Assembly (NCBI GenBank): GCA_965285935.1
Contig: OZ260662.1
Span: 63,302,001 to 63,366,000 of the forward strand
Reading direction: 5' to 3'
Origin: Ophelia neglecta
Lineage: Eukaryota
DNA: 64,000 bases
Shown here in pieces: positions 1 to 64,000 of this stretch. The first letter of the stretch is position 1. Every line of letters starts with the position of its first letter. The translations under genes and the position numbers were made by a program. The notes beneath the pieces were generated by a model. That model was given only the letters and a program-made list of their open reading frames with translations, was not told the origin of the DNA and did no database searches.

Positions 1-274
1 TTAACAGTTTACCATATGGCACCCAGACATATTGGATAGAGGGAGGCCTATACTGTATTCTTTACACGCTTGGTCCACATTCCCCTGACTGTAGATATAA
101 ATCTAGTTGTTGCATGGAAAATATGTTAAGCCTTGTCTGTTTGACACTGATAATTCATGAGTCTTACAGACATTTATGATATACTCAAAACCTGAAAATT
201 TATCTAGATCTACATACATGTACTCCTCTAAGTGCTTAAATATACTTAACAGATCAGATTTGAAAAGCCCTTCT

Positions 275-1305
275 GTATCATCAGACTTGAAAACCCTCGA
301 AACATCTCACCCTAGGTCAAACGTGAAACCCCTTCCCACATCTCACATAGGTCCAGACTTGAAAAACCCTCCCCACATCTCACACTAGGTCAGACTTGAA
401 AACCCTCCCCACATCTCACACTAGGTCAGACTTGAAAAACCCTCCCCACATCTCACACTAGGTCAGACTTGAAAAACCCTCCCCACATCTCACACTAGGT
501 CAGACTTGAAAATCCCTCCCCACATCCCACACTAGGTCAGACTTGAAAAACCCTCCCCACATCTCACACTAGGTCAGACTTGAAAAACCCTCCTCACATC
601 TCACACTAGGTCAGACTTGAAAATCCCTCCCCACATCCCACACTAGGTCAGACTTGAAAAACCCTCCCCACATCTCACACTAGGTCAGACTTGAAAAACC
701 CTCCTCACATCTCACACTAGGTCAGACTTGAAAATCCCTCCCCACATCTCACACTAGGTCAGACTTGAAAATCCCTCCCCACATCCCACACTAGGTCAGA
801 CTTGAAAAACCCTCCCCACATCTCACACTAGGTCAGACTTGAAAAACCCTCCTCACATCTCACACTAGGTCAGACTTGAAAATCCCTCCCCACATCCCAC
901 ACTAGGTCAGACTTAAAAAACCCTCCTCACATTATCACTCCTAGTCAGACTTAAAAACCCTCCCCACATCTCACATAGGATCAGACTGGATAAACACTCC
1001 CCACATCTCACATAGGATCAGACTGGATAAACCCTCCCCACATCTCACATAGGATTAGACTGGATAAACCCTCCCCACATCTCACATAGGGTCAGACTGG
1101 ATAAACCCTCCTCACATCTTACATAGGATCAGACTTGATAAACCCTCCTCACATCTCACACTAGGTCAGATTAAAAACCCCTGCCCACATCTCACATAGG
1201 ATCAGACTGGATAAACCCTCCTCACATCTCACACTAGGTCAGATTAAAAAACCCTGCCCGTATCCCACACTAGGTCAGACTTAAACACCCTGCCCACATC
1301 TCATT
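275..1305. repeat. 37-bp minisatellite, about 28 copies, two sub-arrays
   Basis: Unit GGTCAGACTTGAAAAACCCTCCCCACATCTCACACTA from ~350 to 930. It changes to GGATCAGACTGGATAAACCCTCCCCACATCTCACATA from ~975 to 1230. Edges are degenerate. Confidence 0.97.
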
Positions 1306-4115
1306 TCCACTCATAAATGAACATTGGAATTTTGGGAAGAAATGCTGATATATCTTCACAATTTACTTCAACTTAATATTTCCAAATGCCTTGTTAAAAT
1401 TCAGTTGAAGTGAATTGTAACAAGTATGTAAACATGAATGTGTGGTCTAAGTTTCTTGAGTTTTTAATTAAGTTTTCCTTGGGAATTTTTTATTTGAAAC
1501 CTTCGTTTTGACAACTAATGACCTTGAAAATATGTCTGACAGCCCAGGTGTTAGGAAGCTTCTGAGGGCATATGGTGAGATCCTTAGTGAATCTTTCACA
1601 TAAAGGTTGTGCTTAAGATTATCTTTCCAGACAGTTGGAAAACCAAGATGAACATGTATATCTGAGAGGAACATCTTCTTTACATGTATACTAGTAGTCT
1701 AGCACAACTTGATGAAAAGTCACCCATCCCAAGTATTTTATTCTTTTACCAGATCCATGATGAATCTCAACCTGCTATAGTATTTAACTTTTAAAGTTGG
1801 TTAGATAACCATGGCTAGCACATATATTAATATCTAGCCATCCACAGATGCCATACTTTTCCTTCTGTTGCGACCTTCAACTATCTAACATTTATTTTCT
1901 GCACTGAAGGACTTGAGAGTACCTACTGCTGCAGTTATATATTTTTAGTGAAATGTATTCCAGCCAATAGATTGTCAAAAAGGAGTGGAATTTATCACCT
2001 AAAACTTTTCACTCATTGTCAAAGGGAGCAGAATTCTGGGTATGCTTTATAGTGGAGCCTACTGTTTGATCAGTTGTTTCAGCCTGAATTCCTGTACTTT
2101 TAAGTCTGTGATATATAAGGAGCTTAAATGGCTGTTAATTGTCAAAATGTTCTGTGTCCTATCATGTATTCTATATTTGTTGGAGAGACTTTAGCAGTCA
2201 TTTGCTTTGACCTTTAAATATTCCCTGCTAATGAGTTTGAAGTGACCATGTATGAATGGCGATTTATTGACTTTGACCAATCATTTGAGATTGTCACACC
2301 TGACTAAGTTTGCTTCCTGGGTAGTTTGTCTTCTGTGAGATATTGTTTATCCTGTGTTGTGCACCAATATATCTCTGCTTGGATCTTTGTTTTCATTTAC
2401 GTCATTCAGTGGATACCAGCCCCAAGATTACTAATCTATCCCAGACAAGAATGGACAGCAAAGCCGTTCTGAAATCATTCCCATTTGGACTCCACAGATT
2501 TTGCGGCCAAATGGTATTATCACATGGCAACTACTTAATAGGCATATTTATTTATATGTTTGTTCGGTGGCTCTTACGTCACACCAAATGATATTATTTT
2601 CTTTCAGCTATTGAAACATCATGTCTTATTCCCACCTCAAGTCCAGGCTTGTATGAAGCCATGTCTTTGACGCTCCTGTTGACCGCTACCATTGTCCACT
2701 TAGATCTGATTGTGTTGGAGATTTATTAGTATTGCATAATGCAGGTAGAGAAATGCCTCAGTGACTCCAATCAGCAGGTTATTGTCCACTGACCAGTGTC
2801 CATCCTGAGCTCCCAGTGGAAATAATCTCCAATAACCACTAATACAGAATTAGTGAATTGTTGGTACCACCCAGATCAATTGTCAATGTCATATTTATGA
2901 CAGAATAAATCTAATGATCCCACCCATTGAAATGATGTGATTGGAAATGTGACAAATATTTATCAGACACAGTAGAATCAAGTTGTTCATGATGACCATA
3001 TGGAAAATATATCCAACTCACCAAGGTCTTGCACACACTTATAAACCCCTGGGTTTCTTGAAGTCCAAGTTTCTTTGTGTTCAAGTTCCTTCATGTCAGT
3101 TTTTCTTTGGAATGCCATTCAATAACTGCAAACTGTAATTTTTTTATTCAAGCAGAAACATCAGATTATTATATAAACCTTAACTATGAGATAAGCATAA
3201 GATTTGTGAACATGGCAGCATGGAGGAATAAAAGCAAAACAAAGATCTAGTTTATGTAAAGTGGGTCCCATAAACATGTACATGTAAATTGCTGAGTACA
3301 CAATGTATCCTAGAAATAGGTTGATGTATGGAGCAGTAGCACTGATTGTACACATGTTAATGTTGTTTACTCCAGGGATCCAGAGACAAGATCACCTTAT
3401 TTGTATTGTCATTGCCTTCTTGTCCAATAATGCCCAGCCATTACACTTGGGACATGCTAATGACATATACTTAATGATAATATTTATGGATTGGCTAATG
3501 CCTTTATTAGAGTTTAAATTATGTGTATTGTTGTCAAAATGGGTCCTGGTTGTAACTGGGCTTTTAAGTATAAGAGTGTGTCCAAGTGATATAGTAACCA
3601 AAGTACTGTAGTAACATATCATTTGATTAAAGTAAAAAATACTTACATGTATATAACTATTAAATTATGAGGCTTGAAATTTGAATGAGTACTATTGGCA
3701 GTTTGTCTTAAGATTGTTTCACGGGTCATAATTGTTGTTATTCACCATATTATCTGAGGATACTGTCAGGGGCATTTGATTTTGTATTTTAATACATGTT
3801 CAATATTTTACATGTAAAATATTTTATGTGTGACTGTTATATTGCATTATCCCATAGCTAAATACAGTAGTTCAGTAATTATTAACAACAACATACAATA
3901 CTTTAAAAGAAGAAGCTTTATTTGATGTTCCTAGATGGTGACTGTCATTGCACACTACCTTGTTCTTTTGTAGTCGGCTTGGCTATGCCACTAATATATT
4001 TGTTCTCAAGTATAAATTCTAAATCAATAAGTTCACTTATATTAACAAAAAAGTTTGTTTCAAATTAAATTATAAACATAGAATAGTTTCCTTTGTGTTT
4101 AGCATTATTATGTAC

Positions 4116-4159
4116 ATATATATATATTTATAAATATATATATATAGATATATATATAT
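4116..4159. repeat. Imperfect (TA)n microsatellite
   Basis: atatatatatatttataaatatatatatatagatatatatatat. Confidence 0.85.
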
Positions 4160-7100
4160 GTTATATTTGTTTTTCGGTCGCTCCAACTCTATCTCTCTAT
4201 ATACATATACATCTCTCTATATACTTATACGTACATTTAATTAGACATAGCACATTACATTTGTTAAGGTAAAGCAATAATAGAATGGAAAGTGAACATA
4301 TGGAAACATTGATTTTTGATTGATTGGCCTTAAAATTGTTTTAATTGCTATACATGGAATTATTAACTGGCATTTTGCACCCCTGCCAAATTAAGATTTT
4401 GATTTTTGTCCATTAAATTTGACTTAATATTATCTGTGCCCCTTGCTCACATGTGATGATTTGTTGGTGGGTGGAGGCTGAATTATCTCCCACAGAAGAT
4501 AAGAAATGATTTAGGAATGGTCTTATCTCCAAAAGGCTTCTCTGGATCTGGTATTGTTCATCAGAGTCTTTCTTCATGGGCACAAAGGTCATGGCAGCCA
4601 TACTCAAATTGCCTCAAGTTGAGTAAAAGGGCTTGTTAATGGGTAATATGATGACTACTCCAGCACTGCTACAGACAAATGTCTTGCCTATTGCCATGCT
4701 TTGAATTTCCTATTAACCTATATGGCAACACATGTTGATTGTTTGTCATTTGACTCTATAAATGGCCCTAGCTGCTGAATTTGATTGTTGAAAGAGCATT
4801 ATCATGTTTGTGCATGCTCTACTCAGGGAAAAAAAAATTTTAAACAATGCAGTGTAATAAACTTTCCTAATTAAACAATGTGTTTTAATTGTAACTTTTT
4901 TTCTGACTTGACTGATTGATAATTATGCATGTATTTATTATCAATAATTATGATTCCATATCAAAAAATGATGCTGTATGACACAGTTGGTCAGTTAATT
5001 CTATTCTCAAGAATGTCCTTCACTTTCAGATTAGTCACCTACTCCTGTTTTCCATCCTTAAAGGTTTAACCTTTGAAAATGAGTTGCATGTGGCCATGGT
5101 GTGCCAAGACAATTAGTTTTCACGATGACTTGAGATTTGGCTGCAAATTGTTAGACATCATGAGATATTGTGGCCAAAACATCTTGTTGTATGTCTCCTA
5201 CTCTGATTAACTGATTGATTAGATAAGCTTGGCAACATATGATCAGTTCCTTTTCTTGTGAATTATTGATGTGATTGGGACCGTGTTTGGATGACCCTTG
5301 ATCCCCTGTGAGGATTTCATGACAATTGAGCATTAAATGGTCCATTGTATATCATGTGGACCCAGTTGGGGACAGGGGACAGAGTTTCTAGGAGTGGGTG
5401 ACAAACTGCCTCCCCTCAATCTCCGTGTCTATTTCCAATTATCAGACGTGTCTGTCATGTTGAGAACTTTTTACTGACAAGTTGACATAGCTGGTGAAAT
5501 ACTGGGCATCATGAGCCCACAATTATTTATTATCCTTCCATGCAAATTGCCCTCTAATTAAACATTTTACCATAAACTAACATTACTTATTCATCAACCT
5601 CAGACTGTGATCACACAAGGTATAGATCTTTGAATTGGACAAATTTCATCTCAAGGTGCAAGAAGATTTATAGCTAACCATACCTGTATAAGGCTGGCTA
5701 TAGTGAATGGTAGGTGGACAGTTATATAAGAATGAACCAAAGGATAGCTGTGAATGTGTGAAACCATCAAAAACCAATTAGATTAGTGTACATGGGATGA
5801 TTGATGGAACATTGTGTTTTGAATTAAACTTGTCTCAACATGCCCAGAATTATTGCCTTTAATCTGATCTTTAGGGTGGCAATAGTAGCCAAACAATGTG
5901 CCAGACCTGAAATTTATTTGGGACTTGCATTATCAGATTGCTTTCTGTGAAAATTGGTTGTCACTTCTCCTCAACCATTAAATGGAAGTGCCTTATTTTC
6001 CTAAACAAGAGGAAATATATGGTTTTCATCAGCATTCTTACCATAAATCTGTTTAGGTAAATGTATGCTTCAGCATGGTTCAAACTTCATGGGAGCATCT
6101 CAGGTGACATCTATTTCTGACAAAATGGGTTGTCTGCTTTGTGACATGTGGTTTTGATCAATTCTGATCATAGAATATGTATATTATTTACATGATAAAA
6201 TCAAAAAACTAAAGATACAATTTAGCAGGAAATGGAATCATGGTGCACAATTATAGCTTAACTTTATTACCATATAAGATATATACAAGTTCATGTATGA
6301 CCAATGGCATCCATTTGTGTAAATGTTTTGCCACTTGGTAGTTTTCAAAGAATCTGGTAAGTCTCATATGTATGCCAATTAAACTTGAGAAGGTTATGTA
6401 CTTGCATTATGTATGCTGTTGACCAAAATTTTGTGCCTTGAATTATTGCGGAGTTGTCAATGCTCCCAGACAAGATTCACACGCCTGTAAACATTCCAAA
6501 CCACGATGCAACCTCTGAGCATTTCAGATGTCATTTGGTAAACATTTTTAGTTTGCTTTGGTAGATTATTGTCCGATTTAGATTTACACTGGACCAAATT
6601 TGTTAAAGATGAAGTCTCCTGTGCTTACCTAGGCCAGCAAGACCACAAACATTGACCCACCAGAACAAATTTAGAAGATTCAAACTGTCCACTTTCTTAA
6701 CAAAATCTTTTTAAGCAGTGGGTGCATCCAGGTGCAATTTATATTCTGTGTGTTTTTGTCTGTATTAATATCCTGTCCAAATTTAGGATTATTTGACATT
6801 CCATACCAGTTCACATATCATGTGAGAATAAATATATAGGCATTCATTCTACTTAGATCATAACTACATGACATTGTTTAGTATACAGTATTTACGCTAA
6901 AATATCAAAAACTGTTTATGCACTGGTCAGGAGCTCTTCCACAAAGTGACACTGATTTAACTCAGGATTTTAAAACTCTGACTATTATTACAATCAATAC
7001 CTTTTTTTTCTGTTTCTCTGCTCATCCCTTTAAAAGGATTACATCGCATCCTTCTCTTACAGTGTCTATAAAACTAGGGTATTGAGAAATGTGGGTTTTG

Positions 7101-7267
7101 GACAGTTTCACAGTCCAGTTAATACATTATTCACATATATGCACAATAAATAAGACCTTAAATTATACATGCTACAACTAATATATTTATGAACAAGCAG
7201 ACTGTAATATTTACACTGTGTTTGACCACCCTGAGGGAATTTTGTGGTGATCACCTGCAAAACTTTG

Positions 7268-7451
7268 CAGTGAAACTGATTTTTTAAGACCTCTCCTAAG
7301 TGGGTGTAGAAGTTCAGTACTAAGCTTTCTTCAATGGCCCCCAGGTGTCTCTAGGGTTGCTGTGAACTGCCGTTTCCGTGGTTAACTGCATGTATCAGCT
7401 GTGCAGTCAAAGTAATGCATACACTGGAAGCCTTTAAGCAGGCTTACACTG
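7268..7451. mobile_element. Possible old, degraded copy of the same MITE family
   Basis: Begins CAGTGAAACTGATTTTTTAAGACC and ends GCCTTTAAGCAGGCTTACACTG. Length is similar (184 bp), but the interior is diverged and TA target sites are not intact. Confidence 0.45.
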
Positions 7452-10400
7452 ACAACACAGGGTGATCACCATGGTGCATTTCAATACATTATTTCTTCCA
7501 TTATTGTTTTTATGAGCACATTGGGAACCCTCTTATTTCTCAATAGCTCGATTGAAAGCTAGCTTGCATATTTAGCATTATTTTAATGCCCTGAAACACA
7601 TAGAATTTAGATTCATTTTCTTAAAGATTTGTCAAATAAATATATAACTATAATATATTCTCAGCATGTAAATCAAGCAGTGATATGATAACATTTCTTT
7701 TTAATAAAGCGACCAATGAAATTTTGGTATTGAAGTTTTTCTTTTACTAGTTTTCAATTTTTTTGCACTACTTTTTGGAAAATAAATCTTAATATAACAT
7801 AAAGATGTGTTTATGGCATTAGTGATGAGATGTGTAGGAGACATCTACCTGTGTTTTCAATAGACTAGTCACTCTGCAAAGTCTGGTTTCAAGCTAAGGT
7901 GAGCATGCTGATACATTTACTGAGGACCAGATACCTAAAATACTGAGAGAGCGAGTGTCAGAGCTTAACAATATCAATCTCTACTCTGTCTAACTCCACT
8001 GAAACCCTGCCACCGAAGTATATACGGCAGAAAATCAAAAACACATTTCTCCGCTGTGTGCAGAGATAGACCTGAAGAATACATTCAAAATTAGGCTGTT
8101 TGTGCAGGACATGGGGACTTTTTTTGCCTTTGCTGTCTACAGTGAGAAATTTGTGCAATCTTTTTTTATTACATTTATTTTGTTGAAGGGCTTTGATCAG
8201 TATTTAAGAAGAAATGTGGCAGATCCACATTGTTTTTTAAAAAGTTATTTTTTGATATATATTTTTGATGAGTATGTATTATTAATTGTATACTTTGGTA
8301 AAACTGGAACACTGATGAAAATAACATTTGTAGCTCAAAATAATCTTGTAACCCAGTGTGTGTCATGGGTCAACAACTTGGTACAGTGCTATTAACAAGT
8401 GTAGGTAGATTTGGATTTGAATTTTTGGGGTTTAACGACCCATAAGCAGGTAGATATTTCACATCATTGTGACATACAAATTATGCTGCTCTTTTAAAGT
8501 AAAACCAAAGCTAATAAGATTAAATAACAATACTTACTAATATATTTGGTTTTTCTTGGTAAAGTGCATAAAGAAGCCGTTAGTTAAAGAGTTAACCTGA
8601 TTTTGATTCATTAATAAATAAGGGATAATAAAGAAAAATATTGTGTTTACTCTGACAGGCACTGTGTCCTAAATCTCACAGCAGACATTGCCCTGTGCAA
8701 TGTCAGCAGGAAGTCGTGGCAGAGCACTTTCATTCAGCAACCAGTCATTCTTGTTTATTAGATTTTACAATCTTGAAAGTAAATGTTTCACAGCAAATCA
8801 CTGGCATCATTTTGAAGAGAGCAGGTTATATTCTGCATGATTTTAATGAGGATCTTAATATTTTGCAGATTTTCCTCTGATTTAATAACCTAAATTCACC
8901 ATTGAGTGAGATCATCTCACCAACCTCCACATCTGTTTTTGCTGTAAAACTCATGGATAATTATTTATCTATACTGAAATGTTTCAAAAATTGATGCTCG
9001 ACTTGATGAAGAACATGTTTCCCATTACAGGTGTAATTTTTGCTGATTTGATACATTTCGACATCTTTCCCATCTGTAAATTTTGGGTAATGTTTTCTTG
9101 AGCAAAGAGTAAGAGATGAACTTCAGAGTGAATCTCTCTTTCCTGATTGGTTAATGACATCCAGATATCATCAGCCAATGCAGGCCACCACACTAGCCTG
9201 CCAGGAATGCTGACATCTGATTCTGACTTCTCTCTTCAAATTAAAAGTTTTACTTCATGGATGATTCCTGTCCATTACTTGGGAAGGATGCTGGCTTTGA
9301 ACGAGTCAAGCTGACAAATTCGATGGGAGATTTGCCCTGAAAGAGATAGTCAGTTACATGTGGTTTCATTACAGCACCTGCCATCTTTTGGGGTAAATGA
9401 TGATTCGGTGTTGATGGCTGAGGATGTGGGCGATTTCTCAGCAGACACCTCGAGATGATCAAAGTCCCTTCCTTGTTCCTTCCACAGGAAAAATTTGGCT
9501 TTTTCCTAGAAGAAATGTGGTTCAAGTTGGCAGTGATGAACAGTGAAATCATTTCCCCACATGTTGTCTCTGGCACAGGGCTCGCTGCTCAGATGGGTCT
9601 TTTCGCAGGATGGGACGGAAATTGGAGTCTTGTTATCTAACATGTAACATGTTTTCAGCTTCAGTGCAGTGCAGTGTTTTGTCAAAGGCATGGCATGCAC
9701 ACCTGGCTGGGCAACCTTGGCATGAAATGATAGCAAATTAATCCTTGTGCTTTTTTAAGTTTTTAAATCCTATAAACTGATAACTGATTGGTGGAAGGTG
9801 ATTGGTTGTGGTTTGACCTTTTAATAAGTGTATGTTGAATGCATCCTATCCTATTTGCAGCCATTAGTGCAAGTTTCATATTCACTGGAAGTTGTTGACT
9901 GGCCACAATTAAAGCCATTAAAGCCATGATGGGCAAGCCCATCCATGTATGGCTAGTATGTGGCTAGGACATGAGCATGTGAGCTGGGTATCTGTTCAGT
10001 GTCTGTGTTAATGAGCCCTCAAACAGACACACACTCCTGTGGTATTTAACACCACCACTGTCCAGGGGATGTTTAGCTTTCCATTGTTGACTGGAAACAT
10101 GAAAGAAGGCAGCAATCTGTTAGACAAATTGTGCAAGGACATTTAAATTCTGAAGTGTTCTCTTTCACTCATGATTGTCTTGCCCCTGGGGCATATTATT
10201 TGGCTGTTATCTCTTTAGTAAGAGCTTAAATGTCTGTGCTATGTGTAGTCGACTGCAAAAGGTGGTTTGTTTCAGGTGTAATTATCCTGGCAATTCCCCA
10301 ACCATACAAGTTTAATTTGATAATTAAGGGGTGTGTGAGTTTGGGTGAGGATCACGGGCTTCTCTGCTGTGTTGTGGTAATCAGAGACCCCTGATGATCT

Positions 10401-13400
10401 AGCTTTGAGCCTTTGTTTAGGGCAGAAACCACAGATATGAACAGAGCCCACCCGACCATGACAAAACAACTGATGAGGCTATTCCAGGAAGGAGAGACTC
10501 TGCTACTCCTGGATTGTCTCACTCAGTCTCATTAATCTTCAGTCTTCACTGGAGCATTGCCTCATTTGAAATTTAAAATTGTTAATAAAACACGCTCAGA
10601 CTCTAATCCTTGGCAGTTTAAACTGCCGCTAGCTCTCAACCTACTCGGTAGGCACATCATTATTCTCTGGGCCAGATAGTATTTACCTTACTTAATTGGC
10701 TAGTCATTAGTGTTTGGACTGTTTTGTAGATATTTACAGTATTATTGGAGCACTGCTGTCATTTTATTGTCAGTTTTAATACTTATAAGACTTATTCATT
10801 TGTTTTGCAGCCTAAGATGTTGTCAAAAGGAATTTGCATATTAGTATGAAGGTTCCACAATTGACACGGATGGCGCAATTCTTGAGGAGTTATCCGTGTG
10901 AAGTGCAAATGGCGACACTGATTTGGGTAGATGGAGGGTGTGCTGTGTGTGGGGAGAGACTGAGATTCTCCACTTACTGGCCACTGGAGTGCCACTTGTT
11001 GTCCCTGGGATCTGAGGCACTGTGTCAGGGAGAGATCACCATGGCAACGCACCATTCCATCCCTACTTTAAATGACCATAAATAACATTGGATCTCCACA
11101 AAGTTATTATTAATGTGAATTTTTTTATTATTTATGATAACTAACACATTTGTGAATTAACTACTTATTAGTAACTCCTAAGAACCAGGAACTGGAGGTG
11201 TCAGTTAGATTTAAGAAGTATTTTCCCCATTAGTGTGTAGAGAAAGACCTGTAGGCTGTCAGATGAAGAGTCCAATAGGTCTGTTATGAAATGTCATACC
11301 CTGAAGTCAAGGTCAGACCAAGCATACATAAGGAAACTGTTGTCTAGCCTGACCGTACTCACTTAAAAACTTGCTTCCCGGGCCCATTTCTCTCAAACCA
11401 TCCTTCAGCATCTCCACCCCATCAAGAATCTGAAATTGGAGGTCAAAATAGTGTTTATAGAATCATACCACAGTGTTTGTTGTAATGTATTTTTCTTATA
11501 AGAAAAACCTTTTTATAGTGCCCTTTAAAATGGAAGCCCAGTAACCTGGTCCAATCATAACTTTGCATTCTATTATGTTCGTTTTTTTCATTGTTGGTAA
11601 ATTTTGTACTTATGATAATTATTGTAAGTATGTTTAGATGCTGATAACCATAAATTTCATTTCCAGTAATTTACAATTTAGCCTAAAAGTATACTGGGTA
11701 CATGGGTTTATAGGTACAGAGTGAGGACTGTGTCTTCTGACTTGTAGTGTCCGCTGGAGGCTACACTCCTAGTCAGACAAAACAGCTCTCCCAAGCAGTG
11801 TCTATCTAGTCTACACCACTTGACTCAGCTTCTCATGTTACCTGTTTACAGGACACCTTATAAAGGTATCATTATTCCAAAAAATTACATTCTGACTGAC
11901 TCATCAACAGGAACAGTGAACCCAAAATGTCAAATATAATCTGCTTAAATATGCAATACTACTGGCTGATGAAGTGAATTGTGCTCAACATGAAGAGGTC
12001 CATTTAATCTAATGAACTGGGTAGCAATCGAAAATACATGTACATGTATATATGATAAAAAATTCATAAAAGTAAAAAGTTAGTTTAAGTTTTGATCCAA
12101 AGACAGTAAGAATAGGCTGACACCTAATTAGATTACACTGCTTTTTTTGATAACTTCACATGCCTGTTTAAACCCACAACCTACTTTTTAGGAATTCCCT
12201 GAGGTGAACTGTGTCCTGGTCACTCAAGCCCGTTTAAATCTAGAGTCCTATAGCGTGTACCGTAGGTACCAATGTCCCCTTTCCACAATATGACAGTGGG
12301 CTATCGACATGTGTACTCTGTCATCCAAAATACATTTGAGCAGTGTCCTGCCATTTGACAGAGTATAACCAGGAAAATGCATTTCCTGCTTTCTTTAGGT
12401 TATTTTATGACCAGTGGTCTCCTCCATACTGGGCTTTCGATTTTGAAAAATGAAATTACATAGACAATCACTAGGATATGTCAACACAGGAGATTAAATC
12501 AAAAGTTTAATTATAAGTGTAGGTTATCTGATGTCTGATTGCTTGTGCAGACCGTCTGAAGTACTCTAGTTGTGAGTCTTACAAGATGTTACCACCTTTC
12601 AACAGTTTGTTCTGCAGCGATCACGTTAAGCATCGAGCAGTTTATTTGCATTGATACTGCTAGAAATTTTGTATTTGACTTTAATCATTGAAGTTGGTCT
12701 GTGTCCTATCCCATTACAAGGGACATTAATTTGGGTTACTCCTGTATCAATGAAAATTTTCACCTGCAACAAAATGACAGCCCACATGCAACTTGAGCAA
12801 ATCCTTGTGTTTATTTTAGTGGAATTTAGAGATCTTGGATAAAACTGCATTTATTAATGAACCCTGGGCGTATTTGAGGAAAATGGTACAGTTACATGCT
12901 GACATGTACCAGTCTACATTCACATAGTCAATTCATTGGATTAATTGCATACTATTCCCATGAAACTTTAACAATGGAAATTTTTCTTTCAAAATCACCA
13001 CTAGTGGTATGATTTTAAAGGGCGACACTCACAACACAAGGTGACAAAAGAAACTAGTTTAAATATTGAGGTTTCTATCTAATTTATGGCCTTTACACTT
13101 GTGAAATAACATGGCTAGAAATTGAAATTCTGAGCAAAATTGTCCCCACAGCCTTCACAAAGACTGCGATATATGATTGAAAATATATTACTTGTGTCTG
13201 AGAGAAACATAGTCAAGTGCATCAGAGACATTCATATATACGCTTATCTACCAAGTCTTCAAGGGAATCACTGCACATATAGTTTTTAGTGAATTATATA
13301 TATATACCAGTTACACTTATTATCATTTTTATTGTGATATTTTGGTTTTTTTACTCCCTGAAGTATTGAAGCAGCACAATGACCACCAATCAAGACATGC

Positions 13401-16199
13401 TGATAGATTGAAGACTTAAGGCCATAACATCAGGCCATGGGGAAGCAATTCCATCATCAACCAATAAAAATAAACGCCCAGACCAATCTCACTGTACAGG
13501 CAGATGATGGGCTTCTGCTGCAGAAACAGAGCAAATATCATCCTGAATTTGTATTTTTGGAGGAAGAGAAATAATTGGAGAGCAATCATGAATTTTTCAG
13601 TGATCACTTCATGGGCTTCCCGAAAACAAATGACAATTTTAAGTTGGTTATCTGGCTTCCTGTTCCTGAGAAGTGCCAAAGGTTGAACTTGATTTGCCTG
13701 TGTCTAATGATATTATCTTCCCCGAGATCCTCCAGGAGGATATGGGCCCACGAGGTACACCAACACTGTAGATTCATCTGTCAGCAATCTAATTGAATGA
13801 TGGCTTACAATGGTCACAATGTAGATGATGAAGGAAAAAGCTTCATCTTAACATCATGATGGGCAATTGTGGATAACAAACGACACTGCATGGAGTATCT
13901 AAATTGAAGGCACGCAATAATGTACAAGTTGACTCAGCTCCTTTTGTGCCTCAATTCAGAAGAGAAAATAATGTCAAAACACTTAGGATGATTGGGTTAG
14001 TGTAAGCTGGCCAGAGCCTGATTTTGGTTGACATGCGATTTCTCTTTGCATGCCATCTCTATCATCTGTAACTATATCAGGACCATATTTAGTGATCCCC
14101 GCTGGCCCAGCATTGTGATTAGATAGAGAGTGATCTATGAACTCGACAGAAATTGTCCTCTCTCAGCGGGGAACTTGGCTCAATGTGATTTGGCCAGGGA
14201 AAGCAGCTTATTGGAAGATTTCTGCATGGCTTGTTCATCTAGTCTGTACTGTATGGCATTGGCTCAGCCACAGCTCTCAGTTTTGGTGCAAGAAAAATAT
14301 CAATCCCAGTTCATCACATTGAAACAGGAGCACTGCCACTTGCTACCATTGAAGCAAATGAAACTATACAAAAATGAACTAATCAAATTCATTATTAGCT
14401 TTTAAATAAAATTTGGCGCAATTTTAGGGGGCTAATTTACCCTCAAAACAAGATTATTGACTGTTTAATCTGTGCAGACCAGGAGGACTCTTCAAATAGT
14501 TTGCTAATGGCAGCTTGTGTATTTCTTGTTAGATTTCACACCTGTGATGTCCATTTATCCTTTTAAAAGGTATGAGAACCATCTTGTCCATTCATTGTAT
14601 CTGTTTGTTTTGTGGGACACTTAAAGGGAAGGTTCATCAGGGTGCATGCCAAGTATTTTTCTCAATATGTATTTGCCGCAAGTCTTTCATCTAAATAAGC
14701 ATGTGGTGTTTATGGAAATGATGATAAGCAAACTGAGGAGAAAAGACTGAAAATTTAAGAGCAAAGAAGAGATAGTGGGCATTATAAAGGTAACCAGGTG
14801 CAGGGTATAGATGGTGAAAACCGTTTTAGGGAGACTACTTCACAGTATAAAGGCCTTTGAGGGCATTGATCACTTGGCCGACAGATTTTGTGTGGTCGAT
14901 TGTTGATGTGTGGGAGCAGTAGTAGTGGAGCAGGATGCCCCTTTTTCTACATTTCCACTGGATTTATTGGGGACAATCAGCTTGGTGTCTGTTGTGTTTA
15001 CTTGAGGCTTAAGTCTGATCTTTTTATTGTCAAAGGTGTGTGTCTGTCACTGGGAAATAACAATGATGAGGAAGATATTGACTGATGTCCATTCATCTGT
15101 CCCACAGACATCAATACTTACAGCAAAAGCCGGTCAAAGAAGCCTCACCTCATACTCACTGAAATACTTCATTAATATTTCATTTAGATTGAAAATAAAT
15201 GAATAAAACACAACTGGCACATTCTGCAGAGAATCATTTTATGACATTGTCTTGAATGCACTTGTGTCTGAAGTCTGGTCATTTAAAATCTATCAGACAA
15301 ATGTCTTATGGCCCAAGTTCAGACTTAGTATGTGTTAAGACAGCCAGCCCTTGATAGAAGCATTGATGCTTTGGCATACAGCAGGTAGAGTCTGTATTAC
15401 CACCCCCCCCCTCCCCATAGATCTACTTGAGAGCAGTGTCTGTGTGGAGCTTTGTGACCCCTCCCCTCCTGGTCTGCTCCTGTTCTGTAAATAGGGTTAA
15501 GTTTACTCAATCCACAAATTTCATGTCATGTTCTCACCTAAGTGGACAGTCAGGGGCAATGTGCACATAGTGCTTCTAGCTGGGTGTGTGATCTTACCAC
15601 TTTACCAGGGAGCTTCACATAGCCAATCCACAATGGTCAGCAAATACAAGAGAGATCTTCTGTTTGCCCACCATACAGTCCTTTACAGTTGTCTTTAGGT
15701 GTGTAAACTGTTAGTCTCATCTCCTGTTTGCCCACTTTCAGGCTTTTATCCTGTCCTGTTATTGACTCATGTGATCATCTTCCTGTCCACTGTTTGAATC
15801 CTTTAGATCTTCTCACATTCTAGGTAAAATATTGTATGAAACTCACCTACCTGGATGATGTCAGTAGCCGAGCCACTCACACACATAACTTGTCCTATTT
15901 GTCAACCAATTAATATTTTAAGGCACTGCAGACTGTAAATTTGTACCAATAGATCACTCTTAAAATCAAAAGTCATTCTTTTATGATATGATAAAAAATC
16001 ACTTCAGTTGGGCAAATAAAGCATCCTTGTTATGGAATGGCTCCTCTCGTTGGTTGGTCTGCTGATGGCCCACACTCTGAGAGACAAGATGGATGCTTTC
16101 TGCTTTTGACAGGCCTTCCATCATGTTCCATATCTCTAAGACAATTCCACTGACAGTAACACATTGCTCATCCTATAGAGCCAATTACTCCAGACACCT

Positions 16200-16460
16200 C
16201 CCTAATAGCTTGTCAATTAGCCACTTAATTAACTCATATTTGCATTTTTCCTGCCTTGCTGGCCGTCCCTGTAATGACAGGCAGTGGCTCTGAGCTGTCA
16301 ACTGCTGATTTGATTCTCTCTGTAATTAGCCTTGTAATTAAAGCCCGAGAATTCCCATCCCGTCTGAATGGAATCTACATTTTGTGCTTCCTTTCTCTAA
16401 ATTCCAAAACTTTATAGGAAAGATAAACTACTATCTTTACAAGTGTCTAGACAAATAGTC
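16200..16460. promoter_or_regulatory. Candidate developmental enhancer (motif cluster)
   Basis: Octamer ATTTGCAT at 16238-16245, several TAATTA/CAATTA homeodomain sites, TGTCA/TGACA TALE sites, CACTTAA, and palindromic Smad site GTCTAGAC at 16445-16452. Confidence 0.4.
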
Positions 16461-19400
16461 ATCTTTTTTGGTGGGTTGTTTACTTATCATATAAGTGTCT
16501 GTATTGGCTATGATTCATTTTAGATCCAACCTGAGTACAATGCCTTTTGGATGTAGCATTGACAATCAATTGGTATCATTTATCGAGAATCATATGCTCA
16601 TCAGGGAGCTGCCTTCCTGTGCTGACACTAGCCAACTCCGATCTCATCAATATTTGACCCTCTGTCTGTGGGTCAACTGTGATTCACTTGTCGTGATGGG
16701 GTGGCCTCTTTCAGTCAATTGTCAGCCAATTAATTATGGCAGCCTACCAAGATAAAAGATGTGCTAATGTTCACTCATCCCTTCTCTGGCTGCAGACCCT
16801 TTGTTCATCTTCATTGTCTGCAGCCTGGCACAAGAAAACTTGTGCTCCATCTTCTCTCTGATCCTCTTATCATAGTGCCTCTACATCATTTACACCAATT
16901 GCTGCTTAATTTTCAAAGGGATGAGTCAATAGCCTCCTAGAGACAAGCATTTAAGGATGTTCTGGGTCCATTAAGTGTCGGTTGGTCTTGTCATGGCTAG
17001 TGCATGGACTAGAGAAAGCTACTGTAAAGGTGACATGAGGAATTTGACGGTTTACAAGTGTATCGACGTGAGAGTCATACATTGTCATATATCAGTCATA
17101 TGACCAAATAATGTTATGTACATGTACAGTATATGTGTCCTAGTTTAGTATTCAGATGCAAATTAAATGTATGATATTACTTTATGGTATAAAGTTTTGT
17201 TGCAATTATTAACTTGCAAACTATGTAATGGTCTATGTTTCAGAAAAAGTTCTAGTGGTAACCATTCAATTTACAGTTCTATGAATTCCCATAAACATAA
17301 TAATTATATCATCATAAATGTAGAGACTTGAGAGCAAAATGTGAGTCATGTATATTCAGTGTATTCATTGGGGTGGACCATCTGCTTAATCTGATGTGTT
17401 ATTATTCCTTCAAACAGTGCAATATGGATTTTAACATCCAATCTGATGTTTATGTTGGACAGTGGTTCTGATTATATAATGCCAGTGATAATTGAGACAT
17501 TTGTTCCCTAGTGGTGCTGAAGCAGGTGGTATCTTGGGGTCTGGCTGTTGTCTTGTTCACAGCCTGAATCAACAATTAGGGAGAATGAAGAACATCTTGT
17601 TATGTCAGAATCAGCTCCACTGGAGGTCCGTGTGTACACAGGGTGGCAATGAAATGCTGAACAATTTGCTGTGCAAGAGATTGACTATTGATGAGGTCCC
17701 TTAATCAATGATATTGCACCATCAGTATGTACACATGGCCGATACTCTATGATCTAACTGTGACACCCTCATTTTATATGTATAGATTGATTTGTGATAT
17801 GTGATAAAACTGTGTTCAAACCTCTGCTAGCAGTAGATCTCAGTTTGGGATTACTGCAAAATAAGAAAATTATTTACTACTACTAACATGTGTGTATGAA
17901 ACTTTGCCCCCTCCCATCCCCCCCCCCTCTCCCCTCCCCCTCTCCCCCCCTAAAGTGAATGTGATCAGTTCCCATCTCATTCTAACCAGATTTTAAGGAA
18001 ATCAAATGATAGTTCTTCACACTTGCAGCTGGTAACAATCTATTAAATTTTGACTGACCTTGACCCACTTTGAAGGACACATCACCTTCATGTGCTCAGA
18101 ATGGGCACTAGCACAATGGAATATTTCCTATTTAATTCCCTGTATACATGGCTGCATGCAGAGTCAGCTTTGTCCATTCTTTAGTGCTACTTTATCAGGC
18201 TTCACCAAGAAAACCCTCAAAGGTAACTATGCTGTTGAAATGCATGGGGTAACTGAAAATAGCATATTTTTATGTCTAAATTGCCAACAAACTTGAATTT
18301 GCAACATTCTTCCTCTCAAGTACATTTTTCCTCCAAATGTAATGAAAAGATAATTCTATTTTGCATACTTCAGAGGGAAATAGTAAATTTTGCACTTTCA
18401 TGTATTAAGTTCCCAGTAAGTAATTTCTAATCAGTACTTTCATCTGGGAGAACTAATTGGCAAAAAGTGAGCAATAATTAATGGAGATTTATAGACCTTC
18501 CCTCTGAGGCTTGCATTTGTATGTAAAAGGCTGCCAAACTAGCATGAGTGGCTTGGCTTAGGTTTTAAGGTCGAGGTCACACGTTACCATTCACGATTAC
18601 TAGCCTGCAAATTAAAAATCCAACAGCTTTAGCTGCACAAAATTATGCTTTTTACAAAGAGATACTTTCTACAAAAAAATAAATGGATAAGCTGATTGAA
18701 AACTTAAGTGTACAGACATATACAAGGTCCATGTTTATTAAATTCAACCTTGTACACATTAATGCAGGAAGTTTCACAAATTTCTAGTATTTTAGCAGAC
18801 TAGAAATATACTGCAACCTAAGCAACTGTAGGTATTATAGACCAAATATTGTATCTCATTTATATCCGCTTCTTCAGGAATGCTGGATCAAAGAGAAAGC
18901 ACCTCTATACATCCAGAGACAAAAGGAATCAAAAACCAAACACACATATTGGCCCCTGAGCACATTTTGCATTAACATCATGAGGATGATCACCTAAAAA
19001 ATGCCCAAAGTCACAATTCCATATTTGAGGAAGTTTGCCTTCAAATAACCACTCTGATCGTCCTTATGAAGTCCTTTGGATGAGACATGATGTGATAAAT
19101 TGATGAAATCAGTGAAACTTTTCTCGGCATAGGTGATCGTGCCATGGCATGATGTTCGGCCTGGGGCTGTGGAGACAAACACAAAACTATGCCGATGACA
19201 ATCAGAGATAATTCAGATTTGTGTGTGCCCAGCATGGCTCTGCCTCTGTCTCTATCTCTCATCTATCATATTTTATTGACTCTGTCATTGAGGAAGAGTC
19301 ACAAAGAAGAAGAAAATGGGAAACCTAACTGTCTTTCCCACCTTTCCAAATACACCTTGTGCATAACATCAAGAGTGGAGCATCAGTCCCTGTGCTACAA

Positions 19401-20624
19401 TATCTAAATGGGCAAATTATATTGACACCATTATCAAACAATTACTGACTCTCATGATGTTATTACACTTAAAGCTGCATATCTGTGAAACTTCTTATCA
19501 AAAATAATTGAACCTTACGTTCCTGGCATGTTTGTTGAACAGATATATATTCATTTGATGCTGTTGATGGCAGGTTAACAGAATATACCAGACTACATTC
19601 AAACTGAGAGCTAAAATGCCAGCAGAGATATTGAATTCTTCACAAACAGCAGCAATGTTATGAAAGAGGTTTTCTTTATGGTCTTTTAATACCTTGAGAT
19701 AATCTGCAGATAATATAAGGGTTGTTCTCCTCAGTGAACTGAATGTTTTAATCTCTTGAGCCCTTATTTTCTGAGGCAATTATCTGACCAGAAATCCTGC
19801 CCGGTGAATGCACTTCATTAAGCCAAACCTGAAAAATGCAGGTGGAAATGTTTGCCAAGCATTCAAGTGGCTACTTAACACTAGTGTTTATAATCAGAGA
19901 CAAATTATTTTCCATATCCCACCCAATGATTCTACTTCAAGAATAGCTCTAATCTTAAAGTAAGTTAAACTTCAGCAAAATGTATAAACATGACAAAACA
20001 AACATTTCATCCCACCAAAAAAGTCCACTTGTTAAAGAGATGATTGTATGGCCAAGCCGCTGCTTCCTCCAAGGAGTCTGTGATGTTATAAGTGTGTGTA
20101 TGGCTAGGGGTTTGTTAGTGTGTCTTTCTTGTTTTGTCTACTTTTTTATGCCTTCAAGCATGTTTATGTACCACTTCTCATCTGGTGTGTTTATTCCTGA
20201 TAAAAAAACATGTTATGTCATCTTGTGTGTGGGGGAGAATGACCACTAATAAACAATCATACTCAGCATTCGATTGAATTTGTTTTAAAAATTAATCCTT
20301 CAGCATGCCAATTTTATCCTAGAATTGTTTTAAAATGTGTTTTTTTTCTTCTTCTTGGTCCAGTAAGGATAACAATGTAGCCCAATTGGTATCAAAGTGT
20401 TATGACATGTTTCCCATGGCTTTAGCCTACAAATAAAAGATGGGACTTGGATCTACAACTGAGCAGCATACAGTCAGATCAAGGGTCACTTGTCAAACAC
20501 CATGGATACAGGGCTCAAGGGTAGACACATCATGGTTAACCACTTAGATGTCCCTGCAAGCATTATTTAGTATAACTAAAACTTTATGAAATGTTAAAAT
20601 GTAGTGGCTTGCTCATAAATAGTA

Positions 20625-20801
20625 CAGTGAAACATGTAAATTGAGACCACCCAAGGGACTGCAAAACACTGGTCTGAATATGGAAGTGGTCTGTTTAGAC
20701 AGGTTGTTTTATATTTAAAGTATTCATTATGGTGTTCAGATGTGTGGTAGCAATAGACAAGTGGTCTCAATGTAGAGGTGGTCTTAAGGCAGGTTTCACT
20801 G
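20625..20801. mobile_element. Non-autonomous Tc1/mariner (pogo/Tigger-like) MITE, 177 bp
   Basis: Terminal inverted repeats CAGTGAAACATG...CAGGTTTCACTG are flanked by TA on both sides (20623-24, 20802-03). Internal GACCAC/GTGGTC subterminal motifs are present. A related copy lies at 35509-35704. Confidence 0.85.
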
Positions 20802-23461
20802 TACATATATGCTAAAACTTAACATGGTTGAAGAGCCAAACTTGCAGATGATAAATGACTAGTTTTCGGTTCAATAAAAAAAAACACCATCACAAGATCT
20901 TCTTTGTGGCAAAGATATCATTCATGTGTTATATAGTGATGAATTGTGAATATAAGGTTTGTGAAATCTTTGAAGGAAAGACAAAAATTCTGTCAGTAAT
21001 GATAGAAATACACTACCAAAAGTTACAGTTTACTAGTATATTGTTTTTATTTCATTAAAAAGTCACAAACAAGCCTGAGTAAGATGCTAATAATCTCTTT
21101 TGTTGTTTTTAGTATGAGAGCTGTTGGGTTGAATGATTAAGAATAGGGTATGATTTTATCTGTTCAGTTCTCCTGTGTTCACAAAATTGTCTTCCATCTA
21201 GGAGCGTCCATTTTGTAATGTGTGATAAATCATTATCAAATATGGTCGTTTGCAAACACTGATTTAATTTGTTGGTGTTTCACATGTAAATGTGATTGTC
21301 ACTCCCTGTGGGCAGATGGGCTGTGATGGTAGATACCATTTCTAACACAACCCATGGACAGTCCACTATGTGGTTAGGGGTGTGAGTTCACACAGACAAA
21401 CAAAAAGTTATTTTTTTCAGCTCTGTTAGGCAATTAATGCTTGAATTTTAGAGTAAATGAATAAAAAAATAACTTACAGTGCACATCAATAGAATATGAT
21501 GATACGAAATGCAAGTTTTCACAATATGTGAATAAGCTAATAACAGGAAAAATGTGATATGATTTACACAATTCTCATCCACCCTGTCCCCCTCTGATAG
21601 GGAATAGAAATATGCAGGACTTTACCTGTGATTACAGAACTGGCCACACAATTAATAACGCCACCCGGAAATTGAAGCTCCGACTTGAGTGGTGCCAGTC
21701 CTGAGAGGTGGATTGATGAATCCAATGTTGGGAGCTGGATGACAATAAAACTTCATCTGTTCATATGGAGAGTTAAGAAGACAATGGAATGGCGGCTGTG
21801 TCTTTGTCTGTCCTGATTTCTGATGGTAATGGGGCGATGATCGCCTGGTGGGGCCCATGCACTACCCAAAGACAACTGGGTCTGAAAAGGAAAATGAGAA
21901 AATATCAAGCAGCCACAACTTCTAAGCTACTCACTAGAGTTTTGTTTGAATGATTAATCATTATAGCCATATTTTTTTGTAATGATATTACACATTTGGA
22001 AAAATCATCTGTTTCTACATGAATGAAATATTTGAATATTTTTAGTCAACAATAATTTAAATTATAGTGACGCTGCTATAGTGCTGCCCCCAGCCTGCTT
22101 TTATAATGCCTTTTTTTGTGAGCACTACTTTCAGCTCTCCTCTCACACAACTTTCTACCTGGCTTATCAATCAAAGTATCTGTTTGATAAGAATAATAAA
22201 TTGCGTGCAAATAAAATTGGTGCATTTGCCTGTCAGGGATGCCTGTATTTCTGATGACATTGTCTCATTTTGTTCCTTTGATGTGTATTTGCACGGAAAT
22301 CCACTTTGGTTTTTTGACAATATTCCCTCTTGCCTTGGGGTGTTGTGTTTGCCTTCCCTCTGTTGTGCTTGTCATGTATCCATCTAGTCTGAAACAGATC
22401 ACCCAGCCCCACAAGAAATAATCCATGCCAGGCTATTAAATGCACAGGTAATTGATAAAATCAAATGAGCCAGGGGAGAAGAAGGCACAAAGGTCTGAGC
22501 TCACCTCCATTGATTTGTAATCACTCGGCCTGAAAGTCAAAATTTCATCCCAGAGGAAATTGAATGTTTGAACTGAAAAAGCAAACAAATATTGAGATTT
22601 TGTTTTTTGATTGCTAGCAGAAGCTATGGCTCATTGAAAGAAGAAATTGCAGAAATGATACAGAAATATCCTGCAATGCCCGTCCCCTAAATGTATGAAA
22701 AATCGCCTGCCATTATTATGTGTTTAATTACTTCAGTCTGTTTCATTCGCCTGATGGAGTTTGACTTACTCTCTCATAACTTATTTCTATTTGTTTCTCC
22801 CAATAGTACTAGCCTTTTCATCTGACAGTCTGAATCCAAAAACTGTGCATCTTATGAAGCATGTTTTTCAGCGTTAACCATTCTGAAATAAAATTCTTTT
22901 TATTCAAATGTATGTCAATAATTGTCAATATTGATACCACATATCACCTTGAGGTGTTGCTTGTAATCAAGCCACTGTAAATACATGTGATGCTTGGAAG
23001 ATAGTGTTCAATATTTAAAATTTGCCTTTAATATCAGGTACCCATGGTTTTAAGTATTCATTTCCAGAAAACAGTGTCTTTTGTTGTCATAATGATACAT
23101 GTCCCATCCATGTAGCTCACAGAGAAAACAAGAAGCAAGATGGTTGTGCGCCTGATACATAATTTTCCTGGGGATGTTCGTGCGCCAGCCAACCATCCAT
23201 CTATTAATTTCCTCTGGCTTGATCTATCACCTTCGCCTTCATTGTTTTTTTTACCTGTCTGACCCTCCCCGATGCCCAGGTGGCAAGCCATGCCAAAGTG
23301 TCCATGGTAAATCTCATACCTTCTTGTCTGTGATATATAGCAGGCAGACTATCAGCTTGTCATTTCTCAACAGTTACCTCTTATTAGACACATGCAATGT
23401 CGGTGACAGGCATATTCCATTCTTACTCTACCAGACACAGGAAAACATTGTACATCAATTA

Positions 23462-23556
23462 TAGTTTGAACTAAAAGATATCTTTTTCAATATGAAAAAG
23501 TTTGTTTGAAAAGTTAGTTTGAACTAAAAGATATCTTTTTTAATATGAAAAAGTTT
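23462..23556. repeat. Direct duplication of ~42 bp (period 53)
   Basis: TAGTTTGAACTAAAAGATATCTTTTT(C/T)AATATGAAAAAGTTT at 23462 and 23515. Confidence 0.9.
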
Positions 23557-23743
23557 TCCAAGGGCCAAATTCAGTTTATATACAAATATACAGTAAATGT
23601 ACATGCACTTTAAATATAATAATTGCTTTGTCAGGGACCCATAATTAATTAATGGACCTCTGAAGTAATATAAATGTACATGTGCATATACTGTCCATGT
23701 ATTTTTTTATTGCCAAGTAAAGTCTTACTTTTTTCTATTTAAG

Positions 23744-24390
23744 ATGAGCCAGAAGATAACTATGAGCAGTTTGATGATAATCATGACAGTGAGAGTGATT
23801 CTCTGGAGGTGACGGAGCCATCCTCCAGTCCTGCCCACAGACTCTCCATACTTGGGCTCCATGAAAACCAGTTAAGAGGCCACCTTCATCATAGAGATCA
23901 GCCTAGCGACCGGCCCCGTGGAGACCGGCCCTATGGAGACCAGCCCTATGTAGACCAGCCCTATGGAGAAACTGGGCCACCCCTGGTTAACCATAGGGAC
24001 CAGCCCTATGGAGACCAGCCCTATGGAGACAGTGGTCCACCCCTGGCTAACCATAGGGACCAGTCCTATGAACACCAGCCATATGGAGACACTAGGCCAC
24101 CCCTGGCTAACCCTAGGGACCAGCCCTATGGTCACATTCAACCACCCCTTGCTAACCATAGGGACCAGCCCTATACAGACACTCGGCCACCCCTGGCTAG
24201 CCCTAGGGATCATCCGCCCATCTACATTCCCGAGGACATTCCCATTCCAGAGGAGTTTGAACTTCGAGAATCGTCTGTGATGGATAGCCTTGGAGTCTGG
24301 ACCAAGGTGATCATCCCAGATGGGAGAAAGTTTGGCCCCTTCCAAGGAGTACTCAAACCCATAGTAGCTGACCCGTCCTCTGCCTGGGAG
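23744..24390 (+). CDS. PRDM16: Internal coding exon (equivalent to exon 2) of a Prdm3/16 family PR/SET-domain zinc-finger transcription factor (MECOM/MDS1-EVI1, PRDM16, hamlet ortholog); encodes acidic N-terminal region, repeat insert and first part of the PR domain
   Basis: Translation ends IYIPEDIPIPEEFELRESSVMDSLGVWTKVIIPDGRKFGPFQGVLKPIVADPSSAWE. This closely matches the PRDM16/MECOM PR-domain start as I recall it (YIP(E/D)DIPIPx(D/E)FELRES..LG(V/I)W.K....G.KFGP....KDPSYGWE). The acceptor is cttacttttttctatttaAG (AG 23742-23743), with an in-frame TAA directly upstream (23740-23742). The donor is GAG|GTAGGT at 24391. Length is 647 nt = 2 nt + 215 codons (phase 1 start, phase 0 end), the same phases as vertebrate exon 2. 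PRDM3 vs PRDM16 cannot be distinguished; in an invertebrate this is likely the single pro-ortholog. Confidence 0.93.
23896..24219 (+). repeat. In-frame coding tandem repeat (15-nt GACCAGCCCTATGGA modules assembled into 45- and 60-nt units)
   Basis: Protein contains nine [D/H][Q/R][P/S]Y[G/V/E/T] pentapeptides and five PPL[V/A][N/S][H/P]R modules. DNA repeats are GACCAGCCCTATGGAGAC and CCACCCCTGGCTAACCATAGGGAC. Confidence 0.95.
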
Positions 24391-25929
24391 GTAGGTTTAA
24401 GTCATTTAATAACACTGACTAAGCTAGGACAGATGCAAGCTAGGACATTGCATGATACTACCTCTTTAATATTTGTATATATTAAAGTGATATTTCTACA
24501 TGGAAGTTTACTTCTTTTCTGTCTTTTTTGCATTGAATAAAATGTCTGAAAATGTTCAAGCAGAACTGTAGTTTACCTATTAAAGCCCTCTGAATTTATC
24601 TGTTGATATATCAGGCCACATGGGCCGGTAATATGTACCTTATTTTACCAGCCATTGCATCCCTCCACTGGATTGGATGATGATTTTTTATTACAAATTG
24701 CTAGGTATCTTGTGTCATGTGCTTGTTGTTTTGCCCTGTCTTGTCATTCTGGATGAAGGATCAAGCCTATGATATGTGTCTCTCCCCTCCAGTCTATTAT
24801 CTTCTTAAACAGACAAGAGATATCTGATATTGTGTTGCAATTGAATTTCACCTGTGGGGAGACCACCCACACTGTAATGCCTTTTTGGCAATACTCACTT
24901 TGGGGTAAAATTCAAAATCAACATCTAATAAGCATCATTTTAAAGAGCTTACTATCTTTGTCCTGGCAGTTTTGGTTATCTATTGATGTTTGATGGTTGG
25001 AAGGACATGTCTGGGGTTCATCAGCACTGTACATCAGGGCATATGCCTTCAGGCAATTTGTTCTTTTCTACCTGGATGATGTTAAGCTTTAGACCCGACC
25101 ACTGCTGCACAATAGGAGAAGATAGGGACCTGAGCTGTCAAATGATCACCGCTGTCCTTCCCTCCCCTCTCTGACATCACCATGTTTGCTTTATAGCCAG
25201 CTTATAAACTTGAATATGGCGGGATCTCAACCATTGTCAGAGACCAGCCGATTAACTATAATTCCGAATTTGGCTGAATACAATTCTATATTTTATGAGG
25301 CTATGGAATCACAATAACTTTTCATCTATTTCAGATGCTTATGTACATGTGATATTTCAGTACATCTTGTAGCTACTATTGACCCTAGGCCTTTTGTTAG
25401 AAAGCTGAAAAACCTTCGGAATATTCACCTCTCTAATAAACTTCCGTGTATGGATTAAATGGTTATTAAATCACAAAGTTTTTAATTCTTATGTTTATGA
25501 GGCACTAATGGTTGTGAGTGAGCCCTTTTAATGTCACATATAAAAGAAAGATTCACAATAGGACAGGAAGCCTGGAGATGCATCATTGAATTTGTAGGGA
25601 ATTATGAATGATTAGGTTGAGTGAAGAGGAAAAGTGGTGGGATCTCAAACATGACTATCATCATTATGACGTGATGTTTACAAGTGTCACAGTTTCATCT
25701 TGTGTGTTTGTTCACACGCTGGTACTGGTCATATATTTATAAAACCTTGTATTCTCGCTTGGTGTAATCCTGAAGTTGATCTTTTACACCTCAATTGTTT
25801 ATGAATAATTAAGAATTCTACATCATCATGTAGGTAACTTCTTCTTTCTTCAAACTACCTAGTTTTTATATATAAATTAAAATATATATGAATTTAAAAC
25901 ATGTATACACAGAAGCACTGTATACATTG

Positions 25930-27370
25930 GAAATGGGTAAATCACTTACAGGGCAGGAGACAATAAGTATAAAACCCTTACAGGGCAAGAAGAGATGGGT
26001 AAAACCATTACAGGGCAAGAGAAAATGGATAAAACCCTTACCAGGCAGGGGGAGATGAGTATAAAAACCTTATATGACAGGAGATGGGTAAACCCTTTCA
26101 GGGCAAGAGGAGATGGAAAAAACCCTTACAGGGCAGGAGGAGATGGCTAAAACCCTAACTGGGAAGGGGGAGATGAGTTTTTTAACTTATATGACAGGAG
26201 ATTGGTAAACCCTTTCAGGGCAGGAGGAGATGGGTAAATGGTGACGGGTAAATTTTTAAGGGGCAGGAGAAGATGGGTAAATCATTACTAGGCAAGAGAA
26301 AATTGGTAAAACCCTGACAGTGCAGGAGGATATGGGTGTAAAACCCTTCAATGGCAGGAGGAGATGGGTAAAACCCTTATAGGTCAGGAGGATATCAGCA
26401 AAACGTTTTAGGGCAGGAGGGGAGGAATATAAAAAACCCTTACAGGGCAGGAGGAGATGGATATAAAACCCTGACAGGGCAGAAGGAGAGGAATATAAAA
26501 CCCTTATAGGGCAGGAGGAGAGGAATATAAAACCCTTATTTGGGCAGGAGGAGAGGAATATAAAACCCTTATAGGGCAGGAGGAGAGGAATATAAAACCC
26601 TTATAGGGCAGGAGGAGAGGAATATAAAACCCTTATAGGACAGGAGGAGAGGAATATAAAACCCTTATAGGGCAGGAGGAGAGGAATATAAAACCCTTAT
26701 TTGGGCAGGAGGAGAGGAATATAAAACCCTTATAGGACAGGAGGAGAGGAATATAAAACCCTTATAGGACAGGAGGAGAGGAATATAAAACCCTTATAGG
26801 GCAGGAGGAAATGGGTATAAAACCCTTACAGGGCAGGAGGAGAGAAATATAATACCCTTACAAGGCAGGAGGAGATGGGTATAAAACCCTTACAGGGCTG
26901 GGAGAGATGGGTAAAACCCTTATAGGTCAGGAGGATAAGGGCACAACCATTCAGGGCAGAAGGATATTGGCACAAAAACCCTTACAGGGCAGAGGAGACA
27001 GGTATAAATCCCTTACAGGGCAGGAGGAGATGGTTAAACCATAACAGTACAGGAGGGTATGGGTGTAAAACCCTTCAAGGGCAGGAAGAGATGGGTAAAA
27101 CGCTTACAGGGCAGGAAGATATGGGCACAACCTTTCAGGGCAGGAGGATATTGGTATAAAAACCCTTACAGGGCAGGGGAGACGGGTATAAAACCCTTCA
27201 GAGCAGGGGGAGATGGGTATGAATACCCTTATAGGGAGGTATATCCTTACAGGGCAGGAGGAGAGGACAGGAGGGTCTGGGTATAAAACCCTTACAGTGC
27301 AGGAGGAGAGGGCAGGAGCATATGGGTATAAAACCCTTACACGCCCTTATAGGGCAGGAGGAGATGAGCA
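25930..27370. repeat. ~32-bp purine-rich minisatellite, about 45 copies
   Basis: Homogeneous core unit ATAAAACCCTTATAGGGCAGGAGGAGAGGAAT (~26490-26810). Diverged flanking units are like GGGTATAAAACCCTTACAGGGCAGGAGGAGAT. Confidence 0.97.
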
Positions 27371-29023
27371 ATACAACTTTATTTCTGTGCATCAAATATG
27401 GCAGTGTCTTTGTTGAAGCAGACACCACAAATAAAGCAAGTCCAAATTGACCTTTTCATTGATATCAAGCAGGGCTTATGAGAAAACTGCCATCCCATCT
27501 GATCAGGCTGAATAGAAGTGGATGAATCCATAGTTCAATAGAAACAATATGAATCACAAAGCCAGGAATTAATGGCCTGCCGCCTTTTATGCCAGGTAGA
27601 TGGCATTGATAATAGCGATTTCATCAACCTCGGCTTTCCCAACTCTTAATCACATCATAATTTATCATATCAAGTCCCATTATCTTCACAATAACCTTGA
27701 TTCCACCTAGAGCAGTTGAACAAATACTCCAATCATCAGTGGATCTGTAATTAATATCAATACTAAGGTAAACATTTCCACCTGGCCCAGTGTTGGGTCC
27801 CACCTGAAGATGAACCAGCCTGCAACATTACCATTGTCACAAATTGACACTACAAAACTACTTGTGTAATCAGGGCTGATCTATGTGACGTCAAGTCGTG
27901 ATTTCAAGGTAAAAAGAGGATAAAATCTTACAAATAAAGACAGACAAAAGGTTTTATTTTCTTGTGGATTTATTAGTGCTTTAGTGAATGCTTAATTACA
28001 TGCTTTGCAAACAATGATTATGTGGTAACATTCTATGTGCACTAATTATTCTTAAAGCATGTCTTGTTGACAATGAAGGGTAAAAATGATTTAAATTGTT
28101 GACTGGGGTGACTTCTCCAATTTGGTAAATCATAGAGAACTCAGGGGTGTGTTTTTTTGTACATAATTATATGGTGAATGGCTATAAATTACCAAATGAA
28201 AAATAATTTGTCTTGACAATGCCGTGTTGGTTGGTGACAAGCTCATTATTTGACGTGATGATGTGATTGAGATAGAGTGTGGGCAACATCTGCTCAGGTG
28301 AAACAATGGGTAATGAGGGAGATCAAAGGAAGCTGACAGGTGCCTTCTCAACCACTCCAGATACAACATGTACATGTACATAGTTCACAGAATGTCTATC
28401 TCATCTATTACATCAAAGTTAATTTGATAAACAGTTATTCATTGTAACGTTTCCACTTATAACAAAAAACTTACAATTAGTACTGTTAGTAAAGGAGGTC
28501 TTTTTAGATTGAAATTCGTGTGTACATTGATTGGTGAAAACTAATCTTTATTTTAGATAAGGTACCCACTAGTTGACAAGTGGTGGTATAAGATGGACTG
28601 TTAAGCCAAAGTTTGTAGCTCGGTATGATTTTTATGTAGTAACAGCATGCCTTATTTCAAGCTGTAATATATTTTTGATCTTATTTTTAGGCAGGAAATT
28701 TGGTGTAAATATTCATTTTCAAAACTTTTGGAAAAATTTCCTGGTTGGTAAAGTTTCTGGTTTATAATACACACACATGAAGAGAATATCTGTGACAATG
28801 GTGTAGTTAAAAGAAAAATTAAATGATCTTGACATTCATTGGTGCCATTCTGTATCAAAGGCTATGAACAGTTTGTTTGTATATTACTACCACAGCAGTT
28901 TTTGGGTAGCATTTTTAATGCCCTTGTTAATGTAGAGCCACTTATTTTTTAGTACTGCAGCATCCTCATTGGAACTGCATTGTCAAGTGATATGCATCGC
29001 AGTATATTGATGTTGAAAGACTT

Positions 29024-29213
29024 CACCTGTACCCCTCTACCCCTGTACATCTGTACACCAGTATCCCTGTGCACCTATACACCTGTATCCCTGTACACCT
29101 ATACACCTTTACACCGGTAAACCTGTACCCCTTTACACCTGTTTACCTGTAATAACTAGTGTGTAAGTTATACTTGTACAAATGTACACCTGTACACCTG
29201 TACACCTGTACAC
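29024..29213. repeat. Imperfect 8-bp (TACACCTG)n repeat
   Basis: Degenerate TACACCTG/TACCCCTG/TATCCCTG units; three perfect copies at 29185-29208. Confidence 0.85.
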
Positions 29214-32200
29214 TGGGTACTGGCCAGATGATTGTATAGTGTGGGTGTCCCTACTATTCCAAACCTTTGTCCCATTTCCCCCCCCCCCCCCGCACCCCCC
29301 TCTCCTCTGGGGTGATATACACTACTTTAATTTCAATGATAACATTTGGAGATTAACCTACAAATAATTAATAGCGGAATGTTGCTCTTTCCGGTGTCTC
29401 ACATTCAAGGAGACAGGAAGTTTGTGTTGTTTTTACACAGGAAAACATTTTATCTTAGGAAAAAACACTTGTTGTATTCAATAAATGAACACATTCTTTC
29501 AACAGGGTGTGTATAATTTAAAATTGGCTCTGTACTAAGTTAGTCCTTTGGTATCTGTTCAGTGTCGACAAGAGATGTAAAGGTCACGCTGCAACAAGCT
29601 GGCTGATAAATATAAGATTTGACACATCAGAAAAAAAATCGACAATGTATTGTTGTAACCTCAAATTCTATGAGTTAACAATTTTATCATCAAGAAAATT
29701 TGCCAGTAAAAAGACATTGAATTTGCAAATGTAGCTTGAGCACAGGAAACATCAGGAGTGTGTTTGTTTAATGTTATCTCTGTGTTGTGTTTAATTTGAG
29801 TGTTTTCTTCAATTAGGGGATTTGGTGAAGACTTTATTTGTCTGTACAGTGTTAGGTCTACCCCCCTTCAGGCTTTTTACGTAACCCAAAACAAGTTTTG
29901 ATGATAGTCTTTCCACAAAAAGTAGCTTCCAGTCAGGATTACGTTTGGTATGGATAGGGTTGTAGGGATATATCGGGAGTGACATGTGCCGGATTTGGAT
30001 GGTACGGGATGGTACGCCTGCCACAGCCCAGCCAAACATATGCCACCTGCTTCAGCAACCCAGAAAAACACCATTAAAATGTATAAAACATTCAAAATTA
30101 CATTTTGGATGGTGCCATACTGTGGTCTCTGTGGTGTAAAATATCAACATTTATCTTGTTAGTTACAGAAAGAATGTGAACGTTTAATGAAGCATTTAAT
30201 GAATCCTTACTATTCAAAGATAGTCTATGGAAAGCTGTGTGATTGTGATCAAGAGGCCCCCCAAGGCAACTCATATTTTCAGTTCCAGATAGATGATAGT
30301 TTGTGTGTTAATTTTACTCTTGGTGCTGAAAAATCAAAGTAGTTTTATTGTAAAGAAATGCATGTTGCTTCATTCAGTTATTTTGTTTGGTGCCATCAGG
30401 TTGAAATTCATCGTGTACACACACACACACATATATATACATGTATGTACATGAGGGTGTAGGAAACCTCTCTGGGGAGCAATTAGTTCAGAGAACAGGA
30501 AGAGTTTGGCATGCTTTCGCAAACTGTTGCAATTTGTTGCTCAGTTTTATCAAGGTATACATCAAACTGAGAGTGACTAAACAGTTTTTGAAAGCTTTGG
30601 CTAATGGCTTTGATTGAAAAAAAAGCGGATGTGTATAAACAATAAATTGTATAGATTTCTTCTCAGGTTCTACATCACAGGAGCTGTAAGTCATCCTTAA
30701 AATGTACAAAGTAGGGACTAGGCTCAAAGTTTGTATACTCCACTTTTATTATTGAAAAAGAGATGTTCTGGGTGCTGATAGCATTGCCACTTCCAGACAG
30801 CTTGTAGACTGGTACCCTGCTGTCTAGCTCTGTCTAAGCTCTGTCAGATAACAGGGATTAGAAATGAAGATTTAAGAAAGAGCACTTGTTCAGATGTCTA
30901 CCAGTGTACAGATCTTAGTGGGACAGGTTGTCCTCCAGAGATACATGGTAATCTGAAAGTCATTTGCATTGATAAAAGAGAGATTTCTACCATGATTTCA
31001 ATAAAGCATGGCTATCAGCAAATGTATCAAGGCTGTTTCTGATTCTCAAGTGTTCCCGGTGAATTTCAACATAGACCTGTCTACAGTGTTTTCCATTCCA
31101 CATGCACCATTCTTAACATTGTGTGCGTACATGTAGGTTTTATTGTAAATAACAAAGCATGCGTTTCCGTATGTTTAACATTAATAATTATCAGTTTGGT
31201 TTTATTTTGTGAATTTGGTAGCATCGTGCCCTACACACACATGTATGGAGGCAGGGGTCCCGTCTATACATGTTTGAGTGAACTTGTGAAGAGTGGTGCC
31301 ATGAATTCATAGTTTAATCTCAGTTAGGCTCTTGCCAGACATCAACACAGTCTTTGGTTTTCTGCAGTCTCTCTTCAATCTGTTTATTTATTCTCTTCTG
31401 CTGAAAGTTTCCACTTTTGAGTGGGGCAAGTGTGATTAGAAGTGAAAGAACTTCACTGCTTTAGAATATCAGCAAATTTGACCTGTTGACAAGTGAGATG
31501 TTACGAGAAAAATGTGAGGGAGATTATCATTTTTCTGCTCAAGAGAGTAGATTCTAAATCACATTTCCATTTGAGGGTGCCTCATCTAGCTAGATTAGCT
31601 GGTTTAGAATTGTCTCATAAATGTTTTGTAAAAACAAATTAGACAAATTGGAGCACTTACGAGCTTGCTTCACTTGAAGTAACAACATCACAGTCCTTGA
31701 ATCTTCCTTCAATTTGAGATTAATTATCTGTCAGGAGGCAGAGTGATGATTTTAATGATGCAGTGCATACTGTTTATTTGTACAGACAGCCAAAAATTCC
31801 TTGGGTTTCATCTAGTGACAATGAGGTATCATCTAGGTTACCAAACTACAAGCTTCATCAACGGGAACATGTGTGACCTTTGTATAGCTGACCTTGAAGC
31901 AAATTGTTCGCATCATAAATAAGGGGAAAAGTGAGCCAGTAAATTAGAAGAAAGTTTGTTTTTGAGACCCTTGTGTGGTCCCTCTATGAATTGATGTGTC
32001 CGTTTGCTGCCACTTTATTATTTCAAAATGCCACACGAGCTGGATCCAGAGTCACTCAACTTGTCAGCCATCCAATTTCTATTGCAATTAGTCTACAGAG
32101 ACTGACTGAGTCTGTAGCACAATCAGTATGTATTGAAGTGGAGAAAATATGAAGACATGATTAAATAATTTGTGTTCTCCCTGACATTGGCTGTGGCACC

Positions 32201-34020
32201 CAGCTCAGCTGACCACCACTGACCTTGTAAGGTCAAAGTTGAAATGAAGTTATTCTAGCCGCAGGGGCACTTTGTTCGCCTTCATATACAATTTAGGCAA
32301 TCTTCATCTGAAGTTTCTGTTTCATGACAGACTGAAATTCATTGCCATTTAAGAGGTTAAAGTATAAATCAGGGGTCTATCAAAAACGTCTGGCTTGATA
32401 CAAGTGTCTATCTGGTCTGCTTGTCTGAGATGAGGGACATTTGGGTCTGGTTGAAAATGGCCAGTTTTTCATCCCGGCATTGATATAGTAATACAAGATT
32501 ATATAGGTGTCCTGTGCTCTCCATGTGTCAATAGTAAAATTCGCAATAGTGCCTTTTGCATAATTATGGATTAATGAATTGCTAGTAATAAGCTACATTG
32601 CTGAATACATGAGGAATCTACAGGATCTGTTTGCACGGCTTTTGGTTTTTGATATTAAATATCCTCATAGGCAATAGTAGTTCAGTGTAAAAACTGTAAA
32701 GATTTAAAGGTCACATGAACATGTAAAGTCATGAAAAACAGGACATAAAGACAAAACACGAGTAGGTGTTTAAGTTATCAACCCTGATCAGAAAATATAT
32801 ATATATGGGTCAGACAAACGTGTTTTCGGGAATAAGTGCCCATGCTTTAATATAGCACCTCACCTGAGTTTTCCTTTAAAAAATGAGGTGAAATTTATTG
32901 TATATTTGAGGAAAGTTTTTTTTTCATCAGATGGGAGGGTTGGGATATCATTAGAAACAAATTTATCTGAAATAATGGCTCAAATGTCTTGGATGCTGAT
33001 TCCAAGCTGAGAGTGTACTCATGTACACATATGGCATTCTACAGCCACTCTTTTGTATAAATGTAGGCCTTAGTTAAATCCCGAGTTGACTAATGTACCA
33101 CCTTTTGTATCTCCATTTCTTGCTAATGTCATGCATGTTACTCTGACTGACCTTCGCATTTTTATATCCCACGCAATACATTTAGCAGAAGTTCTAGTGT
33201 TCCTGTTTGTCTTGGAGTCTCCATTGGGAGTCCGTCAGATGACAAGTTCTGCGAGGCAGAAGGGAAGCAGTCTCTTCTGATGTTTTTTATACTTCATGTC
33301 TCTTTACCAGCAGGCCTTTGTCAGCTTTACCTGTGGAAAGTGTTGTTACTGGGCTGGTCTTTACAGGGTGGCTTTTAACATCACATGTCCTGTGGGGAGA
33401 TCATGCTGAGACTGATGCTGGCTCCAAATGATCACAAATGTATCAATTTGTCCTCCTCTGCGTTTTACTGATGTCTTGAATCTGAATACAAACTAGCTGA
33501 TAGTACATTTTATGAAACATGTTAGTTCCTATAACAATCACTGCCTAGATCATTATGCACACATAGCATGGAAACAGTTGAATGTTCATTTCCTTTCTAT
33601 AATAAGACTGCTATCCCTAGTCTGCTGTAATTGATATTATTCTTAGATTTTTTTCAAATTTTTCAATTTTTTTGCTACATTAAAACATGGGCATGATTTT
33701 TATGATATCTTATAGAGTTTCTAGAGTCTTGAATTGTACTGATACATAAATAATTAGGTTTGAAAATTTGGAGCAACATCAGTAAGCATTTTGTATAACC
33801 GAAATGTAAAGTTTCTGCAACATTCAGGGTAGTCATAAAGCAGAATTAAGCAGATTGGCTACAGTCAGAACTCGTGTAAATCATTATATTTCAAATAGAA
33901 TGACATTCATGTAATTAAAACTCACAATTGTCTAGCTCCTGTTTCTCAGTTTTCAGGAAATAGACATAACAGTGTAGTCTAGAAAAGAGGCTTCCACAGG
34001 TCAGTTGGGTCTAGTTTGGG

Positions 34021-34034
34021 GTCGCTATGGTAAC
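34021..34034. promoter_or_regulatory. RFX X-box motif
   Basis: GTCGCTATGGTAAC fits the near-palindromic GTNRCCATGGNAAC-type X-box; function untested. Confidence 0.45.
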
Positions 34035-35508
34035 AAGGGTTAATCAGTTATCAAGGGTATGTCCTTATATAGAGAGCTATAGAGTATCTCCAGCCAGAAT
34101 GTCTTAATTCGATGGTCTGGAGGTCAGTTTAAAAGCAGATTAAAAGTAAATGATGTGATTTAGGTAGCCTTAAGTTATTTTGGTATAACTGACAGAGAAG
34201 ATAGTGATGAAGTAATTTGGCCTGTGCCGAATCTGAAGTCCATGCAGCCACTTCCAGTAATAACTGGTAATGGTGGCCAGGGGTGTTAAGTGTGGACAGT
34301 AGAGTGAACTTCCTCTTCCAGACAGCTCTAAATCACCTTTGATGGAAATACCATTGATTCCATTTGGTTTGATTTTGGCTGGAGATAATGCTCAATGAAG
34401 GCTTCTAAACTTATTGGATATCACAATGGAGACTGGTGAATCGTTGGCAGTTGTCAATCAATAAACTATCACTCTCATCAAAAGTTGTCATTATTTGTAT
34501 GTGAGAGGGTGAGATAGAGAGATTTGCCCCCTGGGCTCGGTGACAAAGGTGGCATGACATGGGGCAGATCTTGTTAACCACTCCAGCCAGAAAGCTGCTG
34601 AAAGCCTCATAATGTCTTTAATCCACTACAATGGTCTGGTAGGAACCATCGGATCAACCCTGTCCCAGCTTTGTGTTTCAATTCATCTATATACCAGTGT
34701 TTTATCTGTAAAATTCAGAGTGCGTTCCAAGTAGAATTTACAAATTTCTCAAAAATGGTTGACCAACATTGGAAATATTGTATTGCCAACATTGCAAGTC
34801 TGATCCTAAATTGCTAAATAAGAAGCCAGTCCATGGCTAGACAAATGTCTAATTATAAATACTCTAGGGTTCAAAGCCACCATGCTGGGACAGAGTAAAC
34901 CAAAACAAGGATGGGAGCTCTCCTAAGTGGAGATTCAATAACAATCCTGGTGTTCCAAAAAGTTGATGACCTTATAGATTGGTGTATGTTGAGTATTTTG
35001 ATGGAGCACTCTGAGCACCCTGGGTTACCCTGAGAAGTATTTCTATGTGCCCCATTAACCATGGAACCTTTGGTTACAGTTTCATTTTATTCATAAAAAT
35101 GTGAAAAAAAGTGTCAGAAATATTCAAATTGAGAAATCCCATGTTTCAATTTGCCAAGGTGTACCTAATTTGCATGATAGTTTATGCAAAGTGCACAATA
35201 AAATGTTTGATATTTTGGGGCCGTCATTACACATTCATTGGACTTCTGGTACACCTTTTATGTAAATAACTACACTTTTTATACACATTGTTGAAAACAG
35301 GAAAGAAGCAAGTGAATCTTTTTTAATATCATAAATGAATGGCATACACATTTGAATCTGAAAACAAAGATACATTTCCATCAAACTATCACTTGATATA
35401 TTTTTGGTGCACTTCTATCTGATGCACTAGTGTATGCTTTTTGGTGTATTTGTATGTACAGGCAGTCATACCACACAAGCAATCAGCTACACCATAACAA
35501 TTTATCAA

Positions 35509-35704
35509 CAGTAAAACCTGCTTTAAAGACCACCTCTATATCAAGACCACCTGTCAGGTCAGATGACCAATATGAAGACTGTACATTTTTTTCTGAAGTT
35601 TCATGTCTCCTATCTATGTAAAATAACCTGCCTAAACAGACCACCTCCTTGATCAGACCAGTATTTCCAGTCCTTTGAATGGTCGCAATTCTCAGGTTTC
35701 ACTG
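35509..35704. mobile_element. Second copy of the same MITE family in opposite orientation
   Basis: CAGTAAAACCTGCTTTAAAGACCACCTCTATATCAAGACCACCTGTC matches the reverse complement of the 20625-20801 right end. AACCTGCCTAAACAGACCACCTCC...CAGGTTTCACTG|TA matches its left end. The left target site reads AA instead of TA. Confidence 0.85.
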
Positions 35705-38700
35705 TATAGTCTTTGTTCAATGATATTTTCAGCCACCTAGCTTTCATGCCCAGACTAGTTAAATTTGAACCTAATTCAGTATGTTTATACAATAAATGAT
35801 GTCTTGCAATTATTTTGAAGGAAAAAATATCATGCACTAGTCACTATCACTCCCCTGTGGCACTTGCACTTTCTGACATTGAAGGCTCCCTTTGAGAAGA
35901 TCTTGTCAATGTAGCAGTTATACCATTTAAATGCCAGAGACTAGATAAGCTTAGAGCTTCCCATGACTGATTCTCTTAGATAAATGGATGTGATGATTTA
36001 CACGTACTTTTGGTAGACAGAATACTTATTTTATAGTTTTGTGGTAAAAATTGTACCATATTAACTACCATAGAGGGCATAATAAATGCTGCCTGCCAAA
36101 AAGTGCTAAATATTTTCATCTAAAAAAGGTTAGTTTTAGCCACCGATTACAGTAAAGACCTGTAGCTATTTTGGATATGATCTGCCTGAGTGACATGTTT
36201 TGAGCAAGGGCTCCGTGCCTGTCAAGTGGAGGTAACACATGCCTCTTCTCATTTCTGTTTTGCACCTTTGTTACGTGATCACTTGCACAAAACTGTTGAA
36301 GAATTCAAACTGTGTGGACAAGAAGACAGAGTGATTTGTCTGTTTATGATTGGGACTATACTTTCAAGGGTCATCATCTGTCAATTCATAAATAATAACC
36401 CCACTGTCATGCTAGGAAAGTATTGAAAACACACTTCAAATCATAGTATACATTTGTGTCTGAATAAGCCTGTGGCATAGGCCTTTCTCGGCTTGATGGA
36501 CAAGTTGACAATTTCCAAGACAATTTGTTGAAAGGTAGTTATCTCCTCTAAAGTGACTCCTTGATAAAAAGGGAGAAATAGGAGTATGGCCCTGCAGAGG
36601 AGCAATTCAGAGAATGTTTGAAAGTGTCTCTAATCTTGAAAACATATACATGTATATGTACAATGTAGTCTATATTTTTTTGTATGTTTTGTTCTATTTG
36701 CCAAATCTTCCCGTCTGTTTACAAAGCAGCTTTGTTTGGGTCACACAGTTATGAGGTCCCCTGGGTATCAACTACTACAACTACCCCCTCATGATATCTG
36801 TCAATGGCAGTTTGTCTGAGACTTTTTATGGAATTTGAAGCCAGAGTCCGGGCCTATTTCGTAGAAACGCATTCCTTTTCAGCTCAGTATTTTCTTCAAA
36901 ACAGGATGATACAATCATGTGGCTATGAGATGATCTTTTAGTGTGGAAGTAGTTGTGTGTTGTTGTAGAAAAATATGTTTGGTGCGTAACTTTTAACTCA
37001 GCACTTACGTGTACATCAACAACTTAGCGGTTGACACATTGAGAGCAGGTCTGTACAGTGTCAGTGTCTGGCTGACCTGTCTGTGCACATCTTCTGATGT
37101 ATTTAAACGGTGTGGGCTTAGAGTTACTGGAAGCTGATCCTGTTTGATTAGCAGTAGAGCAGGGCTAGGAGGGCTAGGGTGACAGACAACCCTGCCCCCT
37201 CCTGAGACTTTTCTGACAGTGGACACTTCCTGATCATATTAGGTGTCTCCAATACACTGTCACTCAAGTTTGAGTCTGAACAATAAGGCAACTAATATTA
37301 ACTAATATGTCCATGATTAGATCTGGTTACACCACAAATTTATGTAATGAAACATTTATTTGAAGTACATGTTAGATAGATGTGTTCAAAATTATCAAAA
37401 TAAAATCATACATAGAAAATACCATGGATATTTTCAGGTAAGGCACACTGTCTGACAGGTGTGTTATGTCGAAGCCTTGTGGGGTGGAATAAGCCCAGGC
37501 TGACATGTTATGATACAGGGATGCTGCCCTGTCAATGACACAAACCTCTAGAATGGCATCCATTGGCCTCTCACACAGGCTGTCCTGTATACACATGCTG
37601 CCACAGAGGAGGGCTTGTCTCCCCTTGCCACTCACCCCTGATATGATTTAACACATAGTGTGCTGGGATGTGGCATTTAAATTTATCTGACTGAAAAACT
37701 ACAGTCAAGGTTACATGGTGCACATATCAAATGATGCCATAAACTGAGTTGGGTTTAAAGGCAGATTGTTACCATTTGTCTTCCAACCTGGGAATCTTAT
37801 CTGTGCTAGAGAGACATTGTTTATAATGCGGGTGGTGGGTGCCCTCCCTGCTGGTGCCACCTGCCCCTAGCAGGGAGGTAGCACCCTCTCTCCACCCCCT
37901 CCCGAGTGTGCTAATGAGGGGTCGGGATGGGTGAGTCCCAGACATCAGACTCTCTCACCAAGCATATGGTGTCAGATAGCGCCATACTCCCAGGGACTGA
38001 TATCCCATATCGTCCGCCTTCCTAAGCACCCGCCTTAATTGGTCGGCTCCTCACACATTTATCATCCCTCCCATAAGGTTATCTCAAAGCCAGGAAAGAC
38101 AGATGAGAATTGATTGTGTTGGATGAAATGGTTAGTTCCTTTGGACTTGATCTGGTAACACCTCTCAGTAGTTTTACACTTGTGTCAATGGTGTATTCAT
38201 AAAAAATTAATAGGAAAAGTCATTGTAATTACACTATATTACCACCGGTCTCTCATATATCTTTTTGAATTATCTGTGCATCTTCCAAACACTGATCTCT
38301 TATAATGTTTTCTCTGCCTGTGATAAGGACAGGCGTTGGCTGGATATCTTCAACCCCTAACCTTTACAATGATCCACTAGCAACACAAGCAAACTGGTGA
38401 TAAAGGAATCCTTGTTGAGTAAGAACTCTCACCAGATGGGAGTTTTTACTTTGATAAGGGGGGACATCACTCATTGGCCTTTTTATCAAGGTCATCTCTG
38501 TGTCTGGAGTCTTGGAAAGATGTACACCATGATGGAAATTCCAGAAAATAAACCTGCCTGATAAATATATTAATTATCTCTTATCTATAGACCAACTCTT
38601 TGTCAGATGCATTTTATGCTCAGAACTCACTTGCCCCTAGGTTTCTGTTAACATTTCTGGTCATAATATTGTCTGAGATATATAAACAGGTTTGTCTTTG

Positions 38701-40091
38701 AGACAAAAAAGGGGTAAGTATATTTCTGGTAGGGGGTGGAGTAGTAGTTGTGTAATGTACTTAGCAGGTTATCAGATGGAGAGGCCTCAGCCCTTGGCAG
38801 ATGCTGCACTTACACAAACAGACCTTGGCAAAATGTGGTGACAAAAACTACTATTGTTCCCCTAATGTCACCCGCTCGATGCCTGTAGAGACATCCCCGC
38901 CTGTCACAGACAAAAAACTGGCAGTTTCAGTTTATTTAAAGAAGGTTGAAGCTGTCTAGTTAGATTATAGCGATATCTACCTGGGTCTAATGCCTGATCA
39001 AGTGGGCTATCTGCAGTCAAGTTTTAAACTTCAACAAAATATCACTAACATATCACATATAATGCCAGACGCAGGGATTACTGGCTTGAAATGAAATCCT
39101 AGCCAAAAAAGGGTTAAAAATGAATGAACTCAATTCAGATGTAACAAAAAGTTCTGAAAGGAAGTATGTAGGTAATCAAAAATTAAAAACTCAGAATATA
39201 GAGCCAGATAAATTGCTGTGACTTTGAACAGATATAACAGTTGGTGATGACTTATTTAAAAATATCTAAATATATTATCTTAAGTTGATTATCTTTGGTT
39301 TATAACACATTGTGCTCACCTGATATTTTCTCACAGACACACTTATATTTTGTCCCTGGGATCCATTATCTAGTTTCAGTTGTTTTTGATCTGATCTCAT
39401 TTATTATAAGATAACAAGTTAAAGGTAGCTGATAGTAATTGACACTAATATAACATTACAAGAATTACATTCTATATATGCATTTGAATAGTTTTTTCTT
39501 CAAAGAATAAACTCCAACTGGCACTTGGATTCCCCAAGTTTAAACAATATAAGACTAGTTATAGATGAAGATTGAATTACTAATACAGACACAATTACAT
39601 TTAGCGATAATTCCCTCCAAGCACAATAAAATTGGTGTGGATATGTTGGAAATTTCCTTGATGAAAGATGAAGTCCATGTGTTGTACAACACTTGCACAC
39701 TCTTTCCTGTCTTAAACAGACAAACTCGACTTGTAAACAGACCTACATTGGCCAGAGCCCAGCCACTTTGTTCTGGGAGCCATTTTCAGCTTAATTGGAA
39801 AACAGAAAACTGCCAATGTCAAAAATCAGCCAAATAAACTGTGCTCAAGTCTCAGGAAATGACTCACTAACTATATATAGAACCTTAAAGTCACGAGTTT
39901 TGAAATTTCTTTAATAAGTTTGGAAAAATAAATTGCTAGCTGTTCATATTTTTGAGTTTTCGACACATACATGTAAATAAGCTACTGTGGGATGACAATA
40001 TGTCCCATTCTATGACTCTTGCCAAAGAAAAGACATTTCATTTTGTGGTGACTGTTTTATTCACCTCTGACAGAGGGATTACTGAGGCTGG

Positions 40092-40152
40092 TGAGATATG
40101 AGTTGGCTGAGATATGACTTGAGATATATGAGTCGGGTGAGATATGACTTGG
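40092..40152. repeat. Short tandem duplication built of TGAGATATGA motifs
   Basis: tgagatatgagttggc-tgagatatgact-tgagatatatgagtcggg-tgagatatgact. Confidence 0.75.
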
Positions 40153-42818
40153 GTGAACACAGACCCTGTGGTCTGTGCTTTATGACAAAATGATGATAAA
40201 ATGGATGCTAAGCCCTTTGACGATAAATCTATGTAAATTAATGACCATGATGATATGCTGTTCGAAAATGACAAGACAGAAGCATGCACTTGATTCCATG
40301 GCTTTGATCAGATAAATAGCTGCTTTAATGAGCATCATAATTAATACAGCTTTTAATTAGTGCCACCATAATGTGATATATGGGTTGTTAGTGTGCTTTA
40401 TGGGTGAGTATTAGAGATGCCAAGATAAGACAAGAAGGTCCCAGTCTGCTGCTGTGTGTCTTGTAGGAGGATGTGTTCTGTCAGAGGCACCTGCTCGTTA
40501 GTCTAATTAACAGATTATTGTGATTATCTCATAAAATGTTCTGGCGGGTCTGACTAGGTAATCTAGGATTCCATGCCTTCCTAGAAGAAAGTGGTGATAA
40601 CACATGTGTTTGAAATCAGGTAGACCAACCATTTCCTTGATAAGTTAATAAAGCCACTTTCCTACAACCAATTAACTTTTTAAATCACATAGGAAACAAG
40701 AGAAAAAATGGCCAACCAAGTAAAGAAGAGCAAGAAAATACCCTTTTTTAAATATTATATACAAATAACTTTAATGCATTCTTTAAGCTAACTATTTCCT
40801 TCATAGATTAATCTCCATTGAGACAGCGGACTTGTTGTTAATAGCTGTGGCAGATGAGGGTGCAATCAGTTGATAGCCTGGTGGTGATACCCCCAGTGGG
40901 GCTGATGATCCTCCCCCCTCATTATTTCTATTGGCCTCTGCCTGCTCACACAGTGACATACTGATGGTGTTTACCTCTCCACAGGGGGGGAGATGACTTA
41001 ATTAATCAGCCAGATTCACCACATTGACTTTGTGGTGATCTTGTACAGACCATATAGCACACACATATATAACACAGGCTGACACCAGCATTAAATGGCA
41101 CTCAAACAGAGGCAGGCAGAATTACTCAGTTTTTTGAGGTATACTTGAAGATATATTTATAGTTTTCTTCTTGAAGACACCCTAATTTTTCACAGATAAT
41201 ATGCAATTAAAAAGAGACTATTAATAAATTACTTTTACTATTTTTTTTATCTCAACTGTTGAATAACCAATAGTCACCAAACTTATATGTTGATTTATGA
41301 GTTGGGCAAAACAAAGTCATTAAGTTTTAAGTTTAAGAATCATTGAAGAAATGTTTTAATGATATATTGAGTTAGAAGACAAGGGCTGGGCACTGAGGTT
41401 TAACTCCAGTTTGGTGTGGGACACTGAGATTTGACCCCTGGGGGTGGAACACCCTGTAAAGGATGTTCATGATTCTTTATTAGTGCACTTGTCAAGTTGC
41501 CATGCTATAAGTTTTGTCTGAAGGAAATGAGGGGTTTCAATTTCATATTCAGTTACCATTGAAATAATCCCAGATAAGATTGAATGGATCAAACTTAATA
41601 ACAACCTCACCATACTAGGTCTTGAAGGGAACTGTTTATAACTAGCTATCAAAACTAAATCCATGCTACTTAACAGAACCAAAATCAAGAAACCCAAGAT
41701 AGCTTCCTTATCATTGTATAACTGATTTTATTTAGAAGAAAAATGGTGGTACAATAGCTTTCTTTTAATATGTTGGTGAACTTGTTGAATATTCAAACTG
41801 TGTGTACAATGTGCCAGTTAATATGGAGTAGGTATGGGACAAGCAAGTTTTCGGACTTGGGTTTTGTCAATGGCTGACTGTGTAAGTGAATCTCTACTAT
41901 GGGCACTCTATCATCGCGCTATCAGAGCAGTCGAGAGGCAGAGGAAAGCACCACTTTTACCAAGATGTATCACTCCGACTCCCCTCCATATAATGCACTT
42001 TAGATGTTACTCTAATATCAGAAATTATCTCTACCTCCCAAATTACGCATTCCTCTCGTGTAGGATATCCACATGCGGCTGACATTTTAATTGAGAAAAA
42101 CGCCTTGGATTACAGATCAGAGTGGCATTAGCTCTATCCTCTGTCTCTTCTAGCCATAACCAGCATGCATCTTTATTATGCCAATAATTTGCCTCCAAAG
42201 GCATTTGAAAAAAGTGGGTAATGGCAGGGAGTCCTCTAGAGATTTGATTGAGATGGTACCAGATAGGGCTAGTGTCTGCCTGGGAATGATAGGGTTGGCA
42301 CAGGGCGAGGATGAAGTGTTTCAGTGACAAGTTAAAGCCATCTCACTTGTCTAACAAGATAACTAGACTTGATCAAGATTGTGTCAGGAACAGACTGCTT
42401 TTTAAAGCTTTGTTTGAAGTTTGTTGTGATGCTGAGGGGAGCAGAAAACAATGAGTGTGTAAGATACATGTACATGTACATGTGTATGTCTTAAATCCAC
42501 CAATTTCAGAGTTTTACTTCCACAATTGATGAATGCTTTCGTTTTGTGGAAAAAAAGACATGGTCTTTACTTATGGGTGTTGAAGGAGGGTGAGGTAGAG
42601 AGAAGTCGGTAAAAATTCTTTGTATAGGGGTCAAAAAGGTTTCACTTTCTTGGAGCCATATTTCCCCATTGTCACACTTGGCTAGGCTCCATATGCAGTA
42701 CCTATATCCTTTAAAAAGCCTTGTGCTTTTGCCCTACACTTTTCTTTATTTGCGTGATTTGCTCCAGGCAGTTCTTTCTACACAATTCTTCCGAAGCACC
42801 TTTCATTCTTCATGCAAG

Positions 42819-42875
42819 TGGGGGGGGGGGTAGGGAGAGAAGGGGGGGAGGAGGGGGAGGAGGGGGGGGGGAGGA
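42819..42875 (+). repeat. G-rich low-complexity tract (G-quadruplex-capable)
   Basis: Several G runs of 3-12 nt separated by short A/T linkers. Confidence 0.8.
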
Positions 42876-44799
42876 GCTGAGGGCTGAGGGTTTAGGTGTG
42901 CCTGACCATTAACTATCCCTTACCTTATAATCTTTAGCTAGCAGTACATATTCACTGAATACAGTAGACTCATATCCCTAGCCATAGGCTGGGACGGTCA
43001 TGTATTGATCATTTTAATTATAACTTAAATCATGTGACATACTTTTGATAGCTGATCTTGTACACATGATGTGTTTCCAGCAGATCCTAGGACACTCAGC
43101 CATGTACCTTCTGATTGAGTTGCCAATACTCTGTGTGAAAGCTTCGATTTGGGATCATCAGAGCAGACAATGTGCTATGGCCAGGTATTGTCCGTCAGAG
43201 GATCTGCTTTTATTCCATACAGGGAGCAATCATTACTTGTCCAAGACTGCTCTCATTTATTTATTTGACCATACATGCTGTGATAACAATACTGTGTAGG
43301 AGCCATCCTCTGTAGAAATGGACAATAACCATTATGATTCCTGTACCATTGATCTGGGAAAGCTGGCTGGTATCAAAAGAAATAGATTCTTACTGAAAAT
43401 ATCAGTTACCTGTTAAAATCAGCATTGTCTTTATAAAGTGGTTAGATGAAACTCGGCACCCTAGCTAGAGGCAATATCAGTTGAAATGATCTTTGTTACT
43501 TTAGAAAAACCATGAGTTTATTGACCTCAGTTCATTTGTACCTCATCAAAAGTTGGCAGAAATACCTTTAGGCTGTGTTCTAGTCAACTCCAAGTCTATT
43601 CTGCCAAATCTACTTTGTGATAAATTCAGCCAGAGAGATAGTAGGCAGTGGTACGAGGCTCCCCACCTATCAGGCTCTGACACAGCTTGAAGAATCCAAT
43701 TCGTCTGACAATGCTTTTCTTGTCACTAGATTATAAGCACCAATGTTGAAGGTAAAACTGATACCAGAACATTTCAAAACTGATGGGATTTTATCACAGA
43801 CATTTACCAGAAAACTCCGAATTCCTTGCTGGTAATGCCGATGTCATGTAGCAACTATTACACAAGAAATTTGATTCAGCGGGCATGATCCCTTAAGTAA
43901 AGCATCCTTCTTCCACTTGGATAAAATCTGGAAGGGAGTGGCTTTTAAGATAAGTCAAATCCATTGTTTGAATCCTTTGCCCTGCAGTAACTTTTTGTAG
44001 AATTCATTTTGCCACAATTGAGTTGGTAGGTATAGGGAGAATGTAGCAGTGGTGGGATGAGTGGGTGGGTTAATGGCTGACTGGAAGATGAGGGGTCTGG
44101 AGAGCTTCTCTCTCTGCCCCTCTAAGTCCTACTCCAATGGGGAGAGCCACTTCTTTACCTTGGATGGCACAGACTTGACATTTAGGTCACAAATGAGACT
44201 AATCTAACCAAATTTACTGTCGTTATGGAGAAATTTCCTAAATAGGTTTCTATCAGGGTGGATTTGAGAGTCCTTGACTGATGCACTAGGTGCTGCCGAT
44301 GCCATCAGAGGTGCTTTCGGGAGCGCTCAAAAGATCATTACCAGATAAATGTTCAATGCCTCCATGAACCTTTATTGCAAGAAGAGGAGCTAGGCAAAGA
44401 AGTGCAGCCATTCACATCAAATCTTCCTAATTTAGTTATTTAATCAAATTTAGGCATTGAAGTTTAGCTTCATTGGTGCCATGTTCAATTTTTGATGCTT
44501 TCTCCTAATGGCAGAAGGGGTTAGTGCCTTCACACGCAAGCTCCTCTGAAGAAGGGAAAGCCTCTCTGTCTAGTGGCCTTTAGCTTTCACCTAGGTGTGC
44601 ACCATCGTAATTAATTTTCAAAGCTGTGATATTCTGTGGGGATTTGGGGCTCCTTATGATGATGTCAATGAAGTGATATTGATGCTGCCATCCAATAAAG
44701 ATGGAATACCAAGACCCATTTTGTGGCACTCCTTCATTGTGCCTCAGAGAATAGTTAATCTCATAGTGTGTAAATAATAATGCTTGCAGACACTGGGTT

Positions 44800-45130
44800 T
44801 ATACAGATTGACAAGTTAATTGCAAAGGCATCAGGGAGTTGCTCCTTGTTCGATGCACGAAAGATCTTGGTGGCAGACTGTGGCGAGTTTGTGTTATCAC
44901 CTCCCGAGCAGAGGGATTGGTGCATTGATAGATCTGCTGTAATTATTAAAGTATTGTGAAAACATAATGAACAAGGCAAAAGGCAGAATGGATGTGCGTT
45001 GATGCGATCGCCGAGGATTCGACATTGATCCTGCGATTCGTGCGCAGAATCTTGCCATGTCATTTTGTATTGATCACATGTCTGAGTGTGTGGCCGGGTG
45101 CCGTGCTCCAAGGAGTGCCTCCAAGACTGA
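44800..45130. promoter_or_regulatory. CpG-retaining intronic element (candidate enhancer or internal promoter)
   Basis: Dense CpGs (e.g. GTGCGTTGATGCGATCGCCGAGGATTCGACATTGATCCTGCGATTCGTGCGCAG) in an otherwise CpG-poor window, with TAAT and ATTGAT motifs. Confidence 0.4.
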
Positions 45131-48100
45131 CTCAATTCATTTCTGGGCATATGCCTCTCACTGCCCAGCCATCTCCCAGTGCCAAATTAGAGCACTTATT
45201 GAAATCACCAAAATGCCCTGATCTATCATGGGCATCAATTGAGCTCAATTATGAATTTAGTCATTCTCAGTTTGCCGGGATTCCATCCATCTTTCTGTGT
45301 AAATGGCGTTATGATGTGCTGTGTGAGCAGGTCCAATGGGATCTGTGTGGAGTGCTTATGATCAGACATGATATATCATCACTGAAATCACCCTACCACA
45401 ATCCAAGGCTTGCCTGTCGAAGATAGCATGCATCAGGGGACAGGGCTCTCAGGGTCCTAGAACTTCTTTACACAGCTCGTCACTCCTCTCTGCCTCCATC
45501 TGTCACAACCCCTAAATCATAAGAAAACACAACACTGTGTGCGAGCCAATTGGCATGATATTGATAAATTAGTGTAGCACTTTTTATATTTCAATTTTGA
45601 ACACGTATTAATAACATGATTATTTTCTGTAAGCCTACAGAGGTGAGGTCAAATGAACAAATTTTTTAATTTTTTTTTCAGTTAAGATTCAAAATCGTTA
45701 TGGCTACCAGTTTGCAAGTCTGTTAAAATGATGAAAGGTCCATCTAGAAGGCGGCATGTGTATGTCTTTAGACATGCTCTGTAGCCATAGATGCACTTGC
45801 ATATCCAGCTAATTGCCTAGGAATATTAAAATTGGGGAAATTGCATGAGCAGGAGCTGATTCGTCTTGTTAATGACAAGCAGTTCCGCTGTAGGAGACCC
45901 TCCCCCTGCCTCCTGCGGCAGAATGCTACTCTAACTGCACAGATTCAGGGAGGCAGATTGTTAGTCATTGCGCTCTGATCTATTGGCTGATTTTTCGCTA
46001 GTTGATTGTCTGTCAGCCCTTTGCTTGATGGTGTAGTATTTGTAAGTGGCGCACACGCACAATTGGTAAAGCACAGCACAATTTACTATCCAAAGTTGGT
46101 ACAGATCTCACAAGTTACATTAACCGACAGTTGCTGAAACCTGAGCAAGTGTCAACTGGCCAGAAGACATTTGGCAAGGCTCAGAGGGCTTGTCTCACTG
46201 ATTGACCTGTCCAGATTGTCATCAGACATCTGTACTACTTTCCACTTGTAAAGAATTGGCCGGTTGTCCTGATATGTATCATCCACTAGGTTTTTCTCGC
46301 CCCATGCAGCCAGGCGTCAACTTTTTCAACAACAGAAAGGTAGGCATTTTTTTTCTTCTGATGAAAATTCACCAAGAGATTTGTTCTTTATTTTTGTAAA
46401 TATTCTGTAAGCTTTTTCTTTTCGTTGTTTACATACTACACATTATCATACTAACTGAGGTGAATACACTCAAATCAATATTTAAAAATAGTTTACTTTT
46501 TTGTAATTATTATCTTTCATTTTCGTAATGAACAAAATGTAAAATTCAACATAACATTTGTTTGAGTGTACATGTACAGTACATATGGGAGACTGGTGCA
46601 ATATGGGTAATGACTAGCTGACAAACAGGTGGTAATGGAGTAGGGTGAGTGATGGACAGAAACCGGGATTAGTATCTATTTACTATCTGTCAGGACATCC
46701 CCCACAGTGATCTCTTAACATAGTTATCCAGTCAGGGCATTCTAAGCATATTTCATCCACCATTTTCTTAATGAGGACGGTGCATGGTATTGGAACTAGG
46801 TATGTGAATGTAATCATCATGACATCAGTACACTAAGATGAGAAGGTGGTCATATAATAATTTCCTTCTGTGTGAGCGGTGGAGATTGCCCTCCTCAGGT
46901 TTGTCAGAACAAGTGTTCTGGTATGTGATGTGTCAGTGGCCAGTATGATAAGACAACCACCAGGAATCCTATCTCCCAGATAACATCTCCTCATCAGAGA
47001 GTGTCAGCCCTGGGGTAACTCAACCCTCCTCTCCTAATCTGGTGTTAACTACATCACCACTGTATCTGTTACTGTATACCCACTGACTGGTCAACCCACT
47101 ATATAGTGTCTGCTGTTAAACAGAGACATTTACCAGACAGTAGATATAACATTACCCATCTTTTGTATCAGTGCCATACTTGCCCGGCCAGACTAAAACA
47201 TCTCTGTAACATACGATCTGCAACTGCTGGTGTACAATTTAATTATTTTTGCCCTTGCAATCAGAGATATGCATTTAATTCACTATGGCATTGAAGACAG
47301 ATTTCTGTGATATTTGAAAAGCTTAAAAGAAATGAGGGTTTAAAGCCTGTTATATTAGGTTACTTATTGGCGGTGTAGGGTTAAAGGAGGCGCTGGTTGA
47401 CAGGGAAGCTTGACAGAGAATCTCTGTGACTGGCCAAGCCATGCCGAGTCTAACCTGGTTCTTGTCAATTTTAATAGCTGGTCTGGATTCACAGCTTGAC
47501 AAACCATCAGAAGGGGCGTGAAATTTATTGAAATTGTGGTAATACAAGAGGAGCTGTCAGGTTTTACTGTTTGACAACAAATTGTTCTGCTGAAGCATCC
47601 AAGATTTGAGTTGAGATAAGTTGCTTTGTGAAATGTACTGTGCTAAATCCCAGAATGATCTTAGAGGTTAACAAGGGCATAGTCCTGGGCCCTTAGTTAC
47701 TGTATGAACATTGTCTCAAGATCCCCAGTCATGTACATGTAGAGGTTCTATATAATATAAAATGTACCTGCTGTGTACAAGTGTGTACAAAACCAGGATG
47801 GTAGTGTTTTCTTCAATCTAGCCTATTTGATATGGAAAATGTGCTTAGCTCTAGATGCAAAGGCAAACTTTTAGCATACTGTACAGTATTTAATGAAGAA
47901 GTTTGAAAATACATGTTTTTCATCACTTTGTTGAGGCATTTTTATTATGTTTTTGGATCAAAGAAATGGCATTGTTCAGAAACACTATACACTCGTGCAA
48001 AATACCAGAAATGTACCTGTCAAACTGTCCATCAGATATGTATACCATGAACTGCGATAAATAAAAAAATGGAAGAATTCACATTAATTTCAGTTGGCTT

Positions 48101-51100
48101 TTATCTTTAAGATACACATGTAATTATGTTTGTGTTACACATGTATTCATGTGACTGATGTGAGTTGAAGACGTCAATGTTCAAGTAGAGGAGCCGGAGA
48201 AAAAGTTCTGTGATGTGACATATATGGGGTGACTTGAAAAATCATATCTTGTGTGATCTATTGTGCTAATGAACTTGTCTAATATTATGACACAGAGATA
48301 CATAATGTCCTTGCGGAATGAATTTTAGAATATTTCACAGAGTCAGGTGCCGCCCTTGCATTTATCAATAAAACCATACATTTGATCTCATTCAAAGAGG
48401 TGAGAACCATTTTTAAGACACTATCCTTTGTTTTAATTTGAACTGAAGTATGATGCCAAGGATCTGATCACTCTATACCATTTTGTAGTATCTCCTTTCA
48501 GTTGATGTGTTAGCCTCATGCAGCAAGCAAACCTTTGGAGCTCTGGTTTCCCACAAGATTAGTGATTTCCTCTTTGCACTTCCTTTTTAGGAAGTTCAAA
48601 ATCTGTTTTCCTTGATGACAAAATTATCAGTTCTCCTCACACTTTAAAGATGCTTGTAACAGATACTCTTTTTTTAATATACACCAGGTAACTATCCAGG
48701 AGAGTCCTAATGATTCTTAGACTAACACTGTATGCAATATTTTTTCAGTATCGATGAACTACATGACTTGATCTGGGGTATAACTTTCAGACACAATAAC
48801 TTTGTAACCATAAACTGTGTCAGGAAGAGATTTATTTTTTTCGTGTGAAAAGAGTTTCTTGTTTGCCCAGCTCAATAGAGTAAGATTGTGGCTTGTGTGA
48901 GATCCCACAAGGAGAAGGATGCCAGGCGGCTTGGTTTTCAGTACAAACATCCCCAACCTGAAGGTGGTGAAAGCTCTGATACATTATCCACTGATGTCAG
49001 TGAATGATGATGGATCAGGGAGACAATTCTTTTGTGTCTGAGACCACATGGCTGTTGTGTCAGCCATTGATTGTTGAAGACTGCACTTCCAAGATCACGT
49101 CCAGAAAACATTGACGACCCATGTCCATTTCAAGGAATGCTCGGGTGAGAGGACAGTATTTCCGGAGAAGATAGAAGGAAGGTGACAGAGAGCTGGAGGG
49201 CCTCAGACACTTTACAGAAATCAATCTCTGAGTTAACAAGATGGGTCCAATAATGAAAAAGGACTTTCACCAGACAAACACCTTTGATCAAACCATTTAA
49301 ATGTATAAAAAACAAAAACAGAAAAAAGTAACTATATATGTATTTTATGTAATATTATGGGTTACTCATTTGATTTTCTGTAAATTTATTTTAGTTGCTT
49401 CTCATAAATATATGTGGAATGGATAAGTTACCAGACCTTTCATGATTTTACCATTTTATTGGTCTGTATAGTACCCTAGGCCAGAGCCCATTACACTTTG
49501 TAGGACCCTGTATCCTTTTGTCTTGATCATGTGATCTGGGTGTCATCACTGCTGTCAGAGGGTGATCGTGTATTGTGAGGAGATAATTGATTGTCTGAAA
49601 ATTGATTTTATGTGTTAATTATGCCTGTGTTAATTAAGCGCTATGTGGGCGTTAAAAGTTGCTAAGACTTAGAGGAATAGTTACTCTTCAGGGATGTGGT
49701 CAGTATATCAGCTGATGGCAAAATGCAGACTAGTTGTTCTCCTAGAAGTCCCAGACATCCAGACTGTAAAGCCAGCATGTAGATGAGAAGCAAACTATGA
49801 ATGGTGGTCTAAGATACTTCAGCCTTGCCAGTATCAGCCAGGAAAAGCATGATTTTTCCCACAGGCACATGAGAGAAATCAGTGCTTAGACACTGTGCAG
49901 ATTGCTCATGCTTCATAAAACATCCTGTGCATGGATCATTCCTAGAAATGAAATTGTTTGATGGAGATAAGTGGAGTAAAGCATCACTGTGTCAGGTGCT
50001 GGGTAATTGCCTTCCCACTCCATGTTTATCACTGTTATCGCCTGTGCTTTTTGCCCAGATCTGATGTGTTTACTCAGATTTTGATATTTGCGCATCAGGA
50101 CCCTTGTGGAAGAGACAGAAGCCCACAGGATTCGTGTCTGAAGATCTTTCCAAATAGAATCCCAGCAATAAAGGGTTAGGCAGATGGGCCATATCGGAGA
50201 TAGACCCTCCAGTGCAGGTTATTGGCATGATAAACCTTCAAACATCAAACACCCCTCAAGTAGTCCCCAGTCAGATTGTGTCTGGCCTCCTGGCATCAAA
50301 ACCACTCAAGTGGCCCATCTTATGATCAGTCAAACTCAACATCTCATTCTGGCAAATATTAAAAAATAAATGCCATAAAGAAACTCATTTTTGTACTTCT
50401 ATCAGAAAACATAAAATGTCTCTGTGTTTTCAAATTGTTTTTTCATCTGCGAAGAAACAAACAAAATTTTCAGTTTGAAGATTCCTTCATATTGGTATCA
50501 AAATGGTGACTAGACCACTCTTAAGGCTAATATATGGTATGGTGTACACGATATGCACATAAATTGCATTTCGATTGATTTTTTTTATTAAATATGGACT
50601 ATTTTCTTCTAGCATTCTATTCACAATTCAGTTCATTCAGGGCCCTCTACTTAGAGTCACTTCCCATTTGTAAACCATCTGCTAGGAAGTTGACTTTACG
50701 TTATGTGTCCCATCTTGTTGGAGAATGCCCATTTCTCCCACCTGTGGGCTTCCAGTTTCCCAGGATTCTTAAGACAGAAGGCGATTGGCCAAGCAGTTCC
50801 TATTGTCTGCCCATCAGCCAACCAGCCAGGCAAGAGTGGGTAGCAGTAACATCAATCTGTTGTGCTGCTCTCCCCAACAGAGGCTGTAAAAGAACAATGC
50901 TTTAATTGCACTCTGATGAGATAAAATACACTTGTGCCCTGCGGTGGATTCAATCCACTTTCCAGGTTTCTTTTGACTTTGTAAAGCTTCTATTATCTCA
51001 ATTGACACCAGCTTGTTTGGCATTGTCCTTTTTGTGTCTCACGGATAGTTTGGTCAGGTCATAAAAATCACCTTCCACTGTTTACTGGTATTTTCATTGG

Positions 51101-52554
51101 ACAAAATGTTTATTGACATTTATTAGCATTGTTTTTTTTCTCGAGAAAAATATGCCACCTCTGGTGAGAATGGTGTCATGTCAGGAGCCAGTAGTATTGT
51201 TAAATGTATTGTATATGTGACGAGTGAGAAATTAAATAGGTACATGTCATTTATGATGAGTTAAATATAGAGAAAACTATTATTTTAGCTCCCCAATAAA
51301 CATGTCAGTGCATAGCTCATCGTGGAAACAGAACACAACTCCCCTACACAGTGGATAATTATACAAAGGAAACAGGAAAGAATATTTCCGCCAAATAAAT
51401 TTCATTTCTGGTCAGATAACTGGAGTTTTAAATGCGACAGTGCATGCTGGCAGTGATATAAATGCAGGAAACTGCTGACACTGATCAGAATGTGGAACAA
51501 AACCCGGGCTGTGGTCACATGCTGCTTAGCACAACCACTGTCACTTCTAACCTGCACTCCGCAATTGATCAACTGCTGGGATAATTATGTTATTTTGTCT
51601 GAAAACAAAACAGCAGAACAATAGAGCTGCATATTTCTCTGAGTGACTTCATGGTGCAAATCTGTTTCCAATATAGTTAAAGGTGAACCCCGACCTTAGA
51701 GCACGGAAAGAATGCATTTCTGATTCTAGCTTAATTTGCCTTCAGGATGTGTTTTATGTTTTATCTAATGACTCATGATATGTTTCACAATTGTCATGGC
51801 TGTTCATATTTCCTTCCTGACTAACATACCCGGTTCATGCTAATATCTTTATTGTAATCGGTGTGGATTCGCCTCTTGCTTTCACCCATGGAGAGATAGT
51901 GACTTTGAATTTAATTTGTTTTTATTGCCTTTGTTTGTATCACCATAGATCAATTTGCATTGGAATGCTGACTCAGTATTTAGATCTTGGATAATATGAT
52001 CACCACATGGTGAATACCTGTGGCTGTGTCTTGTAGTTCTATTTACACTCAGTCTGATGCATTATCCTTTGGCCCTTTTATGTATCCAAACAGTCAGATC
52101 TATTGAGAGTGCCTCTGTGTGAGGGATTACTGATAGGTCATAATCCTAATGTCACTTACCACACAATGGAACTAACATATCAGAGTGATTGCTGTTTTAT
52201 CCATATTGTCACATGCTAAAAGCTTCTTAGGAATTTCACTTTTATATCTATTATTTAAATTTGACAATGACGCAGTAATTAATGTTTAATGTAAGGTTTA
52301 AATTGGACAAGAGCATTGTGGGATGATGCGATGTGGGAAGCCCTGTCCAGTCACGTACCAGGCAAGGGAATAAATAGCGATATACACCATTGTCCACCAT
52401 TGTCCGATATCCAAGCTGCATACAAACAGACATTACTTAATTTAAGTTAAATAATGAAGTATTAGTATTTATTCGCCAGCTCTGAGACATTACCCCACTC
52501 GATTAACAGACAAATAATATGAGGCATTGTTTGTGAGTTTTGGAGCCTCTGACC

Positions 52555-52596
52555 TGCCTGTGCCTGTGCCCGTGCCCGTGCCTGTGCCCGTGCCTG
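52555..52596. repeat. (TGCCYG)7 hexamer microsatellite
   Basis: tgcctgtgcctgtgcccgtgcccgtgcctgtgcccgtgcctg. Confidence 0.9.
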
Positions 52597-55500
52597 AGAG
52601 GGGTGTTTGACAATGGCTTTGTGGTAAATGACTCGTGATCCCCCCTGGATCTCCTTGCAGGCTTTCACAGATGTCTCTCTATCAAATCCCAACAAGGCCA
52701 AATGGACCTGGCTCCATATTTCCAAATAAATGTTGCCAGCTAGGATTTCTAATCCCACATTTGATCCAGTCTAGTCTTGTCCTGTAAATCAATATGACCA
52801 CTGGAGGTTATACAAGTCCTGTTAAGCTGGCCCTGTCCTTCAAGAAAAGGCTGTAAGAAGCTTCGCTAATCATCATGTATTAATTTCTAGCCAAGAAATA
52901 AACATCAACAATGCAAGGTCATTGTATTTGATCTGGAATGACTGGAAGGCTTTAGGAATTGATAAAAAGAAAAAAAAAACACAGAGAAGGCTGTGGATTG
53001 ACATTTTCACATTATGTGACCAAGCATCAAGGGTTCTAAGGTGTCGGACAGGGGTAGCCCTCCAGCACCCTGTATGTTGACAATGGTAGCCCCTTAAAGA
53101 CAGTACATTTCTGGTAACCCATGACCACATATAATATTTGTGCCTGTTTTGCTAAGTGAGACAGTGATCTTTACAGATAAAATGATGTAACTGGTGAGAA
53201 GTTGGCAGCCAGTATGGCATCTGAGGGTTAGGCTGGTCAGTCTCAAAGACATGAACCAGAGTGGTCAATAATAGATACATATATACATGTACATGTGTAC
53301 ATATAGACATTGGTCCTCACCAATTAGACTTTGATATCAGTCCAATTTAAGGTATTAAACCTTTTTTACATGCCAAAATGATAGTTTTTGTAAATGGATA
53401 ACTCAAACAACATGTATGTACTATTTGAATGTAATACATGCAGCATACATATATCTATTGCTAAAGAATCGTTGATCAATTATGTTTTATCTTTAAATGC
53501 GTGAATTACAGTTCAGAGTATTGGCTTTTTGCCTTCATTTCCGAAATTGAATTAGATTGGAGTTTGATATAAAGGTGTCTGGACTGAGTTTGAAGTTTGC
53601 TGAAGGTATTAGAGATTGTCTTTGTGCTGGACACACAGTAGATATTAGGTTAGACAATGTGACCTTGTGTAAGCACTTGGCTGCCATGGGAGTTACCTGC
53701 AGTGATTGTATTGTCATAATCCTAGTAAATATGCCTACCTGTTTAAATATAAACAATGGACATTGGCTTGTGTCACAGCACTTGTACCAGCGACTTCTTG
53801 TCTGCTTACGTAGGAGTTTTCCTTGAGCCATCATACAATTAGAATATGCAAAGAAGTCATTATCTAAAGTAACATTATTTATCCATATACACTAAAAAGG
53901 CAATGCCTTCTACAATTCTCACTTTCTCATTGTCAGTACCATTTTGAGTGACATTTTAAATAGAAAAGAAGGACAGGATCAATAGTTTAAGAGCTGCTGA
54001 AGATCATCAGATGTAAATCTAGACTTGGGTCAGTCGGGGTTGCTTCCCAGCGTAAATGTTTATCGTGTTTGTGTTGGCTGCAGCCTTCATATACCTCCAC
54101 ATGAAGCTGTTTAGTCAATTTTCTGCAATATTCTGTAGAGTGACAATCCATGATGTCAGGTCTTTTAGGCTGTCATGCCTGACATGTATGTATGTCTGTG
54201 CATTCTCAAGATCACTCCATATCAAAGGAAATCAGGCCATTTTGCCCTGGGGTAATGATGAACAAATTTCAACCAACGCTAGCATAATTTGCCAGGCATT
54301 AAGCCTCGACCTGCTTTTCCCATGAAGTCCTGCTAGTTTCGTGGTGCAAATAACCTTGCCAACAATAACTCATTCCTTGAGTGAAATGCAAAAATTATCC
54401 AATTTTAAGTTTCCTTATTTATAATTGATTTATTTTGCTCATATACTGGTCAAGAGTTGGTAGACTTAATACTCTTGCTTTTGCATGGTTACCAAGAGAT
54501 TATGACTTGAGCAGGTGGTAGGGATGTGTTAAGATTGTAACTATTGTAAACACACATCAGTTGTTTTTTTGTACAATGGTGAAGTTTGAAATGTATAAAT
54601 ACTTTTGCTTTGATGATCCACCACATATGTGGCATTCCCCCAAGAAAAATAGGACTGCTACTTGCTTGGTTTATTTGTTTCAAACATTAAGTTAGTTTCC
54701 AGACAGCACAATATTAGGAAATGTTGTTATATACCACATTAATTCATGCTGGCTTAAACACAGACAAGATTATTCATGTCAAAACATGATGGCAATCTAA
54801 AAGGCAGTTGTATTGAATTTGTTAATTAATTTGAAATTAATTGTTTACGGGTAGCCATAGCATTGTCCTGGCCTCCTTTGTGAGGGGATCAGCTCCACTT
54901 TACAAATACATCTTGGTAGGGGTGACTGACTAAGGTGTCTTCATTGTTTGAGGGGTGATTGTAACTTACCATTAATGGTTTATTTCTGATCATCTAGATT
55001 CCACTCCAATAGATTCTGTTTTGATTTTGGATTTCTTGTTCTCACAATATCAATACCAACTAGCCTTGCTAGCCGCATGTCGCAGGGTAGGTGCTGATAG
55101 ATAAAGGTACTTGTATACTAAAATTGGCAATGGAATTAACTTCAGTAGAAATTATCATTAGTTTCAATATTGTTTCATTGAAATGTCCACTAACAACTAC
55201 CAGGGCTCACTGGTGTAATTGACATTTTAAATATATTATGCCATAAATATGTTAGTTTCAATTAATGAGATGGAAGCCACTTTTCTTTAGAAAACACTTT
55301 TTCTGTAGGTTGTTTGATGCTTGCATGGTTGGTTACTTGGTGACATTAACTTAGATACAGCTAATTTTCAATTGTATTTGTTATATAAATACAGTGTCTA
55401 AGAGGATTCCTCACTTGCAATGAATCTACTTGCAGCTAATTGTCTGATTTGCAATCCCAGGCTTACCCCTGGGGGCTACTTAGTTTGCAGTAATCTTGTA

Positions 55501-58500
55501 GAACTTTTCATGATTGTGTTTACTAACTTTAAATGGCTGTGGCAAGTGTCTGTTGAGCATGTATATGATAGGCCCTAATGGTAATCAGCATTGCTGTACA
55601 TGGGCCCATCATTAAACAAATGCTAAGCAGGCATAATTGCTCTCTTATGATAAGGTGTCAACTTGATAGCCTGCCACACTTTGAAGTGAAAGAACACTTG
55701 TGTTGGGAATATGTAAATCAACCCTAGTTAGCGCCATCCTTGATTGGCTCATGTGCCTCTGCATATATTAAGGCAGGAAAAAATTCAAGCACATTTATCT
55801 CCCGGCAGATGTATCTGTTCTCTGTTATAGGATTTATAGATTAACCACTGTACATAATTAACCATTGAAGCCTGCTGGTGAAACAAAGAAGTGACATTTC
55901 TCCTCTGAGAACTCTGAGGGACGTACACTCAGTACTTTACATATATATTCGAATTTATTATATATTGTGGGCATTTGGAAATCAAAGAGTTCCAGGTAAT
56001 TCATCATTTATTTATATTAACTGTAAGTCTTGATTATGAATTCTGTGCTTTGCTCCTATTCAATCTAGAGACATTATCAATTGAGTCATCAAACTATTAA
56101 AGTCGAGTTGGAGTTTAATAGTTGATGCAATCCAATACGGTATGGGTGTAGAATTTTATTTAGATTGATATTTGTGCTGGTGGGGTGCAGAAGCATGTCT
56201 GTTTGTGGGGTGGCACATGCCAGAAACATGCCTTATCACATTCCAGCTACTCAGCTGGCTCTGTTTTGTTACTATATTATGCACACTTACTTTCATTCAA
56301 CAAACTTGAAAAACTGTTCTCTTAAAGAAAAAAAGTCTTCCACCAGAAAGTGTGCTGTTTATATTCGATGAAGATGAAAGACAGTTTAACACTTTACAGA
56401 TTTTTTTGAGGCTATTAAAATGGAAAATTGTGTAGGAGTTCTTCAGTAAGGAAGCCCTGAGCACCCATCAATAGTCATCAGTTTTTGAAATGGCGCCATC
56501 ATTTTGTGCTGTTTATTATTTATGCGTTGAGTATTGTGAAGAATTCCTCTGGTATAGTCTTCCGATTGCTGGCCAGGTTGTGTGGGGTGGCTGCTAACAG
56601 GTTGTGAGATAGACTGTCATCCCGCCTGCCCGCCGCTATCGGCCCTATCTCACTGTGTCTAATGGAAGGTTAACAGTCTAACCTTGCTTGATGGGCTACA
56701 GACAGAAACATTGCATGTGGAACTTGGAATTCAGTGAAATCAGGCTGCAATGAGAGGCATTTAGAGAATCTGATCCCGAGTTTTTGATTGAGATGAGATT
56801 GAGCATGTCTTGGTGTAACTTGATTGGTGCTCCCTGACAAAAGTTCATTCACTGAGCAATCCGTGTGGGATTAACCAATTATCTGCTATCGTGTGCACCG
56901 ATTTGCTGTCCAAATCATGCATGCTAAGTTTATCCCAAAGTCCCATGAACATCTGAAACAATTGCCTGATTTGGTTACATTCAGATAGACATGGTGAGAT
57001 AAATCATGGCCCTCTGGCTGTATTTTGCTCGGACTAAGTCTTTGTTGGAATGAACTTATGGTAATAAAGCTCCCTTCCCTTTAATCAACCCTGCTTTCCA
57101 GTAAAACAGTCCCCATTTTGTAAAAAATACATATATACAACAATATTTATATGGAGCCTTCTCTTAAGATTGCTCATTTATGTCCTTATTTGGTGAGTTA
57201 ATCTCCTATGACTCAAGCTAAACTCCACTTGGCGCTGAAAACTTGAGAGAATTTGTCAGAATCAAGTGAAGCAGCAGCAGAAGAGATAGTTGTGATTAGT
57301 GTAATTGAGTTGGGCTGGGTAAGAGTGCCCTTGGGGCAGAGACAGGGTGAATGGATGTGGAGATGCTGGCGTTTATTTGTGCTTGACACCCAGCAACACT
57401 GACTATCACTTGCTCTAATGAGTCCTGGGACTACAGAGGGGAGGTTTGCCATTTATGGATTGTATTGTTGGTATTGGGGGTCCTGGCCAATGTAGATTGA
57501 TAGCTCTCAGCTTGCCCTGCCTGGGACAGGCTTCCATTTACAAGCCTCCCTCTGCTGGTGGTGGTGGGAGAGGGGGGGGGGAGAGGAAAGGGGTGGGTCT
57601 TAGCGGGGTGGATCCATCGCAGATGTTGCTGCTGGGGAAAGTAAATCTAAAACTGTATGTTTCACATCTAGATGGCAATTCAATATCTATTGGAAAATAA
57701 ATAGACATGCTTTTCCCCTTAGAATATATATTTATAAGGTTTTTTGGCTGCCAGTATTAGTTTAACCTAAGCCTTAGATAACATAAGTGTTTATTTTCTT
57801 TTCTTTACCTTTTTTATTTGTGTAGAATAAATATAGATAATATTACTTTTAATATGTAACACATTAACAATATTTATTATTCATAAAACTAAAAGACTGA
57901 ATAAACCTGTTAGTAAAAATCAAGCAGGTTTTTATCTTTAACAGTTAAAAATTCAGCATCTGTGGCCTGAACCAAAGCACAACTAGTTAGATGTCTGTGT
58001 CCTGAGATGTATTATACATCACACAGGCAGTTCATCAGCTGCAGGAAACAGCATTTATTGAGCGATGAAAGTGGAGACTTCATCTTAGACAAGTCTGGGA
58101 GAATCACTGATGTATCCATGGAGGGGAGTACCTGAGATGCTCAATTTACCAAAGTGGGGGATCATCTATTATCTGGATTGTCTAGTTGATAGTGTAATGA
58201 GGTAAATGGATTGCAGTCAATAGTCACATGACAAAGACTGATGGGCCGTACCAGTCTTAGTCAATGTTACATTGTTTATTCTATCTTCTGCCTGTTGTCA
58301 TTCTTGAGCTGCTGAGCCATATATTGATCTAAAATCATGGAGGCCCACTCAATCTCAGCTCAAAGTCTGTCTGCAAACTTGTTTCTGGCCTTTAATTAAG
58401 ACCTGCAAGTGGCTGTGTGGTAGAGTTTTGTGGAGTGTCTACGACTTGTCATCAGACATCCCTAGGGCTGCCAGGAAAAGGTGAACACGGGTCATTGTGG

Positions 58501-58849
58501 GTCTGGGATCCCCCAGCTGTCTTCACTGCCCTCCCTGGATCTTAACAATAGTCAGTCCCTGGTTCTGACTGGTGATCACTCCTTTGCACTGATCCCAGAC
58601 CCCAGATTAGTCCCTGATTCTAAGCATGGCCCCCAAATCTGACCAAGATCCTGGTTCATTCAGGGTATCAGTTCCTTGGTCTCTTAGCAATCAATCCCTG
58701 AGTCAGTAGGTTCTTGGGGATGGTCTCACCCCCTGGGACTGTCCCTGGGCTTTACCCTAGCCAGTCTGATGGTCAGATTTCAACATCTGTCCTACCTTGG
58801 ATCAGAGACTAGTGTGGAACTGGAAGCCTGTCCTTTGGGTATGGTCACG

Positions 58850-60015
58850 GAGGCTATCCCTAGTTACTGGAGGTCAGTGAGTCTCTGGGTCAGATCTGAA
58901 GGTCTGTCCCTAGGTCCGATCTGGAAGGCTGTCCCTAGATCTTAGTTGGAGGTCAGTGAGTCGCTGGGTCTAATCTGGGGGTCTGTTCCTGGCTCTGATC
59001 CGAGAGACTGTCTCTGGGTCAGATCTGAAGGTCTGTCCCTAGGTCTGATCTGGAAGGCTGTCCCTAGATCTTATTTGGAGGTCAGTGAGTCCCTGGGTCT
59101 AATCTGGGGGTTTGTCCCTGGGTCTGATCTGGGGGTCTGTGAGTCCCTGAATCTGATCTGGAAGGTTGTCCCTGCGTCTGATCTATGGGTTTGTCCCTGG
59201 GTCTGATCTGGGGGTCAGTGAGTCCCTGGGTCTGATCTGGGGGTCTGTCCCTGGATCTGATCTGAGGGTCTGTCCTTGGGTCTGATCTGGGGGTCTGTCC
59301 CTGGATCTGATCTGAGGGTCTGTCCTTGGGTCTGATCTGGGGGTCTGTCCCTGGATCTGATCTGAGGGTCTGTCCTTTGGTCTGATCTGGGGGTCTGTCC
59401 CTGGATCTGATCTGAGGGTCTCTCCTTGGGTCTGATCTGGGGGTCTGTCCTTGGGTCTGATCTGGGGGTCTGTCCTTGGGTCTGATCTGGGGGTCTGCCC
59501 TTGGTTCTGATCTAAAGGTCAGTGAGTCCCTGGGTCTGATCTGGGGGTCTGTCCTTGGGTCTGATGTGAAGGTTTTTCCCTGGGTCTGATCTGGGGGTCT
59601 GTCCTTGGGTCTGATCTAAAGGTCAGTGAGTCCATGGGTCTGATCTGGGGGTCTGTCCTTGGGTCTGATCTGGGGGTCTGTGAGTCCCTGGGTCTGATCT
59701 GGGGGTCTGTCCTTGGGTCTGATCTAAAGGTCAGTGAGTACCTGGGTCTGATCTGGGGGTCTGTCCTTGGGTCTGATCTGGGGGTCTGTCCTTGGGTCTG
59801 ATCTGGGGGTCTGTCCTTGGGTCTGATCTAAAGGTCAGTGAGTCCATGGGTCTGATCTGGGGGTCTGTCCTTGGGTCTGATCTGGGGGTCTGTGAGTCCC
59901 TGGGTCTGATCTGGGGGTCTGTCGATCCCTGGGTCTGATCTAAAGGTCAGTGAGTCCCTGGGTCTGATCTGGGGGTCTGTCCTTGGGTCTGATGTGGAGG
60001 GTTGTCCCTGGGTCT
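58850..60015. repeat. 25/29-bp G-rich minisatellite, about 44 copies
   Basis: Units GGGTCTGATCTGGGGGTCTGTCCTT (25 bp) are interspersed with GGGTCTGATCTAAAGGTCAGTGAGTCCCT (29 bp). A 129-bp duplication lies at the 5' edge (58882 vs 59011). Confidence 0.97.
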
Positions 60016-63000
60016 CAGTGCCTACACGGTGCCTGAGGCCTGTCTATCCCTGGCTCTGACCCCTGCTGAAGTCACCTGTCTGATAGACACAGTGTTGTGA
60101 GGATCCTGCTCTTATGTATGACAGTCCTGACCTCCCAAATCACAGTATCAAACAATTGCCCTACTCTAGGTTGAAATGGCTGTTGATATGTGAAATTCTT
60201 GCTTTGTGATATTAAAATAGATATTACCACAGTCACTTGTATCACAGTAATAGGAGGGAGTGACAAGTAATGATAGCCCACACTTGTAGTGTATAAAAGG
60301 ATTGTTACCAGGGCCATCAGCTGGCCGGCCATATTAGTATTGTGCCATATTTGGCATATTGATTGTGAATGTTAATCTGAATGTCCTATGACATAATGTG
60401 ATAACGGAAGAGTTGAAAATTGTCTGATATTGGTCCCATCAATTAGTAGGATTATGGCATTGTTTGCCATGCTTTTAACTGATGATATTAGCAGGGCTTG
60501 ATCAGGGTGTTATGTGCGACCCATCAAAGATAGGAAGCATTTGTGTGTTGTGGTACCACATGGAAAATATCTGCCTCACACAATCCCTTCAATAGATGAT
60601 TGTTTCTCAAACATACTGTATCAGATATTCTCTGATGATCAATGCTACTGATAATCAGGTTGTTTACTGTAAAGATGACCAGGGCCGAACCATGTTTAAT
60701 TATTACATTAACATTTATTTCATTAGAACATTTCCTATGGCACACATCTGCTTTGAGAAGAAATTATATTTACAGCGACTTTTGGCATTTGTGTTTCCTT
60801 TGCCATTGCATTAAGGGGAAGTGCTACAGATTTTGTGAGTGATGCGTTATGGGAATTGAAAGTAAACAAATAGAGAAATTGTATAGATAATTTCTGATTT
60901 CCTTTCTATCTGTTGACTGTGAAAATGCATGGCCAGATCAATTATAAATAGAGCATGTGTTCTAGGATGTTCCAAATGAAGTGTACATCTGCCCCAATAT
61001 GAAGGCAGCAAAATACATGGCATGACCATTATCAGAACCAATATGATGGATGTACCCGCTGTAAAACCAATGTCTAATTGTCATAGGTGGAAACCTGTCA
61101 GTCACATTCTTCCTGAGATCTATTTACTGGAAACATTAAAAAGAATTTGTGACTATTAAATCTGTTTCTGTAAACACTTATAGCTATATTGCCATGCATT
61201 AAAATTGATTATTGTAGTTTGGTCATATACATGTACAGTATATGGCTGAATAGACAAATTCAGTAACCAGCATTAACAGCTGTACAGTACGAGTTATAAA
61301 AACTTAAAAACCAAATATGGTGGCCAGGTACAAGACAGGTTCTTTGGTACAAGCATTTATAGAAGAGTTGAAAGTAGAGACTAAGATCAACACACCTTTA
61401 TCAAACTTCTTTTATTGATATAGCAGATATTTCAATGGTCAATTTCAACATTTAATTCACCAATAAAGTTTGTACCTGTTTGATTGCATCTAATACACTC
61501 AAAATGTCTCAGGCTACAGTTGAAAGCCTTTTTATTTATTATCTTTACTTGATTTGACCTGTTGGATATATAATTATTGTTCTTGGTATGGCAATTTTAG
61601 GTCAGGGAGGAACGTTTGAAATTAATTTGAAGAAGTATTTTGAGGGTACATCATGGCCTACTGATACTATATATATGTATTATGTGGGACATATAAACAT
61701 GTACATGCTCCAGTCCCTAAATTCTAAATATATTGCCTTAATAATTTTTTTTATATACACATTACATTGTATCATAACCTAGATTTTCTTATACTCCAAT
61801 GTGTATATGTTGTGTTGTATATTTATAATGCATGTACTTATTTGTTTCTGCTTGGCCCTAAACTTTCAAAATAGAATTCCAAATGTTTTAAACTTAAGAT
61901 GGAATTCAACTCTCATCAAATTTTGATCTTCTGTCTAAGCTGTTCAATATTTTGACATTTGTACCAGCAGGTGAGGGACTGTTAACAAAAAGGTAGACCA
62001 GATAAGATCAGACAGGCATCCAGCCATCATTTTGTACTGGTTGTTGCCTATTCACAACTTAACTGCTGCAATTCACTTTTCATTATGAAAGCCCGCTCAG
62101 ACCAGATTTCTGTCCCAGGTGTAATGTCGTCAGGCAGATTTCTACCTTTAAACTTTGAAAAGGATGTGATCTTTGGATGAACCTTTCAAAGTGAAATGTT
62201 TACTGAACGCGGAGGACATCCGCTGAAATTCAGATGATTTGTTCATAATGGACTACTTATTGTCCATCAACAGCTAATCGCCTTTTTCATGACAGGCAAC
62301 TAGCTGGACAAGTTTTAGGGTAGCGGAGGTGGGGGACTCTCCATTGTAGAAAAGACTCGGGCATTGAAATCAATATATAGGAGAGATTCAATGAATGCAT
62401 TCTGGCTCTATTGGTGAGTGGTGTTAGAAAAATAAAAGCTGTTCTGACTACATGGCCTTTTGAATCCTAGGTTTTTATGATAGCAGTGGGAACGTGGGGT
62501 GGTGACACTCTCCCACATTTTGTCCATTTCCTATTGACCAAAATTGAAGTATATTTCAGTATTCAGGAGCAGAAGGAAGGCTTGTGACAAACAGACAGGA
62601 TATCATCGTTTGTGATTTTCTCATTGCTTTAACTTTTGAACAAAGATTAAGAACTATGGAATCTTAGAGTAGAGTTATCACTAGCATTAGAACTATCTAG
62701 GAAGGTTCCATACATGAACCAAATCACCAATCTGGTCGGAACTCTTTTAACTCAAGAGGCACTTTTTATCCCCTCCCTTCTGCTTTTATTCGTGATGTTT
62801 ATAATGTCCCAAAGTGAAAATCCCGCAATTGTTTGTGAAGTTATGATGGCCACCGAAAATCACTTTACTACTCACGTACATGAAAACTTGATTTGGTCTA
62901 TGTTTGGTTCACAGTTTTAAAAATCCGTGAATGTACATTGTTCCTTAAAAATGTTCATATCCTTGCCCAGCTATGAATTATCTTCAAATACCTCTTTTAT

Positions 63001-64000
63001 TATTACACCCATCTTATTGAATCATCTGTATGATATATTTAGTGTTATGATAAGCAATAATAAATTGCATTAATAGCAACTGGCTTCCCGCAATAATCTA
63101 TCAATAGAAAGAGAATACTAAAAAAAGCACAGTTTTCATTTATACACTAACATACTTGGTATATAAATAGCCTAGTATTGCATGTTATTTGTATTATTTG
63201 TTAGGTATTAACTTGTCCGGACATGAGAGGCTCCTAGAAGTTAGTATGTAAAGTTATACATGTATGTAAGAGATCTTGCTAAGTAATTGTATGTGGACAA
63301 AGAGGTGTTTAGGTAGAGACTGTGGGAGTCCTCTTTAGACAAGCAGGGATGTTATTATCTCTAAAATGATACCAGCTTAAAACTGATATTATGTCAGAGA
63401 AATACTGTTGATTGGAAATAAATCACTGAACAATTTAACAGTATTGTTCAGGATTATGGAGCAGCTTAAAGGAGCCCTCCCCAGGGCCACTCCATTTCAC
63501 ACAATCCCCATTGACAACCAAGCTGCTTAGAGTCTGTAATTGTACTGGTATTAAATAAGTTTGTCAGGACACTTCAAATTATCCTCAGTTTACATTGGTA
63601 CAGGTAATAAGTTAAAAGACAATTCAGTGTTATTGACAAGTCCATTCTTGTCAGTGTTGATTGCCTTTTTGATAGAATTTCCCCCAATTTTTAGGATTGC
63701 AGACGGGTACATGTGGTGGTTCCTGCTTAGAAACCTGCCACTCTAAATACAACCGTTGTTGATAGATCTGGCATCCCTGGCCTATTGTTCACAATCACCA
63801 TCTCCAAGTACCCCCAGGGCAATGATTTCAAGTAATTTTGTGTGAATTAAGCATGCTTCTTTCCATTTAGTTTTCACACTAATAAAACACCATCTCCTCC
63901 CCATAAAGCCGCCACCACAATGACTAAATCATCAAATTGCTGTAGCCTGGGAAATCTATGAAATTTTGTCAAATGTAGCACCAGAGTTCCCAAGTCAATG

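Follow-up and report, generated by a model that had tools for sequence, protein, structure and literature searches.

An in-frame tandem repeat before the PR domain of Prdm3/16 in Ophelia neglecta

The window, a 64,000-nucleotide stretch of contig OZ260662.1 of Ophelia neglecta, contains exon 2 of a Prdm3/16 gene at 23744..24390 on the plus strand (647 nt, 215 whole codons open). The exon is preceded by a T-rich splice acceptor in phase 1 (23721..23743, plus strand; AG at 23742-23743, with T at 13 of the 20 positions that precede the last three bases) and followed by a donor GT in phase 0 at 24391-24392. The acceptor phase equals the donor phase of exon 1, ~1.37 kb upstream of the window (L018:8627-8663), and the donor phase fits exon 3 (L014:3627). 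Exon 1 reads MRSKPKARKLTQ, with R2, K4 and K9 kept. Three segments of the plus strand make up exon 2: a non-repeated, acidic, Ser/His-rich linker part of 50 aa (23746..23895), a coding minisatellite (23896..24219) and the first 58 aa of the PR (SET-like) domain (24217..24390). The array lies in the same open frame as the exon, just before the PR domain, as described in the first-pass annotation. Exon-sized frames of relatives stop at the same point as exon 2, between WE and V, and exons 3 and 4, past the window end and 43 kb downstream, complete the PR domain in phase. The annotation had also stated that vertebrate exon 2 is about half as long, and it does comprise ~112-116 codons, assuming the same junctions. 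Based on this arrangement, we infer that the array is retained in mature mRNA and translated. Two short motifs lie near the array. EPSSSPA, in the non-repeated linker (23815-23835), resembles EPSSPA/EPCSPA similarly placed in vertebrate MECOM and may be a conserved Ser-Pro site. HPPIY, at the array end (24214-24225), has HPPVY or QPPVY as its equivalent in Lingula, Owenia, bivalves and Ptychodera; at the PR edge it reads as a PPxY motif.

The assignment to Prdm3/16 is supported by the PR match, the finger clusters, the N-terminal peptide and a quick tree. The PR start matches PRDM16 (2n1i, E 2.4e-10) and MECOM (6xau, E 6.3e-10), with PRDM5 next at E 0.002, and is 69% identical to Lingula and 71% identical to Owenia. 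Both C2H2 clusters, of EVI1 type, lie downstream, 30 kb past the window end, and are 74% and 65% identical to Lingula PRDM16. One plus four fingers were located in the first cluster and three in the last, the exons between L016 and L017 being incompletely resolved; the first cluster of vertebrates has seven. Beyond the PR exons come an exon with a finger and then a 749-codon frame (L017:360-2600, or L003:499-2661), which encodes four first-cluster fingers, the PFDLS and PLDLS motifs, which we take to be CtBP-binding, and the last three fingers. A preceding finger of the mollusc type (YKCDECP-type in Haliotis and Liolophura) was not found in L014-L017; it is also missing from the gene models of Capitella, Owenia, Lineus and Lingula. 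The quick tree, built on 33 rows that were all Prdm3/16 with no outgroup of other Prdm proteins, groups the gene with Capitella, Platynereis and Paralvinella (SH-aLRT 92, unstarred).

The final 58 codons of exon 2 have a single occurrence in the genome, and Prdm3/16 is present in one copy. Prdm3/16 duplications have been reported in gnathostomes and arthropods (PMC4760075), so a single gene is expected in lophotrochozoans. The gene shares with its family the MRSK..ARKL N-terminus, the PR domain split at WE/V, the two finger clusters, the PFDLS and PLDLS motifs and the single copy. It differs in a linker of 170 aa rather than ~70, which carries a Tyr-bearing repeat, and in the 5 + 3 fingers found. 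Elsewhere in the assembly (G000), tandem C2H2 genes are numerous on C1, C9 and C34; one group of hits on C34 appears three times with equal scores, pointing to a recent triplication or an assembly duplicate.

The array comprises 108 codons built from 15-nt modules, which are grouped into 45- and 60-nt units. From 23908 the module register is AAAABC AABC AABC ABC ABC, then DHPP, where the five-residue consensus is DQPYG for A, DTGPP for B and LANHR for C. Our recount gave the same numbers as the initial description of ~108 codons with nine DQPYG-like and five PPLANHR-like motifs ([DH][QR][PS]Y, 9; PPL[AV][NS][HP]R, 5). The nine Tyr are spaced at 5 or 15 residues, with no other spacing. Nucleotide autocorrelation of the array is 0.50 at lag 45, where the maximum in 2000 codon shuffles is 0.39, and 0.58 at lag 60, where the maximum in another 2000 is 0.40. 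Thus, the periodicity exceeds chance. Tandem Repeats Finder (TRF) reports periods of 15, 45 and 60 with 0% indels. There are no in-frame stops within the array; its minus strand is also open and a second plus frame has one stop, so an open frame alone is no evidence of coding. The residue composition (n = 108) is Pro 24, Asp 14, Gln 10, Arg 10, Gly 9 and Tyr 9. This corrects the label Tyr/Pro/Gln-rich: Pro, Asp and charge characterise the array more than Gln does. An 18-base core word of the array occurs twice in the genome, both times inside the array, and origin from a dispersed repeat or transposon was rejected on this basis.

Read data came from three runs (X1, X2 and X3) of one sample, none recorded as RNA. 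Their contigs span introns too, so the runs behave as DNA. Overlapping contigs cover the entire array in 3/3 runs; the cover is by overlaps, with the whole array in no single contig. In each run a 468-base contig covers 23967-24434 with 0-3 differences. A 61-base contig, found in all three runs of the one sample, links 23996 back to 23923 across a single intervening letter. It marks a variable 75-nt block (23923..23997, plus strand; 25 codons, 3 Tyr) of which a second form carries at least one extra tandem copy; the extra copy is in frame and adds 25 residues and 3 Tyr. An X2 contig is identical to the window form over 23897-23957. Thus, two or more array lengths occur within the one sample, which bears out the earlier suggestion of length polymorphism. 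In X1 read depth agrees with a single extra copy carried by one haplotype (26.5 + 14.2 versus 40.6 seen); X2 fits one extra unit loosely (15.4 versus 12.3) and X3 does not fit it (40-48 versus 63.1), so the longer form is taken to have at least one extra copy. An apparent joint going back 60 was rejected as a variant: it arises from a stretch ending at 23997, and the 468-base contigs run straight through 23967-24434. Where runs differ by a single base, the cause may be that a different side of a bubble was retained. The read contigs also contain a 6-base insertion in intron 1 at 23684 and a second haplotype of intron 2 (24405-24544), with six substitutions and a 1-base loss within 140 bases, indicating high heterozygosity.

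For comparison with relatives we used 232 stored proteins; the PR start is matched by 148, and in 129 of these it is preceded by 45 residues or more. Vertebrates make up most of the set. Among the named annelids the exon is present in Owenia alone; models from Capitella, Paralvinella and Platynereis are without it and not comparable. The motifs [DH][QR]PY and PPL[AV]N were found in 0 of the 129 PR-bearing relatives. From Met1 to the PR domain the linker is 170 aa in this gene and 66 aa without the array. Relatives have linkers of 44-110 aa with a median of 70 (based on 45 of 50 proteins starting MR[SC]K; five were dropped as the motif was not found); the named invertebrates measure 70 (Lingula), 71 (Owenia), 57-58 (two scallops), 44 (oyster) and 52 (Ptychodera). 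The linker's Tyr fraction, 6.4%, is exceeded by only 2/129 relatives. The array was initially called lineage-specific. Its absence from the 129 relatives, among which Owenia represents the named annelids, agrees with this.

Unrelated expansions occur at the same site in other proteins of the set. P0162, P0231 and P0232, of a likely gastropod lineage with a more diverged PR start, have a stretch with a 10-aa period directly before the PR start (z 7.8-9.3, compared with 8.6 for the window). Like the array, it is a tandem repeat at that site; unlike the array, it is KGDNS-type, Tyr-poor and unrelated in sequence. In P0147 and P0160 (Plakobranchus and Elysia gene models, unverified) the linker before the PR domain has 320-330 residues with poly-Q runs, and the P0133 linker contains poly-H/P runs. 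The pre-PR linker of Prdm3/16 thus appears to have expanded independently in other lineages, on gene models that are partly unverified. In the protein search (111 hits), 9 repeat-only matches are unrelated repeat proteins. P0002, P0124, P0161, P0192-4, P0213, P0222, P0224 and P0229, which match only the repeat, were set aside as unrelated low-complexity proteins.

Selection on residues was evaluated from the differences between array copies and the module consensus, which comprise 5 silent and 22 replacement changes (silent sites 0.23; pN/pS 1.3, p = 0.66), or 5 and 19 when each change is counted once. An omega of 0.3 or below is rejected (P at most 0.003), and 0.5 is borderline (P 0.03-0.06). 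Within the A modules D, P and Y are each altered in 1/10, and Tyr is no better kept than its neighbours. The copy differences are as expected without selection on residues. This test uses 27 changes in non-independent copies and is blind to selection on composition, spacing and total length; sticker arrays are often kept via selection on just these properties. Of four read variants in the PR part, a small number, three are silent and the other one replaces I by V.

The array was compared with other minisatellites, which number 16 arrays in the 182 kb around the gene, the coding array included. Six of the 15 others have a period divisible by three, so the multiple-of-three argument is weak here. 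Likewise, 0% indels are reported for five of the 15 others (assumed non-coding, upstream genes unchecked), and their lack is not special to the coding array. Long minisatellites lie in introns and upstream (281-1303, 25938-27341, 29024-29213 and 58881-60015 of the window, and in L018, L020 and L024), with periods of 37, 30/32/45, 8/16, 25/54, 58, 78 and 33. All units of the array do keep the frame (periods 15, 45 and 60 and the 75-nt block), as first described. The contrast drawn there with nearby intronic arrays of 37, 32 and 25/29 bp was selective, for TRF also lists intronic arrays of period 30, 45, 24, 12 and 18. Frame-preserving selection, proposed on that basis, applies by default to every coding repeat (PMC1273636); the residues themselves bear no sign of selection.

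Coding repeats generally have in-frame units, and repeat-number polymorphism in coding sequence is reported for ~1 in 20 human proteins (PMC1273636). The array shares with the coding VNTRs described there its in-frame units, copy-number variation and a protein-binding host protein. It differs in that its units are long, imperfect and two-level (15 nt inside 45, 60 or 75 nt), whereas variable human VNTRs are mostly short and perfect (PMC1273636).

The array is predicted to be disordered (FoldIndex -0.36), as is the non-repeated linker part (FoldIndex -0.37, modelled without secondary structure). The AlphaFold model gives the array a pLDDT of about 47-56 and no secondary structure; no relative aligns, so low pLDDT would be expected regardless. 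These predictions agree with the disordered segment proposed at first. The further description as prion-like is not supported: charged residues make up 24% of the segment, its net charge is negative and its contents of Q+N, G+S and Pro are 13%, 12% and 22%. Its best 60-mer has a PLAAC-like score of 1.3 (using approximate frequency tables), compared with 1.4 for the zinc-finger exon of the same gene and 35.5 for a control QQPYG-repeat protein. The SS18 QPGY domain and the FET domains are likewise disordered, rich in Gln, Pro and Gly with spaced Tyr, and part of chromatin regulators, and in SS18 Tyr drives phase separation in tests that changed 19-21 Tyr (PMC9117659). In contrast, the array has far more charge, fewer Tyr and no sign of Tyr conservation; the searched protein contained no SS18/FET Pfam family and gave no sequence match to them. 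The array's likeness to SS18 QPGY seems to be one of wording only.

We consider it probable that the array is a tolerated in-frame minisatellite, made by local tandem duplication, in a predicted disordered tether that joins the PR domain to an N-terminal peptide likely to bind NuRD. In human PRDM3/16 the N-terminus binds RBBP4 of NuRD via R2, K4 and K9 (PMC6379669). These residues are kept in exon 1, so the worm peptide likely binds RBBP4/NuRD and the array would, only in the long isoform, lengthen the tether from this anchor to the PR domain. Slippage or unequal exchange would have multiplied the 15-nt module and then the 45-, 60- and 75-nt blocks. Frameshifts would be purged, since the long isoform would lose its PR domain and every zinc finger, and only multiples of three would survive. 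The result would be a tether of ~170 or 195 residues in place of ~66, and the repeat sequence itself would have little specific function. Tolerance is supported by the copy differences, by the return of the linker to 66 aa, close to the median of 70, on removal of the array, by the expansion of the same linker in other lineages and by the richness of the neighbourhood in minisatellites. The 15-nt module matches its two flanks at 8/15 and 6/15 bases, which is only suggestive of a local origin. What counts against tolerance is the sticker-like pattern of nine Tyr at strict spacing together with ten Arg; a long-lived array would also argue for function.

That pattern is the basis of a different explanation, which we regard as unlikely: the array would be a newly gained multivalent Tyr/Arg sticker, similar to SS18 QPGY or FET domains, that aids self-association of the PR isoform or cofactor recruitment, with copy number tuning its strength. 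The nine Tyr (12 with the extra unit), their 5/15 spacing, the ten Arg, the predicted disorder and a Tyr fraction rarely reached among relatives all fit, as does the QPYG wording near that of SS18 QPGY, where Tyr drives phase separation. The charge and composition of the segment, a PLAAC-like score no higher than that of the gene's own finger exon, the 19-21 Tyr that had to be changed in SS18 tests (PMC9117659), the lack of excess Tyr conservation and the absence of an SS18/FET match weigh against it. The fuller claim that a young, length-variable minisatellite gave the PR isoform such a domain between its NuRD-binding tip and the PR domain, so that 9- and 12-Tyr alleles would differ in self-association or cofactor recruitment, is quite unlikely. 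Length itself might instead be selected, a longer tether altering the reach between NuRD and the PR domain or DNA-bound fingers, with sequence irrelevant. The array does sit exactly between an RBBP4-type motif (PMC6379669) and the PR start, multiplying the distance ~2.6-fold, and a pure spacer is expected to show neutral-looking substitutions, but linkers of relatives vary from 44 to 110 aa without pattern and a 25-residue difference exists within a single sample, so that we find this improbable.

Neutral substitution would equally follow if the array were rarely in protein, either removed through internal splice sites or bypassed by a dominant PR-less isoform starting downstream. A weak phase-0 donor-like site is present at 23809, and human PRDM3/16 normally have PR-less isoforms too (PMC6379669). 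Against this, in-frame AGs in the array (phase-1 AGs were tabulated) have only 2-5 T in the preceding 20 bases, compared with 13 at the true acceptor; past 23755 in-frame AGs have at most 7, and no T-rich tract lies in the array. Exon 1, both boundaries of exon 2 and the entire PR domain are intact and in phase, and every unit length and the variant block keep the frame. We therefore hold the chance of such removal to be small. An assembly artefact, which the first-pass annotation had put forward as a possible refutation, is extremely unlikely. The three runs are of one sample, which may be the assembly source, and they span the array by overlaps; nonetheless, they cover it fully in 3/3 runs with 0-3 differences in the 468-base contigs, the array copies differ mutually at many sites, and the reads, if anything, show a longer form.

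We found no literature on a repeat at this site or on MECOM/PRDM16 condensates, in a search that covered few subscription journals. The array is new for the Prdm3/16 family as sampled, and a coding VNTR in a disordered transcription-factor linker is of a known kind. As a tolerated minisatellite, the most likely reading, it is tidy but unremarkable. It identifies the linker before the PR domain of Prdm3/16 as a place where independent expansions are tolerated, and it offers a length marker within Prdm3/16. If the sticker reading were true, a conserved developmental regulator would here be seen in the act of gaining a condensate-type domain, and if the Tyr array is functional, two natural alleles 25 residues apart would provide a test of how a low-complexity domain originates in a conserved chromatin regulator.
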